Under the pieces are notes generated by a model. It was not told the DNA's origin and did no database searches. It saw only the letters and a program-made list of their open reading frames with translations. Shown here piece by piece: positions 1 to 64,000 of a stretch of DNA of 64,000 nt. Position numbers and translations under genes: made by a program. This DNA is from Phenylobacterium sp. (GTDB taxonomy: Bacteria > Pseudomonadota > Alphaproteobacteria > Caulobacterales > Caulobacteraceae), in assembly GCF_020402745.1 (NCBI RefSeq), contig NZ_JADBYZ010000024.1, one strand, 5' to 3'. Positions within the stretch are counted from its first letter, which is position 1. Every line of letters begins with the position of its first letter.

Positions 1-1
1 G

Positions 2-166
2 GGCGTCGACGCCGGGCTGACCCGGAAGGTGCTGGGCTTTGAGAGCCGGCTGGCGGCGCCCGAGGCCATCGACTGGAGCATGGAGTGGTACCGGCGGCAG
101 GCGATGGGTGAACCCGCCCTGGCCCTGTGCCGCGAGCAGATCGCGCGGTATGAGGCCCTGCCATGA
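2..166 (+). CDS. 3' end of an NDP-hexose 4,6-dehydratase-like gene (possibly CDP-glucose 4,6-dehydratase), 5'-truncated by the window edge
   Basis: An open frame from nt 2 reads GVDAGLTRKVLGFESRLAAPEAIDWSMEWYRRQAMGEPALALCREQIARYEALP*. The TGA at 164-166 overlaps the next ATG (ATGA). The C-terminal W..WY....QI..Y pattern recalls RfbG-type dehydratases, but only 54 codons are visible. Confidence 0.45.
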   Translation, partial: GVDAGLTRKVLGFESRLAAPEAIDWSMEWYRRQAMGEPALALCREQIARYEALP

Positions 167-1401
167 CTGCGCCCGCCTGCCGATTCTGCCGCACGCCCCT
201 GACCCAGGACTTCCTGGACCTGGGCCTCCAGCCCCTGGCCAACGCCTACCTGACGCCCGAACAGCTGGCGGCGGGGACGGAGAAGACCTATCCCCTGCGC
301 ACCCGGGTGTGCGGGTCCTGCTTCCTGGTCCAGGCGGACGATCCCGTGCCGGCGGGCGAGATCTTCGACGACGGCTACGCCTATTTCTCGTCCTACTCCG
401 AAAGCTGGGTGGCCCACGCCAAGGCCTACGCCGGAGCCATGGCGAAGCGGTTCGGCCTGGGGTCGGGCTCGCGGGTCATCGAGGTGGCCAGCAATGACGG
501 CTACCTGCTCCAGCACTTCGTCGCCATGGGCGTGCCGGTGCTGGGGATCGAGCCCACGGCCAATACGGCGGCCGCGGCGCGCGACCGCGGGGTTCCCACC
601 GAGGTGGTCTTCTTCCACGAGGCGACAGGCAAGGAACTGGCCGCCCGCGGCCTGACCGCCGACCTCATGGCCGCCAACAACGTCCTGGCCCACGTGCCGG
701 ACATCGGCGACTTCGTCGGCGGCTTCCAGCACGTGCTGAAACCCGAGGGCGTGCTGACCTTCGAGTTCCCGCACCTGTTGAACCTGATCGAGCAGGTGCA
801 GTTCGACACCATCTATCATGAGCACTTCTCCTACCTGTCCCTGCTGGCGGTGGAGACGGTGCTGAGGGCCAAGGGACTGCGGCCCTTCGACGTGGAGCTC
901 CTGACCACCCATGGCGGATCACTTCGGCTGTTCTGCTGCCGGGCGGAGGCGTCCCATGCCGAGACCGAGGCCCTGAGGGCCCTGCGCGCCCGGGAGGCGG
1001 CGGCGGGCCTGGATAGGCTGGAGACCTATGGCGGTTTCACCGCGCGGGTCGAGGCGGTGCGGGCGGCCTTCCTGGCCTATCTTGCCGAAGCGAAGGCGGC
1101 GGGCCGCAAGGTGGCGGCCTATGGCGCGGCGGCCAAGGGCAACACCTTCCTCAATTACGCCGGGGTCGGCGCCGCCGACATCGTCGCCTGCTTCGACGCC
1201 AACCCGCACAAGCAGGACCGCTTCCTGCCCGGGACCCACATCCCGATCCTCGCGCCGGACCAGATCGACGCCGTGCGGCCGGACGACCTCCTGATCCTGC
1301 CCTGGAACCTCCGCGAGGAGATCATGGCCCAGACGGCGCGCATCCGCGCCTGGGGCGGCCGGTTCGTCACCGCCTCGCCCGAGCCCCGGATCTGGGACTG
1401 A
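163..1401 (+). CDS. NDP-hexose C-methyltransferase (class I SAM-dependent, TylCIII-like)
   Basis: 412 aa. It has N-terminal Cys pairs CRFC...CGSC (Zn-ribbon) and the SAM motif VIEVASNDGYLL. The extended C-terminal domain (KVAAYGAAAKGNTFLNY) is typical of sugar C-methyltransferases. It is translationally coupled on both sides. Confidence 0.85.
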   Translation: MTAPACRFCRTPLTQDFLDLGLQPLANAYLTPEQLAAGTEKTYPLRTRVCGSCFLVQADDPVPAGEIFDDGYAYFSSYSESWVAHAKAYAGAMAKRFGLGSGSRVIEVASNDGYLLQHFVAMGVPVLGIEPTANTAAAARDRGVPTEVVFFHEATGKELAARGLTADLMAANNVLAHVPDIGDFVGGFQHVLKPEGVLTFEFPHLLNLIEQVQFDTIYHEHFSYLSLLAVETVLRAKGLRPFDVELLTTHGGSLRLFCCRAEASHAETEALRALRAREAAAGLDRLETYGGFTARVEAVRAAFLAYLAEAKAAGRKVAAYGAAAKGNTFLNYAGVGAADIVACFDANPHKQDRFLPGTHIPILAPDQIDAVRPDDLLILPWNLREEIMAQTARIRAWGGRFVTASPEPRIWD

Positions 1402-1934
1402 TGCGCTTTACGCCCACGCCCATCGCTGGCGCCGTGGTGGTGGATATCAACCCCGCAGAGGACGAGCGGGGCGCCTTCGCCCGTCTGTTCTGCCCCCGGG
1501 TCTTCGCCGCCGCCGGCCATCCCTTCTCGCCAGCCCAGTCCAGCCTGTCGCGGAACACCGCCGCCTTCACCCTTCGGGGTATGCACTTCCAGCCCGCCCC
1601 CTTCGACGAAGGCAAGCTGGTGCGCGTGGCGCGGGGGCGGATCTTCGATGTCGTGGTGGACCTTAGGCCACATAGCCCGACCTTCCGACAGTGGACCGGG
1701 GTGGAGCTGAGCGCCGAGACAGGGCGGGCCCTCCTGATCGGCCGGGGCCTGGCGCACGGCTTCCTGACCCTGGAGGCCCACACCGACGTCCTCTACGACA
1801 TCGACCGCTTCTTCGAGCCCGGGAAGGGCGACGGCGTGCGGTGGAATGATCCGGCCTTCGGCATCGACTGGCCGGCCGAGCCCCGGGTGATGTCCGACCG
1901 CGACGCGACCTGGCCGGACTTCAGCCCCGCCTGA
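1401..1934 (+). CDS. dTDP-4-dehydrorhamnose 3,5-epimerase-like cupin (RmlC family)
   Basis: 177 aa. RmlC-like motifs are present: RGMHFQ, KLVRVARGRIFDVVVDLR and GLAHGF. The start overlaps the upstream stop (TGATG). Confidence 0.85.
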   Translation: MRFTPTPIAGAVVVDINPAEDERGAFARLFCPRVFAAAGHPFSPAQSSLSRNTAAFTLRGMHFQPAPFDEGKLVRVARGRIFDVVVDLRPHSPTFRQWTGVELSAETGRALLIGRGLAHGFLTLEAHTDVLYDIDRFFEPGKGDGVRWNDPAFGIDWPAEPRVMSDRDATWPDFSPA

Positions 1935-1936
1935 TC

Positions 1937-2896
1937 ATGACCCGGATCCTCCTGACCGGCGCCAGTTCCTTCACCGGCCTATGGATCGCCGAGGCCCTGG
2001 CCGGGGCCGGGCACGAGGTGGTCGCCCCCCTGACCCGGGAGGCCGGCGCCTATCCCGGCCTGCGCGGCGAGCGGGTCGACCGGCTGGCCGCCAGCGCCGC
2101 GCGGGTGTTCGAAACGCCCCTCAACAGCGACCGGTTCCGCGACCTCGCCCGCACCGGGCGCTTTGACCTCTTCGCCCACCATGCGGCGGACATTCCCGGC
2201 TATCGTTCGCCCGACTACGACGTGGCGGCGGGCGTGGCGCGGAACCTGGCGGGCGCCGGGGCGGCCGTTCGGGCCGCGGCCGATGGCGGCTGCCGGGCGT
2301 TGGTCTCCACCGCGACGGTCTTCGAGCCTGGCGAGGGCGGCGAGGGCCCCGACGCCCCGGCGGTGAGCCCCTATGGCGTTTCGAAAGGCCTGACCGGACA
2401 GACCCTGGCGGGCTTTGCAGCCGAGGCCGGGCTTTCCTTCGGGCGGTTTGTCATCGCCAATCCTTTCGGCGTGCTGGAAGAGGGGCGGATGGCCTGGTCC
2501 CTCTTCCAGGCCTGGTTCCGGGGCGAGCCTGGCCGGGTGCTGACCCCGGCCTATGTTCGCGACAACCAGCCGGTCCCGGACCTGGCGGCGGCCTACGCCC
2601 GATTGGTGGAACAGCTGCTGGCGGCGGCGGGACCGGTGCGGATCGATGCCCGGCCCTCGGGGCTTGTGGGGACCCAGGGCCTCTTCGCCCGGCGGCTCGC
2701 AGACGAGGCGGGCCCGCGCCTGGGCCTGTCCTGCGACCTGGTGCTGAACGACCAGGTCGACTTCCCCGAGCCCCGGGTGCGGGTGAACGATGCGCCCTGC
2801 CTGCCCCCGGATTGGACCGGCGAGGGCTTCTTTGACGCCTATTGCGCCTACTACGCCCGGCTGGCGGCCGAGGGGCGGCTCAACGGGCCGGCGTGA
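1937..2896 (+). CDS. NAD-dependent epimerase/dehydratase (SDR) family sugar reductase/epimerase
   Basis: 319 aa. It has the Rossmann N-terminus ILLTGASSFTGLWIAEAL and the catalytic YxxxK in SPYGVSK. It follows the epimerase gene by 2 nt. Confidence 0.8.
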   Translation: MTRILLTGASSFTGLWIAEALAGAGHEVVAPLTREAGAYPGLRGERVDRLAASAARVFETPLNSDRFRDLARTGRFDLFAHHAADIPGYRSPDYDVAAGVARNLAGAGAAVRAAADGGCRALVSTATVFEPGEGGEGPDAPAVSPYGVSKGLTGQTLAGFAAEAGLSFGRFVIANPFGVLEEGRMAWSLFQAWFRGEPGRVLTPAYVRDNQPVPDLAAAYARLVEQLLAAAGPVRIDARPSGLVGTQGLFARRLADEAGPRLGLSCDLVLNDQVDFPEPRVRVNDAPCLPPDWTGEGFFDAYCAYYARLAAEGRLNGPA

Positions 2897-4082
2897 TGTC
2901 TGTGATGTCGAGGTGGTCCATGAGCCGGTCGATCTGACGGGTCCAGGACAGGTCCTCCATCAGCCGGGCGTGGGAGAGGGCGACTTCCCGGAAGGCCTCG
3001 CGGTTCCGGTAGACGGCTTCGAGGCGCTCGACGATCTCGTCCACAGAGCTTTCGCCCCAGACGTCGTAGTCGGGATTGGAGCTGGCCTCGGGGACGGGGG
3101 TCTGGTCGACCAGGGCGAAGCCGATCTGCCGGTCCAGAAGGTCCATGTGGCCGGTGTTGGCTGAGAGCAGGGAAGGCACGCCGAGGGCCAGGGTCTCCAT
3201 CGCCACCAGGTTGGTGCCGCCCTCGCAACGGTTGGGGAAGATGGCCACGTCGCACTCGCGGATGACCGGCGGCAGCAGGGCGTTGGGAATCTCGGGCAGG
3301 GCGATGACGCTATCTTCCGGCACGCCGTTCAGGGAAAGCCATCGGCGCACGTTAATCCTGCCTTCAGCGTCCAGGAGGTTGGCGCCGTCGAAGATCCGGG
3401 ACGCCATGATCTGGCGCACGCCTTCGGCCTTTGGCCAGGCGTTGTGCCAGGAGGTCACCAGCACAGCGTCGTCATGCCGCTGACGGAAGGCGCGGAAGGC
3501 GGCCGCGACGATGTCCTGGCCCTTGCGATGCTCGATCTTGCCCCCGGAGAAGATGGCGAAGCGGTCGCCCAGCAGCCCCCTGCGGGGCGCCGGATGAAAG
3601 CGGGAGGCGTCGATGCCCTGGATATTGTCGATGACATTCCGGACGCCAAGGTCCCGGAGGTGGGCGCCGTTCCAGGCGGACCCGGCGATAACGCTGTCGA
3701 ACCGGTTGAGCTGATCGATGGCCTCCGGCGAGAAGGTCGTCCGGTCGAAGAAGATACAGGCGTGGTTGGCGGTTCCCCGGGTGCGGGGGGAGAGCCGACC
3801 GAACTGGAGCTCGGCGTTGTTTCCCCGGGCGTGGATCACTGGGAACTGGCAGATGATGGGCCCCTCGCCCTGCTTCTGGATCAGCTCGACCAGGCGCGGG
3901 CGGAAGTCCATGGCCGGCTTCAGGCGAACCGCCTCAAGACCGTCCAGGGTCAGGGGCCCCGGCGATTCCAGCAGGGTCGGCAGCCGGCCGCGCCGGGTCA
4001 GGCCCAGGGCGAGCTGGGTCCCGTAGACGCCCCAGCCGAAGGTCGATCCGATCTGCCAGGCGATGCCGACATGCGGGTTCAC
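2880..4082 (-). CDS. Glycosyltransferase, GT-B fold (family 4/group 1-like)
   Basis: I placed the start at GTG 4082 (VNPHVGIAWQIGSTFGWGVYG...), because the track ORF start at 4307 would overlap the upstream gene by about 200 nt. The C-terminal motif FPNRCEGGTNLVAMETLALGVP is typical of GT4 enzymes. About 400 aa. Confidence 0.7.
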   Translation of the reverse strand: MNPHVGIAWQIGSTFGWGVYGTQLALGLTRRGRLPTLLESPGPLTLDGLEAVRLKPAMDFRPRLVELIQKQGEGPIICQFPVIHARGNNAELQFGRLSPRTRGTANHACIFFDRTTFSPEAIDQLNRFDSVIAGSAWNGAHLRDLGVRNVIDNIQGIDASRFHPAPRRGLLGDRFAIFSGGKIEHRKGQDIVAAAFRAFRQRHDDAVLVTSWHNAWPKAEGVRQIMASRIFDGANLLDAEGRINVRRWLSLNGVPEDSVIALPEIPNALLPPVIRECDVAIFPNRCEGGTNLVAMETLALGVPSLLSANTGHMDLLDRQIGFALVDQTPVPEASSNPDYDVWGESSVDEIVERLEAVYRNREAFREVALSHARLMEDLSWTRQIDRLMDHLDITDITPAR

Positions 4083-4098
4083 GTTTCCTGGCCCGCCC

Positions 4099-6387
4099 CT
4101 ACTTCCGCACCGGTTCGGCCATGGCGCGCTCGACCATGGCGTACCAGTCGGTGGAGAAGCCGCGAGCGTCGCGCAGGGGGCTGGCGCCCAGGCGGTCGCG
4201 CAGGGTGCGGCGAAGTTCGCCGATCCGGGCCGGGTCTGAGGCGAGGCGCACGGCGATGTCGACATACTCCTCGGTGGTCTTGCCGACGAGGTCGCCGAGG
4301 CCGACATTGTTGAGGATGGAATAGCTCATCCGCTCGAAGACGGCGTCGCCCACCCGGGCCACGACGGGAACCCCCATCCAGAGGGATTCGCAGGTGGTGG
4401 TGCCGCCGGTCTGGGGGAAGCTGTCGAGGGAGATGTCCATCTGGTTGTAGAAGGGCAGGTGCCGGCCGCGCACCGTCTCGAAGATGACGCGATCAGCCGA
4501 CACCCCCTGGCCCTCGAACACCTTGCGGATGTTGGTGGTGAAGGTCGGGGTCGTCCCTTCCGGTCGCACGAACATGAACTTCGAGCCCGGGGTCCCGGCC
4601 ACCGCCCGCGCCCAGGCGGTGACGGTCTCGCGGGTGTACTTGTAGGGGTTGTTGGCCGTGCCGAAGGTGACGTTGCCGTTGCGCTCCACCGGGGCGACGG
4701 GGTCCACCGCCGGCTGCTCGCGGAAGGCGCGCTCGCCCATGGCGTACCAGGTGTGGGCCAGGAGCAGGGGCTTTTCGATCACCAGCCGCGGGTCCGGCGG
4801 ATTCATCCAGGGGTCGAGGACCAGATAGTCGATGGTCTCTGGACCGGCGGAATGAGGGTAGCCCACCCAGCTCGCCTGCCGGGGGGCCGGCCGGTAGGAC
4901 ATGACCGAGAGCTTGTTCATGTGGGTGGTCGCCCCCAGCTCGAACAGCATGTCGAGGTTGTCGTCGGCGATCAGCTGGGCCGCCTCGCGGTCAGTGATGT
5001 CCTTGTGCCAGCGGAAGCCATCGACCCACTGGGTGATCTGCTTCTGGGTCGGGTCCGCCTCGCCCTGGTACCAGGAATAGCAGAAGACCTCGAACCGGCT
5101 GCGGTCGTAGTGCTCGAACAGGGGCAGGGCGAAGTAGGCCACCGGGTGACCCCGCAGGTCCGAGGACATATAGCCGACGCGGATCTTACCGCCGGGGGCG
5201 CGCGGCTCGGGGTGGGTGATGGGCCGCCGGGCGGCGGCGGCGTCGGCCAGCCGGCCCCAGATACGGTGCTGCTCGACCAGCTCCAGCCGGTCTTCCGCCG
5301 TCTTGACCCGCGCCAGGTGGGCCATCAGGGCGGTATGGCGGCCCGCCTCGGCCCAGGTGCGGCCGACCTTAGCAAAGCTGCCAAGAGCCTCCAGCCGGTC
5401 GTAGTCGGCGACGCGGACCAGGAGCTCGTAGATGACCTTCAGGTTGCCGGGGGTCAGCTCGGCCTGGTCGAGGACCCCGACCATGGTGCGGTAGGCCGAC
5501 TCCAGGTTGCCGCCCTCATCGCCCGTCCGGTCGCGCCCCAGGCTTTCGGCGTAGGTGATCCGGTAGTCGACCTTGTCAGGGTCCAGCTCGATGGCCCGCC
5601 GGAAATGCTCGTTGGCCCGGGGCCGGTCATAGTCCGTCAGCGCCCCGCCCAGCTGGAAGTGCAGCCAGGCGGCGTCCGGCGTGGCCTTGAGCATCTCCAG
5701 CATCTGTTGTTCGGCCTCGCGCATCCGCCCCGAGCGGCGGAGCATGGACAGCCGGGCCTCCTGCAGGCGCGCATCGCCCGGACAGGCCTTGAGGCCGCGG
5801 TCCAGGGCCTCCAGTCCCTCCACGGGGCCGCGGGAGTCCGAGCTGGCGGCGGAAAGGTCGAGCCAGGCGTCCACCATATCGGCCTTCAGCCGGGTGGCGA
5901 GGCTGAGTCGCTGGAGGGCCTTGTCGAATTCCTTGGCGAACCAGTGGGCGCGGCCGAGCTGACGCTGGAGTTCGGCGTTCGAGGGGGCGGCCCGGACGAG
6001 CTGCGAGAAAACCTTGATGGCGCGCGGGTCCCGGGCGTCATTGAAGACGTTGCCGAGGTTCTGCTGGATGGCGTCGCTGCGCGGGTTCAGCCGGGCCGCC
6101 TTCTCGAGGGCGTCCACCGCCTCGGGATAACGCCTGAGGCGACGCAGGGCGACGCCGAGGATGTTCCAGAGCTCCGGGTCGCGGGGATGTCGCTCCACCG
6201 AGCGCCGTCCCACCGTCTCAGCCAGGGCGTAGTCGCGGTCGCGGATCAGCATGGCGCCGAGGTTGCGGTAGATAGCCGAAGGCGCGTCCGGGTCCGACTC
6301 CAGTTGCCCGGCCATCAGGCGCTTGCCCTCATCTCGCCGTCCGGCCTGGAACGCGGCTTCGGCTTCGGCGAATCGGTTGAGGGACAT
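4099..6387 (-). CDS. TPR-repeat protein fused to a GT41 (SPINDLY/OGT-like) glycosyltransferase domain
   Basis: 762 aa. The N-terminal roughly 350 aa carry multiple TPR-like repeats (e.g. ALEKAARLNPRSDAIQQNLGNVF, FRRAIELDPDKVDYRITYAESL). The C-terminal half (IRVGYMSSDLRGHPVAYFALPLFEHYDRSRFEVFCYSW ... DSFPQTGGTTTCESLWMGVPVV) matches the Glyco_transf_41 pattern as I recall it. Confidence 0.75.
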   Translation of the reverse strand: MSLNRFAEAEAAFQAGRRDEGKRLMAGQLESDPDAPSAIYRNLGAMLIRDRDYALAETVGRRSVERHPRDPELWNILGVALRRLRRYPEAVDALEKAARLNPRSDAIQQNLGNVFNDARDPRAIKVFSQLVRAAPSNAELQRQLGRAHWFAKEFDKALQRLSLATRLKADMVDAWLDLSAASSDSRGPVEGLEALDRGLKACPGDARLQEARLSMLRRSGRMREAEQQMLEMLKATPDAAWLHFQLGGALTDYDRPRANEHFRRAIELDPDKVDYRITYAESLGRDRTGDEGGNLESAYRTMVGVLDQAELTPGNLKVIYELLVRVADYDRLEALGSFAKVGRTWAEAGRHTALMAHLARVKTAEDRLELVEQHRIWGRLADAAAARRPITHPEPRAPGGKIRVGYMSSDLRGHPVAYFALPLFEHYDRSRFEVFCYSWYQGEADPTQKQITQWVDGFRWHKDITDREAAQLIADDNLDMLFELGATTHMNKLSVMSYRPAPRQASWVGYPHSAGPETIDYLVLDPWMNPPDPRLVIEKPLLLAHTWYAMGERAFREQPAVDPVAPVERNGNVTFGTANNPYKYTRETVTAWARAVAGTPGSKFMFVRPEGTTPTFTTNIRKVFEGQGVSADRVIFETVRGRHLPFYNQMDISLDSFPQTGGTTTCESLWMGVPVVARVGDAVFERMSYSILNNVGLGDLVGKTTEEYVDIAVRLASDPARIGELRRTLRDRLGASPLRDARGFSTDWYAMVERAMAEPVRK

Positions 6388-6525
6388 GGGGGCTCCGAGG
6401 GGGGCGTCGCCGACGCGGACGGCGGAGGGGCAATCTAGGGCCTGGCGCTCGCCGGGACAATCGCCGGGGCGATGATGGCCGCGACTCCGTCGCCCGAGGG
6501 GTCGGGAGTTGGCCTTATTCCGCCA

Positions 6526-6554
6526 CTGTCATCAAACTGTCACGCAAGCGTCAT
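6526..6554 (+). promoter_or_regulatory. Pho box (PhoB binding site): three 7-bp repeats phased at 11 bp
   Basis: The sequence reads CTGTCAT-caaa-CTGTCAC-gcaa-GCGTCAT. The first 18 bp fit the enterobacterial consensus CTGTCATA(A/T)A(T/A)CTGTCA(C/T). A CATACT -10-like hexamer follows at 6552-6557, just upstream of the phoR ATG at 6569. Confidence 0.7.
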
Positions 6555-6568
6555 ACTTGCCGGATGTC

Positions 6569-7984
6569 ATGGGCGTCTTGCCCGACCGAGAACCCGACTT
6601 GCCTCAGCCCGAAACCCGCACGGAGCCTGCCGGCGCCGCCCTTGCCCTCGGCATAGCGGCGGCTCTGATGGCCGTTGCGGGGGTGTGGGCCTGGGCCGGC
6701 CGGGGGGCCACCGAGATCGCCCTCCTCCTGCTGGCCGGGGCGGCCGCAGCGGCGATTGCAGCGCGGCGGTTCCGGCCGGCCGGAATCCGGCCTTCAACTG
6801 AGGCGACCGAACACAGGGTTCGCGAGGCCGTCGAGCGGGTCGAGACCCGCTTCGCCGCCCTCCTGGACGCCGCCCCGGACCCCCTCCTTGTCGTGACCGC
6901 CCGGGAGCCCGACGACCTGAGCAGCCTGAGGATCGAGCGGGCCAACGCCGCAGCCCGCAGTCTGTTCCGCATCTCCGCCCCGCCCATGCTCCTGGTCTCG
7001 GTGCTGCGCGATCCCGAAGTGCTCTCCGCCGTCGACGAGGCGCTGTTCGGAGGCGTCGAGGCCCGGTGTGGCTTCACCTCCGGCGCCTCCCAGGAACGCA
7101 GCTTCCAGACCCTGGTCCGCCCCCTGGATGTGGAGGAGGACCAGCTGCGCCGCGCCGTGCTTCTGTTCCGGGATGAGACCGACTTGCGCAGGGCCGAGCG
7201 CACCCGGGCGGACTTCCTCGCCAACGCCAGCCACGAACTGCGGACGCCCCTGGCCTCTCTCTCTGGTTTCATCGAGACCTTGAAGGGACACGCCCGGGAT
7301 GACCGGCAGGCCCAGGATCGTTTCCTCGGGATCATGCAGAACCAGGCCGACCGGATGGGACGGCTGATTGATGACCTCCTCTCCCTCAGCCGGATCGAGC
7401 TGAACGAACATGTGGCGCCGCAGGGTGAGACCGACCTTGTCCTGGCGGCCGCCGATGTGGTGGACGCCCTGGGCCCGCAGGCCGCGCGCCGGGGGGTCAG
7501 GATCGAGGCGGACCTCCCCGCCGCAGGCTCGGTCAGGGTCCGGGGCGACCGTGACCAGCTTGTGCAGGTGATCCAGAACCTGACCGACAACGCCGTGAAA
7601 TATGCGCCCGCCGACGGCCGGGTTCAGCTGGTGGTCCGCTCCAATGTGGGGCGGGAGGCGACCCAGGCGGCGATCCTCGAGGATTCCGCCCGCCTGACCC
7701 TGGTGGCCCCGGACGCCCCCGGCGCCCGATACGCCATGATCCGGGTCCAGGACGAGGGGCCGGGCCTTGTGCGGGAGCATCTGCCCCGCCTTGCGGAACG
7801 GTTCTATCGCGTAGAGGGACAGAAGAGCGGCGAGCGTCCCGGGACCGGGCTTGGGCTCTCGATCGTCAAGCACATCGTCAACCGTCACCAGGGCGTGTTG
7901 GCCGTGGAGAGCGCACCTGGCCGCGGCACGGTTTTCACGGTCCTTGTGCCGGAGAGACTCCCCGTAATGGAAGTGTCGCAGTAA
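6569..7984 (+). CDS. phoR: Phosphate regulon sensor histidine kinase PhoR
   Basis: It has the H-box FLANASHELRTPL, the N box NLTDNAVKYAP, and G boxes DEGPGL and GTGLGLSIVKHIV. It has N-terminal TM segments and sits upstream of pstCAB-phoU-phoB. I prefer the start at ATG 6569 over 6509 because the Pho box lies inside the longer ORF. Confidence 0.88.
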   Translation: MGVLPDREPDLPQPETRTEPAGAALALGIAAALMAVAGVWAWAGRGATEIALLLLAGAAAAAIAARRFRPAGIRPSTEATEHRVREAVERVETRFAALLDAAPDPLLVVTAREPDDLSSLRIERANAAARSLFRISAPPMLLVSVLRDPEVLSAVDEALFGGVEARCGFTSGASQERSFQTLVRPLDVEEDQLRRAVLLFRDETDLRRAERTRADFLANASHELRTPLASLSGFIETLKGHARDDRQAQDRFLGIMQNQADRMGRLIDDLLSLSRIELNEHVAPQGETDLVLAAADVVDALGPQAARRGVRIEADLPAAGSVRVRGDRDQLVQVIQNLTDNAVKYAPADGRVQLVVRSNVGREATQAAILEDSARLTLVAPDAPGARYAMIRVQDEGPGLVREHLPRLAERFYRVEGQKSGERPGTGLGLSIVKHIVNRHQGVLAVESAPGRGTVFTVLVPERLPVMEVSQ

Positions 7985-8083
7985 TGACCTACGGCATGAC
8001 GAGGCGTGTCCGTTCCAGGGCCTTTCCCGAAGGCTTAGGGAGGTCTTGCGCCAGGCCCGGAGAGAGCCGGAAGTGATCCAAAG

Positions 8084-9526
8084 ATGCTGACCCTTGTCGC
8101 CCTTCTGGTCCTGACGGCCTTCTCGGGCGCCGTTTTCTGGGCCGGTCGCAGACGCGCGGGTGCGATCGCCCGGGGGTCAAGCGCGCCCATCAACTCCCGC
8201 CCCGGACACCATGGCGCCTACGCTGCTGTCTGGACCGCCGCCCCCGCCGCCCTGGTCCTGATCCTGGTGGGTTTCCTCGGCGACCGGGTGGAGGAGTCCC
8301 TGGTGGAGTCCCGCCTGCCGGCCGTCGTGCGCGCGATGGAGGCGGCCGAGCGGCAGGTCTTCCTGGACGACGCCATCTCCCTCGCTCGGGGTCAGGCGCG
8401 AAGCGAAACGCCCTACGCCCCGGAAGTGCAGGCCGCCCTGGAGGTCGCCGCCGCCGAGGTGAAGGCGCTGGAGTTCCGGCTGCACCTCTTCAGCCTGGCC
8501 GCCGCCGCCGTCCTGGCCCTGGCCGGGGCCAGCTGGGGATTGACCCGGATCCGGGCCGCGTTCCGCGCCCGGGAGGGCGTCGAGCGCTGGGTGAAGGGCC
8601 TGTTGCTGGCGTGCTCTGTCACGGCGGTTTTCACGACCGTCGGGATTGTCGCCTCCCTTGTCTGGGAGAGCTGGCGCTTCTTCCAGGCCGTGCCGCTTCC
8701 GGCTTTCCTCTTCGGCCTCGAGTGGGATCCGCAGAGCGCCATGTACGCCGACCAGGTCGTTTCGGAAGGCGCCTTCGGGGCCATTCCCCTGTTCGCCGGC
8801 ACCTTCCTGATCATGCTGATCTCCATGACGGTGGCCGCGCCCGTGGGCCTGTTCGCCGCCATCTATCTTTCTGAATACGCCTCCGCCCGCACCCGTAGCG
8901 TGGTTAAGCCCCTGTTGGAGGTGCTCGCGGGGGTGCCGACCGTGGTCTACGGCTTCTTCGCCGCCTTGACGGTGGGGCCCCTGTTCCGGGCCGGATTCAA
9001 CGCCATCGGCGCCGAGCTGGTCGGCGGCCCGTTCAACGATCTGGGGCTCTACCTGGGCGAGGTCCAGAACCAGATGGCCCTGGTCGCCGGTGCGGTCATG
9101 GGGGTGATGCTGATCCCCTTTGTCTCTTCTCTGTCTGACGACATCATCAACGCCGTCCCCCAGTCGCTGCGCGACGGCAGCCTGGCCATGGGCGCCACAC
9201 GCTCTGAGACCGTGAAGAAGGTGGTGCTGCCCGCAGCCCTGCCGGGGGTTATGGCGGCTATGCTTCTGGCGGTCTCACGGGCTGTAGGCGAGACCATGAT
9301 CGTGACCATGGCCGCCGGCCTCCAGGCCAATACGACCCTCAACCCGCTGGAGACTGTGACGACGGTCACGGTGCAGATCGTCACCCTGCTGACGGGCGAC
9401 CAGGAATTCGACAGCCCGCGCACCCTGTCGGCCTTCGGCCTTGGCCTGACACTCTTCGTGGTGACGCTCGCCCTGAACGTGATCGCCCTGCGGATCGTGC
9501 AGAAGTATCGGGAACAGTATGACTGA
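8084..9526 (+). CDS. pstC: Phosphate ABC transporter permease PstC (long form)
   Basis: 480 aa multi-pass membrane protein. It has a permease EAA-like loop (SRAVGETMIVTMAAG) and sits between phoR and pstA. Confidence 0.88.
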   Translation: MLTLVALLVLTAFSGAVFWAGRRRAGAIARGSSAPINSRPGHHGAYAAVWTAAPAALVLILVGFLGDRVEESLVESRLPAVVRAMEAAERQVFLDDAISLARGQARSETPYAPEVQAALEVAAAEVKALEFRLHLFSLAAAAVLALAGASWGLTRIRAAFRAREGVERWVKGLLLACSVTAVFTTVGIVASLVWESWRFFQAVPLPAFLFGLEWDPQSAMYADQVVSEGAFGAIPLFAGTFLIMLISMTVAAPVGLFAAIYLSEYASARTRSVVKPLLEVLAGVPTVVYGFFAALTVGPLFRAGFNAIGAELVGGPFNDLGLYLGEVQNQMALVAGAVMGVMLIPFVSSLSDDIINAVPQSLRDGSLAMGATRSETVKKVVLPAALPGVMAAMLLAVSRAVGETMIVTMAAGLQANTTLNPLETVTTVTVQIVTLLTGDQEFDSPRTLSAFGLGLTLFVVTLALNVIALRIVQKYREQYD

Positions 9527-10805
9527 CATCCGCCCTGCATCGGACGACCTCAAGGCCGCCGTAGCCCGGCGGCTTAAGGCCCGGAACGCGGCCGAGCGGC
9601 GCTTTCAGCTGTATGGCCGGATCGCGATCGCCGTCGCCTTGGGTTTCCTTGTTCTTTTGCTGGGGCGTATCGTCCAGCAGGGTTGGTCGACCTTTATCGA
9701 CTACCGGCTTACGACGCAGGTCTATCTGGACCCGACGCGGATCGACGCCGCGGATCCCGGCGGGGCCAATTACGACCTCCTGATCGCTGAGCAGCTGCTC
9801 AAGCGGATCGGCGTGGCGGACGATGAGTACGGCTCGCGCAGCGACGCCATGAAGGACCTTCTGTCCGGCGACCTTGGCTTCCAGGTCCTGGACAGCGTCA
9901 AGGCGGATCCCGCCGTCATCGGCAAGACCTTGACTCTTTCTGCTCCCCTCAAGGCCGATGCCGGCCTCTACTTCAAGGGCCAGATTCAGCGCACCTCCCC
10001 GGCCGAGGAGCGTCCGCTCAGCGACGAGCAACTGGACTGGCTGGATCAGCTCAGAGCCGAGGGCCTGGTGCAGTCAGGCTTCAACACCACCTTCCTGACC
10101 CGGTCCGACTCTACTGAACCCGAGCAGGCGGGTGTCTTGGGCGCTGTGGTCGGATCAGCCCTGATGCTGTTGCTGACCGCCGCCCTCGCCATTCCTATCG
10201 GCGTTCTGGCGGCGACCTATCTTGAGGAGTTTGCGCCCAAGAACCGGTGGACCGACCTCGTCGAGGTGAACATCAACAACCTGGCCGCAGTCCCCTCCAT
10301 CGTCTACGGCCTGCTGGGCCTTGCGGTCTTCATCAACTGGATGAATGTGCCCAGATCCTCGCCCCTGGTGGGTGGGCTGGTCCTGGCGCTGATGTCCCTG
10401 CCGACGGTGATCATCGCCACTCGGTCCGCGCTGAGGGCGGTTCCCCCGTCGATCCGCGAGGCCGCCCTGGCCCTCGGCGCCTCAAAGACCCAGACTGTTT
10501 TCCACCACGTTCTTCCCCTGGCCCTTCCAGGCGTGATGACGGGCGCCATCCTGTCCCTCGCCCACGCCCTGGGCGAGACCGCGCCGCTGCTGATGGTGGG
10601 CATGGTCTCCTTCGTCCCAGGCGTCCCGGACGCCCTGACCTCGGCCAGCACCGTCCTGCCGGTCCAGATCTTCATCTGGGAGAATGCGTCCGAGCGCGCC
10701 TTCCAGGAGCGCACAGCCGCCGCCATCATGGTGCTGCTGGCCTTTATGATTATCATGAACCTCGCCGCCGTCCTCCTGAGGCGCCGGTTCGAACGCCGCT
10801 GGTGA
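9519..10805 (+). CDS. pstA: Phosphate ABC transporter permease PstA (long form)
   Basis: 428 aa. It has the permease loop [14 protein letters not shown] and the PstA-like C-terminus VLPVQIFIW. The start overlaps the pstC end by 8 nt. Confidence 0.88.
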
Positions 10806-10809
10806 CAAG

Positions 10810-11634
10810 ATGACAGACGCCCAAGTCTCGCCCCCTCGACTGAACGCCTCCGCCGCCGCCGCCGCCCCGGCCGAGGGTGCGCCGCGGATATCGGCCAGTT
10901 CAGTGAATGTCTTCTATGGAGACAAGCAGGCCCTCTTTGATATCGACCTGGACGTGCCCGACCGGGCGGTCACCGCCCTGATCGGCCCGTCCGGCTGCGG
11001 CAAGTCCACCTTCCTGCGGTGCATCAACCGCATGAACGACACCATCCCGGGCGCCCGGGTCGAGGGTCGCATCCTCCTGGATGGCGAGGACGTGAACGAT
11101 CGCAGTCTTGACCCGGTTCTGCTGCGGGCGCGTGTGGGAATGGTGTTCCAGAAGCCCAACCCCTTTCCGAAGAGCATCTTCGAGAACGTTGCCTACGGGC
11201 CGAAGATCCATGGGATCGCGACCTCCCGATCAGAGCTTGAGGGCGTGGTCGAGCAGGCCCTGAAGCGGGCCGGCCTCTGGAAGGAGGTCTCTGACCGCCT
11301 GGACCAGCCGGGCACCGGCCTGTCCGGCGGCCAACAGCAACGCCTGGTGATCGCCCGCGCCATAGCCATCAATCCCGAGGTGATTCTGATGGACGAGCCC
11401 TGCTCGGCCCTCGACCCTATCGCTACGGCGCGGATCGAGGAGCTGATCGACGAGCTCCGAGCGCAATACTGCATTATCATCGTCACCCACTCGATGGCCC
11501 AGGCCGCGCGGGTCTCGCAGCGCACGGCCTTCTTCCACATGGGCCGGCTGGTCGAGGCCGGACCGACGGGCGACATCTTCACCCGTCCCGGGGACTCACG
11601 GACCCAGGACTACATCACCGGCCGGTTCGGCTGA
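10810..11634 (+). CDS. pstB: Phosphate ABC transporter ATP-binding protein PstB
   Basis: It has Walker [10 protein letters not shown], the signature LSGGQQQRL and Walker [12 protein letters not shown]. The PstB-typical C-terminus [10 protein letters not shown] is present. Confidence 0.95.
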
Positions 11635-11644
11635 GGGCGATCCC

Positions 11645-12340
11645 ATGAACGAGCACATCGTCAAGTCCTACGAAGACGAGCTGAACGCCCTGGGGGCCGC
11701 TTGCGCCCGACTCGGGGGCCTTGCCGAGGCCCAGCTGGGGGACGCCGTGGACGCCGTCGTTCGGCGTGATCCGGCCCTCGCCACCAAGGTTCTCCAGCAG
11801 GACGACCGGCTGGACGAGATCGAGGCCGACATCGAGCAGAAGGCCATCCGGCTGATCGCCCTGCGCCAGCCCATGGCCAACGACCTTCGCAAGACCATGG
11901 CGGCGATGAAGATCGCCTCCAACCTCGAGCGGTGCGGCGATCTCGCCAAGAACATCGCCAAGCGCACTCTGATCCTGTCGGAGATCGAGCCCATGCCGAC
12001 CCTGAACCGCTCCATCGAGCGGATGGGGCGCCTGGTGGAGACCCGGCTGAAGGAGGTTCTGGACGCCTACATCTCCAAAGACGCCGAGCGGGCGATGGAG
12101 GTCTGGCGGCGCGACGAGGAGGTGGACGCGCACTACAACAGCCTGTTCCGGGAGCTGCTGACCTACATGATGGGCGATCCCCGGACCATCACCGCCTGCG
12201 CCCACCTACTGTTCGTGGCCAAGAACCTCGAGCGCATCGGCGACCACGCCACCAACATCGCCGAGATCGTTCACTACGAGATCAGCGGCGAACAGGTCAG
12301 CCCCGCGGACCGTCCGCGGGCTGACGACCTGAGGGTTTAA
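11645..12340 (+). CDS. phoU: Phosphate signalling regulator PhoU
   Basis: 231 aa with two PhoU repeats carrying LERCGDLAKNIAK and LERIGDHATNIAE. It lies between pstB and phoB. Confidence 0.93.
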   Translation: MNEHIVKSYEDELNALGAACARLGGLAEAQLGDAVDAVVRRDPALATKVLQQDDRLDEIEADIEQKAIRLIALRQPMANDLRKTMAAMKIASNLERCGDLAKNIAKRTLILSEIEPMPTLNRSIERMGRLVETRLKEVLDAYISKDAERAMEVWRRDEEVDAHYNSLFRELLTYMMGDPRTITACAHLLFVAKNLERIGDHATNIAEIVHYEISGEQVSPADRPRADDLRV

Positions 12341-12344
12341 TCCC

Positions 12345-13061
12345 ATGTCCATGAATCCCCGGATCCTGGTGGTGGAGGACGACGACGCCCTCGGCACCCT
12401 GTTGCGCTACAATCTCGAGAGAGAGGGTTATGCGGTCGCCGTGGCCACGGATGGCGAGGAGGCCCTTATCCAGACGGAGGAGCATCTTCCCGACCTCGTG
12501 GTGCTGGACTGGATGTTGCCCAAGGTCTCGGGGATTGAGGTCTGTCGCCGCCTTCGCCAGCGACCGCAGAGCCGTAACATCCCCATCATCATGCTTACCG
12601 CCCGGGGTGAGGAGAGCGACCGCATCCGCGGGCTCGACACCGGCGCCGACGACTATGTGGTCAAGCCCTTCGCCGTGACCGAGTTGGCGGCCCGCATACG
12701 TGCAGTTCTGCGCCGGCTGAGACCCGGGCTCGCTGAGGACACTGTGGTCCGGGGCCCCCTGGCGCTGGACCGCTCCGCCCACCGGGTCACCCGGGAAGGC
12801 GAGGAGGTCCACCTGGGACCGACCGAGTTCCGGCTCCTGGACTTCTTCATGCAGAACCCGGGCCGGGTCTTCAGCCGGGAACAGCTGCTGGACGCTGTGT
12901 GGGGGTCGGACGTCTACGTCGAGGCGCGGACCGTCGACGTCCACATCGGCAGGTTGCGCAAGGCCCTGTCCCGCGGTGCGCCCGGCTTCGATCCTATCCG
13001 GACCGTCCGGTCGGCGGGTTACGCCCTGGAGGTCGACCGTCGGAAGGTTGGGGCCGATTGA
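12345..13061 (+). CDS. phoB: Phosphate regulon response regulator PhoB (OmpR family)
   Basis: It has a receiver domain (RILVVEDDD, DLVVLDWMLP, IIMLTARGEE) and a winged-helix output domain (RTVDVHIGRLRKAL, IRTVRSAGYAL). Confidence 0.93.
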   Translation: MSMNPRILVVEDDDALGTLLRYNLEREGYAVAVATDGEEALIQTEEHLPDLVVLDWMLPKVSGIEVCRRLRQRPQSRNIPIIMLTARGEESDRIRGLDTGADDYVVKPFAVTELAARIRAVLRRLRPGLAEDTVVRGPLALDRSAHRVTREGEEVHLGPTEFRLLDFFMQNPGRVFSREQLLDAVWGSDVYVEARTVDVHIGRLRKALSRGAPGFDPIRTVRSAGYALEVDRRKVGAD

Positions 13062-13092
13062 CCTGAACGCACGGCCGCGCGAAAGGCGGGCC

Positions 13093-14370
13093 ATGAACAT
13101 CCTTCTCGTCGGATCGGGCGGGCGCGAGCACGCCCTGGCCTGGAAGATCGCCGCCTCCCCCCTGACCCGCCGCCTCGTCATGGCCCCCGGCAATCCTGGC
13201 ATGGCGGCCCTCGGTGAGCTTGTCCCGGTGAAGCCGACCGAGGTTGCTCAGCTGGTCGCCCTGGCGCGAGAGATCGCCGCCGACCTGGTGGTGATCGGTC
13301 CCGAGGCCTCAGTGGAGGCCGGGCTTGCCGACGCCCTCGCCGTCGCCGCAATCCCCTGCTTTGGCCCCATCGCCGCCGCCGGCCAGCTGGAGAGCTCAAA
13401 AGCCTTCACCAAGGCCTTCTGCGACCGGCACGGCCTGCCCACCGCCGCCTGGGTGGCGTGCGAGGACGCCGCCTCGGCGCGGACCGCCCTGGACCGGTTC
13501 TCGCCGCCTTACGTGGTCAAGGCCGACGGTCTCGCCGCCGGAAAGGGCGTCACTGTGGCGCCCGACCGGGCGACGGCGGAGGCGGCGATCGACGACGCCC
13601 TGGGGGGCCGGTTCGGCGCTGCGGGCGCCCGAGTGGTCATTGAGGAGTTTCTCGAGGGCGAGATCGGCTCGCTGTTCGTGCTGTCGGACGGCCAGACGGT
13701 CCGGTTCTTCGGCGCGGCGCAGGACCACAAGCGGGCCTTTGACGGCGAACGGGGCCCGAATACGGGCGGCATGGGAACCTACTCCCCGGCGCCGGTCTTC
13801 ACCGCGACCCTGGTCGATCAGGTGATGACGAGGCTGGCCATACCCGCCGTGAAGGGTATCGCCGCCGAGGGCGCGCCCTATCGCGGCGCCCTGTTCGTCG
13901 AGCTGATGGCCACAGCGGATGGGCCCCGTCTGGTGGAGTTCAACGCCCGCTTCGGCGATCCCGAATGCCAGGTGCTCATGTTGCTGTTGAAAAGCGACCT
14001 GGTTCCCTACCTGCTCGCCTGCGCGAACGGGACCCTGGCGGATCTGCCGGCTCCGGAATGGCGGGACGAGGTGGCGGTCTGCGTGGTCATGGCCGCTGAA
14101 GGGTATCCGGACGCCCCGCGCACCGGATCGGCCATCCTGGGCGCTGAACAGGACTTCGGGCCGGATGTGGCGGTCTTCCACGCCGGCACGACGCGGGACG
14201 CCGAAGGGTTCCTGAGGGCGGCGGGAGGGCGGGTGCTGAACGTGTGCGCCCGGGGTCCTGACCTGCAGACCGCGCGTGACCGGGCCTATGCGGCCATCGC
14301 CCGCATCGACTGGCCCGAAAGCTTCCACCGCACCGACATCGGCTGGCGCGCCCTGACTCCCCGAAGCTGA
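13093..14370 (+). CDS. purD: Phosphoribosylamine--glycine ligase
   Basis: I placed the start at ATG 13093 (MNILLVGSGGREHALAWKIA), so the track ORF N-terminal extension is rejected. It has an ATP-grasp core and NARFGDPE. Confidence 0.93.
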   Translation: MNILLVGSGGREHALAWKIAASPLTRRLVMAPGNPGMAALGELVPVKPTEVAQLVALAREIAADLVVIGPEASVEAGLADALAVAAIPCFGPIAAAGQLESSKAFTKAFCDRHGLPTAAWVACEDAASARTALDRFSPPYVVKADGLAAGKGVTVAPDRATAEAAIDDALGGRFGAAGARVVIEEFLEGEIGSLFVLSDGQTVRFFGAAQDHKRAFDGERGPNTGGMGTYSPAPVFTATLVDQVMTRLAIPAVKGIAAEGAPYRGALFVELMATADGPRLVEFNARFGDPECQVLMLLLKSDLVPYLLACANGTLADLPAPEWRDEVAVCVVMAAEGYPDAPRTGSAILGAEQDFGPDVAVFHAGTTRDAEGFLRAAGGRVLNVCARGPDLQTARDRAYAAIARIDWPESFHRTDIGWRALTPRS

Positions 14371-14553
14371 GGCTCAGCAGGTGACGTCCAGCAGGTCAGT
14401 CTGACCACCGCATCGATGGCGTTGTCGGCCTCGGCGTCTGCGAACCTCCTGGCCAGGCCGGCCGCCGGGAGACTTCCCGCTGGCGAGGCGACGCCGCGGA
14501 ACGCACGGCCCGTCCCGTCCCGCAGCGTCGATCTGAAGCTCTGAGCGCGGGGA

Positions 14554-17500
14554 TCAGACGACGATGTCGCCGGCGGCGATCTCGGTATTGTCAATCCCGG
14601 TGAGGACGATCACCTCGTCCGCCACCCCATCGGAGTTGGTGTCGATAAACAGGTAGCCGTTCGTCGCGTCGAACTGGAAGGCGTAAAGCCGGGCCGCGGA
14701 TGAGGTCCCGTTCAGGGTGGCGAGAGCGGCGTTGGCGTCGGTCAGGGCGGCGCTGAAGCTCGCCGCCGCCGAGCCAGCCTCGACATAGTTCCCGGTACCC
14801 GCAGTGGGATTTCCGGCCAGACCGAGCCTGAGCACGTCGACCCCACTGGCGAAATCGCCAATCACGTCCGCGGTCGGCACCGTGATCCCGGAGGCGCCCG
14901 TCGCAAAGACAAAGGCATCCGCTCCGGCCCCGCCGGTCAGGCTGTCCGCGCCCGCGCCGCCCGTGAGGGTATCCGCTACGGCGGAGCCGGTCAGGGTCTC
15001 GGCGCCGCCGACCCCCGTCACGGTCACGGCGAGGTTGGTCAGACCGGTCAGTGCCGCGAGGGTGACGTTCGTTCCTGAAGCCGCCGTCACCGCAAGGGTC
15101 TCGGTCCCACCGCCTGTGGTTCCGCTCACCACCCAAGCCTGGCCCGTGATCTGAGCGTCAGTGAAGGTCGCCACCGTTCCATCGGCCAGGCTCAAGGCCT
15201 CAATGTTGGCCAAGGTTACGCCGGTCAGATCGGTGCTTGCGGTCAGGCGCACGGTGTCGGTCCCGGATCCCCCGTCCACCGTTTCTCCCGTCGCAGCGTC
15301 AGAGGTTCCGGCGTAGATGAAGGTGTCGTTGTTGCCGCCGCCGCTCAGGGTGTCGGCCCCGGCGCCGCCAACGAGGGTGTCGTCCCCGGCGAGACCCGAG
15401 ATTGAATCCCCCCCATTCAAGCCGGAGATGTTCTCATTCCCGCCTGCGCCTACAAGGTTCAGGGTCAGGCCGCTATAGCCCAGGTTTGGCGCGGTGTAGG
15501 ACGTGCCTGAGGCGATATTGACCTCCAGGCTTGCGCCGCCGGAACCGCTCGCGGACCCAAAGTTCGCCAACTGGCTGGTGCTCAGCGTCGCCGTAGACGC
15601 CACCACAACAAGGTTCTCCACTTGAGTGAAGTTGACCCCGGGGTCGAACGCCGTGGTCGCCGTCACCCGCACGGTATCGGTCCCGCCGCCGCCGTCCACT
15701 GTCTCCCCGGCCGCCGTGTCGGACGTACCGGCGTAGACGAAGGTGTCGTCGCCGCCCCCGCCGATGAGACTGTCAGCCCCGGCGCCGCCGGAGAGGGTGT
15801 CATTCCCCTGGTCTCCGTTCAGGGTGTCGTTCCCGGCCAGGCCCGAGATCGAGTCCACTCCGACCCAGCCCGTGATGCTCTCATTTCCGATCGCCCCCGA
15901 AAGGCTCGGCGTCAGGTTTGTAAAGCCCAGATTCGGCAGGGTGTATGTCGCCCCCGAGGCCACATTGATCACCAGGGAGGCGCTTCCCGCGGCGCTCGCC
16001 GAGCTGAAGGCCGCCATCTGGGTGTGGGTCAGGGTCGCCGTCGCCCCGGTGGCGATCTCCAGCACCTCGACATTGGTGAAGGTGGCGCCGGGGTCGAAGA
16101 CGGTCGTCGCGGTTACCCGCACTGTATCGGTCCCGGCGCCGCCGTCCACGGTCTCTCCGGCCGCTGAGTCCGATGTCCCGGCGAAGAGGATCAGGTCGTC
16201 GCCTGCGTCGGCGCTCAGATTGTCGCTTCCCGCGCCACCCGACAGGATGTCCGCCCCCCCGCCACCGGAGAGGGTTTCGACGCCCGCCCCGCCGGCGAGA
16301 GTATCGGCCCCGTCATCGCCGCTGAGGCTCGCGGCGCCGGTCCCGCCGGACAGGCTGTCTCCGTCAGCCCCGCCAATGAGCGTGTCCGCGCCTCCCCCAG
16401 CGACGGCGGTGTCCGCCCCTGCGCCGCCGATGAAATAGTCGATTCCGCCGGCGCCGAGCAGGCTGTCGTCGCCCGCCCCGCCGTCCGACAGCACGGAGGC
16501 TCCGCCGACTGAACCGGTCAGGTCAAAGTCATCGTCACCGTCACCGCCGATCAGGGTGGCGACCCCGGCGCTGGTCATCGCCTGGGCCAGGGTGTCGTTT
16601 CCGAGGCCTCCGTCGACGGAATCCACGCCGCCGCCGGCGCTCAGGCTGTCGTCGCCGCCGCCGCCGAGCAGGCTGTCGGCGCCGGCGCCGGAAGTCAACG
16701 TATCCCCGCCCTCGCCCCCGAGGACGCTGTTGTCGCCGGCGGCCGCCAGGAGGCTGTCCGCTCCGGTTTCGCCGGTCAGGGTATCCGCGCCTGCGCCCGC
16801 AGAGGCCGTGTCGGCGCCATCGCCCAGTTGGATGACGTTGGCTCCGCCGCTGTCGCTGACGCTGTCGTCACCGCTGCCGGCGAGGATGTGGTCCGCCGCA
16901 GTTCCCGCCTGGATCCGGTCATTTCCGGCGCCGCCATCAATGGAATCTGCTCCGCCGCCGCCAACCAGGGTGTCGGCGCCATCCGCGCCGATCAGGAAAT
17001 CGCTCCCCGTGCCCGCGGTGACGGAATCATCTCCGAGGTCGCCGGTGAGGTAGTTGGCGCCGTCGCCTCCCGACAGGGTGTCATTACCCTGCCCGCCCAG
17101 CAGGGTGTCGCCGCCTCCAAGGGCTGTCAGGACATCATCCCCGAGATTGCCATGGGCGTAGTTCAGGCCCGCATCGGCAACGATGCTGTCGCCGCCCTGG
17201 CCGCCGAGCAGGGTGTCCCCCTCGGTCCCTCCGACTAGGGTGTCATTGCCCTGGTTGCCGTTGGCGAGGTCTGCTCCGCCGCCGCCCGTAATCAGGTCAT
17301 TCCCGTCGCCGCCGTACAGCTGCTCGGCCGCGGTTCCCCCAAGCAGGGTATCGTTGCCAAGATCCCCGGAGAGATAGTCGGACCCGCCGGCGCCGGACAG
17401 ACTGTCATTACCCTGGCCGCCGAGCAGGGTGTCTGCGCTGGTCCCGCCCAGGAGAGTGTCACTCCCCAGATTGCCGTGTCCGTAGTTTTGCCCGTCGCCG

Positions 17501-18003
17501 AGCCCGAGGGTGTCATCTCCCTGGCCACCCAGAAGGGTATCGGAGCCGCTGCCGCCCGCCAGGCTGTCATTGCCCTGGTTACCCTGGAGATAATCATCGC
17601 CGGCCAGGCCGGCCAGGGTGTCCGCGCCGTCGCCGCCGTGCAGGGCGTCGGGCGTTGTCCCGCCCGAAACCGAGTCCGCGCCCTGGCTGCCGATGAGCAG
17701 CCGGGACCCGTCGGGGAAGGTGATCTGTCCGGCGGAGGATCCCAAGCCGGCTATGCCTGGCGGGGTGGTGCCTGAGCCATTGAAAACGAGGGTTCTTCCA
17801 CCGAAGGTGATGGTCACCGAGGGCGTCGATCCGACCTCTCCGGTGAAGAAGTTCGGCGGGATGTAGGGCACCAGGGTCAGGGTTACATCCCGGGCGGTGG
17901 CGCCGGGAGTCGAGAAGGTCAGGGTGTCTGTCGATACGAAGGCCGCCGCTTGCTCGGCGGTCATGCTCTCAAAGACATAGTTGGTCACGGCCGAATCCCT
18001 CAA
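14554..18003 (-). CDS. Large RTX-type calcium-binding repeat protein, probable type I secretion substrate (adhesin/S-layer-like)
   Basis: 1149 aa. It carries dozens of GGxGxD nonapeptide repeats (e.g. LLGGQGNDTLSGGDGANYLTGDLGDDS) and has no Cys. The acidic, Gly/Ala/Thr-rich C-terminus (...LYAFQFDATNGYLFIDTNSDGVADEVIVLTGIDNTEIAAGDIVV) resembles T1SS substrates. An alternative start is GTG 17988, preceded by GAGGGA. Confidence 0.85.
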   Translation of the reverse strand: MRDSAVTNYVFESMTAEQAAAFVSTDTLTFSTPGATARDVTLTLVPYIPPNFFTGEVGSTPSVTITFGGRTLVFNGSGTTPPGIAGLGSSAGQITFPDGSRLLIGSQGADSVSGGTTPDALHGGDGADTLAGLAGDDYLQGNQGNDSLAGGSGSDTLLGGQGDDTLGLGDGQNYGHGNLGSDTLLGGTSADTLLGGQGNDSLSGAGGSDYLSGDLGNDTLLGGTAAEQLYGGDGNDLITGGGGADLANGNQGNDTLVGGTEGDTLLGGQGGDSIVADAGLNYAHGNLGDDVLTALGGGDTLLGGQGNDTLSGGDGANYLTGDLGDDSVTAGTGSDFLIGADGADTLVGGGGADSIDGGAGNDRIQAGTAADHILAGSGDDSVSDSGGANVIQLGDGADTASAGAGADTLTGETGADSLLAAAGDNSVLGGEGGDTLTSGAGADSLLGGGGDDSLSAGGGVDSVDGGLGNDTLAQAMTSAGVATLIGGDGDDDFDLTGSVGGASVLSDGGAGDDSLLGAGGIDYFIGGAGADTAVAGGGADTLIGGADGDSLSGGTGAASLSGDDGADTLAGGAGVETLSGGGGADILSGGAGSDNLSADAGDDLILFAGTSDSAAGETVDGGAGTDTVRVTATTVFDPGATFTNVEVLEIATGATATLTHTQMAAFSSASAAGSASLVINVASGATYTLPNLGFTNLTPSLSGAIGNESITGWVGVDSISGLAGNDTLNGDQGNDTLSGGAGADSLIGGGGDDTFVYAGTSDTAAGETVDGGGGTDTVRVTATTAFDPGVNFTQVENLVVVASTATLSTSQLANFGSASGSGGASLEVNIASGTSYTAPNLGYSGLTLNLVGAGGNENISGLNGGDSISGLAGDDTLVGGAGADTLSGGGNNDTFIYAGTSDAATGETVDGGSGTDTVRLTASTDLTGVTLANIEALSLADGTVATFTDAQITGQAWVVSGTTGGGTETLAVTAASGTNVTLAALTGLTNLAVTVTGVGGAETLTGSAVADTLTGGAGADSLTGGAGADAFVFATGASGITVPTADVIGDFASGVDVLRLGLAGNPTAGTGNYVEAGSAAASFSAALTDANAALATLNGTSSAARLYAFQFDATNGYLFIDTNSDGVADEVIVLTGIDNTEIAAGDIVV
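14913..16190 (-). repeat. Three tandem 140-150-aa modules inside the RTX gene
   Basis: Modules begin at residues about 606, 755 and 895. Each starts (F/Y)AGTSD(S/T/A)A(A/T)GETVDGG(A/G/S)GTDTVR(V/L)TA(T/S)T. A Thr/Ser/Ala-rich segment follows, and each ends in a short RTX block (SISGLAG(N/D)DTL...GGAGADSL). Confidence 0.75.
16203..17691 (-). repeat. Continuous array of RTX nonapeptide (GGxGxDxLx) coding repeats
   Basis: Residues about 105-600 of the RTX protein are almost uninterrupted Gly/Asp nonapeptide units. The DNA is correspondingly repetitive (recurring ggcggc/gacacc(c)tg units). Confidence 0.8.
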
Positions 18004-18150
18004 TGCCCAGGCTCACGAATCTCAAGTTCGTAAACTCGATAGGGTTAACAAATTACAGTCGCTGATCTCTGACGCGACCATGCTTGCCGCAGGACCCCGC
18101 CGTTCGCTAAGACCTTCTTCCAAGACACAGAACCGAGGGGAGCGAGGCTC

Positions 18151-19218
18151 ATGGCCATGACGCCGGAACAGGAACGCGAGGTCGCCAATACGGGCACCAA
18201 GTCCGTGGCCGAGTCCCACCGTTTCGACGAGGCCGCCCTGGCCGCCTGGATGCAGGCTCATGTCGAGGGTTACGAGGGCCCCCTGGAGGTCCGCCAGTTC
18301 AAGGGTGGCCAGTCCAACCCGACCTACCAGCTGGTCACACCGGGCAAGAAGTACGTCATGCGCCGCAAGCCGCCGGGCAAGCTCCTGCCCTCGGCCCACG
18401 CGGTGGACCGCGAGTACAAGGTCATCACCGCCCTTTACCCGACTGGCTTTCCCGTGGCCCGGTCCTACGGCCTGTGCACCGACGAGTCGGTGATCGGCAC
18501 CTGGTTCTACGTGATGGACATGGTCGAGGGCCGGATCCTCTGGGACCAGACCCTACCCCAGTATGAGCCCGCCGAGCGCCGGGCCATCTACATGGCCAAG
18601 ATCAAGACCCTGGCCGATCTGCACAATACCGATGTCGACGCCGTGGGCCTGTCCGACTTCGGCAAGCCCGGCAATTATATGGGCCGGCAGGTCGACCGCT
18701 GGACCAAGCAGTATCGCGCCTCCGAGACCGTCAAGCTCGACACCATGGAGCGGCTGATGGACTGGCTGCCCCAGACCCTGCCGCACCAGGACCGCAACAC
18801 GGTTGTCCATGGCGACTACCGCCTCGACAACATGGTCCTGCATCCCACCGAGCCCCGGGTCGCCGCCGTCCTGGACTGGGAGCTGTCGACCCTGGGCGAT
18901 CCCATGGCCGACTTCACCTACTTCCTCATGCACTGGGTGAACGGGACCATCGCCGGTATCCCCGACCTGAACGCCCACGGGATTCCCACCGTGGAGGAGA
19001 CCGTGGCCGAGTACTGCCGCCTGACCGGCCGGGACCAGGTTCCCAACGTCGACTGGTTCTTCGCCTACAACCTCTTTCGCCTGGCCGGCATCTGCCAGGG
19101 CATTGTCGGCCGGGCCCGGGATGGCACCGCCAACAGCCCGCAGGCCGCCGCCATGGAGGAGCGCGTGCCCCAGCTGGCCTCCGCCGCCTGGCACTTCGCC
19201 CAGCGCGCCGGCGCCTGA
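18151..19218 (+). CDS. Phosphotransferase (APH/choline-kinase-like) family protein
   Basis: 355 aa. It has the catalytic loop VVHGDYRLDNMVL and the metal-binding motif VLDWELSTLGDP. The substrate is unknown. Confidence 0.8.
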   Translation: MAMTPEQEREVANTGTKSVAESHRFDEAALAAWMQAHVEGYEGPLEVRQFKGGQSNPTYQLVTPGKKYVMRRKPPGKLLPSAHAVDREYKVITALYPTGFPVARSYGLCTDESVIGTWFYVMDMVEGRILWDQTLPQYEPAERRAIYMAKIKTLADLHNTDVDAVGLSDFGKPGNYMGRQVDRWTKQYRASETVKLDTMERLMDWLPQTLPHQDRNTVVHGDYRLDNMVLHPTEPRVAAVLDWELSTLGDPMADFTYFLMHWVNGTIAGIPDLNAHGIPTVEETVAEYCRLTGRDQVPNVDWFFAYNLFRLAGICQGIVGRARDGTANSPQAAAMEERVPQLASAAWHFAQRAGA

Positions 19219-19224
19219 TCCGGC

Positions 19225-20244
19225 TCAGCGGCGGGGAAGGCGTCCGAGCAGGGCGTCCAGCGCCGCCGTGTCTCCAAAGACCGCCCGGACGGGCCAGGCC
19301 GTGACCCGGGCCCGCCAGTCCGGGGGCAGGCGCACCCAGTCCTTTGTGGTCGTCACCAGGCCCGCGCCGTGTGCGGCGGCCAGGGCCTCCAGCGCCTTCA
19401 GCCGCGCCGGCGTCCAGTGGGCGTGATCGGGGAAGGCGGCGAAGTCTGCGAGCTCGCAGCCGGCGGCCCTGAGGGCGCGCTCCACCTTCCAGGGCTTTCC
19501 GACGCCGGCGAAGCCGACCTGCGGGCCGGCGGGCGGCGGGGCCTCCGGCTCCAGGCGGGCGGTCAGGAGGGCCGGGCCGGATAGGGCGGCGACCAGGTCG
19601 GGGTCCGGCTCAGCCAGATCCGCCGGCAGGAGCATGACGACGGCGTCGGCGCGGGCGAGGCCGGCCGCCAAGGGTTCGCGCAGGGGGCCGGCGGGAAAGA
19701 CCCCGCCATCGCCCAGGGGCCATTCCCCGTCGCGGGTCTCGCCGTCGCTGACCACCAGGGACAGGGTCTTCAGGACCGAAGGGTTCTGGTGCCCGTCGTC
19801 CATGAGGATGACATCGGCGCCGCCCCCGGCTGCGGCCAGGGCGCCGGCCGCCCTGTCGCGGGCGACCCAAACGTCCACTCCCAGCAGGGCCTGGGCCAGC
19901 ATCAGGGGCTCGTCGCCGGTCTCTTCAGCGGAATGGCGCGCCGGGTCTACCCGGACGGGTCCCTCCAGCCGGCCGCCGTATCCCCGCGAGAGGATGGCGG
20001 GACGCCGGCCGGCATCAGACAGCCGCCGCGCGAGGGCGGCGACCACCGGGGTCTTGCCCGTCCCGCCCAGGGTCAGGTTGCCGACACAGATCACCGGGAC
20101 GCCCGGGTCAACCGGACGGCCCCGGGCGATGCGGCGGGCCGTCGCCGCCGCCCAGACCCAGGACAGGGGCTTCAGGAGGAGGTGCAGGACCGGCCCGGGC
20201 CGCCCCTCCCGGACGTACCACCAGCGCGGGGTCGGCAGCTTCAT
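19225..20244 (-). CDS. lpxK: Tetraacyldisaccharide 4'-kinase
   Basis: 339 aa with the P-loop VGNLTLGGTGKTP. The start overlaps the waaA stop by 4 nt. Confidence 0.9.
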   Translation of the reverse strand: MKLPTPRWWYVREGRPGPVLHLLLKPLSWVWAAATARRIARGRPVDPGVPVICVGNLTLGGTGKTPVVAALARRLSDAGRRPAILSRGYGGRLEGPVRVDPARHSAEETGDEPLMLAQALLGVDVWVARDRAAGALAAAGGGADVILMDDGHQNPSVLKTLSLVVSDGETRDGEWPLGDGGVFPAGPLREPLAAGLARADAVVMLLPADLAEPDPDLVAALSGPALLTARLEPEAPPPAGPQVGFAGVGKPWKVERALRAAGCELADFAAFPDHAHWTPARLKALEALAAAHGAGLVTTTKDWVRLPPDWRARVTAWPVRAVFGDTAALDALLGRLPRR

Positions 20245-21500
20245 GCGGCGCTCATTTCCGAAGGGGGCGGCAACAGGGGCGCCAGGTCGTCGAGAGCCGC
20301 CGAAAGGCTTTCGCCCTGCCGCGCCGCATAGCCCAGGGCCGCCTCGCCCATGCGGCGCCTCAGGGCGGGCTGGCCCAGCAGGCCGGCCAGTTTGCGCCGG
20401 AGGTCCGCACCGTCGCGGGCGATGAGGGCGCAGGCCTCGTCGAGCATCTCGCCATAGACATCTGCCGAGTTGGCGATGTCGGGACCGGTCAGGACCGGGA
20501 CCCCCAGTCGCGCCGGCTCCAGCGGGTTGTGACCGCCGATCCCGCTGGGAAAACTGCCGCCCATCACCACCAGGTCGGCGAGACGGAAAAAGAGGCCCAT
20601 CTCCCCCAGGGTGTCGGCGATCCAGATGGGGTCGTGCGGTCCGGGGGACTGGCCATGAGCGCGCCTCGGGGCGCGGAGGGCGGCGGCGATCTCACCGCCG
20701 CGCTCGGGATGCCGCGGGGCCAGGATGAGGAGGGCGCCCAGGCCCTCCGCCGCGCCGGCGACCAGGGCCTCCTCTCCGGGATGGGTGCTGGCCGCCAGGA
20801 TGACGGGGCGTCCCCCTGCGAGCCCCCGTAGGCGCTCCAATTCGGCTGGATCGAACGGCAGGGGCGAGCCCGCCCGCTTTAGGTTCAGCTCCCGGCCGCA
20901 GGCGGCGCCGAGCTCCGCCAGGCGGGCGGCGCTGGCCCGGTCCTGCGGCAGGATGAGGTCAAAGAGGCCCAGGAGGCCTCGGGCCGAGGCTGGCGCCCTT
21001 CGCCAGGTCCTGGCGGTGCCCTCGGTGATCCGGGCTGAGACAAGGGCGAGGCGGGTCCCGCGGCGCCGGGCCGACTGAAGGAGGTTGGGCCAGAGCTCGC
21101 TCTCGGCGAAGACGCCGAGGTCTGGCCGCCAATGGTCGAGGAAGCGCTGCGCCGCCCGGGGCCCGTCCACCGGCACATACTGATGGACGACGCCTTCGGG
21201 CAGTCGCCGGGCGAGGAGTTCCGCCGAGGTGCGGGTGCCGGAAGTGACCAGGAGGGCGAGATCAGGCCGGCGCGCCCGAAGGCCCTCGACGAGGGCCAGG
21301 AGGGAGAGGGACTCGCCCACGCTGACCCCGTGCAGCCAGACGAGGGGCCCAGCGGGCCGGGGCCGGCTGGCCCGCCCCAGGCGTTCGCCCAACCGGTCAG
21401 GGTCCTCGCGGCCCGCCGCTGCACGCCGGCGCAGGAGGCCGGGCGCCAGGGGTTCGGCGAGGCGCGTGGCGAGGCCGTAGAGGGAGAGGGGGAGGGTCAC
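20241..21500 (-). CDS. waaA: 3-deoxy-D-manno-octulosonic acid (Kdo) transferase
   Basis: I placed the start at GTG 21500 (VTLPLSLYGLATRLAEPLAPGLL...), which overlaps the upstream stop (GTGA). It has the Kdo-transferase-like WLHGVSVGE and a C-terminal GT-B half (GGSFPSGIGGHNPLEPA). The longer track ORF would overlap the CDF gene. Confidence 0.85.
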   Translation of the reverse strand: MTLPLSLYGLATRLAEPLAPGLLRRRAAAGREDPDRLGERLGRASRPRPAGPLVWLHGVSVGESLSLLALVEGLRARRPDLALLVTSGTRTSAELLARRLPEGVVHQYVPVDGPRAAQRFLDHWRPDLGVFAESELWPNLLQSARRRGTRLALVSARITEGTARTWRRAPASARGLLGLFDLILPQDRASAARLAELGAACGRELNLKRAGSPLPFDPAELERLRGLAGGRPVILAASTHPGEEALVAGAAEGLGALLILAPRHPERGGEIAAALRAPRRAHGQSPGPHDPIWIADTLGEMGLFFRLADLVVMGGSFPSGIGGHNPLEPARLGVPVLTGPDIANSADVYGEMLDEACALIARDGADLRRKLAGLLGQPALRRRMGEAALGYAARQGESLSAALDDLAPLLPPPSEMSAA

Positions 21501-22522
21501 ACCACCTCGTCGGGGGCGAGTTCGCAGTCCAGCTCGCCCGTCTCGACCTGAAGCGTAGCGTGGTCGATCCCGAAGGTCTCCCCAAGGCCATGCGCAGTCT
21601 CGGCGAGGAAGGCGTCGGAAGATCCCCCCTCGGGGCGAACCAGATGGGCGGTGAGGGCGGTGCGGGTGGTCGAGAGGGACCAGACGTGCAGGTCGTGGAC
21701 CTCGGCCACGCCGGGCCGGGCGGCGAGCCAGGCCCGGACCTCGGCCACGTCGATCCCCGGCGGCGCGGCGTCCATGGCCATGGCGGCGGAATCCCTCAGC
21801 AGTCCCCAGGCGCCGGACAGGATGACCGCCACGATGACGAGGCTGAGGACGGGATCCAGCCACTGGAGGCCGCCGGTCAGGAGCATGAGGCCGGCTGAGA
21901 CCACCACGGCGGCCGAGACAGCCGCATCGGCGATCATGTGCAGGAAGGCGCCCCGGACGTTGAGGTCATGCTGGCCGCGCAGGAAGAGAAGGGCGGTCAG
22001 GGTGTTGATGACCACGCCGATGGCGGCGGTGATCAGAACGGGTCCGGCGGCGACCGGGCTGGGCGAGGCGATCCTCTGGACGGCCTCCCAACCGATCGCG
22101 CCGACAGCGGCGACCAGCAGGACGCCATTGGTCACCGAAGCCATGATGGTGGCCTTGCCAAGGCCGTAGGTGTGCTGGGCGCCGGGGCGGCGGCGCGCGA
22201 GGACTGTGGCGCCCCAGGCGAGGATCAGGGCCAGGACGTCGGCGGCGTTGTGGCCGGCGTCCGCCAGGAGGGCGAGCGACCCGGAGACGATCCCGACCCC
22301 GGCCTCCACAGCGACAAACCCGGCGTTGAGAAGAATTCCGAGGGCGAAGGCGCCGCCAAAGTCCTTGGGAACGTGCCCGTGATGGCCATGCCCGTGATGG
22401 CTATGGCCGTGATGAGCCTGTCCAGGATGGGGATGGGGGTGAGGACCGCGCCAGGCGTCCGGGCCCGCGTGATCATGGCTGTGCGCCTTATCCCGGTCGT
22501 GGTGGGCGTGATCGTGCGGCAT
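21497..22522 (-). CDS. Cation diffusion facilitator (CzcD/ZitB-like) divalent metal efflux transporter with a His-rich N-terminus
   Basis: 341 aa. The N-terminus reads MPHDHAHHDRDKAHSHDHAG...HPHPHPGQAHHGHSHHGHGHHGH. It has the CDF HxxxD motifs GHNAADVLAL and LHMIADAAVS and a C-terminal cytoplasmic domain. Confidence 0.9.
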   Translation of the reverse strand: MPHDHAHHDRDKAHSHDHAGPDAWRGPHPHPHPGQAHHGHSHHGHGHHGHVPKDFGGAFALGILLNAGFVAVEAGVGIVSGSLALLADAGHNAADVLALILAWGATVLARRRPGAQHTYGLGKATIMASVTNGVLLVAAVGAIGWEAVQRIASPSPVAAGPVLITAAIGVVINTLTALLFLRGQHDLNVRGAFLHMIADAAVSAAVVVSAGLMLLTGGLQWLDPVLSLVIVAVILSGAWGLLRDSAAMAMDAAPPGIDVAEVRAWLAARPGVAEVHDLHVWSLSTTRTALTAHLVRPEGGSSDAFLAETAHGLGETFGIDHATLQVETGELDCELAPDEVV

Positions 22523-22534
22523 GGCCCCTGTGTC

Positions 22535-23263
22535 TCACCCACCCGGCGCCGGATCAACTGACGCGCGCCCCACCAGGGATTCCGCCCGGCGGGTGGCTGC
22601 CGACAGCCGTGCGGACAAGTCTGCCCGCAGCGCGTCGATCTCAGCCTCGCCGGCGTCTGCCGGAACGTGGAAGGGCCCCTCCCAGATGCAGCCCCCCCGG
22701 CCAAAGGGAGCGGCGACCATGGCGCGGTCCCACAGGCTCTCCAACTGAATGGAGGGGGAGACGGCCAGGCCGGTGAGGAAGATGGGCGCGCCCGTGCGCT
22801 TGGCGATCTGCAGGGCGCCCGCCGCGATCACTTCGTTCGGGCCTCGGGGGCCGTCTGGCGTGATGATCAGGACGCCGCCACCGGCCACATGCTGGACCGC
22901 CTCCCGGAAGGCGGCCACAGCCGCCCGCGCCTTGGCCGAGTCGCCCTTCTTGGCCGTTGACATGCGGATGGCGGGGAAGCCGGCGTACTCCAGGGCAAGG
23001 GCCACAAACTCTCCGTCGGAGGAGGGCGAGACGAGACAGCGCCGGCTGTCCTTCCGCCACCAGGTCGCGGCCATGCCGAGGCAGATGGGGATGCGGCCGT
23101 GCCAGAACAGGCCGATGGCGCCCTGGCCTGACGCGAACATGGGCTCCAGGGCCTCCAGGCCCTCATGCCGCCAGCGCGTGGTGCGCCGGATCAGGATCAG
23201 GTAGCCGGCGAGCATCCGTCCCAGAACGGCCTGGACACCGGGCCGGCGCAGGAGCCCCTTCAT
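22535..23263 (-). CDS. DUF374 / lysophospholipid acyltransferase-like protein
   Basis: 242 aa, reading GAIGLFWHGRIPICL ... ITPDGPRGP. This family is commonly found beside waaA/msbA. The start overlaps the msbA stop by 4 nt. Confidence 0.65.
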   Translation of the reverse strand: MKGLLRRPGVQAVLGRMLAGYLILIRRTTRWRHEGLEALEPMFASGQGAIGLFWHGRIPICLGMAATWWRKDSRRCLVSPSSDGEFVALALEYAGFPAIRMSTAKKGDSAKARAAVAAFREAVQHVAGGGVLIITPDGPRGPNEVIAAGALQIAKRTGAPIFLTGLAVSPSIQLESLWDRAMVAAPFGRGGCIWEGPFHVPADAGEAEIDALRADLSARLSAATRRAESLVGRASVDPAPGG

Positions 23264-25038
23264 GCCGGGTCCTCCAGGGTCTCGAGGTCGCCGGCTCCGG
23301 CGAGGCGGGCGTAGAGGCCGCCGGCAGCGATCAGGGAGTCGTGAGTTCCGCTCTCGGCGATCCGTCCCTGGTCCAGCACATAGATGCGGTCGGCGTTCCG
23401 AACCGTGGACAGGCGGTGGGCCACCAGCAGGGTCGTTCGGCCTTCCATCAGCCGGGACAGGGCGGCCTGGACCTGGGCTTCGCTCTCCACATCCAGGGCG
23501 CTGGTCGCCTCGTCGAGGAGCAGGATGGGGGCGTCCTTCAGGAAGGCCCGGGCGATGGCGATGCGCTGCCTCTGGCCGCCGGAGAGCCGCAGGCCCGCCT
23601 CTCCTGCCGGGGTGTCGTAGCCCTGGGGCAGGGCCAGTATGAAGTCATGGGCGGCGGCGGCCCGGGCGGCGGCCTCGATCTCGTCTTGAGAGGCGTCTGG
23701 CCGGGCATAGGCGATGTTGGCGCGGAGCGTGTCGTCGAACAGGAAAGGTTCCTGAGTGACCAGGGCGATCCGACGCCGGAGCGAGGCCAGGGTCAGGTCG
23801 CGCACGTCGCGCCCATCCAGAGTCACCCGGCCCCCGGTCACATCGTAGAAGCGCGGGATCAGGTTCAGCAGGGTGGACTTGCCCCCACCGGAGGGCCCGA
23901 CCAGGGCCACGGTCTCTCCCCGCTGCACGGTCAGGCTGACGCCCGAGAGAACTTCAGGGCCCTCCCCATAGGCGAAGCGGACCTCCTCGAAGGCCACCCG
24001 GCCCTCGCCCCGGGGTGTCTCGACGGCGCCCGGCCGGTCGCCCACCTCGGGCTCGACATCGAGGGCGGCGTAGAGGCGGCGGGCGGCGGACAGGCCTTCC
24101 GAGAAGACGGTCTGCAGGTTGGCCAGCTGGCGAAGGGACTGGGAGGCCAGGGCCAGGGCGCCGATGAAGGCCACGAAGGCGCCGGGATTCATTCCGCCGT
24201 CCTGTGACCGCAGGCCCGCCCAGGCCATGACGGCCGCCGTGATCAGGGTCATCAGGGTCTCGGTGGCCGGCGCGGCGCGGGCCCGGGCGTTGGCGCCCCT
24301 GACCAGGAAGGCTTGCCGCCGGTGCACCACTTCACCGACCCGGGATTCTTCGAAGGCCTCCCGGTTCTCGATCTTGACCACCCGCACGCCGTCCAGGCTC
24401 TCCATGATGGCGGTGGACAGGGCTGAGGTCTCGACCATGGCGCCCTGGGCGGCCCTTGAGGATCTTCGGGCGTAGCGGCGCATGATCAGGCTTGCGACCG
24501 GGGCGGCGACGATCAGGGCGAGGGAGAGGACCAGGTCGTTGGAGACCATCACGCTGACCGCCCCGACGACGGTCAGGGCGTGCTGGGTGTAGTTGATCAC
24601 GCCCGCGGTCGCCGCCTCGCGGATCAGGCCGGCGTCGTAGAGGACCGAGGAGACGAAGGATCCCGAATGCTGGGAGCGCAGCCGGGCCAGGTCCGCCCGG
24701 ACCAGCCTGCCGAAGAGCTGGACCTGGACATCCCCCACCACGGCGTTGCCGATCCGGTTCACGAGGGTGGCCTGGAGGACCTGGGCGAGACCGCGGGCGA
24801 TGGCGAGGCCGGCGATCGTCAGAGGGATCACCAGCAGGGCGCCGGGCTTGGGCGTTCCCAGAAGGTCGTTGATCGCCGGCTCCAGGATCTGGACCAGCTT
24901 GGCGCTCAGAATCGCGACCACGACGGCGGCGAGCCCCGCGAGGGCGAGGCCTGGCCAGCGGGGCGCAAGGTAGACACGCCAGGTCCTGGCGAGGATCTCG
25001 CGGCTGGACAGCCGGTCCGGATCGGCCTGAGCGTTCAT
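23260..25038 (-). CDS. msbA: ABC transporter permease/ATPase, MsbA-like lipid A exporter
   Basis: It has six N-terminal TM segments followed by Walker A GPSGGGKST, the signature LSGGQRQRIAIARA and Walker B ILLLDEATSALD. I prefer the start at ATG 25038 (MNAQADPDRL); the track alternative is 25143. The assignment as msbA rests on context with waaA/lpxK. Confidence 0.8.
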   Translation of the reverse strand: MNAQADPDRLSSREILARTWRVYLAPRWPGLALAGLAAVVVAILSAKLVQILEPAINDLLGTPKPGALLVIPLTIAGLAIARGLAQVLQATLVNRIGNAVVGDVQVQLFGRLVRADLARLRSQHSGSFVSSVLYDAGLIREAATAGVINYTQHALTVVGAVSVMVSNDLVLSLALIVAAPVASLIMRRYARRSSRAAQGAMVETSALSTAIMESLDGVRVVKIENREAFEESRVGEVVHRRQAFLVRGANARARAAPATETLMTLITAAVMAWAGLRSQDGGMNPGAFVAFIGALALASQSLRQLANLQTVFSEGLSAARRLYAALDVEPEVGDRPGAVETPRGEGRVAFEEVRFAYGEGPEVLSGVSLTVQRGETVALVGPSGGGKSTLLNLIPRFYDVTGGRVTLDGRDVRDLTLASLRRRIALVTQEPFLFDDTLRANIAYARPDASQDEIEAAARAAAAHDFILALPQGYDTPAGEAGLRLSGGQRQRIAIARAFLKDAPILLLDEATSALDVESEAQVQAALSRLMEGRTTLLVAHRLSTVRNADRIYVLDQGRIAESGTHDSLIAAGGLYARLAGAGDLETLEDPA

Positions 25039-25157
25039 CGTGCTGGGGTCGGCCCTTGGGCCGGGGAAGTCAAGATGTCGCCCGGGAGCCAAACGTCGGT
25101 GGGCTTTGCGGTGCGGCGCCGGCGCCCTAGATTGGGCCGACAAGCAGGAGCCCCGAC

Positions 25158-25823
25158 TTGGCGGACTACGACCTCACCACGCCGAAGGGGCGGCGGCGCG
25201 CCTACCTTGAATTCCTGTTCAAGGACCACGCCTTCCTGCGCCTGCGCTTCTCCAACGCCCATGCAGTGTCGGAGGAACTTTACCGGGCAAACCAGCCCTG
25301 GCCGTTCCAGCTTGAGGAGTGGAAGGCGCGCGGGATCCGCTCGGTGGTCAACCTGCGCGGCGGGTTCGACGCCAGTTTCTACGCCTTGGAGAAGGATGCC
25401 TGCGCCCGCCTCGGCCTGAACCTGGTGGATTTCACCATCACCTCTCGGGAGGTCCCCAGCCGCGCCCGGGTGCACGGCGCCAAGGCCCTGTTCGAGAGCC
25501 TGGAGTACCCCGCCCTCATGCACTGCAAGTCTGGGGCGGACCGGGCGGGGATTATGAGCGTGCTCTACCTGCACTTCAGGAAGGGCGTGCCGATCCGCGA
25601 GGCCCTCGCCCAGCTCAGCCTGAAATACCTGCATGTGAAGGCGGGCAAGACCGGCGTTCTGGACTACACCTTCGAGCGCTACCTGGCGGAGGGCGAGCCC
25701 GCTGGCCAGACCTTCCTGGAATGGGTGGACAGCCCGGCCTACGATCCGGACGCCATCAAGGCCGACTTCCGCTCCAACATGTGGGGCCGGGCCCTGACGG
25801 AGACCCTGCTGCGCCGCGAATAG
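25158..25823 (+). CDS. PTP-fold (dual-specificity/tyrosine phosphatase-like) protein
   Basis: 221 aa from a TTG start. It has the CX5R active-site loop HCKSGADRAG and is divergent from msbA. Confidence 0.75.
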   Translation: MADYDLTTPKGRRRAYLEFLFKDHAFLRLRFSNAHAVSEELYRANQPWPFQLEEWKARGIRSVVNLRGGFDASFYALEKDACARLGLNLVDFTITSREVPSRARVHGAKALFESLEYPALMHCKSGADRAGIMSVLYLHFRKGVPIREALAQLSLKYLHVKAGKTGVLDYTFERYLAEGEPAGQTFLEWVDSPAYDPDAIKADFRSNMWGRALTETLLRRE

Positions 25824-25824
25824 C

Positions 25825-26061
25825 TCAGTGGTCGTGGTCGTCGGTGTCGGGGTCCAGCAGCTTGTGGGCGTGGATGATGAAATACCGCATCAGGGCGTTG
25901 TCCACCGTCGACTGGGCCTTGGCCCGCCAGGCGTCGACCGCCTCCTGGTAGCTGGCGTAGGCCCCGACCAGGTCGACCTTCGAGAGGTCGCGGAACTCGA
26001 CCGTGTCGACGTCGACGAGTTCGCCGCCGATGACGAGGTGAAGCAGCTGGCGATGGGGCAT
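25825..26061 (-). CDS. Small conserved protein (DUF4170-like)
   Basis: 78 aa from ATG 26061: MPHRQLLHLVIGGELVDVDTVEFRDLSKVDLVGAYASYQEAVDAWRAKAQSTVDNALMRYFIIHAHKLLDP. The family name is recalled from memory. The upstream part of the track ORF lacks coding character. Confidence 0.6.
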   Translation of the reverse strand: MPHRQLLHLVIGGELVDVDTVEFRDLSKVDLVGAYASYQEAVDAWRAKAQSTVDNALMRYFIIHAHKLLDPDTDDHDH

Positions 26062-26192
26062 GCGTTCGACTCCTGAAATCCCTTTCCTACCCGTGGCGAT
26101 AGGCCCGCAGGGGTTAAGGATCAATGGACCCTTCCCGGAATTCACCCGTTTGAGGTCCTTCCATGCTGGGATTGACGCCAGAGGGGGCACAC

Positions 26193-26221
26193 GAACCCCG
26201 CAGCCAATCCTAACGGGGTTC
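26193..26221 (-). terminator. Hairpin immediately after the pmbA stop
   Basis: On the minus strand the sequence is GAACCCCG-ttaggattggctg-CGGGGTTC, an 8-bp stem. No clear U-tract follows. Confidence 0.3.
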
Positions 26222-27561
26222 TATTTGCCGGCGATGGACAGAGTGTCGACCAGCAGGGAGGGGGCGTTGGCGGAACCGCGAAGCTCCAGGTCAGAGCCCG
26301 GGACCAGGCGGGCATAGATATCGGGCAGGGCGCCCGCCACGGTGATCTCCGAGACTGGGTAGGCGATCTCGCCGTTCTCGAACCAGAAGCCCGAGCAGCC
26401 GACCGACCAATCGCCGGTGTTGGCGTTCAGAGACGGGCCGAACATGGAGGTGACCAGGAGCCCGGTCCCGGCGTCGGACATGAGGCCGGCGAGGTCGCGT
26501 TCACCGGGCTGCAGGGTCAGGTTGGAGGTTCCGACGCCCGCTGGCCCGGCCGAACCCCGGGTGGCGTGGCCGGTCAGGGCCATGCCCAGCTGCCGCGCCG
26601 AGGCGGCGTTGTGGAGCCAGGTGGTCAGGACGCCCTTATCCACCAGGGCTATGCGGCGGTTGAGGGCGCCTTCGTCATCGAAGGGTGAGGACCCCAGTCC
26701 GCGTGGCCGGTGGGGGTCGTCGATGAGGGTCACCCGCGGGGCGAACACCGCCTCACCGAGGCGATCCTTCAGAAAGGAGACGCCGCGGGCGACCGAAGGG
26801 CCGCTAATGGCGCCCAGGAAGGGGCCGATCAGGGCGGTGGCGATCCGGTTCTCGAAGATGACCGGTGCGGTGGTTGAGGCGATCTTGCGCGCGCCGAGGC
26901 GGGATGCCGCCCGGCGGGCCGCCTCCCGGCCGACCTGTTCCGGTGATGGCAGGTCCGCAAACCAGCGACGGGACAGGCCGTCATAGCCGCTTTCCATGCC
27001 TTCGCCCTCGCCGGCGATGACCGCAGCGCCGACATGGAAACCCGTCGCCCGGTGCTCGCCGAAGAAGCCGTTGGAGGTCGCCAGGCGCCAGGCCGAGCGG
27101 GACGAGGAGGCCGAGCCGCCGTCGGAGTTGGCGATGCGCGGCATGTCGAGGGCGGCCGCCTCCGCCTCCCGGGCGAGGGACTCGAGGGTCTCGGGGTCGG
27201 GATCGGCGGGGTCGAAAAGATCAAGGGCCGGATGGGGGCCGCGCGCCAACGCTCCGGCCTCGACAAGGCCGGACCAGGGGTCCTCCGGCGCCAGGCGGGC
27301 CATGGCCACCGCCCGCTCCACCAGCCGTGCGCGGCCGTCGGCGGAGATGTCCGAGCCGGATACTGTGGCATGCCGCTTGCCGACGAAGACCCGAAGGCTC
27401 AGGTCCCGGGACTCCTCGCGCTCGACCTCCTCCAGCCCGCCGTGCCGGACGGTGACCGACAGGGCCTGGTGCTCGGCGTCGATGGCCTCGGCGGCGTCGG
27501 CCCCCGCCCTCAGGGCGGCGGCGACGAGGTCTGCGGACAGTTCGGTGCTCATCCTCGCCAT
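26221..27561 (-). CDS. pmbA: TldD/PmbA-family metalloprotease PmbA
   Basis: 446 aa from ATG 27561 (MARMSTELSADLVAAALRAGADAAEA...). The fold is PmbA/TldD-like (GDWSVGCSGFWFENGEI). The 724-aa track ORF extension overlaps the MAPEG gene and is rejected. Confidence 0.85.
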   Translation of the reverse strand: MARMSTELSADLVAAALRAGADAAEAIDAEHQALSVTVRHGGLEEVEREESRDLSLRVFVGKRHATVSGSDISADGRARLVERAVAMARLAPEDPWSGLVEAGALARGPHPALDLFDPADPDPETLESLAREAEAAALDMPRIANSDGGSASSSRSAWRLATSNGFFGEHRATGFHVGAAVIAGEGEGMESGYDGLSRRWFADLPSPEQVGREAARRAASRLGARKIASTTAPVIFENRIATALIGPFLGAISGPSVARGVSFLKDRLGEAVFAPRVTLIDDPHRPRGLGSSPFDDEGALNRRIALVDKGVLTTWLHNAASARQLGMALTGHATRGSAGPAGVGTSNLTLQPGERDLAGLMSDAGTGLLVTSMFGPSLNANTGDWSVGCSGFWFENGEIAYPVSEITVAGALPDIYARLVPGSDLELRGSANAPSLLVDTLSIAGK

Positions 27562-27605
27562 ATGGCCGCCCGGCGCTGTCGGAGCAAGCGGGCAGGATCC
27601 AGGTC

Positions 27606-28025
27606 TTAGGGCAGGGCGTAGAAGAGCAGGGCCACCGCGAGGTAGATGTAGGCGCCCCAGGTCGCCGCCACCCCCGCCGCTCGCATGGGCGAGGCCTCGC
27701 CGGACAGGGACAGCCCGATGGCGTGCGCCAGACGGCCGCCGAACAGAACCAGGCCCGCCGGATGGACCGCCAGCGCCGGGGCGCCCGCGAGGGTCAGGGC
27801 CGCCAGGCCGACGAGCCCCATGGGGATGTACTCGGTGGCGTTGCCGAAGGCGCGGATGGCGCAGGCCAGTTCTGGTACGCCGCCGTCGCCGAGGGCGACG
27901 CCATGGCGGCGGCGCTGCCTCACGACAAGCAGCGACAGGCCCAGAAGCAGAAGGAGGTGCAGAGCGCTCCAGAGGGCCAGGGCGTGGCCGGCGGGGATCA
28001 GGTCCATGGGCGTCGCCTCCGACAT
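27606..28025 (-). CDS. MAPEG-family membrane protein
   Basis: 139 aa with 3-4 TM helices. The loop VRQRRRHGVALGDGG...RAFGNATEYIP is typical of MAPEG proteins. Confidence 0.7.
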   Translation of the reverse strand: MSEATPMDLIPAGHALALWSALHLLLLLGLSLLVVRQRRRHGVALGDGGVPELACAIRAFGNATEYIPMGLVGLAALTLAGAPALAVHPAGLVLFGGRLAHAIGLSLSGEASPMRAAGVAATWGAYIYLAVALLFYALP

Positions 28026-28156
28026 CTGAGGATCGGATTGTCGCCTCTTCCCGCCTCCGCGTCCATGTCCGAAGCGCCGATCGCCTGGCCAGGCTGCACC
28101 CTTTGTCGCCGACCTGCCGTCTTGCGGAAGGGTCGGGCCGGGCTAGTTTAGGGGCA

Positions 28157-28411
28157 ATGAAGCAGATCGACCTTGATGATCTTCCTCCCCGGGTGGCCCA
28201 GATCCTTGCCGGCCTCGCCGCGGGAGAAGCCCTGCTGCTCGTCCAGAACGGCCTCATCATGGGCAGGCTGACCAGCGTCGGGGCCGAGCCTGTGGCCGGG
28301 GCGGACTCCGGCCCAGCGGAAGACTCCGTCAATGGATCGCCCCCCGCAGGAGAGGCCCGGGCGGCAGAGATCTTCGAGCATTTCCGCTCGCTCATGGAGG
28401 ACGACTTCTAG
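28157..28411 (+). CDS. Hypothetical small protein (84 aa)
   Basis: The sequence is MKQIDLDDLPPRVAQILAGLAAGEALLLVQNGLIMGRL...AEIFEHFRSLMEDDF. An AGGGG lies 4 nt upstream of the ATG, and codon third positions are G/C-rich. It fills the gap between the MAPEG gene and ggt. I recognise no family. Confidence 0.35.
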   Translation: MKQIDLDDLPPRVAQILAGLAAGEALLLVQNGLIMGRLTSVGAEPVAGADSGPAEDSVNGSPPAGEARAAEIFEHFRSLMEDDF

Positions 28412-28433
28412 GCGGGTCAGGCGCCCCGGGGTC

Positions 28434-30200
28434 CTACCAGGCCAGGGCGACGCCATCCTTGCGCATTTCCGTGGCGGCCGCGTAGCGTCCGGGCCAACGC
28501 TGGATCGCCTGATAGCCGCCGAAGCCGCCGTCGCTCTCGCCGATCCTCCAACCGAGGGTCGCCAGGGCCTCGCGGGTCGACGTCGGGATCCCGTTCTCCA
28601 GACGGAGCAGGCCGGAGCCGGGTCGGGCGGCCTCGCCGGTCGGTTCGGGAGAGCCTTCATGCCGCCAGCGGGGTGCATCGCCGGCCTCCTGAACGCCTAG
28701 ACCGAAGTCGATCATGTTCGACAGGACCTGGGTCTGGCCCTGAGGCTGCATGTCGCCCCCCATGACGCCAAAAGCCAGCCAGGGTGAGCCCTCGCGGACA
28801 GCGAAGCCCGGGATAATGGTCTGGAAGGGGCGCTTTCCCGGCGCATAGATGTTGGCATGACCATCCGCCAAGGCGAACATCTCCCCGCGGTTCTGGAGCA
28901 TGAAGCCGAGGCCGTCAGGCGTCAGGCCAGACCCCATCCCGCGATAGTTGGACTGGATCAGGGAGACCATCATGCCCTCCGAGTCCGCAGTGCAGAGGTA
29001 GGTGGTGTCCCCGCGGGAGGGGGCCTGTCCTGGCCGCAGGCCGCTCAATATGGCGTCGGACCGGATCATCCTCGCCCTCTGGGCCGAGTACTCGCGGGAC
29101 AGGAGCCAGTCTGTCGGTATCCGGGCGAAGTCAGGGTCGGCGAAGTATCGGGCCCGGTCCTCAAAGGCCAATCGCTTGGCCTCCACCCCGTGGTGGATCG
29201 CAGCGGCGGACTGGAAACCCATTCCGGAAAGATCAAAGGTCTCGAGGATGTTCAGCATCTGCAGGGTCGCCAGCCCCTGGCTGTTGGGCGCAAGGCCGAA
29301 GACCTCAACCCCGCGATAGAGGGTCCTCAGGGGTGGGTCCCAGCGGGCCCGGTGCGCCGCCAGGTCCGCCCGCGTCATCCAGCCGCCGATCCGGGCGAAG
29401 TACTTCTCGATCCGCTCGGCGATCTCGCCGTCATAAAAGGCGTCGCGTCCGCCCTCCCCGATCAGGTCATAGGTCCGGGCGAGATCCGGATTGGAGAACA
29501 CCTCGCCTTCCGCCGGGGTGCGTCCCTCCCTCGCCCAGGTCCTGAGGAAGTTCTCGACCTCCTCGATGCCGAGTTCCGGTCTTGTGAAGCTGCGAAGGGA
29601 TCGCGCCAGATAGTAAGCGACGTTCTGGCTGACCGGGGCGCCCTCGCGGGCCAGAGCGGCGGCGGGCGCCAGGAGCTCCTTCCACGGCAGCTTTCCGTAG
29701 CGCTGGTGGAGGGTCCACCAGGCGTCCACCGCCCCAGGTACGCTGACCGAGATGGCGCCAAAGGAGGGTATCAACCCCCGCACCGCTCTTTGACGTACGG
29801 TCTCAAGGCTGAGTGCCCGCGGGCTTCGGCCGGAACCGTTCAGGCCCTCCACTCGACCTGTTGCGGGATCCCAGAGCATGGCGAAGGCGTCGCCGCCGAT
29901 CCCGCAGGCAATAGGCTCCACAAAGCCCAAAACGGCGTTCGCGGCGATCGCCGCATCGACGGCCGAACCCCCTTTCCGGAGAATATCGATCGCTGTCTGG
30001 GTGGCCAGGGGATGGGCGGTCGCCGCCGCGCCCTGTACGCCCCAGGCGGCGCTCCGGCTGGCGAAGGTGGCGCCGTCGATCCGGTCTCCCGGGCCGATGT
30101 CGGGCCGGTTCCGGTTGGGGTTGGCCTCACGGCTCTGGGCCACGGCCCCGCCGGCTGCCGCGAGGGCGGGAAGGGTGGCGAGGAAGGTGCGTCGCAGCAT
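28434..30200 (-). CDS. ggt: Gamma-glutamyltransferase
   Basis: 588 aa. It has the signal peptide MLRRTFLATLPALAAAGGAVA. The autoprocessing/nucleophile Thr sits in SRGDTTYLCTAD, and GVMGGDMQPQG is present. Confidence 0.92.
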   Translation of the reverse strand: MLRRTFLATLPALAAAGGAVAQSREANPNRNRPDIGPGDRIDGATFASRSAAWGVQGAAATAHPLATQTAIDILRKGGSAVDAAIAANAVLGFVEPIACGIGGDAFAMLWDPATGRVEGLNGSGRSPRALSLETVRQRAVRGLIPSFGAISVSVPGAVDAWWTLHQRYGKLPWKELLAPAAALAREGAPVSQNVAYYLARSLRSFTRPELGIEEVENFLRTWAREGRTPAEGEVFSNPDLARTYDLIGEGGRDAFYDGEIAERIEKYFARIGGWMTRADLAAHRARWDPPLRTLYRGVEVFGLAPNSQGLATLQMLNILETFDLSGMGFQSAAAIHHGVEAKRLAFEDRARYFADPDFARIPTDWLLSREYSAQRARMIRSDAILSGLRPGQAPSRGDTTYLCTADSEGMMVSLIQSNYRGMGSGLTPDGLGFMLQNRGEMFALADGHANIYAPGKRPFQTIIPGFAVREGSPWLAFGVMGGDMQPQGQTQVLSNMIDFGLGVQEAGDAPRWRHEGSPEPTGEAARPGSGLLRLENGIPTSTREALATLGWRIGESDGGFGGYQAIQRWPGRYAAATEMRKDGVALAW

Positions 30201-30256
30201 GGGCCGGGCTCCGGGTCTGTGCGCCGGAGGGGCGACCCGGCGTCGTTGCCCGACGA

Positions 30257-31663
30257 CTACCGCGGCTCGAGGGTCAGCGCCAGAAAGCTGAGGGCGTCCT
30301 CAATGGGAATGAAGAAGTTCAGGCCCTGGATGCGGTCGGTGGGTTCCGAGGCATAGCGGGAGACCGTCATGGCCACGACCCGGCCGGACTCATCGAGGAG
30401 GGGCCCGCCGCTGTTGCCGGGGTTCACCGCGGCATCGCTCTGTATGAAGCGGTATCCGGCCAGGGTCCGGCTGGCCGAGATCACGCCTCGGGTCAGGGTG
30501 CCCTGAAGCCGCGTCTCCATGGGGGTTCCCAGGGCGAAGACCGTCTCCCCCTGCCGGACAGGTTCGCTCCGCAGCCGCAGGACAGGCCCCGGCCGGGGGT
30601 CGGTTCGGATCAGCGCCACGTCACGGCCCGCGTCCGAGCGGATGACCTCGCCGATGCTCTCCGAGCCGTCGGACCAGCGCAGCTTCAGGAGGCGGGTTGA
30701 GCCCACCACGTGCCGGTTCGTCAGCAGATACCCCTGGTCTGAGACGAGGAAGGCGGTGCCCAGGCTGGCGCCGGTCATCACCGCCGCCACCGCCCGGTGC
30801 GCATCGGGCACGCTCGCCGGCGTCCTGCCCGGCGCGAGCCGCAAGGCTTCGCCAGGCTGGGGCTCCACAAGGCCAGAGGCCGCGCGGATGGGAGTCGTGA
30901 CCGCCTTGCGGAAGCCGTCGTCGGCGGCGAGGGCGCGCAGGCTGTCCCGCAACAAGGCCTGGTAGATCGCCTCAGGGGCGTTGATCACCGGGGTGGCGGT
31001 CTCGACCCTGACGGTCGTGCGGATCCGGGCGATGGTCCGGGACAGGGCGGGGACGTGGATCTGCCACTCCACGGTCATCTGCCCCACCCCGGTGCCGATG
31101 GCTGTCTCCAAATCCAGCTTCTGCTCGCCCGGCCTGAAGCCGCCGCAGGCCGAGAAGCTGTAATCGGTGATCAGGGCGCCGACCTGGAGGTCGCCCGCCG
31201 GGGCCTCGGCGTCCCGGAAGAGGTCTGTGGGATCCCCCGCCACCCGGAAGCCGAGCCTGGTCAGGGTTTCGTGGAAGATCCGGTCATCCACCTCGGTCTT
31301 CTCGAACGCGTCATTGGCCTCGTCCCAGGTCACGAGGCTGTCCGGCGCACATTTCCGCCCCCAAAGCACGAGGGCGTAGGGCGAGCCGTGTCGGATCGAC
31401 GAGGAGAATCGGGCGAGGCCCAGGGTCTGGCTGGGCCTGTCCGCTTCCAGGGGCCGGTCGATGACAGTCGCCGGCGGCGGCTTGGAGAAGACTGACAGCT
31501 CGGGCGGCTCGGAGGCCGCGGCGGCCCCTGAAAGGCCGAGGGTCAAGGCCCCGATGAGGGCGGCAAGCCAGGGCGGGCGCGCGAGAGAAAAGGCCGTCAG
31601 AGAGGAGGCCGCTGGAATGCGCCGCCCCCAGCGCAGGTCCGGTTCAGGGAGGAGGTGGGTCAC
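30257..31663 (-). CDS. Secreted trypsin-like (S1C) serine protease with a large N-terminal domain of unknown function
   Basis: 468 aa. The catalytic triad context is LLTNRHVV (His), RDVALIR (Asp) and NPGNSGGPLLD (Ser). It has an N-terminal hydrophobic signal/anchor. I saw no PDZ domain. Confidence 0.8.
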   Translation of the reverse strand: MTHLLPEPDLRWGRRIPAASSLTAFSLARPPWLAALIGALTLGLSGAAAASEPPELSVFSKPPPATVIDRPLEADRPSQTLGLARFSSSIRHGSPYALVLWGRKCAPDSLVTWDEANDAFEKTEVDDRIFHETLTRLGFRVAGDPTDLFRDAEAPAGDLQVGALITDYSFSACGGFRPGEQKLDLETAIGTGVGQMTVEWQIHVPALSRTIARIRTTVRVETATPVINAPEAIYQALLRDSLRALAADDGFRKAVTTPIRAASGLVEPQPGEALRLAPGRTPASVPDAHRAVAAVMTGASLGTAFLVSDQGYLLTNRHVVGSTRLLKLRWSDGSESIGEVIRSDAGRDVALIRTDPRPGPVLRLRSEPVRQGETVFALGTPMETRLQGTLTRGVISASRTLAGYRFIQSDAAVNPGNSGGPLLDESGRVVAMTVSRYASEPTDRIQGLNFFIPIEDALSFLALTLEPR

Positions 31664-31706
31664 GGGAGCGGATCCTTCCGGTTGTTCCTTTTATGTTCAC
31701 ACTGGA

Positions 31707-32372
31707 TCAGCCAGGCGGAAATGTCCAGACCGCGGTCCGCTTTACTTCCATGTCCTCGAGTTCGCGGGTTGTGGGCACCTGGTACTCCGCAAGGCGGACC
31801 AGGCCCTCGCGGGGGAAGTAGGATCGCCCCGGATCGCCGATCAGGACCTGGGCGCCCCGGCGGGCGCCCGCCTCCAGCCAGGCCATCACCCGGGTCGCCA
31901 GGGGTTTCTCGTAGCAGATGTCCCCAGCCAGGATGACGTCGGCCTCGGGCGGAGGCTGATCGAGCAGGTCCTGGTCGGTGAAGTCGGCGGTCACGCCGTT
32001 GGCCTCGGCGTTCAGGGCCAGGGCGGCGCCGCAGAAACCGTCGATGTCCGCTGCAAGTACGCTGCTCGCCCCCGCCCGGGCCGCCGCCACGGCGACGATC
32101 CCCGACCCGGAGGCGAAGTCGATCACCCTCTGGCCGGCGACGGTCTGAGGCGCATCGAGGATGTAGCGGGCCAGGGCCTGTCCCCCCGCCCAGGCGAAGG
32201 CCCAGAAGGGCGGCGGCAGGCCGATCTCCTCCAGGGCTTCCTCCGTCATGCGCCAGATCGGCGTGATCTCGTCGGCCAGGTGGAGCGACAGCTCGGGGGT
32301 GTGGGGCGGGCTCTGGAGGCGGGTGTTCGCCAGGATGAAGGCGCGGCGGCTCGCGGGATCGGCGCCGATCAT
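31707..32372 (-). CDS. Class I SAM-dependent methyltransferase (small, PrmA/Methyltransf_16-like)
   Basis: 221 aa from ATG 32372 (MIGADPASRRAFILANT...). It has motif I VIDFASGSGIVAVAAARAGA and post-I LAADID. The ATGA overlaps the desaturase stop. Confidence 0.75.
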   Translation of the reverse strand: MIGADPASRRAFILANTRLQSPPHTPELSLHLADEITPIWRMTEEALEEIGLPPPFWAFAWAGGQALARYILDAPQTVAGQRVIDFASGSGIVAVAAARAGASSVLAADIDGFCGAALALNAEANGVTADFTDQDLLDQPPPEADVILAGDICYEKPLATRVMAWLEAGARRGAQVLIGDPGRSYFPREGLVRLAEYQVPTTRELEDMEVKRTAVWTFPPG

Positions 32373-33322
32373 CCGGCGGCCGCGGCGGGCGTCTCCGGGC
32401 GTGAGGTGGCGCGGGCCAGGACGAAGCGGTAGCCGCCCGGCTCGTGGAGCATGGCGTCCAGCACCCCCTTCCCTGCCAGCAGGCGGTGGGCCCGGGGCAG
32501 GTTGTAGCAGGGCAGGTGCATGAACATGTGGTGCTCGCAATGGTAGTTCACCCAGTAGGGGGCGAGCACGGCGCGGGCCAGCCAGCCGGCATGGGTGGTG
32601 CGCGCCTGTCGCAGGGGGTTGGGTTCTCCCCGGGCGATGCAGGCGTGCTCGGCGATGTTGCGAAGCCGGGTGATGACCGGGAACCATGTGGCCTGGGGCA
32701 GGACCCAGAAGACCGGCCAGGCCCACCAGACGCCGAACGCGCCGCCCACCAGGGTGATGACCACGCCGCCCAGCAGCCAGCGGCGCTTGCGGCGCACCTC
32801 TTCGACCAGGATTGGCAGAACCGGCTGGCCCGGCGCGCGGTCCTTCAGCCGGCGGACCAGATCGCCGAACCTCTGCTTGAAGAAGGTCCGCCCGGTCAGG
32901 TCGCGCAGCATCTTCCGCCGCAGAGAGGTGCGGGTGATGGGGAAGGGCGCTGACAGGCCGATGTCCGGGTCCTCGTCCTGCTGGGCGTACTTGTGGTGGC
33001 CCAGATGGTAGGCCCGGTAACGGGCCAAGCCCCCGCCGGTCAGCCACTCGCCGGCAAGGTCGTTGATCCTCGGATTGGGATGCAGGGCCCCGTGGGCCGC
33101 GTCATGCATCAGTATGGACAGGCCCAATTGCCGGCCGCCGATGATCATCACCGCGAGGGGAAGGGTCAGAGGCCAGATCACCGCCATGGCCGCCGCAGCG
33201 AAGATCACCCCCCAGGCGTGCGCCAGCAGGGCCAGACCCTTCCAGCGGGAACGTCGGGCGAGGGTCGCCCATTCCGCGGGGCTGAAATAGGCCTTGGGAT
33301 CGACGCGGGCGGCGGCGGGCAT
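32369..33322 (-). CDS. Membrane fatty acid desaturase family protein
   Basis: 317 aa. It has the three His boxes HDAAHG, HLGHHKY and EHHMFMH, plus TM helices. Confidence 0.85.
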   Translation of the reverse strand: MPAAARVDPKAYFSPAEWATLARRSRWKGLALLAHAWGVIFAAAAMAVIWPLTLPLAVMIIGGRQLGLSILMHDAAHGALHPNPRINDLAGEWLTGGGLARYRAYHLGHHKYAQQDEDPDIGLSAPFPITRTSLRRKMLRDLTGRTFFKQRFGDLVRRLKDRAPGQPVLPILVEEVRRKRRWLLGGVVITLVGGAFGVWWAWPVFWVLPQATWFPVITRLRNIAEHACIARGEPNPLRQARTTHAGWLARAVLAPYWVNYHCEHHMFMHLPCYNLPRAHRLLAGKGVLDAMLHEPGGYRFVLARATSRPETPAAAAG

Positions 33323-33338
33323 GGATCGCCGGTCCGGG

Positions 33339-34013
33339 TCAGCTGGTGATCGGCTTCAGGACGATCTCGACCCGGCGGTTCTTGGCCCGACCGTCCGGCG
33401 TCGCATTATCTGCGAGGGGCGCCGTCGAGCCCTTTCCGGCCACGGCCAGCCGCTCGCGCATCACGCCGCCCGCAGTGACGAGGTACTCGGCGACCGACCC
33501 GGCCCGTCGCTCGGAAAGGCCTTGATTGTAGTCGGCGGCGCCGGTGGAGTCCGCATGACCGACAACATCGACGGTGGTCTGCGGGTACTTGTTCAGGGTG
33601 CCGGCCACGTCGTTGAGCACGGTGTAGAACTGCGGCTTGATCTCGTAACGGTTGGTGTCGAAGGTCACATCGCCGGGCATCTGGAGAACGATATTGTCGC
33701 CCTGGCGCTCGACGTTGACGCCCGTGCCGGCCAGCTCGCGACGCAGCTCCGCCTGCTGCTTGTCCATGTAATTGCCGACTGCGGATCCGGCGAGGGCGCC
33801 GAGGCCCGCGCCGATCAGGGCGTTCCTGCGGCCCTGGTCGCTGTTGTTGGTGTTGGTCAGGTAGCCGAGGGCGGCGCCGGCCAGGGCGCCGGTCAGGGCC
33901 CCGGTCTTGGTGTTGCTGCGCACGGTCTCGCCCGTAGTGGCGTCGATGGTGGTGCAGGCGGTGAGGGCGGCGGCGCCGAGGAGGCAGGCTGCGAACGCGA
34001 GGACCTTGCGCAT
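33339..34013 (-). CDS. OmpA-family lipoprotein with glycine-zipper region
   Basis: It has a lipobox (LGAAALTAC), the glycine zippers GALTGALAGAALG and IGAGLGALAGSAVG, and the OmpA-C motif VVGHADSTGAADYNQGLSERRA. Confidence 0.9.
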   Translation of the reverse strand: MRKVLAFAACLLGAAALTACTTIDATTGETVRSNTKTGALTGALAGAALGYLTNTNNSDQGRRNALIGAGLGALAGSAVGNYMDKQQAELRRELAGTGVNVERQGDNIVLQMPGDVTFDTNRYEIKPQFYTVLNDVAGTLNKYPQTTVDVVGHADSTGAADYNQGLSERRAGSVAEYLVTAGGVMRERLAVAGKGSTAPLADNATPDGRAKNRRVEIVLKPITS

Positions 34014-34093
34014 GGTTTCTTTCCTGCTGTGAAGGCTTTCAGGGCTGTGGGTACGCCGGATGCGATCTTCCTTACAGACATTTGAGGCCGGAA

Positions 34094-35446
34094 TCAGGCC
34101 CCGGTCCTCACGACGAGGGTTTCCAGCCCCCGGAAGAAAGGAAGCTTGCGCCAGGAGGGCTCCGCAGTTGGATCCGCCAGGGCGAGGTCCGGATAGCGGG
34201 CGAAAAGGCGCGGCAGGGCGACCTGGGCCTCCAGTCGGGCCAGGGGCGCGCCGATGCAGATATGGGCCCCTCCGCCGAAGGACATGTGGGGGACCTTTTT
34301 CCGGGTGATGTCAAACTCGTCGGGGTTCTCGAAGGCCTCCGGGTCGCGGTTGGCGCCTCTCAGGAGCAGGTTGACGCTTCGGGTCTTCGCGACCGGGCAG
34401 CCGCTGATCTCGAGATCCCGGGAGGCGACCCGCGAGGTGGCGTCGACGGGGGGGTCGAAACGCAGCACTTCTTCCACCAGGGCGGCGGCGAGGCCTGGGT
34501 CGGCCATCATCTTGGCCTTCTCCGAGGGGTTCAGCATCAGAAGCCGCGCGCCATTCCCGATCAGATCGGTAGTGGTCAGATTCCCGCCCACCAGCAGGGC
34601 TGTGAGGTTGATGCGCAGCTCGGTATCGCTGATCGGCGCTCCCTCGCCTTGAAGGCGGACCATGTCTGAGATCAGGTCGTCGCGGGGATGGGCGCGCCGG
34701 TCGGCGAGGGCCTCGGTGAAGTAGGCGGTGAGGGCGAGGCTGGACCGCTCCATATGGGTGGTCTGGTCGGCGTTCCGGAACGGGTTCAGGCCCTGGATCA
34801 AGCCCTCGGACCAGTCCCGGAAAGCCTCGAGCTGGTCATGGGGAACGCCCAGGATGGAGGCGATCACGTCGATCGGGATCGGCACGCAGAACAGGTCCAT
34901 CAGGTCGACTTCGGCCTGGGTCCCGATCCGGTCCAGGGCCTCATCGACGATCCGCTCGACCTCGGGCCGGAAGCGGGCCACCCGGGCGTAAAGGGCGCGT
35001 GAGAGGGGGCCTCGGATGCGGGCGTGGTCCGGGTCGTCCAGGGTCAGGATGGAAGAGGTCTCGCTGCGCGGCAGGCTCGGGTCCGGCGGATCGAAGCGCT
35101 GCAGCCGCCGGCTCTCCGGGTCGGCGCGCAGCGGGTCGCGCCATAGGGGGACCGTTGCAATATTCGGAACACGGCGGAACGGATCGGATTCACAAGCTGA
35201 ACGTAACGGACTCAGATCGGGAATATCGTTCTCGTTTTACCCCATTTCGCAACAGTCCCATAGGGTCAGGTCGGTGGCGAGGCCGCGGACGTCGGAATAG
35301 CGGGATACGAGGGTCGCCCCGCTGAAGGCGTCGTGGTGGACGGGGCAGGCGCTGCGCAGCTTCGAAAGGACCGTCGCCGGGTCGCGGCGGTAGTCCTCAT
35401 CGAGCGGCGTCAGCTGCAGGATCGTCGGAAGGGCGTCGTCGGCCAT
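34094..35446 (-). pseudogene. Cytochrome P450 gene interrupted by a 117-bp in-frame insertion carrying a TAA stop
   Basis: The N-terminal 69 codons (35237-35446) and the C-terminal part are in the same frame. The C-terminal part has the heme loop FGGGAHICIGAPLA and an ExxR region. The only block is a TAA at 35237-35239, inside the insertion. Removing the insert and one repeat copy restores ...DLTLWRDPLRADP... and an ORF of about 411 aa. Confidence 0.8.
35141..35265. mobile_element. MITE-like 109-bp insertion (35149-35257) flanked by an 8-bp direct duplication CCATAGGG
   Basis: CCATAGGG occurs at 35141-35148 and again at 35258-35265. The imperfect terminal inverted repeats are GACCGTTGCAATAT (left) and the reverse complement of the right end, GACTGTTGCGAAAT (11 of 14 identical). 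The insert is visibly less GC-rich than its surroundings and has no coding capacity. Confidence 0.65.
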
Positions 35447-35495
35447 GTCATCCTCCCTGGCGTTGGCTTCAGACTATCGGGTCCCGCTGGCCGCT

Positions 35496-36452
35496 CTACA
35501 AGCCCCCGCCGCCCCAAAGTCCCTGGCCGAACTGACCGGCGGCCAGGGCCGCGAACAGGATCAGGCCGGCAACGGCGTTGGAACGGAAGAGGTCGAGGGC
35601 GCCGGCGGGGTCGTCGAGGTCCAGCCGGGCGGCCTGACGGGAGAGGTGCAGGCCGTAGCCGGCGGCGAGCGGCAGGAAGAGGGGGCCCAGGCGGGCGGCG
35701 AAGGCGCAGGCGAGGACGAGGGTGAAGGCCAGAACATAGAAGCCCAGCACCGCCCTCGGCGCCAATCGCCCGAGCCTGCGGGCCGAAGACCGGATGCCGG
35801 CCAGGGCGTCGTCCTCCATGTCCTGGACGGCGTAGATGGTGTCGTAGCCAAGGGTCCAGAACAGCCCGGCCGCATACAGCAGGTAGGCCGGCGTCTCCAG
35901 CTGGCCGGCCGCGGCGGCAAAGCCCAGCAGGACGCCCCAGTTGAAGGTCAGGCCCAGCCAGGCCTGGGGCCACCATGTGATCCGCTTCATGAAGGGATAG
36001 GCTGCGACCAGCAGCAGGGAGGCGATCCCCAGGCCAATGGCCAGGGGCGGCAGGGTGAAGAGGATCAAGGCCGCCGCCAGGCTGCAGGCGACAACGAAGG
36101 TCCAGGCCTGCCGCACGGAAATCCGCCCTGAGGCGACGGGCCGGCCCGCCGTGCGGGCGACCTTGGCGTCCAGGTCCCGGTCTACGATGTCGTTGTAGGC
36201 GCAGCCCGCCGCCCGCATGAGGGCGGCTCCCACAAAGATCTTGGCCAGCAGGAGCAGGTCCGGCCAGCGGCCCGCCATGGAGGCGGCCAGGGCTGCGCCC
36301 TGCCAGCCCGGCAGCATAAGCAACCAGATTCCCGCAGGCCGGTCGAACCTTCCCAGCTTCAGCCAGGGTCGCATGCGGTCTGGGGCGTACCGGTCCACCC
36401 AATTGTCGGGCCGGGCGTCGGGCAGGATGTCGGTCGGGCGCACGTCGGGCAT
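35496..36452 (-). CDS. ubiA: 4-hydroxybenzoate polyprenyltransferase
   Basis: 318 aa multi-pass membrane protein. It has the UbiA motifs NDIVDRDLD and YDTIYAVQDMEDD. Confidence 0.9.
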   Translation of the reverse strand: MPDVRPTDILPDARPDNWVDRYAPDRMRPWLKLGRFDRPAGIWLLMLPGWQGAALAASMAGRWPDLLLLAKIFVGAALMRAAGCAYNDIVDRDLDAKVARTAGRPVASGRISVRQAWTFVVACSLAAALILFTLPPLAIGLGIASLLLVAAYPFMKRITWWPQAWLGLTFNWGVLLGFAAAAGQLETPAYLLYAAGLFWTLGYDTIYAVQDMEDDALAGIRSSARRLGRLAPRAVLGFYVLAFTLVLACAFAARLGPLFLPLAAGYGLHLSRQAARLDLDDPAGALDLFRSNAVAGLILFAALAAGQFGQGLWGGGGL

Positions 36453-36729
36453 GGCCGGGTTCTACCAGACTGTGGCGTGGCTGCATCAGTCCAAAAGGAC
36501 CCTGAGGCGGGTGGTTGACCCCGAGCTTACGCAAGGGCAAACCCACCCTGTTCCCAGCTGCAGGAAAGGAGGGGCCGAATGACGGAATCTGTCGCCAACC
36601 CCCTCCGCAAACCGGAGCGTCAGGGGCGCTGAGCCCCCGAGAGCCCCCGGTTCGCCGGCGATCCCCGCCGGACCCCTTCCTTGATCCTGTCGCGCCCGTG
36701 CGCGGCCTCGACCTGACCCTGCTGCAGAC

Positions 36730-38520
36730 ATGACCGAACACTATGAAGACGAGGACGAGGCGCCTCGCGAGCGCACCCTCTCCAACCTCCAGGTGATGGG
36801 ATTCATCGCCAGCTTCTGGCTGCGTCGCCCCTGGCGGCTGACCTGGGTGGTGACCTTCGCCCTGGTCTCGATCGGCCTCGACATGGCCATGCCCTGGGCG
36901 GCGGGGCGGATGGTCGACACCCTGACCCAAGGCTCCGCCCTGGCGCCGGACGCCTGGCGCTGGTGGGCGATCTTCATCGGGCTCGGCGTGGCCCTGGCCC
37001 TGGTGCGGAACATCCGCGACAAGCCCTGGTGCCAGCTGGCGGCCTTCAACATGAAGGAAATGACCGACGCCGGCTTTGCGCGGGTCCAGGCCTATTCCGC
37101 CGACTGGCACGCCGACGCCTTCGCGGGCGCCACCGTGCGCAAGCTCAGCCGCGCCATGTGGGCCTACGACCAGATCTCGGACGCCGTGATCATGTGGATC
37201 GGCCCGGCCCTGCTGGTGCTGGTCGGCCTGTCGGTGATGATGATCCTGCGCTGGCCCATGGTCGGGCTGTTTTCGTTGTTCGCCGTCGCCTTGTTCATCG
37301 GCTCCAATATGTTCCTGATCTCCCGCTACGCCCGGCCGCTGAACCAGCGCTCGGTGTCGTTGGACACCCGGATCGGCGGCGCCCTGGCGGACTCCATCTC
37401 GGGCAACACCGCCGTGCGCAGCTTTGGCGCCGAGGCGCGGGAGGAGGCCCGGATCGCCGACGTGACCTCCCTCTGGCGCGACGCGGTGATCCGCACCTGG
37501 TACAGCTTCACCGATATCTGGCTGGTGCAGAACCTCCTGCTGGCCTTCCTCCAGGCCGGTCTGACGGGCCTCTTGATCCACCTGTGGACCCGGGGCGAGG
37601 CGACTCCCGGCGATGTCGTCTTTGGCGTCACGGCCTTCATGCTGATGAGCGGCTACCTGCGGAACCTGGGGGACAATATCCGCATGCTGCAGAAGGGCCT
37701 GGACGACGCCGAGGATCTGGCCCGTTACATGCGCACCGCGCCCCAGGTGCCGGACCGGCCGGACGCTCGTCCCTTCGCACCCGGCGCCGGCGAGATCGTC
37801 TTTGACCGCGCGGGCTTCGGCTACGCCAAGTCGGGGCGCAGCCTGTTCAACGATTTCTCCCTGCGTATCCAGCCTGGCGAGCGTGTGGCGCTTGTGGGGC
37901 CCACAGGCTCGGGCAAGTCGACCTTCGTCAAGCTGATCCAGCGGCTCTACGATGTGAACTCCGGCGCGATCCGGGTGGACGGCCAGGACGTGGCGTCGGT
38001 GACCCAGACCAGCCTGCGCCGAGCCATCGCCGTCGTGCCGCAGGATCCAGCCCTGTTCCATCGGAGCATTGCCGAGAACATCGCCTATGGCCGGCCGGAG
38101 GCGACTCCGGCGGAGATTGAACTGGCCGCCCGCCGGGCGAGGGCCCACGACTTCATCGCCCGCCTGCCGGGCGGTTACGGCACCCTGGTGGGCGAGCGGG
38201 GGGTGAAGCTGTCCGGGGGCGAGCGTCAGAGGGTGGCCATCGCCCGGGCCTTCCTGGCGGATGCGCCCATCCTGGTCCTGGATGAGGCGACATCGTCCCT
38301 CGACGTGGAGACCGAGCGCGAGGTGCAGGCGGCCATGGAGGCCCTGATGGAGGGGCGGACCACGGTCATCATCGCCCACCGGCTTTCCACCGTCCGGAAT
38401 GCGGACCGGATCCTCGTCTTTGAGGACGGCCGTATCCTCGAGGAGGGGGGGCATGATGAGCTGGTCCGGCGCGGCGGCGCCTACGCCCGGCTTCACGCCG
38501 TGACCCTGGGCGCCGCCTGA
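36730..38520 (+). CDS. ABC exporter, fused permease/ATPase (type I exporter, substrate unknown)
   Basis: 596 aa. After the N-terminal TM domain come Walker A GPTGSGKST, the signature LSGGERQRVAIARA and Walker B ILVLDEATSSLD. Confidence 0.85.
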   Translation: MTEHYEDEDEAPRERTLSNLQVMGFIASFWLRRPWRLTWVVTFALVSIGLDMAMPWAAGRMVDTLTQGSALAPDAWRWWAIFIGLGVALALVRNIRDKPWCQLAAFNMKEMTDAGFARVQAYSADWHADAFAGATVRKLSRAMWAYDQISDAVIMWIGPALLVLVGLSVMMILRWPMVGLFSLFAVALFIGSNMFLISRYARPLNQRSVSLDTRIGGALADSISGNTAVRSFGAEAREEARIADVTSLWRDAVIRTWYSFTDIWLVQNLLLAFLQAGLTGLLIHLWTRGEATPGDVVFGVTAFMLMSGYLRNLGDNIRMLQKGLDDAEDLARYMRTAPQVPDRPDARPFAPGAGEIVFDRAGFGYAKSGRSLFNDFSLRIQPGERVALVGPTGSGKSTFVKLIQRLYDVNSGAIRVDGQDVASVTQTSLRRAIAVVPQDPALFHRSIAENIAYGRPEATPAEIELAARRARAHDFIARLPGGYGTLVGERGVKLSGGERQRVAIARAFLADAPILVLDEATSSLDVETEREVQAAMEALMEGRTTVIIAHRLSTVRNADRILVFEDGRILEEGGHDELVRRGGAYARLHAVTLGAA

Positions 38521-38573
38521 GGACGACTTGAGCCCGCCTCTCCAGGGGCGCAGAGTGTCGGCGAAGCGCCGGA

Positions 38574-39392
38574 GTGCGGATGGCCAGTTACCTAGAGACG
38601 GTCCGGGAGTGGTTCCGCGCGCGGCTGGATGCGCCGGGCGGCCTCTCCACGCCGGAGGGTGCGACCCTGGGCCTTCGGGTCCTGGCCATCTGGCGCTCCC
38701 GGATGATCGCCCAGGCCCTTCGCAACCTGGAGGACGGCCGGGTGCTGGGCGGTCCGTTCGCGGGCATGGCCTATGTGGAGTCCGCCACTGAGGGCGCCCT
38801 GGCCCCCCGCCTGGTCGGGACCTACGAGGACGAGCTTCATCCTCACCTGGCCACAGCTCTGGCGGCGGACCCGGAGGTCATTCTCGATATCGGCTGCGCT
38901 GAGGGATACTACGCCGTGGGGTTGGCCCGGTTGGCTCCCCGTGCGGTGATCCACGCCCACGATACCTCCGAGACCGCGCAGGCGGCATGCCGGCGGATGG
39001 CGGAGCTGAATGGGGTGGAGGCCCGCGTCCGAACCGGGGGCCTCTTTCACCCGGAGGACTTCCAGGCTTTCGCCGATCGCCGCTGCCTGGTCATCGTCGA
39101 CATCGAGGGCGCCGAGGAGGACCTGCTGAGACCAGACCTCGCCCCGGCCCTGGCCGGCATGCGGCTGATCGTCGAGACGCACGATGTCTATCGCCCGGGG
39201 GTGCTGGACCGGGTCCGAGCGCGCTTCGAGGCCACCCACGAGATTACGGTGGTGCATCCCGGTCCCAAGACCGCGCCCCTGCCGGAGATCCTGCGCAACC
39301 GCAGCCACCTGGACCAGCTGCTCGCGGTCTGGGAGTTCCGCGCCGCCCCGACGCCCTGGCTGGTGATGACGCCGAAGCGCTCATTCCGATAG
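38574..39392 (+). CDS. Putative class I SAM-dependent methyltransferase whose 3' end is rebuilt by the islet junction
   Basis: 272 aa. It has a motif I-like ILDIGCAEGYYAVGLA and an acidic post-I HAHDTSE. The last 3 codons (FR*) lie beyond the left direct repeat, in islet-side sequence. Confidence 0.55.
   Translation: MRMASYLETVREWFRARLDAPGGLSTPEGATLGLRVLAIWRSRMIAQALRNLEDGRVLGGPFAGMAYVESATEGALAPRLVGTYEDELHPHLATALAADPEVILDIGCAEGYYAVGLARLAPRAVIHAHDTSETAQAACRRMAELNGVEARVRTGGLFHPEDFQAFADRRCLVIVDIEGAEEDLLRPDLAPALAGMRLIVETHDVYRPGVLDRVRARFEATHEITVVHPGPKTAPLPEILRNRSHLDQLLAVWEFRAAPTPWLVMTPKRSFR
39327..39383 (+). repeat. Left 57-bp direct repeat (3' end of the methyltransferase ORF)
   Basis: GTCTGGGAGTTCCGCGCCGCCCCGACGCCCTGGCTGGTGATGACGCCGAAGCGCTCA matches 40231-40287 at 55 of 57 positions. 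Confidence 0.9.
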
Positions 39393-40230
39393 GAAAGAAA
39401 ATGAACAAGGAAACATACTACAATATTATTAAAACGCTGTTCTGTTTATTGTTCCCGATAATCATGGGATCTATGGCATTTGTGATCGGAATTGATGGAG
39501 GAGTGAGCAAGTTTATTCGTGAATATCAAACATTGATATCATCATTTGTTGGAGTAATTGTTTCTATTGTTGGGGTTATAGTTATTGTGCATCAGATCAA
39601 TGAAAATTCACGTATTGAGATGAATATCCGAAAAAGAAAGGTAAATAGTGCTGTCGCTGGAATTACAAATGAAATTTCAGAGATATTAAAATGGACAAAT
39701 CAAATAAACAACAACTACAAGGCATTAATAACTGCAAATGAATGTAACGATAATCTAGTTGTCGATAGAGGATTTCACTCCATGGATAATTGTCAAATAG
39801 ATACAGAAAAATTTACATCAATGAGATTGATAATGGAGAATACAGATGACAATGAAATATCTGCGAGAATTGCAAACTTGTTTCATAATATACAAATAAA
39901 CAATTCAAGATATCAATCTGTAAGGAATCACAAGAAATATAATGTTAACACAAACACAATTCTATCAAAATTCTATATAACGTCTAACATGTCGTTGAAT
40001 ATACGAATACACGCAATTGCTTCCGACCTTATGTCGGAAACAAGATTTTCTCTAGGTGATAACGATATAATGAAACCGAGTGAAGAGAATATAAATAACA
40101 GTTTAAGTATCATGGGTGTATATGAAGACGATTTTCCGGAGATTCACAAGCAGTTGCGCAAGATCTGATTATGTAGACATGAACTCCAGGTCAACTTGTT
40201 GTTATCATTGTTATTCTCAATCGACGCCGC
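39384..40230. mobile_element. Low-G+C single-gene islet (putative integrated cassette); no recombinase present
   Basis: There is an abrupt composition shift. Hand counts of 60-nt lines give 20/60 and 16/60 G+C inside, against 46/60 in the flanking line 39301-39360. The islet is bounded by the 57-bp direct repeats and contains one ORF. Confidence 0.7.
39401..40168 (+). CDS. Orphan membrane protein (255 aa, two predicted N-terminal TM helices, Asn/Ile/Lys-rich)
   Basis: The ATG is preceded by GGAAAG. The uninterrupted 768-nt frame in AT-rich DNA is itself improbable by chance. Hydrophobic stretches are IKTLFCLLFPIIMGSMAFVIGI and LISSFVGVIVSIVGVIVIV. I recognise no family motif. Confidence 0.65.
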   Translation: MNKETYYNIIKTLFCLLFPIIMGSMAFVIGIDGGVSKFIREYQTLISSFVGVIVSIVGVIVIVHQINENSRIEMNIRKRKVNSAVAGITNEISEILKWTNQINNNYKALITANECNDNLVVDRGFHSMDNCQIDTEKFTSMRLIMENTDDNEISARIANLFHNIQINNSRYQSVRNHKKYNVNTNTILSKFYITSNMSLNIRIHAIASDLMSETRFSLGDNDIMKPSEENINNSLSIMGVYEDDFPEIHKQLRKI

Positions 40231-40287
40231 GTCTGGGAGTTCCGCGCTGCGCCGACGCCCTGGCTGGTGATGACGCCGAAGCGCTCA
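40231..40287 (+). repeat. Right 57-bp direct repeat (displaced copy of the methyltransferase 3' end)
   Basis: It has 55/57 identity to 39327-39383. Both differences (40248, 40251) fall on third codon positions (GCC>GCT, GCC>GCG, both Ala). It is followed by GTC TAG and GC-rich host-like sequence. Confidence 0.9.
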
Positions 40288-40391
40288 GTCTAGGCGGGCG
40301 ACCTCGCCCGCGAGGCGGCCGGCCAGGTCGCCCCGGGGCTCCACCGCCTCCAGGCCCCGCCGGCGGGCCTCCCGGGCCGAAAGGTCGGCCT

Positions 40392-41165
40392 TCACCGGGC
40401 CAATCGGCCGTCCGACAGGGCGCCCAGTTCGAAGGTGAAGAGGACGGCGGGATCGGGAGCCTCGACCTCCCCGGCGATCGCCTCCGGCGCCAGGGTGCGG
40501 ACGAGGTGGCGCAGGATGGCCAGGCGCGCCGGCTTCTTCTGGTCTGAGCGAACGCAGGTCCAGGGCGAATTCTCCGAATGGGTGCGCCTCAGCATGCTGT
40601 CCCGGGCCTCGGAGTAGTTGTCGAAGCGGGATTGCGCAGCCTCGTCCAGGGGGCTGGACTTCAGGACCTTGAGGGGGTCGGTGCGGCGTTCCTCAAGGCG
40701 CTTCTTCTGTTCCTTCCGGCTGACGTCCAGCCACAGCTTGACGAGCCTCACGCCGCTGTCGACCAGCATGCCCTCGAAGGCTGGAACCTCGCGGAGGAAG
40801 TGCTCGTGCTCGTCCTCCGTGCAGAAGCCCATGACCGGCTCGACCCCGCCCCGGTTGTACCAGGACCGGTTGAAGATCACGGTCTCGCCGGCGGCCGGAA
40901 GCCACTGGACATAGCGCTGGAAGAACCACTGGCTGCGCTCCCGGTCGGAGGGCTTGGGCGGGGCGATGACCCGGGTCGCCCGGGTGGACAGGTGCTCGGT
41001 GATCCTGTGGATTGAGCCGTCCTTGCCGGCCGCGTCGCGACCCTCGAAGATGATCAGGACCTTGTCGCCCTCGGCGATGGCGTGCTGCTGGTAGCGGACC
41101 AGGGCCAGTTGCAGGCGCTGGAGATCCGCCTCGTAGGCGTCGTTTGAAGAAGTCTTGTCGCTCAT
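40392..41165 (-). CDS. ppk2: Polyphosphate kinase 2 family protein
   Basis: 257 aa. It has the PPK2 P-loop FEGRDAAGKDG and the lid region NRSWYNR. Confidence 0.9.
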   Translation of the reverse strand: MSDKTSSNDAYEADLQRLQLALVRYQQHAIAEGDKVLIIFEGRDAAGKDGSIHRITEHLSTRATRVIAPPKPSDRERSQWFFQRYVQWLPAAGETVIFNRSWYNRGGVEPVMGFCTEDEHEHFLREVPAFEGMLVDSGVRLVKLWLDVSRKEQKKRLEERRTDPLKVLKSSPLDEAAQSRFDNYSEARDSMLRRTHSENSPWTCVRSDQKKPARLAILRHLVRTLAPEAIAGEVEAPDPAVLFTFELGALSDGRLAR

Positions 41166-41210
41166 TTGGCGAGCCTAGCCGGGACGGCGGCTTCGGGTCT
41201 AGGAGGAACC

Positions 41211-41933
41211 ATGATCCGACTCTTTGTCGCAAACGACCTTTCCGAGGGTGGGGAGATTGTCCTGCCCGAGACCCAGGGGCGGTACCTGACCCAGGTGATG
41301 CGGCGCGGGCCCGGGGACGAGGTGTTGCTCTTCAACGGACGGGACGGGGAGTGGCGAGCTCGGATCGCCACGGCGGGCAAGCGGGTGACGACGCTGGCAT
41401 TGGTGGACCAGACCCGGGTCCAGCCGCCGCTGGGCGGGCTTGTCCTGGTCATGGCCCTGGTCAAACGGACGCCCCTCGAGACGGTGGTCGCCAAGGCGGT
41501 GGAGTTGGGCGTCGCCGAGATTCGTCTGGTTACGACCGAGCGGACCAACGCCGACCACACGCGTATCGACCGGCTAGAGGCCATCGCTGCAGAGGCCGCC
41601 GAGCAGACCGGGCGGCTTGATGTTCCTCGAATTCACCCGCCGGAGCCCCTGTTGATGGCGCTGGACACCGGACCGGGCGGAGGGCGGCTGATCTACTGCG
41701 ACGAGGCTGGCGATGCGCCTCCCCTGTTGGAGGCCCTCGGCGGCCAGACCCCCGGCCCTATGGCTGTACTGATAGGTCCTGAAGGCGGGTTCTCGGCCTC
41801 CGAGAGGGCGGGACTGAGATCGCGCAGCGGCGTCATCGCAGCGTCGCTTGGACCGCGCATTCTGAGAGCGGACACGGCGGCCCTGTCCGCCCTGACCCTG
41901 GTCCAGGCGGCGCTTGGGGACTGGCGGACCTGA
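41211..41933 (+). CDS. rsmE: 16S rRNA (uracil1498-N3)-methyltransferase
   Basis: I placed the start at ATG 41211, preceded by AGGAGG. The sequence is MIRLFVANDLSEGGEIVLPETQGRYLTQVMRRGPGDEVLLFNGRDGEW, and the C-terminal SPOUT knot has IGPEGGFS. Confidence 0.85.
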   Translation: MIRLFVANDLSEGGEIVLPETQGRYLTQVMRRGPGDEVLLFNGRDGEWRARIATAGKRVTTLALVDQTRVQPPLGGLVLVMALVKRTPLETVVAKAVELGVAEIRLVTTERTNADHTRIDRLEAIAAEAAEQTGRLDVPRIHPPEPLLMALDTGPGGGRLIYCDEAGDAPPLLEALGGQTPGPMAVLIGPEGGFSASERAGLRSRSGVIAASLGPRILRADTAALSALTLVQAALGDWRT

Positions 41934-42044
41934 TTTCCTGAACGCACTCGAGAAATCCTGATTTGCGCGCAGGCGACTTAACGGCGTAAAGATCGCCCCC
42001 GCCCGCAAGGCGGGAGCGGGAAGGGAACCTACGGGTAGAGGGGC

Positions 42045-43403
42045 ATGGCCGACTCCAAGGTCGACGATCGACCGCTGGATTTCTCCGACATCGTCGGTTG
42101 GCTGCAGGCGGGCGAGACGCCCCCTGCCGACTGGCGCGTGGGTGCGGAGCACGAGAAGTTCGTTTTCAGGACGGCGGATCACGCCCCTGTCCTCTACGAG
42201 GGCGAAGGCGGCATCCTGGCTCTGATGGAAGGGCTCAAGGCCTACGGCTGGACGAACGTCCTCGAGGGCCAGACCGTGATCGGCCTTGAGCGCGGGCGGG
42301 CCAATGTCAGTCTGGAGCCCGGCGGCCAGTTCGAACTTTCCGGCGCGCCCCTGGCCGACATGCACGAGATCGCCGCAGAGACGGCCGGTCATCTGGATGA
42401 GGTCAAGGCGGTCGGCGAAAGGCTCGGCTTGGGGTTCCTCGGGTTGGGCTTCACTCCGGAATGGACCCTCGCCCAGGTTCCGGTCATGCCCAAGGGGCGT
42501 TACCGGATTATGCGCGCCTACATGCCCAAGGTCGGCGGACTGGGCCTGGACATGATGTTCCGCACCTGCACGGTGCAGGCCAATCTCGACTTCGAGAGCG
42601 AGGCGGATATGCGGCTGAAGTTCCGCACCAGCCTGGCCCTGCAGCCGGTGGTGACCGCCCTGTTCGCCAACTCCCCCTTCGTGGAGGGACGGCCCTCGGG
42701 CTTCCTGACCGCCCGCGCCAACGTCTGGACCGATACCGATCCGGACCGGACGGGCATGCTGGGTTTCGTCTTCGCAGACGGGTTCGGTTACGAGGCCTAC
42801 GCCAATTATCTGCTGGATGTTCCGATGTACTTCGCCAAACGGAACGGCGCTTACGTCGATCTTTCGGGGCGTTCCTTCCGGCAGTTCATGACCTCGGGCT
42901 TCGAAGATCTGCCGGGCGACCGGCCGAGTCTCAAGGACTTCGCCGACCACGCCACCACGGCCTTTCCGGAAGTGCGCCTCAAGCAGTACCTGGAGATGCG
43001 CGGCGCGGACGCCGGGCCGCGACCGATGCTGGACGCCCTGCCGTCCGTTTGGACCGGGCTGCTTTACGACCGCGCGGCCCTGGAGGCGGCTTGGGACCTT
43101 TGTCGCGACTGGCCTCTGGAGTCCCACGAACGCCTGCGGGCGGACGTGACCCGGCTGGGCCTCCGGGCGCAGATCGGTTCCCGGACGGTCCGGGACGTCG
43201 CCCGCGACCTTGTCGCCATCGCTTCCGAAGGCTTGAAGCGCCGGGCCCGGACCGACGCCTACGGCGCAGACGAGCGCCGCTACCTCGAACCCCTGGCCGA
43301 GATCGCTGAGAGCGGCCTGACCCAGGCGGACCGGCTGCTGGACAAGTTCCACGGCCCCTGGGGCGGGCGAATGGGCCCGGTCTGGAGCGAGGCCGCTTTC
43401 TGA
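42045..43403 (+). CDS. gshA: Glutamate--cysteine ligase (plant/alphaproteobacterial GCS2 type)
   Basis: 452 aa. Examples of the sequence are WRVGAEHEKF, LEPGGQFELSGAP and MFRTCTVQANLD, typical of GCS2-family enzymes as I recall them. Confidence 0.85.
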   Translation: MADSKVDDRPLDFSDIVGWLQAGETPPADWRVGAEHEKFVFRTADHAPVLYEGEGGILALMEGLKAYGWTNVLEGQTVIGLERGRANVSLEPGGQFELSGAPLADMHEIAAETAGHLDEVKAVGERLGLGFLGLGFTPEWTLAQVPVMPKGRYRIMRAYMPKVGGLGLDMMFRTCTVQANLDFESEADMRLKFRTSLALQPVVTALFANSPFVEGRPSGFLTARANVWTDTDPDRTGMLGFVFADGFGYEAYANYLLDVPMYFAKRNGAYVDLSGRSFRQFMTSGFEDLPGDRPSLKDFADHATTAFPEVRLKQYLEMRGADAGPRPMLDALPSVWTGLLYDRAALEAAWDLCRDWPLESHERLRADVTRLGLRAQIGSRTVRDVARDLVAIASEGLKRRARTDAYGADERRYLEPLAEIAESGLTQADRLLDKFHGPWGGRMGPVWSEAAF

Positions 43404-43438
43404 CGCCGTCCGGGGTCTGCTTGCCTGATCCGGCGGCG
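43404..43438 (+). terminator. Hairpin after the gshA stop
   Basis: CGCCG(T)CCGG-16 nt loop-CCGGCGGCG forms a 9-bp stem with one bulge. It is followed by a weakly T-containing tail. Confidence 0.3.
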
Positions 43439-43458
43439 CATGGTCTGTTCTGAGCCTG

Positions 43459-45393
43459 TTGACTTTGCGGGTCCGCTTGGCCCGCCCGGCGCCGGGGGGG
43501 CCCGAGATGAACATCGTCATCCTTATTGGACTGGTCGTCACCCTGGCCACCGGCATCCCGGTCCTGCGCCAACTCCTGCGCGAGCATCCCCGGGGACTGC
43601 TGGTCCTGTTCTTCGCCGAGATGTGGGAGCGATTTTCCTATTACGGCATGCGCGGGATCCTCATCTTCTACCTCACCCAGCACCTGATGTTCGACCGGGA
43701 CGAGGCAAGCGCCCTCTATGCGTCCTACACCGCCCTGGTCTACCTGCTGCCTTTGCTGGGGGGCTTCATCGCAGACCGCTGGCTGGGCGCACGCAAGGCG
43801 GTCGCCTTCGGCGCCCTGCTGCTGGTGGCCGGTCACCTTTCAATGGGTTTTGAGGGCAGGCCTTCTCAGCAAGACCTGATCTATGGCGGAACCGTCTATC
43901 CGATTGTCTCTGAGGGCCGGATGGACGACCGGGTGGCTCATATCCTCGTCGATGGGACCAAATATCAGTTCGGTCCGCGCGAGGGCGGCGGGATTTCGAT
44001 CCCGGGCGTTCCGATCGCTTCCGGCCTACCCACCTCGATCCCTGAGGGTGACTACGAAATTCGCACCCTGATCAATAACGGCTCGGCCAGCATGTTTTAC
44101 TTCGCCGTGTCCCTGATCATCCTCGGGGTCGGCTACCTCAAACCCAACATCTCCGCCGTGGTCGGCGAGCTCTATACCCAGGGCGATCCGCGGCGGGATT
44201 CGGGTTTCACCCTCTACTATTACGGCATTAACCTCGGGGCCTTCTGGGCCGCGATCCTCTGCGGCCTGCTTGGCCAGCACTTCGGATGGTGGGCCGGCTT
44301 TGGGCTTGCCGGGGTCGGCATGTTCCTGGGCTGGCTCGTCTTCGTGCTGGGCAAGCCGCTGCTGGAGGGCAAGGGGGAGCCGCCCGACCCAGAGATGCTG
44401 ACCGAGCCTTTCGCCGGCTTTGTCAGCCGTGAGTGGATGACCTACTTCATGTCGATCCTCGCCATCGGCATCGTCTTCCTGACCGTCCAGAACAGCCGGC
44501 TCGTGGGCGCCGCACTGGTGGTCGCCATCCTTCTGTCGCTTCTGGCCCTGGCCTGGATCATCATCAGAGTCTGCCAGACGAAGGCGGAGCGCCAGCGCAT
44601 GGGTCTCGCCGCGATCCTCATCTTAGGATCCGTGATCTTCTTCACCCTCTTTGAGCAGGCGGGTTCCTCCCTCAACCTGTTCGCTTCGACCAATGTCGAC
44701 CTCTCCCTGACGAGTGCGGCGGGGCGGTTCCTGGGCATTCCCTACGGTACGCCCGAGCAACTCGCGGCGATTGGCGTCCAGACCTCAGCCTGGTGGAGCT
44801 GGATCGATACGTCGATGGGTGCGGCCCAAACACAGTCGTTCAATGCGGGCTTCATCCTGATCTTCGCGCCCCTGCTGGCGGCCCTCTGGACCTGGCTCGG
44901 TCAACGGGGCAAGGATCCGAACCCGACCCTGAAGTTCGGCCTGGGTTTGATTCAGGTGGGCCTGGGATTCCTGATCGTGGTCTGGGGCGCCAGCCTTCAC
45001 GACAGCGCCTTCCGCGTACCCCTGGTCCTTCTCGGCCTGCTTTATCTGCTCCACACCACGGGCGAGCTGTTCCTTTCGCCCGTGGGCCTGTCCGAGATCA
45101 CCAAGCTGACCCTGCCCGGCGTCGTCTCCTTCATGATGGCGGTCTGGTTCCTCGCCTCATCGATCGCCCAATATGTGGGCGGCTGGATCGCCGGTTTCCT
45201 GGTTACCGAGTCCGTGGGCGGGGAGGTGCTGGACCCGGAGCTTGCGCTCAATACGGCGATCAGCGGGTTCCGGACCCTGGGGTGGGGCGGGGTGGTCAGT
45301 GGCGTCGCCTTCATCGCGATCAGCTTCGTCGTCCGCACCTGGGCGCATGCGGACAAGCCGGTCCGGGCAGAGCCCCCGGCCCAGGCCTCCTGA
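43459..45393 (+). CDS. Proton-dependent oligopeptide transporter (POT/PTR2 family)
   Basis: It has the PTR2 signature FFAEMWERFSYYGMRGILIFYL and about 14 TM segments. An alternative start is ATG 43507. Confidence 0.9.
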   Translation: MTLRVRLARPAPGGPEMNIVILIGLVVTLATGIPVLRQLLREHPRGLLVLFFAEMWERFSYYGMRGILIFYLTQHLMFDRDEASALYASYTALVYLLPLLGGFIADRWLGARKAVAFGALLLVAGHLSMGFEGRPSQQDLIYGGTVYPIVSEGRMDDRVAHILVDGTKYQFGPREGGGISIPGVPIASGLPTSIPEGDYEIRTLINNGSASMFYFAVSLIILGVGYLKPNISAVVGELYTQGDPRRDSGFTLYYYGINLGAFWAAILCGLLGQHFGWWAGFGLAGVGMFLGWLVFVLGKPLLEGKGEPPDPEMLTEPFAGFVSREWMTYFMSILAIGIVFLTVQNSRLVGAALVVAILLSLLALAWIIIRVCQTKAERQRMGLAAILILGSVIFFTLFEQAGSSLNLFASTNVDLSLTSAAGRFLGIPYGTPEQLAAIGVQTSAWWSWIDTSMGAAQTQSFNAGFILIFAPLLAALWTWLGQRGKDPNPTLKFGLGLIQVGLGFLIVVWGASLHDSAFRVPLVLLGLLYLLHTTGELFLSPVGLSEITKLTLPGVVSFMMAVWFLASSIAQYVGGWIAGFLVTESVGGEVLDPELALNTAISGFRTLGWGGVVSGVAFIAISFVVRTWAHADKPVRAEPPAQAS

Positions 45394-45422
45394 AGCGGGC
45401 GTCCGGCGGCGGTCGTCGGGGT

Positions 45423-46883
45423 TCAGCCCCCGGCGCCGCCTACCGTCAGGCCGGTGATCTTCAACGAGGGCTGGCCCACGCCCACCGGCACCGACTGGCC
45501 TGACTTGCCGCAGACCCCGACGCCGGGGTCGAAGTCGAAATCGTCGCCGATCATGGTCACCCGGGTCAGGGCCGTCGGGCCGTCGCCGATGAGGGTCGCG
45601 CCCTTCACCGGCCGGGTGATCCGGCCGTCCTCGATCAGGTAGGCCTCCGTGCACTGGAAGACGAACTTGCCGTTGGTGATGTCCACCTGGCCCCCGCCGA
45701 AGTTGGCGCAGTAGAGGCCGCGGCGGGTGGAGGCGATCATTTCCTCGCGGGGAGTCGAGCCTCCCTCCATGGCCGTGTTGGTCATCCGTGGCATGGGGAT
45801 GTGGGCGTAGGACTGGCGGCGGCCGTTGCCCGTCGTCTTCAGGCCCATCAGGCGGGCGCTCATGCGGTCGTGCATGTAGCCCACCAGGATCCCGTCTTCG
45901 ATCAGGATGGTCCGTTCCGTCGGGGTTCCCTCGTCGTCGACGGACAGGGAGCCGCGGCGACCGGGCAGGGAGCCGTCATCATAGACCGTGACCCCGCGGG
46001 CGGCGACCTGCTCGCCGATGCGGCCGGAAAAGGCCGAGGAGCCCTTGCGGTTGAAGTCGCCCTCCAGCCCATGGCCCACCGCCTCGTGAAGGAGGACGCC
46101 GTTCCAGCCCGCGCCCAGCACCACATCCATCTCGCCTGCCGGGCAGGGGCCGGCTTCCAGGTTGACCAGGGCCTGGCGAAGGGCCTCTTCAGCCTGGGCC
46201 CGCCAGCGGTCCGGCGCGATCCAGGCCTCGAACCCGGCCCGCCCGCCGGCGCCGGCGTAGCCTGTCTCCCGGCGACCGTCGTGCTCGACCGTGATCTGGA
46301 CATTGATCCGCGCCAGGGGCCGAACGTCGCGGATCAGCCGACCATCGGCGCGGAGGATCTCAACCGTCCTCTGCTCGCCGGCGAGGGAGGCCATGACCTG
46401 CACCACCCGGGGATCGCGGGCGCGGCACCAGGCGTCGATTTCCTGAAGCAGGGCGACTTTGGACTCAAAGTCGGGCGAGTCGGTGGGGTCGATGTCCTCA
46501 TAAAGGCGTTGATTGGTCGGGCGTGGCCCCGCATCGGTCTTGCCGGAATATCCGCGCCGGGCCAGGGCGGCCGAGCCCGCCGCCCGTTTCAGCGCGGCCT
46601 CAGAAACTTCGCTGGAATGGGCGTAGCCGGCCGATTCGCCGGCCACGACGCGGAGCCCGAAGCCGTCGGAGGTGTCGAAGGCTGCGGACTTCAGACGCCC
46701 GTCATCGAACAGGAAGGATTCGCTGCGCGAGCGCTCCAGGAAGATTTCGCCATCGTCGGCATCCCCGATCGCCTCCGAAAGCACCTGTCGGGCCGTCTCC
46801 TGGGCCAGACCATGGGTGTCGAGGAGAGAGGCGGATTCAGGTAGGCGGGACATGCGGGACTCCGTCAGTAGGCTCTCGCTCAC
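45423..46883 (-). CDS. tldD: Metalloprotease TldD
   Basis: 486 aa. It has HEAVGHGLEGD (HExxxH-like) and RRQSYAHIPMPRMTNT. Confidence 0.9.
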   Translation of the reverse strand: MSESLLTESRMSRLPESASLLDTHGLAQETARQVLSEAIGDADDGEIFLERSRSESFLFDDGRLKSAAFDTSDGFGLRVVAGESAGYAHSSEVSEAALKRAAGSAALARRGYSGKTDAGPRPTNQRLYEDIDPTDSPDFESKVALLQEIDAWCRARDPRVVQVMASLAGEQRTVEILRADGRLIRDVRPLARINVQITVEHDGRRETGYAGAGGRAGFEAWIAPDRWRAQAEEALRQALVNLEAGPCPAGEMDVVLGAGWNGVLLHEAVGHGLEGDFNRKGSSAFSGRIGEQVAARGVTVYDDGSLPGRRGSLSVDDEGTPTERTILIEDGILVGYMHDRMSARLMGLKTTGNGRRQSYAHIPMPRMTNTAMEGGSTPREEMIASTRRGLYCANFGGGQVDITNGKFVFQCTEAYLIEDGRITRPVKGATLIGDGPTALTRVTMIGDDFDFDPGVGVCGKSGQSVPVGVGQPSLKITGLTVGGAGG

Positions 46884-47082
46884 AGATAGGACGCGCTGGC
46901 CCCTGCGTCACCCTGTATGGGCGGCGGGAATGGCGCTGGGACCGCTTGGCAAGCGGGGCGCGAGCGCGTATCTACCCCCCGCGAGAGACCCGACTTCGGC
47001 CAACTGGCCGGGCGGACCTCGTAGACGTCGGCGGGGCCGCCCTCCCGGGCCGGAGCCGTCCGCGAGCAGAGACCGAGGGGAC

Positions 47083-49693
<2,611 letters not shown>

Positions 49694-49698
49694 TCGCG

Positions 49699-49720
49699 CC
49701 GGCCTGGTTCAACAGGCCGG
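49699..49720 (+). terminator. Hairpin 1 in the ctaD-ctaB spacer
   Basis: CCGGCCTG-gttcaa-CAGGCCGG forms a perfect 8-bp stem starting 6 nt after the ctaD stop. There is no U-tract. Confidence 0.35.
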
Positions 49721-49738
49721 ACTGAATAACCACATTGG

Positions 49739-49772
49739 GGGGCGCGGGCCGGTCTGATCCGGTGCGCGCCCC
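49739..49772 (+). terminator. Hairpin 2 in the ctaD-ctaB spacer
   Basis: GGGGCGCG...CGCGCCCC forms an outer 8-bp stem, and an inner GCCGG/CCGGT stem closes a tctgat loop. It is followed by TCTCCGTGTC. Confidence 0.35.
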
Positions 49773-49797
49773 TCTCCGTGTCAGGTAACCAGGTCAG

Positions 49798-50775
49798 ATG
49801 ACCCCGCCCGCCGCCGTTCCGACTGTATCGCCCGCCCGCTGGCAGGACTTTGTCCAGTTGCTCAAGCCCCGGGTCATGTCCCTGGTGGTCTTTACAGCAG
49901 CGACCGGGCTGATCTGCGCCGGGGCGCCCATCCACCCCGTGATGGGTGCGATTGCGATCCTGTGCATCGCGGTGGGGGCGGGCGCGTCGGCGTCGCTGAA
50001 CATGTGGTACGACGCCGACATCGACGCGCGGATGCGCCGGACCCGCGGTCGTCCGGTTCCGGCCGGTCGGGTCCAGTCCGCGGATGCGCTCGCGCTCGGG
50101 ATCGTCCTCTCGCTGTTCTCCGTCATGCTTCTGGGCCTGGCCCTGAACTGGCTGGCCGCTGGCCTCCTGGCCTTCACCATCTTCTTCTACGCCGTCGTCT
50201 ACACCATGTGGCTGAAGCGCTGGACGGCGCAGAACATCGTGATCGGCGGCCTTGCGGGGGCCCTCCCGCCGGTCATCGGCTGGGCCGCCGCTGCAGGCCA
50301 GGCGCCCCTGGACGCCTGGATCCTCTGCGCCATCATCTTCATGTGGACGCCGCCCCACTTCTGGGCCCTGTCCCTCTACACCAGCGAGGACTACGCCGCC
50401 GCCGGCGTGCCCATGCTGCCGGTCACGGCGGGCGCGGCCGTTACCCGGCGCCAGATCTGGATCTATAGCCTGCTCCTCATTCCGGTGTGCCTCGCGCCAG
50501 CCGCCACCGGACTGGGAGGCGCCGCCTACTTGGCGGTGGCCGCCCTGGGCGGGGCCGTCTTCCTGCTGCTCGCCTGGCGGGTCCGTATGGGCCGTGCCGG
50601 AGACGCCGCAGATCCCCGGGTGACCGACGGCCTCTATGACGTGAAGGCGGCGGCGCGGGACGCCCGCAACCTCTTCGCCTACTCCATCCTCTACCTGACT
50701 CTTCTCTTCGCCACGCTCCTGGGGGAACACCTCCTGGGTGGGGCGGCCCCCGGACTTCCAGGAGGTCTGACATGA
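49798..50775 (+). CDS. ctaB: Protoheme IX farnesyltransferase (heme O synthase)
   Basis: 325 aa UbiA-superfamily membrane protein. It has NMWYDADIDARMRRTRGRP and TPPHFWAL, and it sits in the cox cluster. Confidence 0.9.
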   Translation: MTPPAAVPTVSPARWQDFVQLLKPRVMSLVVFTAATGLICAGAPIHPVMGAIAILCIAVGAGASASLNMWYDADIDARMRRTRGRPVPAGRVQSADALALGIVLSLFSVMLLGLALNWLAAGLLAFTIFFYAVVYTMWLKRWTAQNIVIGGLAGALPPVIGWAAAAGQAPLDAWILCAIIFMWTPPHFWALSLYTSEDYAAAGVPMLPVTAGAAVTRRQIWIYSLLLIPVCLAPAATGLGGAAYLAVAALGGAVFLLLAWRVRMGRAGDAADPRVTDGLYDVKAAARDARNLFAYSILYLTLLFATLLGEHLLGGAAPGLPGGLT

Positions 50776-50948
50776 CAGAGCCTGACGCCGAAACGACGGC
50801 CTTGGCGCCGGTTGCGGACGATGCTCCTCACCGAGCCCGCCGCGGAAGGAATCTGGCCATCGCCCTGGGGTTGGTCGGGTTCGTCGTGCTGGTCTACCTC
50901 GTTACAGTCTTCAGGATGGGTGGAAATGTCCTCGACCGACCCCTTTGA
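50772..50948 (+). CDS. Small single-TM protein between ctaB and ctaG (58 aa)
   Basis: This ORF is not in the supplied track because it is under 60 aa. The sequence is MTEPDAETTALAPVADDAPHRARRGRNLAIALGLVGFVVLVYLVTVFRMGGNVLDRPL. The ATG overlaps the ctaB stop (ATGA), and the stop lies 23 nt inside ctaG. Confidence 0.4.
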   Translation: MTEPDAETTALAPVADDAPHRARRGRNLAIALGLVGFVVLVYLVTVFRMGGNVLDRPL

Positions 50949-51531
50949 TGTCTCTCGCCGAAACACCCGGGTGGCTGCGTATTGCGCCGCCGGTTTTGTG
51001 GCCATGATTGGAGCCGCGTACGCCTCGGTTCCGCTTTACCGGGCCTTCTGCCAGCTGACCGGCTTTGACGGCACCCCCCGCCGGGCCGAGCAGGCGTCTG
51101 CGACAACTCTGGAACGGAATCTGGTCGTTCGCTTCGACGCCAACGTCCGGGAACTTCCCTGGAGCTTCCGGGCGCAGCAGACTTCCCAGACCCTCCGGAT
51201 CGGACAGACCGGCCTCGCCTACTTCACGGTGACCAACAACAGCGACCAGCCCGTCACCGGCCACGCGGTCTACAATGTCACCCCCCAACTCGCGGGCGCC
51301 TACTTCCAGAAGCTTGAGTGCTTCTGCTTTTCGAACCAGACCATCCCCGCGGGCAAGACGATTGAGTTTCCAGTGGTCTACTTCGTCGATCCGAAGTTCG
51401 CAGAGGACTTCGACACCCGGGGCAAGTCAGAGGTAACCCTGTCATACACCTTCTTCCCGGCGCAGGATGCAGCGCCCAAGGCCGCGCAAGCGCCATCCGC
51501 CCTTGGCGGAATGCCGAAAGCGGGGCTATAG
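50926..51531 (+). CDS. ctaG: Cytochrome c oxidase assembly protein CtaG/Cox11
   Basis: I placed the start at ATG 50926 (MSSTDPFDVSRRNTRVAAYC...). It has one TM segment, VPLYRAFCQLTGFDGT, and the copper-binding motif KLECFCF. Confidence 0.9.
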   Translation: MSSTDPFDVSRRNTRVAAYCAAGFVAMIGAAYASVPLYRAFCQLTGFDGTPRRAEQASATTLERNLVVRFDANVRELPWSFRAQQTSQTLRIGQTGLAYFTVTNNSDQPVTGHAVYNVTPQLAGAYFQKLECFCFSNQTIPAGKTIEFPVVYFVDPKFAEDFDTRGKSEVTLSYTFFPAQDAAPKAAQAPSALGGMPKAGL

Positions 51532-51605
51532 GGACACGATCAGAAGCGTTCACCGGGTCTGCGACTCACCGGGCGGACCGAGGCAGTAAGAGGAACAGGG
51601 GCGCA

Positions 51606-52484
51606 ATGTCTGCGGGCGACGTCAAACACGACTACCATCTCGTCAATCCCAGCCCCTGGCCGCTGGTGGGTTCGATCGCCGCCTGCGTGATGGCGGTCGG
51701 CGGCGTCATCGCCATGAAGGGGCTGTTTGGTCTGCCCAAGGGCGATCTGACGGTGTTGCTGGCCGGCTTTGCCGGCGTGCTTCTGACCATGGCCGGCTGG
51801 TGGCGGGATGTCACTGTCGAGGCCAACCAGGGCGACCACACCCCCGTTGTCGGCATTGGCCTGCGCTACGGCATGATCATGTTCATCGCCTCCGAGGTGA
51901 TGTTCTTCGTGGCCTGGTTCTGGATCTTCTTCGAGATGGCCCTCTTCAGCGAGTTTCGCACCCAATCGGGGATCGAGGAGGTCCGGCAAGCCTGGGCGAC
52001 CTGGCCACCCAAGGGCGTCGAGACGGTGCCGGCCTGGAACCTGCCCCTGCTCAACACCCTGATCCTCCTGCTCTCGGGCACCACAGTGACCTGGGCGCAC
52101 CATGCGCTTCAAAGCGGCGACAGAAGGGGCGCAAAGATTGGCGTCCTGCTGACCGTGATCCTCGGCGCCATCTTCACAGCCGTTCAGGTCTACGAGTACT
52201 ATCACATCCTCGATCACAAGTACTTCTTCGGCGGGGAGGGCGCAGAGAACTCCGGCCTCTACGGTTCAGCCTTCTTCATGGCCACCGGCTTCCACGGCTT
52301 CCACGTTCTGATCGGAACCCTCTTCCTCCTGGTCTGCCTTGGGCGTCTGATGGGGACCGGCTTCACCCCCAAGCAGCACTTCGGCTTCGAGGCTGCGGCC
52401 TGGTACTGGCACTTCGTCGACGTGGTGTGGCTGTTCCTCTTCGCCTTCATCTACGTGGTGTTCGGCGCCTCGGGCGGACACTGA
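51606..52484 (+). CDS. ctaE: Cytochrome c oxidase subunit III
   Basis: 292 aa with 7 TM segments. It has YHLVNPSPWPL and GFHGFHVLIGT. Confidence 0.92.
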   Translation: MSAGDVKHDYHLVNPSPWPLVGSIAACVMAVGGVIAMKGLFGLPKGDLTVLLAGFAGVLLTMAGWWRDVTVEANQGDHTPVVGIGLRYGMIMFIASEVMFFVAWFWIFFEMALFSEFRTQSGIEEVRQAWATWPPKGVETVPAWNLPLLNTLILLLSGTTVTWAHHALQSGDRRGAKIGVLLTVILGAIFTAVQVYEYYHILDHKYFFGGEGAENSGLYGSAFFMATGFHGFHVLIGTLFLLVCLGRLMGTGFTPKQHFGFEAAAWYWHFVDVVWLFLFAFIYVVFGASGGH

Positions 52485-52490
52485 CTTCCG

Positions 52491-52850
52491 GTGGCCGGCG
52501 TGAACCCCCTTCTGGCGGGGCTCGCCGGTCGCTGTCCCCATTGCGGGGAGGGCGCCCTCTTCCGGGGGTTTCTCACCGTAGCGGACCATTGCGAGGCCTG
52601 TGGCTACGATTTCAGCCGCGCTGACCCGGGCGATGGCCCTGCTGTCTTCGTCATGCTGATCGGCGGCTTCATCGTCGCCTTCGCCGCCCTCTTCACCGAG
52701 ATCGCCTACCGCCCCCCCATCTGGGTTCACCTTGCCGTCTTCCTGCCCATGACTGTGGGGGTTTGCGTGGGACTCCTGCGCCCCATGAAGGGCGTGCTCC
52801 TGGCGGCGCAGTTCGCCAACCAGGCGGCGGAATCCCGCCATGAGGACTGA
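52491..52850 (+). CDS. DUF983 family membrane protein
   Basis: 119 aa from a GTG start. It has the Zn-ribbon-like motifs CPHCGEGALF...CEACGYDF followed by two TM helices. This is its usual position in alphaproteobacterial cox clusters. Confidence 0.7.
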   Translation: MAGVNPLLAGLAGRCPHCGEGALFRGFLTVADHCEACGYDFSRADPGDGPAVFVMLIGGFIVAFAALFTEIAYRPPIWVHLAVFLPMTVGVCVGLLRPMKGVLLAAQFANQAAESRHED

Positions 52851-53571
52851 GCCTGTCGATCGGACCCGTTTTCCAATGGGCCTGACGCTCGCCACGGTGA
52901 TCGGACTCGCCATTCTTGTGGCGCTTGGCATGTGGCAACTCCAACGCCTGACCTGGAAGGAAGCCCTCCTCACCCGGATCGCCAAGCTTGAGACTGCAGC
53001 TCCCATCTCCGTAGCGACGGCTCTGGACCGGGCCGCCTCACCGGCGGACCTCGACATGGTCCGGGTCCGGGTGGACTGCCCCGGACTGTCCCGCGCCGCC
53101 TATGTCGAACTCTTCGGACTGAAGGACGGGACTGCAGGTCGGCGGTTGATCTCCGCCTGCCCGGTGGCTTCCAGTCGGTACCGAAGCCTGCTGGTCGACC
53201 GGGGGTTTGTGGCGGAGGATGTTTCTGCGCGGCCAGGGCAGGAAGGTCCGCTGGGTCCGGTTTCGGTGACCGGGGTGCTAAGGGTTCCGGACTCGCCCAG
53301 CGTCTTTACGCCCAAGGCCGACCCCGCCGGCCGGCTGTGGTTCAACCGCGACATTCCCGCCATGGCTGCGACGCTTGGCGCGTCTCAACCCGCGCCGGTC
53401 ATGCTGATGGCCGAAACCGCCTCCAACCCCGAGTTCTCCGCCCTGTCGCCCGCACCCATTCCGGCGGCCATCTCCAACCGCCACCTGGAATACGCCCTGA
53501 CCTGGTTCGGCCTTGCCGCAGCCCTGCTCGGCGTATACGGCGCGCTCCTCCGCAAGCACTTCAGAAGCTGA
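52840..53571 (+). CDS. SURF1 family cytochrome oxidase biogenesis protein
   Basis: 243 aa. TM segments sit at both ends around a periplasmic core (LVDRGFV ... NRHLEYALTWFGLA). Confidence 0.82.
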   Translation: MRTEPVDRTRFPMGLTLATVIGLAILVALGMWQLQRLTWKEALLTRIAKLETAAPISVATALDRAASPADLDMVRVRVDCPGLSRAAYVELFGLKDGTAGRRLISACPVASSRYRSLLVDRGFVAEDVSARPGQEGPLGPVSVTGVLRVPDSPSVFTPKADPAGRLWFNRDIPAMAATLGASQPAPVMLMAETASNPEFSALSPAPIPAAISNRHLEYALTWFGLAAALLGVYGALLRKHFRS

Positions 53572-54959
53572 TGCGTTACATCTCCACCCGTGGCGGCTCG
53601 CCTCCTGTCGGCTTCGTCGAGGCCGTACTCGCCGGTCTGGCGCCGGATGGCGGGCTCTACGTCCCGGAGACCTGGCCGACCTTCGACCAGGAGGAGATCG
53701 CCGCCTTTGCGGGCCAGACGTATGCCGAGGTGGCGGCTGCGGTCCTGGGAAGGTTTGCCGGCGACGAGATCCCGCAGGCGGACCTGGCGCGGATGTGCCA
53801 CGAGGCCTACGCAGCCTTTAACCATCCGGCCGTGGTTCCCCTGGTGCAGCTGGGTTCCGACGTCTTCCTGGCCGAGCTGTTCCACGGACCCAGCCTGGCC
53901 TTCAAGGACGTGGCCATGCAACTCCTGGCCCGGCTGTCCGACCATGTCCTGGAGCAGGCGGGACGCACCCAGACCATCCTCTGCGCGACGTCGGGCGACA
54001 CCGGCGGGGCGGCTGTGGAGGCCTTTCGTGGCCGGGCCAATACGCGGATCGTCGCCATGTTCCCCGACGGGCGGATCTCTGAGGTCCAGCGCCGCTTCAT
54101 GACCACCGCCGTCGAGGACAATGTCAGGTGCCTTGCCGTGGCCGGGGACTTCGATGCCTGCCAGGCCATTCTGAAGACCGCCCTGGCGGACTCCCAGCTC
54201 CAGAAGGCCGTGGGCCTCTCAGCCGTCAACTCCATCAACTTCGCCCGGATCGTCGCCCAGTCGGTCTATTACGTCACCACGGCCGTCGCCCTCGGCGCGC
54301 CGCATAGGCCCGTCGCCTTCGCCGTTCCCTCAGGCAATTTCGGGGATGGCTTTGCGGGGTATGTGGCCCATCGCATGGGCCTTCCAGTCAGCAGGATCCT
54401 GATCGCCACCAACGCCAACGACATCCTGGCACGGACCTTCGCGACCGGGACCTACGCCCGAGGTCTGGTGGCCGAGACCCAGTCGCCGGCCATGGACATC
54501 CAGTCCGCCTCCAACTTCGAGCGACTTTTCTTCGAGGCCACGGGACGGGACGGGGCGGCGACGGCTGCAGCCTTCACAGGCTTTGCGGCCGGGCGTGACA
54601 TCGTGACCCCGCCGGAGGCCCTGGCCGCGATGACGGCTCTCTTCGCCGGAGCCTCGACGGATGAAGCGGCCACGGCCGAGCAAATGCGCCGGACTCTTGC
54701 CGAGACCGGCCAGACCGTAGACCCCCACACGGCGGTAGCGCTCTCCGCTCTGCGGCGGACCCCAGGGCCAGGTCCCACCGTCGTCCTGGCGACGGCGCAT
54801 CCAGCCAAGTTCCCGGAAGCGGTGCAGGCGGCGACCGGCCAGCCGCCCGCCACGCCGGTCCGGGCCCGGTCCCTCGCGGAACGCCCGGAACGTTTCGAAC
54901 GCATCGCCGCCGATGCGGGAAAGGTCGCCGCCTATGTTCGGGCCTTCGCTGGGGGCTGA
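53571..54959 (+). CDS. thrC: Threonine synthase
   Basis: I placed the start at ATG 53571 (MRYISTRGGSPPVGFVEAVLAGLAPDGGLYVP). The PLP lysine context is GPSLAFKDVAMQ, and SGDTGGAA is present. The ATG overlaps the SURF1 stop by 1 nt. Confidence 0.92.
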   Translation: MRYISTRGGSPPVGFVEAVLAGLAPDGGLYVPETWPTFDQEEIAAFAGQTYAEVAAAVLGRFAGDEIPQADLARMCHEAYAAFNHPAVVPLVQLGSDVFLAELFHGPSLAFKDVAMQLLARLSDHVLEQAGRTQTILCATSGDTGGAAVEAFRGRANTRIVAMFPDGRISEVQRRFMTTAVEDNVRCLAVAGDFDACQAILKTALADSQLQKAVGLSAVNSINFARIVAQSVYYVTTAVALGAPHRPVAFAVPSGNFGDGFAGYVAHRMGLPVSRILIATNANDILARTFATGTYARGLVAETQSPAMDIQSASNFERLFFEATGRDGAATAAAFTGFAAGRDIVTPPEALAAMTALFAGASTDEAATAEQMRRTLAETGQTVDPHTAVALSALRRTPGPGPTVVLATAHPAKFPEAVQAATGQPPATPVRARSLAERPERFERIAADAGKVAAYVRAFAGG

Positions 54960-56241
54960 CACGCCCCGGATTCACACCCTGTCCAACGGCGTCCGGCTGG
55001 TCTGTGACCCAACGCCCGGCGCCCACACCGTCGCCTTGGTCGCCGCGGCGGGTCGAGGGGCGCGGAGTGAGGGGGCGCGGGAGTCCGGCTGGTCGCACCT
55101 GCTCGAGCATATGGTCTTCAAGGGCGCAGCGGGCCGCAACGCCCGCCAGCTGGCCGAGGCGATCGAGGCCGGCGGCGGACAGATGAACGCCGAAACCGGG
55201 TTCGAGCGGACGGTCTTTCACGTCCGGACCCTTCCCGAGGGGCTGGACGGCGCCTCCGCCCTCCTTTCGGACATCCTCCTGCGTCCAACCCTCGATCCAG
55301 AAGACCTGAAGCGGGAGCGTCGGGTGGTTCTTCAGGAGATCGCCGAAGCTGAGGACGCCCCGGATGATCTCGTCTTCGAGATGGCCCAGGCGGTCGCCTT
55401 CGCGGACCAGGCCCTGGGGCGCTGCATCCTGGGCGACGCGTCCAGCCTCCAGCGGGCGGATGTCGCCGGCCTTCGCGAGTGGCGCCGGTCGCTCTATGCG
55501 CCGGACCGCCTTGTGGTCGTGGCTTCGGGCGCCGTGGACGAAGACGCCCTGCTGCGTCTGGCGGAGCGGGATTTCGCCACCGCCGAGCCTGCCCCATCTT
55601 CTTCTCCGCCCCCTGCACAGTTCACGGGGGGCGTCCGAACAGACGACCGCGAGCTCGAGCAGGCCAACCTGGTGTTCCTGTGCCCCGGCCTTGCGGCGAC
55701 CGACCCCGACGCCTGGGCGGCGCAGGTCTTCGTGGAGTGCCTCGGCGGCGGCATGGCCTCGCGACTTTTCCAGGAAGCCCGGGAGGCTCGCGGCCTGGCC
55801 TACGCCGTCGACGCCTGGGGTGAGTTCTGGTCCGACTGCGGCATGATCGGCGTCTTTGCAGGCTGCGAGGCCGGGAGCGCAAGCGAACTCGCAGCCGTGG
55901 CCGCCGGCCAGATGCAAGACCTCGCTGGGGCGCCCCGCGAAGCGGAGCTCGCCCGCGCGCGGGCCCAGCTCAAGGCCGGACAGTTCATGGCGGCGGAGTC
56001 CCTCCTGACCCGGGCGGAACAGGCGGCACATCAGATTCTGACCCATGGGCGCCTCATCCCGCCGTCGGAGATCGCCGCCCGGATTGACGCCTGCGACGCC
56101 GCCGCGGTGAAGCGGGCGGGCGCGCGCCTGCTCGAGTCGGGCCTTGCCGCGGCAGCGGTCCTGGGTCCTGAAGCGGCCCATCCTGCGGCGGAAGCTTTCC
56201 GGGACGCCCTGAAGGCTGGGCCGCCCTTGACCCAGCGATGA
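54934..56241 (+). CDS. M16-family zinc peptidase (pitrilysin/insulinase-like)
   Basis: It has the inverted zinc motif HLLEHMVFKG (HxxEH). An alternative start is 54913. It overlaps the thrC end. Confidence 0.88.
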   Translation: MFGPSLGADTPRIHTLSNGVRLVCDPTPGAHTVALVAAAGRGARSEGARESGWSHLLEHMVFKGAAGRNARQLAEAIEAGGGQMNAETGFERTVFHVRTLPEGLDGASALLSDILLRPTLDPEDLKRERRVVLQEIAEAEDAPDDLVFEMAQAVAFADQALGRCILGDASSLQRADVAGLREWRRSLYAPDRLVVVASGAVDEDALLRLAERDFATAEPAPSSSPPPAQFTGGVRTDDRELEQANLVFLCPGLAATDPDAWAAQVFVECLGGGMASRLFQEAREARGLAYAVDAWGEFWSDCGMIGVFAGCEAGSASELAAVAAGQMQDLAGAPREAELARARAQLKAGQFMAAESLLTRAEQAAHQILTHGRLIPPSEIAARIDACDAAAVKRAGARLLESGLAAAAVLGPEAAHPAAEAFRDALKAGPPLTQR

Positions 56242-56276
56242 CTTGACGGACGGGAAAAACCTCGGAGTTTGCCATC

Positions 56277-56888
56277 ATGGCGCTTCTGGACTGGATCACG
56301 CCAGGCGATAGCCTGAGGCTGCAGGGGGACGGGATCGAGATCCGCCCGCCGAGGCCATCGGACTTTCCCGAGTGGAGCGAGTTGAGGCGCGCCTCCAGAT
56401 CCTTCTTGCAGCCCTGGGAGCCCACCTGGCCGGAGGACGACCTCACCCGCGCCGCCTGGCGTCGGCGCCTCGCCTCCTACGCCCGAGATATTGATCTTGG
56501 CTTGACCTACCCTTTCCTTGTTTTCCGGAAGGGCGACGGCGCCATGACCGGGGGCATCACTCTGTCCAATGTCCGGCGCGGCGTCGCGCAAATGGGAACG
56601 CTGGGATACTGGTGCGGCTCCGGATTCACGCGACAGGGGCACACCCTGGCCGCCGTACGCACCCTCTCACTCTTCGCCTTCCGAACCCTGGCCCTCCACC
56701 GACTGGAGGCCGCCTGCCTGCCCGAGAACACGCCGTCCCGACGATTACTGGGCCAGGCGCGGTTCGAGGAGGAGGGACTCGCCCGGGCGTACCTCAAGAT
56801 CAACGGCGATTGGCGGGATCATGTCCTGTTCGGACGGGTTGCACCGCCGCCTCCCGGTAACGGTGCAAGTTCAAGACTCTCCGCCTGA
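56277..56888 (+). CDS. GNAT family N-acetyltransferase (RimJ/RimL-like)
   Basis: 203 aa. The acetyl-CoA binding region is LGYWCGSGFTRQGHTLAAV, and the C-terminus reads NGDWRDHVLFG. Confidence 0.8.
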   Translation: MALLDWITPGDSLRLQGDGIEIRPPRPSDFPEWSELRRASRSFLQPWEPTWPEDDLTRAAWRRRLASYARDIDLGLTYPFLVFRKGDGAMTGGITLSNVRRGVAQMGTLGYWCGSGFTRQGHTLAAVRTLSLFAFRTLALHRLEAACLPENTPSRRLLGQARFEEEGLARAYLKINGDWRDHVLFGRVAPPPPGNGASSRLSA

Positions 56889-57093
56889 CCCTTACCGCGC
56901 GGGTCGGTGACGGCGTGGAGAGCGCCCAGCCAGCGCCCAGCCCGCATGTCGTTCCTGCGTCCTCGGGTGCAGATAGGGACGGGAAACCGACCCTGCGCCG
57001 GCCCTCACCCGGCAGGAGTCTAAGGTCAATCTGAGTCAACGCCATATGGACGGGGCCGCGTCCCCGACGCCCAGGGGCTGAGGGCCCCAGGCC

Positions 57094-57666
57094 TCAGGCC
57101 TGGCCCGCTTCGGCGGTCAGGAAGGAAGGGTCCACGCCCAGGCGGCCAAGGGCTGCCGCCCAGATCTCATGCAGCGGCGTCTCGAAGACGATCGCCTCGT
57201 CAGCCGGGCAGGTCAGCCAGACATTCCGCCGGATCTCCTGCTCCAACTGGCCCGGCCCCCATCCGGCGTAGCCCAGGGCCAGACGCGACCGGCGCGGAGT
57301 CCCGTCGTTGCGGGATATCGCCTCAAGGGCCTCCCGGGTCGGGGTGCAGGCCAGGCCGCCCGGCGTGTGCAGGGTGGCGCCATCCGTCGCCCGGAAATCA
57401 TCGCTGTGCAGGACAAAGCCCCGCTCGGTCTGGACCGGGCCGCCCAGCAGCACGCCTTCGGTTTGGCGCGTCTCGGGGCAGGGGATCGAGAGCTGCTCGA
57501 GAACCTCGCCCAGCATCAGGCTCCGCAGGGGATGGTTCAGAACCAGTCCCATGGCGTGCTCGGCGTCATGCGCGAAAATGAGCGCCACCGCGCGCTCAAA
57601 GCGCGGATCGCCGATCGCCGGCAGGGCGATGAGGAGCTGGCCGGAGAGATAGGACGCGGGATCCAT
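57094..57666 (-). CDS. YqgE/AlgH family protein (UPF0301)
   Basis: 190 aa. Examples of the sequence are LLIALPAIGDPRFERAVALIFAHDAEHAMGLVLN and GYAGWGPGQLEQEI. Confidence 0.82.
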   Translation of the reverse strand: MDPASYLSGQLLIALPAIGDPRFERAVALIFAHDAEHAMGLVLNHPLRSLMLGEVLEQLSIPCPETRQTEGVLLGGPVQTERGFVLHSDDFRATDGATLHTPGGLACTPTREALEAISRNDGTPRRSRLALGYAGWGPGQLEQEIRRNVWLTCPADEAIVFETPLHEIWAAALGRLGVDPSFLTAEAGQA

Positions 57667-57789
57667 GTGCGGTTTCTCCGACGGTCTTGGGGCGGATTCA
57701 AGACGCCGAATGACACTTGGCCATTGCGGGGCCGCACCGAGGGGTTATCAGTGTCCATTCCCTTACGAACAGAGCCCCGGAGACAGGCC

Positions 57790-58272
57790 ATGACCCTTAA
57801 GGTCGGAGATACGCTTCCCGCCGCCAACCTCATCGCCGGTACGGCCGAGGGGCCAAAGCCCACCTCCGTCGACGAGGTCTTCAAAGGCCGCAAGGTGGCC
57901 TTCTTCGCCGTTCCGGGCGCCTTTACTCCGACCTGCTCGGCGCGGCACCTGCCGGGCTACAAGGACCTGGCCGCCGACCTGAAGGCCAAGGGCGTTGACG
58001 CCATCGTGTGCCTGTCAGTGAACGACGCCTTTGTGATGAAGGCCTGGGGCGAGAGCCAGGGCGTACTGGGCGAGATCGAGATGATCGCCGATCCGGCGGG
58101 CGACTTCACCAAGGCCGTGGACCTGACCATGGACGGTTCCAAGTTCGGCCTGGGCCTGCGCTCACAGCGCTACTCGATGTATGTCGTCAACGGTGTCGTA
58201 AAGCAGCTCAACATCGAGGCGGCGGGCGAGTTCAAGGTCTCGGCCGCCGACTACCTGCTCGCCCAGATTTGA
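57790..58272 (+). CDS. Peroxiredoxin (Prx5/type II-like)
   Basis: I placed the start at ATG 57790 (MTLKVGDTLP...). The peroxidatic Cys sits in AVPGAFTPTCS. 160 aa. Confidence 0.9.
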   Translation: MTLKVGDTLPAANLIAGTAEGPKPTSVDEVFKGRKVAFFAVPGAFTPTCSARHLPGYKDLAADLKAKGVDAIVCLSVNDAFVMKAWGESQGVLGEIEMIADPAGDFTKAVDLTMDGSKFGLGLRSQRYSMYVVNGVVKQLNIEAAGEFKVSAADYLLAQI

Positions 58273-58367
58273 ACTCGCGTCAGGCCCCGCCCAAAGCGGC
58301 GGGGCTTGACCGCCGCGCCTCCCCGGTCCGAAGTACGGACCAACAACAGACGGGGGGAGGGCGAACC

Positions 58368-59549
58368 ATGCCCTATGTCGAGGGTTTCACGGTCCATGAC
58401 GCGGATTCGCATGTCATGGAGCTGCCCGGAGAAATCGACCGATATGTCGAGCCGGGCCTGAGGGCGGCCTTCTCCGAGGCGATTCGCAAGCCTGGCGACC
58501 TGACCGGTTGGGAGGACAAGGCCCGCGCCCTACAGGATGATCCCGAATTCCGGTCGGGCGATGAGGCCAACCTGCTCCTGCGCAAGAACTACCAGGCCCT
58601 GGGCGCCTTCCGCCGGGAGGATCGGCCGCGCTCCCTCGACCTGCTCGGTTTCGCCAGCCAGCTGGTCTTCACCACCCACGCCCTGGGCAACTATGGCCTC
58701 GAGGAATCAGGACAGGCCGAGCTGGCCCTGGCCGGAGCCCGGGCCCACAATCGCATGATGGCCGACTTCTGCTCAGTCGACCGCCGGCTGCTGGCGACGG
58801 GCTATGTCCCCCTCCTGGACATCGAGGCGGCGCCCCGGATCGCCCGGGAGGCTATCGACCTCGGCTGTCGGGGCTTGATGGTCCCCTCGCGCTGTCCTCC
58901 CGGTCACAGCCCTTCCCATGTGGGCCTCGACCCGCTCTGGGCCCTCCTCGAGGAAGCCGGCCTGCCGGTCCTCTTCCACGTGGGCGGGGAGGAGAAGATG
59001 AATCCCGCCTACTTCGAAAACGGTCTGCCCCGGGTCCTCGACTTCCACGGCGGCGCCGAGAATTTCACCTCCCTGTCCTTCATGACCATCCCGGTCGCGG
59101 TCTGGCAGACCCTGGCGGCCCTGGTCTTCGACGGGGTCTTCGACCGGTTCCCCCGCCTGAAGTTCGGGGCCATCGAGCTGGGCGCCTCCTGGGTCCCGAG
59201 CCTGATGAAGTTCATGGACTCCGGGGCGGCGGCCTTTGGTCGCGAGGAGCGGCTCCAGCGGCTTTCGGCCCGGCCGAGCGAGATTCTACAGCGCCAGTTC
59301 CGCGCGACGCCCTATCCCCATGAAGGTGTCGCCTGGATCATCGCCAACGCTGGCGAGGACGTCTGTTTGTTCTCTTCGGACTTTCCCCACATCGAGGGCG
59401 GCCGCAACCCGCTGAAGCGCTTTGGGGAGTCCTTAGAAGGCGTCGGTGAGTCGGCCCGCCGGCGGTTCTGGCGAGATAACTTCATCGACCTGATGGGCGC
59501 CGGCCTGCCCGCCGAGCTGCATGACGTTCCCGGACTTCAGGCCGCCTGA
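58368..59549 (+). CDS. Amidohydrolase-2 family metal-dependent hydrolase
   Basis: I placed the start at ATG 58368 (MPYVEGFTVHDADSHVMELP). It has His/Asp metal ligand contexts (FHVGGEE, SSDFPHIEG). 393 aa. Confidence 0.7.
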   Translation: MPYVEGFTVHDADSHVMELPGEIDRYVEPGLRAAFSEAIRKPGDLTGWEDKARALQDDPEFRSGDEANLLLRKNYQALGAFRREDRPRSLDLLGFASQLVFTTHALGNYGLEESGQAELALAGARAHNRMMADFCSVDRRLLATGYVPLLDIEAAPRIAREAIDLGCRGLMVPSRCPPGHSPSHVGLDPLWALLEEAGLPVLFHVGGEEKMNPAYFENGLPRVLDFHGGAENFTSLSFMTIPVAVWQTLAALVFDGVFDRFPRLKFGAIELGASWVPSLMKFMDSGAAAFGREERLQRLSARPSEILQRQFRATPYPHEGVAWIIANAGEDVCLFSSDFPHIEGGRNPLKRFGESLEGVGESARRRFWRDNFIDLMGAGLPAELHDVPGLQAA

Positions 59550-59585
59550 TCCTGCTGCTGACGATTGCCGCCGACTTGAATACTG

Positions 59586-61427
59586 GTGACCTCACCGCCA
59601 GATCCGTGGCTCGTGGAGCCACGGACAGGAGTTGTGCCCCGAATGTTCGCTTCTCTTGCGCGCGACCTTCGCTTCGCTTCCGGACTTTTTCGCACCTTGG
59701 GGCGGGTGAGGGGAATTCATCCCGCCAGTCCGCGCCGTATCTGCGACGACCTTGAGGCGGCTGCGGCGCGCTGGAATGATCGCGAGGCCCTGAGGTTCGA
59801 GGGGCGCAGCCTGACCTACGCCGGGATGGAGGCTCTGGCCAACCGGTTCGCCCGCTGGGCGCTGGAGGCGGGGCTGAAGCCCGGCGACCGGGTCGCCCTC
59901 TTCCTGCCGAACCGCATCGAGTATCTGCCGGCGTGGTACGGCCTCTCCAAGGTCGGCGTCGTCTCGGCCCTGATCAACAACCAGCTGACCGGCCAGGCCC
60001 TGGCCCACTGCCTGACCCTGGCGGGCGCCCATGAAGTCATCGTGGACGCCGAGACGTCGCCCGCCCTCCAGGACATCCTCGGCGACCTGGAACACACGCC
60101 CCGGCTCTGGAGCCTGGACGCGCCGCTCCCCGGCGAGGGCGACCTCACCACAGACCTTGCCGGGCGATCCGCCGATCCGCCGCCTGCGGCCGTTCGCGAC
60201 GGACTCAAGGCCGGGGACACCGCCCTGCTGATCTATACCTCCGGGACCACCGGCCTGCCGAAGGCGGCGCGGGTGACCCATGTCCGGGTGCAGCTCTACA
60301 TGCGGGGATTTGCAGGGTCGACGGGGGCTCGCTCTGATGACCGGATCTATGTCGCCCTTCCCCTCTACCACGCCACCGGCGGGCTCTGCGGCATGGGGGC
60401 GGCCCTTCTGAACGGCGCCTGTGTGGTCCTCAAGCGGCGCTTCTCGGCCACACAGTTCTGGGAGGACATACGGCGGGAGGGTTGCACGCAGTTCGTCTAT
60501 ATCGGCGAACTCTGCCGGTACCTTGCGAACCAGCCGCCACACCCGGATGAGAGGGCGCACAAGCTTCGCCTGGCCTTCGGGAACGGCCTGCGGCCGGATG
60601 TCTGGGACAAGGTCACCGGTCGCTTCGGCGTTCCCCGGGTCCTCGAGTTCTACGGCTCGACGGAAGGCAATGTTTCCTTCTTCAACTTCGATGGCCGTCC
60701 CGGCGCCATCGGCCGTCTTCCTGCTCTTCTTCGGCGTCGGTTCAACGGCCGGATCGTCCGCTTTGACTACGAAGCCGAGGCGCCCCTGCGCGGGCCGGAC
60801 GGCTACTGCCAAGAGGCGGCTCCTGGGGAGGCGGGAGAATGCCTGGGTCGCATCGATTCCTCGGACCCTCGGGCGGACTACACGGGCTATCTCGACAAGG
60901 CCGCTTCCGAGAAAAAGGTGCTGAGGGATGTCTTCACGCCGGGCGACGCCTGGTTCCGGACCGGCGACCTCCTGCGCCAGGACGAGGATGGCTACGTCTT
61001 CTTTGTCGACCGGGTCGGCGACACCTTCCGGTGGAAGGGGGAGAATGTCTCAACCGCCGAGGTGGCCTTGCGTCTACAGGCCGTTCCTGGCGTGATCGAG
61101 GCGAATGTCTACGGGGTGGAGGTGCCCAAGGCCGATGGGCGGGCCGGAATGGCGGCCCTGGTGACCGGCGAGGACTTCGATCTCGGGATCCTGGCGGCCC
61201 GCATCGCCGCCGACCTGCCCGAGTACGCCCGTCCCGCCTTCTTGAGGCTCCAGCCCGAGATGGCCGTCACCGGCACCTTCAAGCAGCGCAAGGTGGAGCT
61301 CGTGGCCGAGGGGTTTGATCCGGCGAAGGTCGCCGCCCCCTTGTTCCACCGGGCCGCCGATGGCGGTTATCGTCCACTGGACACCGCTGTTTACGGGGAG
61401 ATCGTCAACGGCCGTATCCGGATCTGA
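59586..61427 (+). CDS. FATP-like long-chain/very-long-chain acyl-CoA synthetase
   Basis: It has the AMP-binding motif LIYTSGTTGLPKA, a later TGD in WFRTGDLL, and FRWKGENVST, which is typical of the FATP subfamily. An alternative start is ATG 59643. Confidence 0.88.
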   Translation: MTSPPDPWLVEPRTGVVPRMFASLARDLRFASGLFRTLGRVRGIHPASPRRICDDLEAAAARWNDREALRFEGRSLTYAGMEALANRFARWALEAGLKPGDRVALFLPNRIEYLPAWYGLSKVGVVSALINNQLTGQALAHCLTLAGAHEVIVDAETSPALQDILGDLEHTPRLWSLDAPLPGEGDLTTDLAGRSADPPPAAVRDGLKAGDTALLIYTSGTTGLPKAARVTHVRVQLYMRGFAGSTGARSDDRIYVALPLYHATGGLCGMGAALLNGACVVLKRRFSATQFWEDIRREGCTQFVYIGELCRYLANQPPHPDERAHKLRLAFGNGLRPDVWDKVTGRFGVPRVLEFYGSTEGNVSFFNFDGRPGAIGRLPALLRRRFNGRIVRFDYEAEAPLRGPDGYCQEAAPGEAGECLGRIDSSDPRADYTGYLDKAASEKKVLRDVFTPGDAWFRTGDLLRQDEDGYVFFVDRVGDTFRWKGENVSTAEVALRLQAVPGVIEANVYGVEVPKADGRAGMAALVTGEDFDLGILAARIAADLPEYARPAFLRLQPEMAVTGTFKQRKVELVAEGFDPAKVAAPLFHRAADGGYRPLDTAVYGEIVNGRIRI

Positions 61428-61491
61428 GAAAAGTACTTTACGTTTCAAAGTTACCTTGTAGGTTGGCTCCAACGTTTTCACGGAGCCTGCC
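61428..61491 (+). promoter_or_regulatory. AT-richer spacer with palindromes (candidate promoter/operator of the membrane protein-wHTH operon)
   Basis: A perfect 10-bp palindrome AAAGTACTTT lies at 61430-61439, and a third AAAGT half-site at 61447-61451. A near-palindrome GTTGGCTCCAAC lies at 61462-61473. Confidence 0.3.
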
Positions 61492-62109
61492 ATGACGGAT
61501 GCCCAAACTCAGATCGGTGAGGATCTCGCCTACCTCAAGACCCTGGCCGAGGAGGGGCGCGGCGCCCCCGTGCTCGCCGGTCCCTACATGGCCCTTGCGG
61601 GAGGCGTCTTCGGGATCACCAGCCTTCTCGCCTTCGCGATCCAGGTGGGGCTTCTGCCCCTGCCGGCGCCAGCCCTCGGCTGGATCTGGCTGGCCAGCGG
61701 GCTGGCCTTCGCCCTCGCCCTTCCAGCGCTGAACCGCAGGACACGAACCCGCCCCGGAGCCGCCAGCAGCCTGAATGAGTCCATCGGTGTGGTCTGGAAC
61801 CAGGCCGGCATCGCCATCTGGGTTCTCTTCGTCGCCGTGATGGCGGCGGGTTACCGGACTTCGGACTGGGGGGTCTTCAATGTCTTCCCTTCCATCATCC
61901 TGGCCCTCTACGGCCTATGCTGGATGGCGGCCGCCCACCTTGGCAGGACGCACTGGCTGCGCCGCGTCGGGGTCGGCAGCTTCATCGCGGCTGTCGCCGT
62001 GGCGGCGGTCGCAGGTGGGCCGCTGCTCTGGCTCGCCTACGCAGTCGCCCTCTTCGCCCTGGGCCTCGCGCCCGGCCTGATCCTGATGCGCCAGGAAGGC
62101 CGACGGTGA
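61492..62109 (+). CDS. Hypothetical integral membrane protein (about 5 TM)
   Basis: 205 aa with hydrophobic helices throughout and GC3-rich codons. The stop overlaps the downstream GTG (GTGA). Confidence 0.55.
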   Translation: MTDAQTQIGEDLAYLKTLAEEGRGAPVLAGPYMALAGGVFGITSLLAFAIQVGLLPLPAPALGWIWLASGLAFALALPALNRRTRTRPGAASSLNESIGVVWNQAGIAIWVLFVAVMAAGYRTSDWGVFNVFPSIILALYGLCWMAAAHLGRTHWLRRVGVGSFIAAVAVAAVAGGPLLWLAYAVALFALGLAPGLILMRQEGRR

Positions 62110-62408
62110 GTCCGGATCTTGATATCGAGCGGATTGATGAGGTGATCCATGGCCGTATCCGGCTGGGGATCATGGCCTACCTCGCCGGCGCTGGAGCCGC
62201 GGACTTCAGCGAACTGAAGACCCGTCTGTCGGCGACCGACGGGAACCTCTCAGTCCACCTGCGCAAGCTGGAGGATGCGGGCTATGTCGAGATCGAGAAG
62301 GCCTTCGCCGGTCGCCGGCCTCTGACGACGGTCAGGATCAACGACGCCGGTCGCAACGCCTTCGCTTCCTATCTCGAGGCCTTGCGCGGTCTCTTGCCGC
62401 CGACCTGA
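62106..62408 (+). CDS. Small winged-helix transcriptional regulator
   Basis: 100 aa from GTG 62106. The sequence is [54 protein letters not shown], an ArsR/MarR-like wHTH. Confidence 0.7.
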
Positions 62409-62462
62409 CACAGGTTCCCGCCCCGGGGTCCCCACCGGGGCGGGAGTCGCCTATACCGGACG

Positions 62463-64000
62463 AATGTCCCTGGACGCCGAAACACCCCCTGCAGCCGAAG
62501 GCGCTTCACTCACCGGCGCCGAGCTGATCCGCGACCAGGTCCGGCGGTTGCCAGATGCGCCTGGCGTCTACCGGATGATGGGCGAGGGCGGCGAGGTCCT
62601 CTATGTGGGCAAGGCCCGCTCGCTGAAGAAGCGGGTCCTGCAGTACGCTCAGGGCCGGTTCCATACCCAGCGCATCGCCCTGATGGTCGATCTGACCCGG
62701 GCCATGGAGTTCGTCACCACGCGGACCGAGACCGACGCCCTCCTGCTCGAGATCAACCTGATCAAGCAGATGAAGCCGCGCTTCAACGTCCTCCTGCGCG
62801 ACGACAAGAGCTTTCCCGAGATCGTCATCCGGCGGGACCATCCCGCCGCCCAGCTGCGAAAGCACCGGGGCGCCCACACCCTCAAGGGGGACTATTTCGG
62901 GCCCTTCGCCTCGGCGAACGCCGTCAACCGAACCCTCAACACCCTGCAGAAGGCCTTCCTGCTGAGGTCCTGCACCGACAGCGTCTACGAGGGCCGGACC
63001 CGGCCCTGCATGCTGCACCAGATCCGCCGATGCGCCGCTCCGTGCACGGGCGCGATCAGCCTTGAGGACTACGCCGCCCTGGTGGACCAGGCCGAGGACT
63101 TCCTGCGTGGCCGCAGCCGCGCGGTCATGACCCGGCTGTCCGAGGCTATGCAGGCGGCCTCCGACGAGATGGAGTTCGAGCAGGCGGCCCGTCTTCGCGA
63201 CCGCATCCGCGCCCTGGCGGCCGTGAGCCAGGAGACCCTGGTCAATCCCGAAAGCCTCGAGGAGGCTGACGTCTTCGCCCTGCACAGCGACGGCGGCCAG
63301 GCCTGCGTCCAGGTCTTCTTCTTCCGGGCGGGCCAGAACTGGGGCAACCGGGCCTACTTCCCCCGCATCGACCGCACCGACCCGGACCCGGCGATCCTGG
63401 CGGCCTTCATCGGCCAGTTCTATGACGACCGGCCGATCCCGAAGCTCATCCTGGTCAGCTGTGAGCCTGACGAGGTTGAGCTCCTGGCCGAGGCCTTCAG
63501 CCTGAAGTCTGGCCGCAGGGTCGAGATCCGCCGGCCAGAACGTGGCGAGAAGCGCGGCCTGGTCGACGAGGCCCTGACCAATGCCCGGGAGGCCCTGGGC
63601 CGCCGGCTGGCCGAAGGGTCGGCCCATTCGAAGCTGCTGGCCGGAGTCGCGGAGGCCTTTGGCCTGGACGCTTCCCCGGAGCGGATCGAGGTCTATGACA
63701 ACAGCCACATCATGGGGACCAACGCCGTTGGCGGCATGATCGTCGCCGGGCCGGACGGGTTTCAGAAGGCCCAGTACCGCAAGTTCAACATCCGCAGCAC
63801 GGACCTTACCCCCGGGGACGACTACGGCATGATGCGCGAGGTCCTTCGGCGACGCTTCGGCCGCCTGGTCCGTGAGGGCGGTTCCGGCGAAACCACCGTA
63901 CGACCGGACCTGGTGCTGATCGACGGAGGCGGTGGCCAGCTGGGCGCGGCCCTGGAGGTCATGACCGAGCTGGGGGTTGACGACATTCCGGTGGTCGGCG
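62463..64000 (+). CDS. uvrC: Excinuclease ABC subunit C, 3'-truncated by the window edge
   Basis: This ORF is not in the track because the frame runs off the window. ATG 62463 gives MSLDAETPP...[26 protein letters not shown] (GIY-YIG). This is followed by the Cys-containing region [27 protein letters not shown] and a UVR domain. Confidence 0.93.

Follow-up and report, generated by a model that had tools for sequence, protein, structure and literature searches.

The window, the 64-kb stretch of freshwater Phenylobacterium DNA that was analysed as a whole, contains a core methyltransferase gene whose 3′ end is present twice, on either side of an AT-rich insertion carrying a single gene (Table 1). 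Computation confirmed the two 57-bp direct repeats that had been described by eye, which agree at 55 of 57 positions, and at 57 when the comparison is widened to 60, with both mismatches (GCC/GCT and GCC/GCG) being synonymous third-position changes in Ala codons. The pair gave the sole two matches within the window, compared with an expectation of 0 in shuffled sequences. Between the repeats the G+C content is 0.27-0.34, and immediately outside it is 0.69-0.78 (genome ~0.69), which bears out the compositional collapse noted in the preliminary description; the islet is the single low-G+C spot of the window. The left copy corresponds to codons 252-270 of the 272-codon methyltransferase ORF. It had been described as the last 19 codons of the gene, which is not strictly so, as islet-derived F and R codons still follow. 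The left copy is thus completed as ...KRSFR* and the right copy continues into the native ...KRSV* (TAG at 40291-40293), both as first reported. Comparison of 13 lineages revealed that the repeat coincides with the most conserved nucleotide stretch of the methyltransferase gene. A tRNA target was rejected, since no tRNA was found within the 64-kb window; there was no Rfam match across 39000-40600 (spacer included), and no unusual fold in the spacer that follows the islet ORF.

Table 1. Features at and around the duplicated methyltransferase 3′ end (positions in the window)
Feature	Position	Strand	Basis
Host core gene for a class I SAM-dependent methyltransferase; the islet contributes its final 2 codons and stop (...KRSFR*)	38574..39392	+	Matches to Pfam Methyltransf_25/MTS
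Copy A, the left direct repeat; its 19 codons VWEFRAAPTPWLVMTPKRS are read in the methyltransferase frame	39327..39383	+	Repeat comparison
Low-G+C islet, 847 bp (904 bp including one repeat)	39384..40230	+	G+C content; absent at 80 related loci; alignment with L081 and L089 islets
Shine-Dalgarno-like AGGAAAG overlapping the host stop TAG (39390-39392)	39391..39397	+	Motif kept in three alleles; putative ribosome-binding role
Islet ORF, 255 aa: two N-terminal transmembrane segments, then helical bundle (predicted); unnamed family	39401..40168	+	Hydropathy, AF2 model, homologs
AT-rich 62-nt spacer, ORF stop to right repeat	40169..40230	+	Conserved only in part among alleles
Right direct repeat, copy B (40231-40287), and native tail GTC TAG: original methyltransferase 3′ end (...KRSV*)	40231..40293	+	Identical to the native L002 gene end, downstream DNA included
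AlkZ-like gene remnant, adjoining the islet but not part of it	40291..40391	-	Gene in L002, L091 and L081; absent here

The islet ORF begins 8 nt past the host stop and is preceded by AGGAAAG. In the other two full-length alleles described below the two genes overlap by 8 nt, and the motif GATAGGA.A.AA.ATG is common to all three. No sigma-70-like promoter was identified upstream of the ORF. The preliminary description had given the same 8-nt spacing and had proposed that the ORF lacks a promoter of its own, and both points are supported; the coupling of stop and ATG fits read-through. Expression of the ORF is most likely by read-through and translational coupling from the methyltransferase.

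The ORF product is predicted to be a membrane-anchored helical-bundle protein of an unnamed, rare family, with hydropathy peaks at residues ~8-35 and ~42-68 and an AF2 model (pLDDT 84) that is almost entirely helical. Searches of Pfam, NCBIfam, PADLOC, PHROGs, PDB (sequence profiles and Foldseek) and BFVD (Foldseek) gave no significant match, and the best matches of the function search were two uncharacterised Myoviridae proteins (E = 0.02-0.04). Profile searching recovered 57 remote-homolog clusters among 1.84 billion representative proteins. The model contains no nuclease or recombinase fold and has no nuclease-like structural neighbour. PADLOC returned no match for the window ORF, which thus resembles no curated model of a known anti-phage effector (2TM/SLATT-type), and its remote homologs produced only sub-threshold defence matches, driven by their transmembrane segments. 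Some of these distant homologs lie in defence-like neighbourhoods, which may hint at a conflict or defence-type accessory function. A phage or plasmid origin was rejected on the absence of both the ORF and the repeat core from IMG/VR (for the repeat core, its viral contigs) and of any tblastn match to the ORF in phage and plasmid collections; one remote homolog, P0016, matches two plasmids. When metagenome contigs were scanned with a protein pattern from the three-allele alignment, no relative was confirmed, and a DNA-pattern scan of such contigs (TTTATTCGNGAATATCAAAC) gave 21 matches, all of them chance hits in low-G+C contigs that showed no similarity by tblastn.

The insertion of a 0.85-kb AT-rich gene between two copies of the last ~19 methyltransferase codons is real. 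Its layout was found in at least 10 independent metagenome contigs, the islet-bearing contigs being L091 and L081-L090. Samples with the islet are JGI 3300028430, 3300008105 and 3300005044 as well as SRR24908194/5, SRR5227751, SRR31514667 and SRR7182477. An assembly chimera or mis-joined contaminant, which the preliminary description had asked to be checked, was ruled out by the agreement of independent assemblies: the JGI contig L091 is 98.8% identical over 39178-40369 and covers both junctions and both repeats, and the exact junctions recur in independent JGI and Logan assemblies. Analysis of these contigs revealed three full-length ORF alleles at this site (100, 66 and 56% amino acid identity) and two partial alleles, all with a G+C content of ~30%. 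Each of the three full-length alleles lies between two copies of the methyltransferase 3′ end, the repeat extending over 50 nt in L081, L083 and L084 and at least 36 nt in L089, and its boundaries are nearly equal in the three diverged alleles. The window islet aligns end to end with the L081 and L089 islets, non-coding ends included, and no remnant of another gene was present inside the islet in any allele aligned. In all three lineages copy B, though supposedly without function, differs from copy A at third positions only, with no indels and an intact stop; so clean a copy would imply recent refreshment or recent insertion. The C-terminal tail of the rebuilt methyltransferase differs from the native tail in every allele. 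With at least five diverged ORF alleles, the three full-length ones all at the same site, the islet is neither recent nor unique. The whole-islet alignment, the common site and the similar extent of the repeats argue for a single origin of the three full-length alleles, which we take as evidence for the interpretation favoured below.

The gene order ABC transporter / MTase / (AlkZ-like) / PPK2 / RsmE is shared in Phenylobacterium MAGs, whose methyltransferase orthologs have 84-93% amino acid identity. The AlkZ-like gene has been lost in the window by a ~1.09-kb deletion with its junction near 40361. The islet was found in 0/80 orthologous loci of other species. One of these loci, L002, is an exact empty site in which ...KRSV* and then GGCGGGCGACCTCGCCC follow verbatim as predicted (empty-junction sequence ...AAGCGCTCAGTCTAGGCGGGC, with left-flank context). 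These loci support the insertion proposed in the preliminary description and contradict the opposite case considered there, in which all relatives carry the segment and no empty site exists. No integrase-bearing insertion was present at this site in the 80 related loci, and no circular form or tandem copy was seen. The sole other insertion at the site, a GC-rich TetR and P450 pair in L039, has no repeats, and a larger element at the site was rejected.

We also examined the alleles for selection and composition. The dN/dS of the ORF is 0.11-0.18, which indicates that the islet ORF is under purifying selection and that the gene is functional. The dS between alleles is saturated at 1.8-2.0, compared with 0.4-0.8 for host neighbours, and their GC3 is 0.28-0.33 compared with ~0.9 for the genome. 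Long residence with descent either vertical or by homologous recombination should have raised the G+C content, unless AT-richness is selected; the lack of drift to the host level counts against the interpretation favoured below. An ancient resident gene with incidental repeats would agree with the age of the alleles, as judged from synonymous saturation, and with an order of similarity that roughly tracks host lineages. However, a GC3 of 0.3 against 0.9 is not native composition, empty sites dominate even inside one species, and exact junctions repeated in independent JGI and Logan assemblies speak equally against an artefact of assembly, so that we give either account very little credence.

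Occupied and empty states coexist within one species, with the islet present in L081 and L083 and absent from L008, and flanks that are ~99% identical. The left flank of L081 is 99% L008-like up to copy A. To the right of the repeat, ~150 nt of L081 are 90-96% identical to L010 and L011 but only 38-80% identical to L008, L009 and L012. Beyond this tract L081 and L008 are 100% identical over the next ~550 aligned nt and ~99% identical over the following 4.7 kb. The islet together with ~150 nt of foreign right flank is the signature of homologous recombination, and the comparison shows that, in this one reconstructed event, L081 acquired the islet by homologous recombination that included flanking DNA and not by site-specific integration at the repeat. 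The preliminary description had proposed site-specific integration into the gene 3′ end; the insertion and the 3′-end repeats stand, and the mode of the reconstructed transfer (L081 versus L008) does not. Its suggestion that the element brought its own look-alike of the target is also not supported, both repeat copies in the window resembling locally circulating alleles. The presence/absence polymorphism and the imported tract seen in L081 versus L008 are those of a genomic islet exchanged by homologous recombination, and flexible genomic islets likewise show within-species polymorphism, diverged low-G+C alleles at one locus and recombination tracts into the flank. Such islets normally have no duplicated gene end, in contrast to the locus described here, where every allele has kept the duplication and a distant homolog shows it again at another gene.

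A foreign tract beside the insert could also arise by homing, if the ORF or a partner cuts empty alleles near the methyltransferase 3′ end and repair copies the islet and co-converts its flanks. In fungal mitochondrial DNA, C-terminal gene duplications beside inserted ORFs are a known footprint of endonuclease-gene invasion (PMC6279837). The free-standing homing-endonuclease ORFs of atp6 and cob share with the islet the order of host gene, ORF(s) and duplicated C-terminal fragment (PMC6279837), as well as a foreign flanking tract, and the coexistence of occupied and empty alleles with a tract resembling flank co-conversion (~150 nt in L081 versus L008) agrees with homing. Ordinary recombination of imported linear DNA, however, predicts the same tract equally well. 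Unlike the mitochondrial ORFs, the islet ORF lies in a bacterial chromosome, is not fused in frame and encodes a predicted membrane protein of two transmembrane helices and a helical bundle, in which Pfam, NCBIfam and the model reveal no nuclease domain and no LAGLIDADG, GIY-YIG, HNH, His-Cys or PD-(D/E)xK signature or fold. We consider homing highly improbable.

The islet lacks any mobility function of its own. Its ends bear no terminal inverted repeats, the repeat forms no hairpin (shuffled sequences fold at least as well, z = +1.3 to +1.5), the ORF has no nuclease or recombinase fold, and the absence of a recombinase, already noted in the preliminary description, extends to the absence of coding space for one. 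The hallmarks of IS elements, MITEs and transposons are a transposase gene or inverted repeats at both ends plus a short target-site duplication (2-15 bp). Such elements were rejected for the islet, which has no terminal inverted repeats, a 57-bp duplication and no transposase domain. Integron gene cassettes are similarly small, promoterless, single-ORF units that are expressed from an upstream promoter and vary between strains, but the islet has no attC hairpin, inverted core sites, IntI or attI and its repeats are host coding sequence; an integron cassette or attC-like site was therefore also rejected, as the repeat folds no hairpin and the ends carry no inverted repeats. The earlier statement that no described element class fits this combination is nevertheless too strong, given the fungal mitochondrial duplications (PMC6279837) and the CIMEs, which keep attL/attR repeats holding the target-gene 3′ end and have lost their integration genes (PMC5704250).

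On balance, we favour with moderate confidence the view that this is a non-autonomous single-gene accessory islet, or mini genomic island, of freshwater Phenylobacterium, whose repeats resemble either the attL/attR of a decayed integrative element (CIME) or the footprint of a single crossover. DNA with one AT-rich gene would have inserted once at the extreme methyltransferase 3′ end, with ~57 bp of the gene's end remaining at either side. A Campbell-type single crossover gives this layout when a circle that bears a copy of the target recombines with the chromosome, with either RecA or a site-specific recombinase as the catalyst. In the one case reconstructed, the islet spread between lineages by ordinary homologous recombination through flanking core DNA, and the left crossover fell in the highly conserved repeat region. 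Loss would occur by recombination between the repeats, which would remove the islet precisely and regenerate the native gene end; this would explain the exact empty sites. Against this interpretation, neither a larger integrase-bearing element nor a circular form turned up at the site. The persistently low G+C content, the cleanness of copy B and the second case in L097, described below, also count against it. If this conservative reading holds, the locus is a clean example of how small an integrated island can persist: one promoterless gene between two att-like repeats, selected, lost precisely and exchanged between species-level lineages by homologous recombination. Island-finding tools that need an integrase or a minimum size would miss such units. 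The unnamed, rare membrane-protein family would also join the candidate conflict or accessory genes.

A second case was found at a distant homolog. L097, from an unrelated GC-rich genome, carries a 22%-identical ORF homolog and repeats the arrangement, here with a duplication of an AraC-family gene's 3′ end; its repeats are only 72% identical and were matched by 1/100 shuffles at the nucleotide level. This recurrence hints at something more specific, for which chance and homologous recombination are not a ready explanation.

A rival account takes the repeats to be genuine attL and attR sites, recognised by a tyrosine or serine recombinase whose gene lies elsewhere, for instance on an ICE, IME or prophage with this methyltransferase 3′ end as its target. 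The islet would then be a minimal or completely decayed cargo that site-specific recombination in trans still excises and integrates. Direct repeats containing the target 3′ end with the gene rebuilt are the defining layout of integrative elements and CIMEs, which, like the islet, have no integration or transfer genes and leave the target gene intact (PMC5704250). The islet shows these repeats, at 50-57 bp they have the usual length of att identity blocks, their boundaries hardly shift among the three diverged alleles, and the 72% repeats of L097 fit the 3′ end of a foreign ortholog better than RecA-driven exchange. Unlike a CIME, however, the islet is a 0.85-kb single gene with no module remnants, no trace of another gene being present in any allele. 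The site yielded no cognate integrase-bearing element (0/80 related loci, the sole other insertion being the repeat-less TetR and P450 pair of L039), IMG/VR viral contigs do not contain the repeat core, and the rebuilt gene end is unfaithful, its C-terminal tail being non-native in every allele. The L081 transfer also brought in ~150 nt from beyond the repeat. Site-specific recombination does not import such DNA, and this argues against it for that event. We regard trans-mobilised att sites as an unlikely account of the islet.

Still less probable, in our view, is a recombinase-less cassette addressed by homology, of a kind not described before, in which a ~0.9-kb unit of one repeat and the gene cycles between circle and chromosome through recombination at the repeats, the short copy of a conserved gene end serving as its integration address and the two-transmembrane family as its characteristic cargo or helper; this would account for the position of members at the very end of housekeeping genes. 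Two members that are 22% identical share the layout at different targets (the methyltransferase and, in L097, the AraC-family gene), the minimal unit is unchanged across alleles saturated at synonymous sites, and the lasting low G+C content suggests a life partly outside the host mutational regime. However, the L097 nucleotide repeat is weak, no circular form or tandem copy was seen, and the product is a predicted membrane protein with no DNA-handling fold. If true, such a route would explain the L097 layout, the abutment of other family members to ruvA and serA stops, and alleles that stay AT-rich despite saturation. The missing G+C amelioration and the L097-type recurrence together would make targeted, recombinase-free insertion directly testable. 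The two family members in question abut or overlap the stops of ruvA (L107) and serA (L108), but bacterial genes often lie this close to the preceding gene on the same strand, and no duplicated gene end was detected at either locus at the nucleotide or protein level. The 3′-end duplication was present in only 2 of the ~10 family loci examined, which likewise counts against a dedicated cassette; other family loci lie in multi-gene islands or beside a tRNA gene.

The G+C content of the segment 39384-40230 was 0.27-0.34 with sharp edges, compared with a uniform 62-76% in the rest of the window, in agreement with the low-G+C segment claimed in a preliminary description of this DNA. The other structural claims of that description also held. 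The 57-bp direct repeats differ at two positions, both third positions of Ala codons and both synonymous, and represent the end of the methyltransferase gene, with copy A (left) covering codons 252-270 of that gene's ORF (38574-39392). Islet DNA completes copy A to give ...KRSFR*, while copy B (right) runs on to ...KRSV*. A search of the whole window at up to three mismatches identified these two matches to the repeat and no others; none were expected from shuffled sequence. The single islet ORF starts 8 nt past the rebuilt host stop, with AGGAAAG just before its ATG. No sigma-70-like site was found upstream of this ORF, consistent with the promoterless arrangement described previously, and its expression by read-through from the methyltransferase gene is probable.

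Positions of the repeats, the islet ORF and the AlkZ-like remnant in the window
Feature	Position	Size	Remark
Direct repeats (copy A and copy B)	39327-39383 and 40231-40287	57 bp each	55/57 positions identical, 57/60 when extended
Islet ORF	39401-40168	255 aa	Sole long ORF confined to the islet
AlkZ-like remnant	40291-40391	~100 nt kept	Deletion junction near 40361

The window neighbours encode an ABC transporter, a class I SAM-dependent methyltransferase, PPK2, RsmE, glutamate-cysteine ligase, a PTR2 transporter and TldD, and the nearest loci in GTDB genomes were from freshwater Phenylobacterium MAGs. Analysis of relatives for empty sites, as proposed earlier, revealed no low-G+C segment at any of the 80 methyltransferase loci compared, whether orthologous or paralogous, which indicates an insertion. 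The predicted empty site, with ...KRSV* joined to the following host DNA, was present exactly in the related locus L002, which reads ...AAGCGCTCAGTCTAGGCGGGCGACCTCGCCC and agrees with copy B of the window at both polymorphic positions. Exact empty sites suggest that the islet may be lost precisely by recombination between its repeats. The only other insertion at the methyltransferase/AlkZ junction among the 80 relatives was a GC-rich pair of TetR-like and cytochrome P450-like genes (L039 1142-3973, Phenylobacterium sp. LC074; ~2.4 kb together, no repeats), and this junction appears to tolerate insertions.

Close relatives of the islet ORF formed three clusters among 5.8 billion proteins (100, 66 and 56% identity), and two partial alleles were also identified. 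Every allele-carrying contig displayed the same order, comprising the end of the orthologous methyltransferase gene, a conserved start region (GATAGGA...ATG), an ORF of exactly 255 codons with ~30% G+C, a short spacer rich in A+T, and a second methyltransferase 3' end that extends to the native stop. In the contigs L081, L083 and L084 the repeat spanned 50 nt; in L089 its length was at least 36 nt. The contig L091, an independent JGI assembly, matched the window at 98.8% identity through both junctions. Because the layout was the same on other contigs and L091 agreed over both junctions, the islet is real and not the chimeric assembly against which the preliminary description had advised a check. 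The islets align end to end and therefore descended from one founding insertion; rather than a one-off, the islet is a long-standing polymorphism with several alleles. JGI sample 3300028430 yielded both L084 (56% allele) and L091 (window allele), and thus two Phenylobacterium populations with different alleles coexist there.

Pairwise dN/dS among the alleles was 0.11-0.18, and the islet protein is therefore functional. It contains two hydrophobic segments (residues ~8-35 and ~42-68), and its AF2 model (27 homologs, pLDDT 84) was helical nearly throughout. No significant match was detected in Pfam, PHROGs, PADLOC, NCBIfam or PDB sequences, or for the fold by Foldseek in PDB or BFVD. The protein displayed no signature of a nuclease, recombinase or transposase, as anticipated by the earlier claim that the islet lacks a recombinase. 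Among 1.84 billion representatives, a profile search revealed 57 remote homologs (157-361 aa, most 210-295) with the common motifs WQTLI.G, AAR..LP.ALS, IQ.Q..R, LF.YAR and FPE; the protein belongs to an unnamed, rare family. In nearly all cases examined, family genes had a lower G+C content than their surroundings. Visible neighbourhoods were of three kinds, namely accessory or conflict-like, beside tRNA-Phe, and directly after a housekeeping gene. Conflict-like neighbours comprised HEPN_AbiU2 with DUF2513, a PIN-TPR-GreABC gene and a KAP NTPase, and one homolog was located on a Sinorhizobium plasmid near toxin-antitoxin pairs and an integrase. A DUF2513 gene overlapped or neighboured the family gene at two unrelated loci (L100/L101 5837-6241 and L098 3453-3860), and there are hints of a two-gene module of DUF2513 and the family gene in some members. 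In Novosphingobium sp. AAP83 (LJHY01000010.1; L107 4390-7406), the family gene overlaps the ruvA stop (GTGA) and is wedged, together with an antitoxin/ParE pair, between ruvA and ruvB. At L108 3409-6239 serA and purA enclose the family gene, which begins 12 nt past the serA stop and has a G+C content below that of its flanks. No duplicated end of ruvA or serA was found at these two loci.

The flanks of L081 and L083, which carry the 56% allele, and of the empty locus L008 were ~99% identical; the three therefore represent one species. Mismatches between L081/L083 and L008 were near zero on the left up to copy A and clustered just right of the islet, in a tract of ~150 nt that contains the methyltransferase native tail and the 3' end of the convergent AlkZ-like gene. 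This tract of L081 was 90-96% identical to L010/L011, but just 38-80% identical to L008, L009 and L012, which match one another. Past the tract, the identity of L081 to L008 returned to 100% for ~550 aligned nt and was 99.2% in the 4.7 kb after that. The tract is the signature of a linear donor, consisting of the islet and its right flank, that recombined homologously into an L008-like chromosome, with the left crossover inside the repeat region. Site-specific integration had been suggested, but the transfer seen between L081 and L008 was homologous recombination. No stretch of the methyltransferase gene is more conserved at the nucleotide level in 13 lineages than the repeat and ~30 nt upstream (window 39297-39370; alignment columns 721-790; 0.93-0.95 compared with 0.74-0.93 elsewhere in the gene), which therefore form a natural crossover zone; the tail beyond the repeat was the least conserved portion of the 3' region.

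The founding event may have been the joining of a circular molecule that carried a gene-end segment to the chromosome by a single crossover, which would generate the 57-bp duplication on both sides; an integrase or RecA could serve as catalyst. Transposase target-site duplications are all far shorter than this duplication, the islet has no terminal inverted repeats, the repeat forms no attC-like hairpin, and its core was absent from IMG/VR. The preliminary description held that no described element class fits; however, the cis-mobilizable element (CIME), a decayed integrative element that keeps attL/attR at a target gene 3' end (PMC5704250), comes close and has the same layout, although a cognate integrase-bearing element was found at the methyltransferase site in none of 80 relatives. 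In fungal mitochondrial DNA, a gene followed by inserted ORFs and then by a duplicate of its C-terminal part has been attributed to homing-endonuclease genes (PMC6279837); only this footprint is common to the islet, because the product of the islet ORF is a membrane protein that lacks a nuclease fold. Integron cassettes share the promoterless single-ORF logic but differ in recombination site, and flexible islets exchanged through homologous recombination behave alike in populations, but a duplicated gene end is normally missing from them. We class the islet as a minimal, non-autonomous integrated islet; read conservatively, it is ordinary island biology on an unusually small scale.

Three observations are outside the reach of this simple model. 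Synonymous divergence between islet alleles was saturated (dS 1.8-2.0), compared with 0.43-0.80 for neighbouring host genes of the same genome pair, and the GC3 of every allele was 0.28-0.33, compared with 0.86-0.91 for the host genome. Polarised changes revealed a weak-to-strong excess (45 versus 23 overall, 24 versus 6 at third positions) limited to the window branch, with the L081 and L089 branches apparently near low-G+C equilibrium; the model does not account for the missing G+C amelioration. Nor does it account for the cleanness of the supposedly functionless copy B, which differs from copy A exclusively at third codon positions (6/6, three lineages), has no indels, retains the native stop and, in the window, is identical to the functional L002 gene end. 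The layout also recurs, beyond the model's reach, at L097 6528-7670 (Logan SRR25993477 contig), where the 22% identical homolog P0010 is a single low-G+C gene (0.42) in an unrelated host genome of >70% G+C. Here, an AraC-family gene is followed by P0010 and then by a second copy of its own last ~20 codons with the stops aligned (AARGDRRILLERLAASAAR versus AARGDRKIFQEKLAAIAAA). The nucleotide match of this repeat was weak (38/53, equalled by 1/100 shuffles), and the protein-level match (28.1 bits) beat 400/400 shuffles (at most 24.3 bits). Because the layout recurs at another gene and amelioration is missing, we allow a small chance that the islet is a genuinely new, recombinase-free, homology-addressed cassette.

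In relatives, the space between the methyltransferase and PPK2 genes is occupied by a minus-strand AlkZ-like (PF06224) gene of ~1.1 kb; this gene is missing from the window apart from the remnant, as defined by comparison with L002 6890-7982, L091 1199-1684 and L081 3497-4576. This deletion is recent, since the gene is retained in L091, whose islet allele is that of the window. The L081 and L083 contigs, which share an islet allele and are otherwise ~99.9% identical, differ in the AlkZ-like gene by an 86-nt indel (L081 3736 versus L083 3765-3851; 359 versus 405 aa as called).
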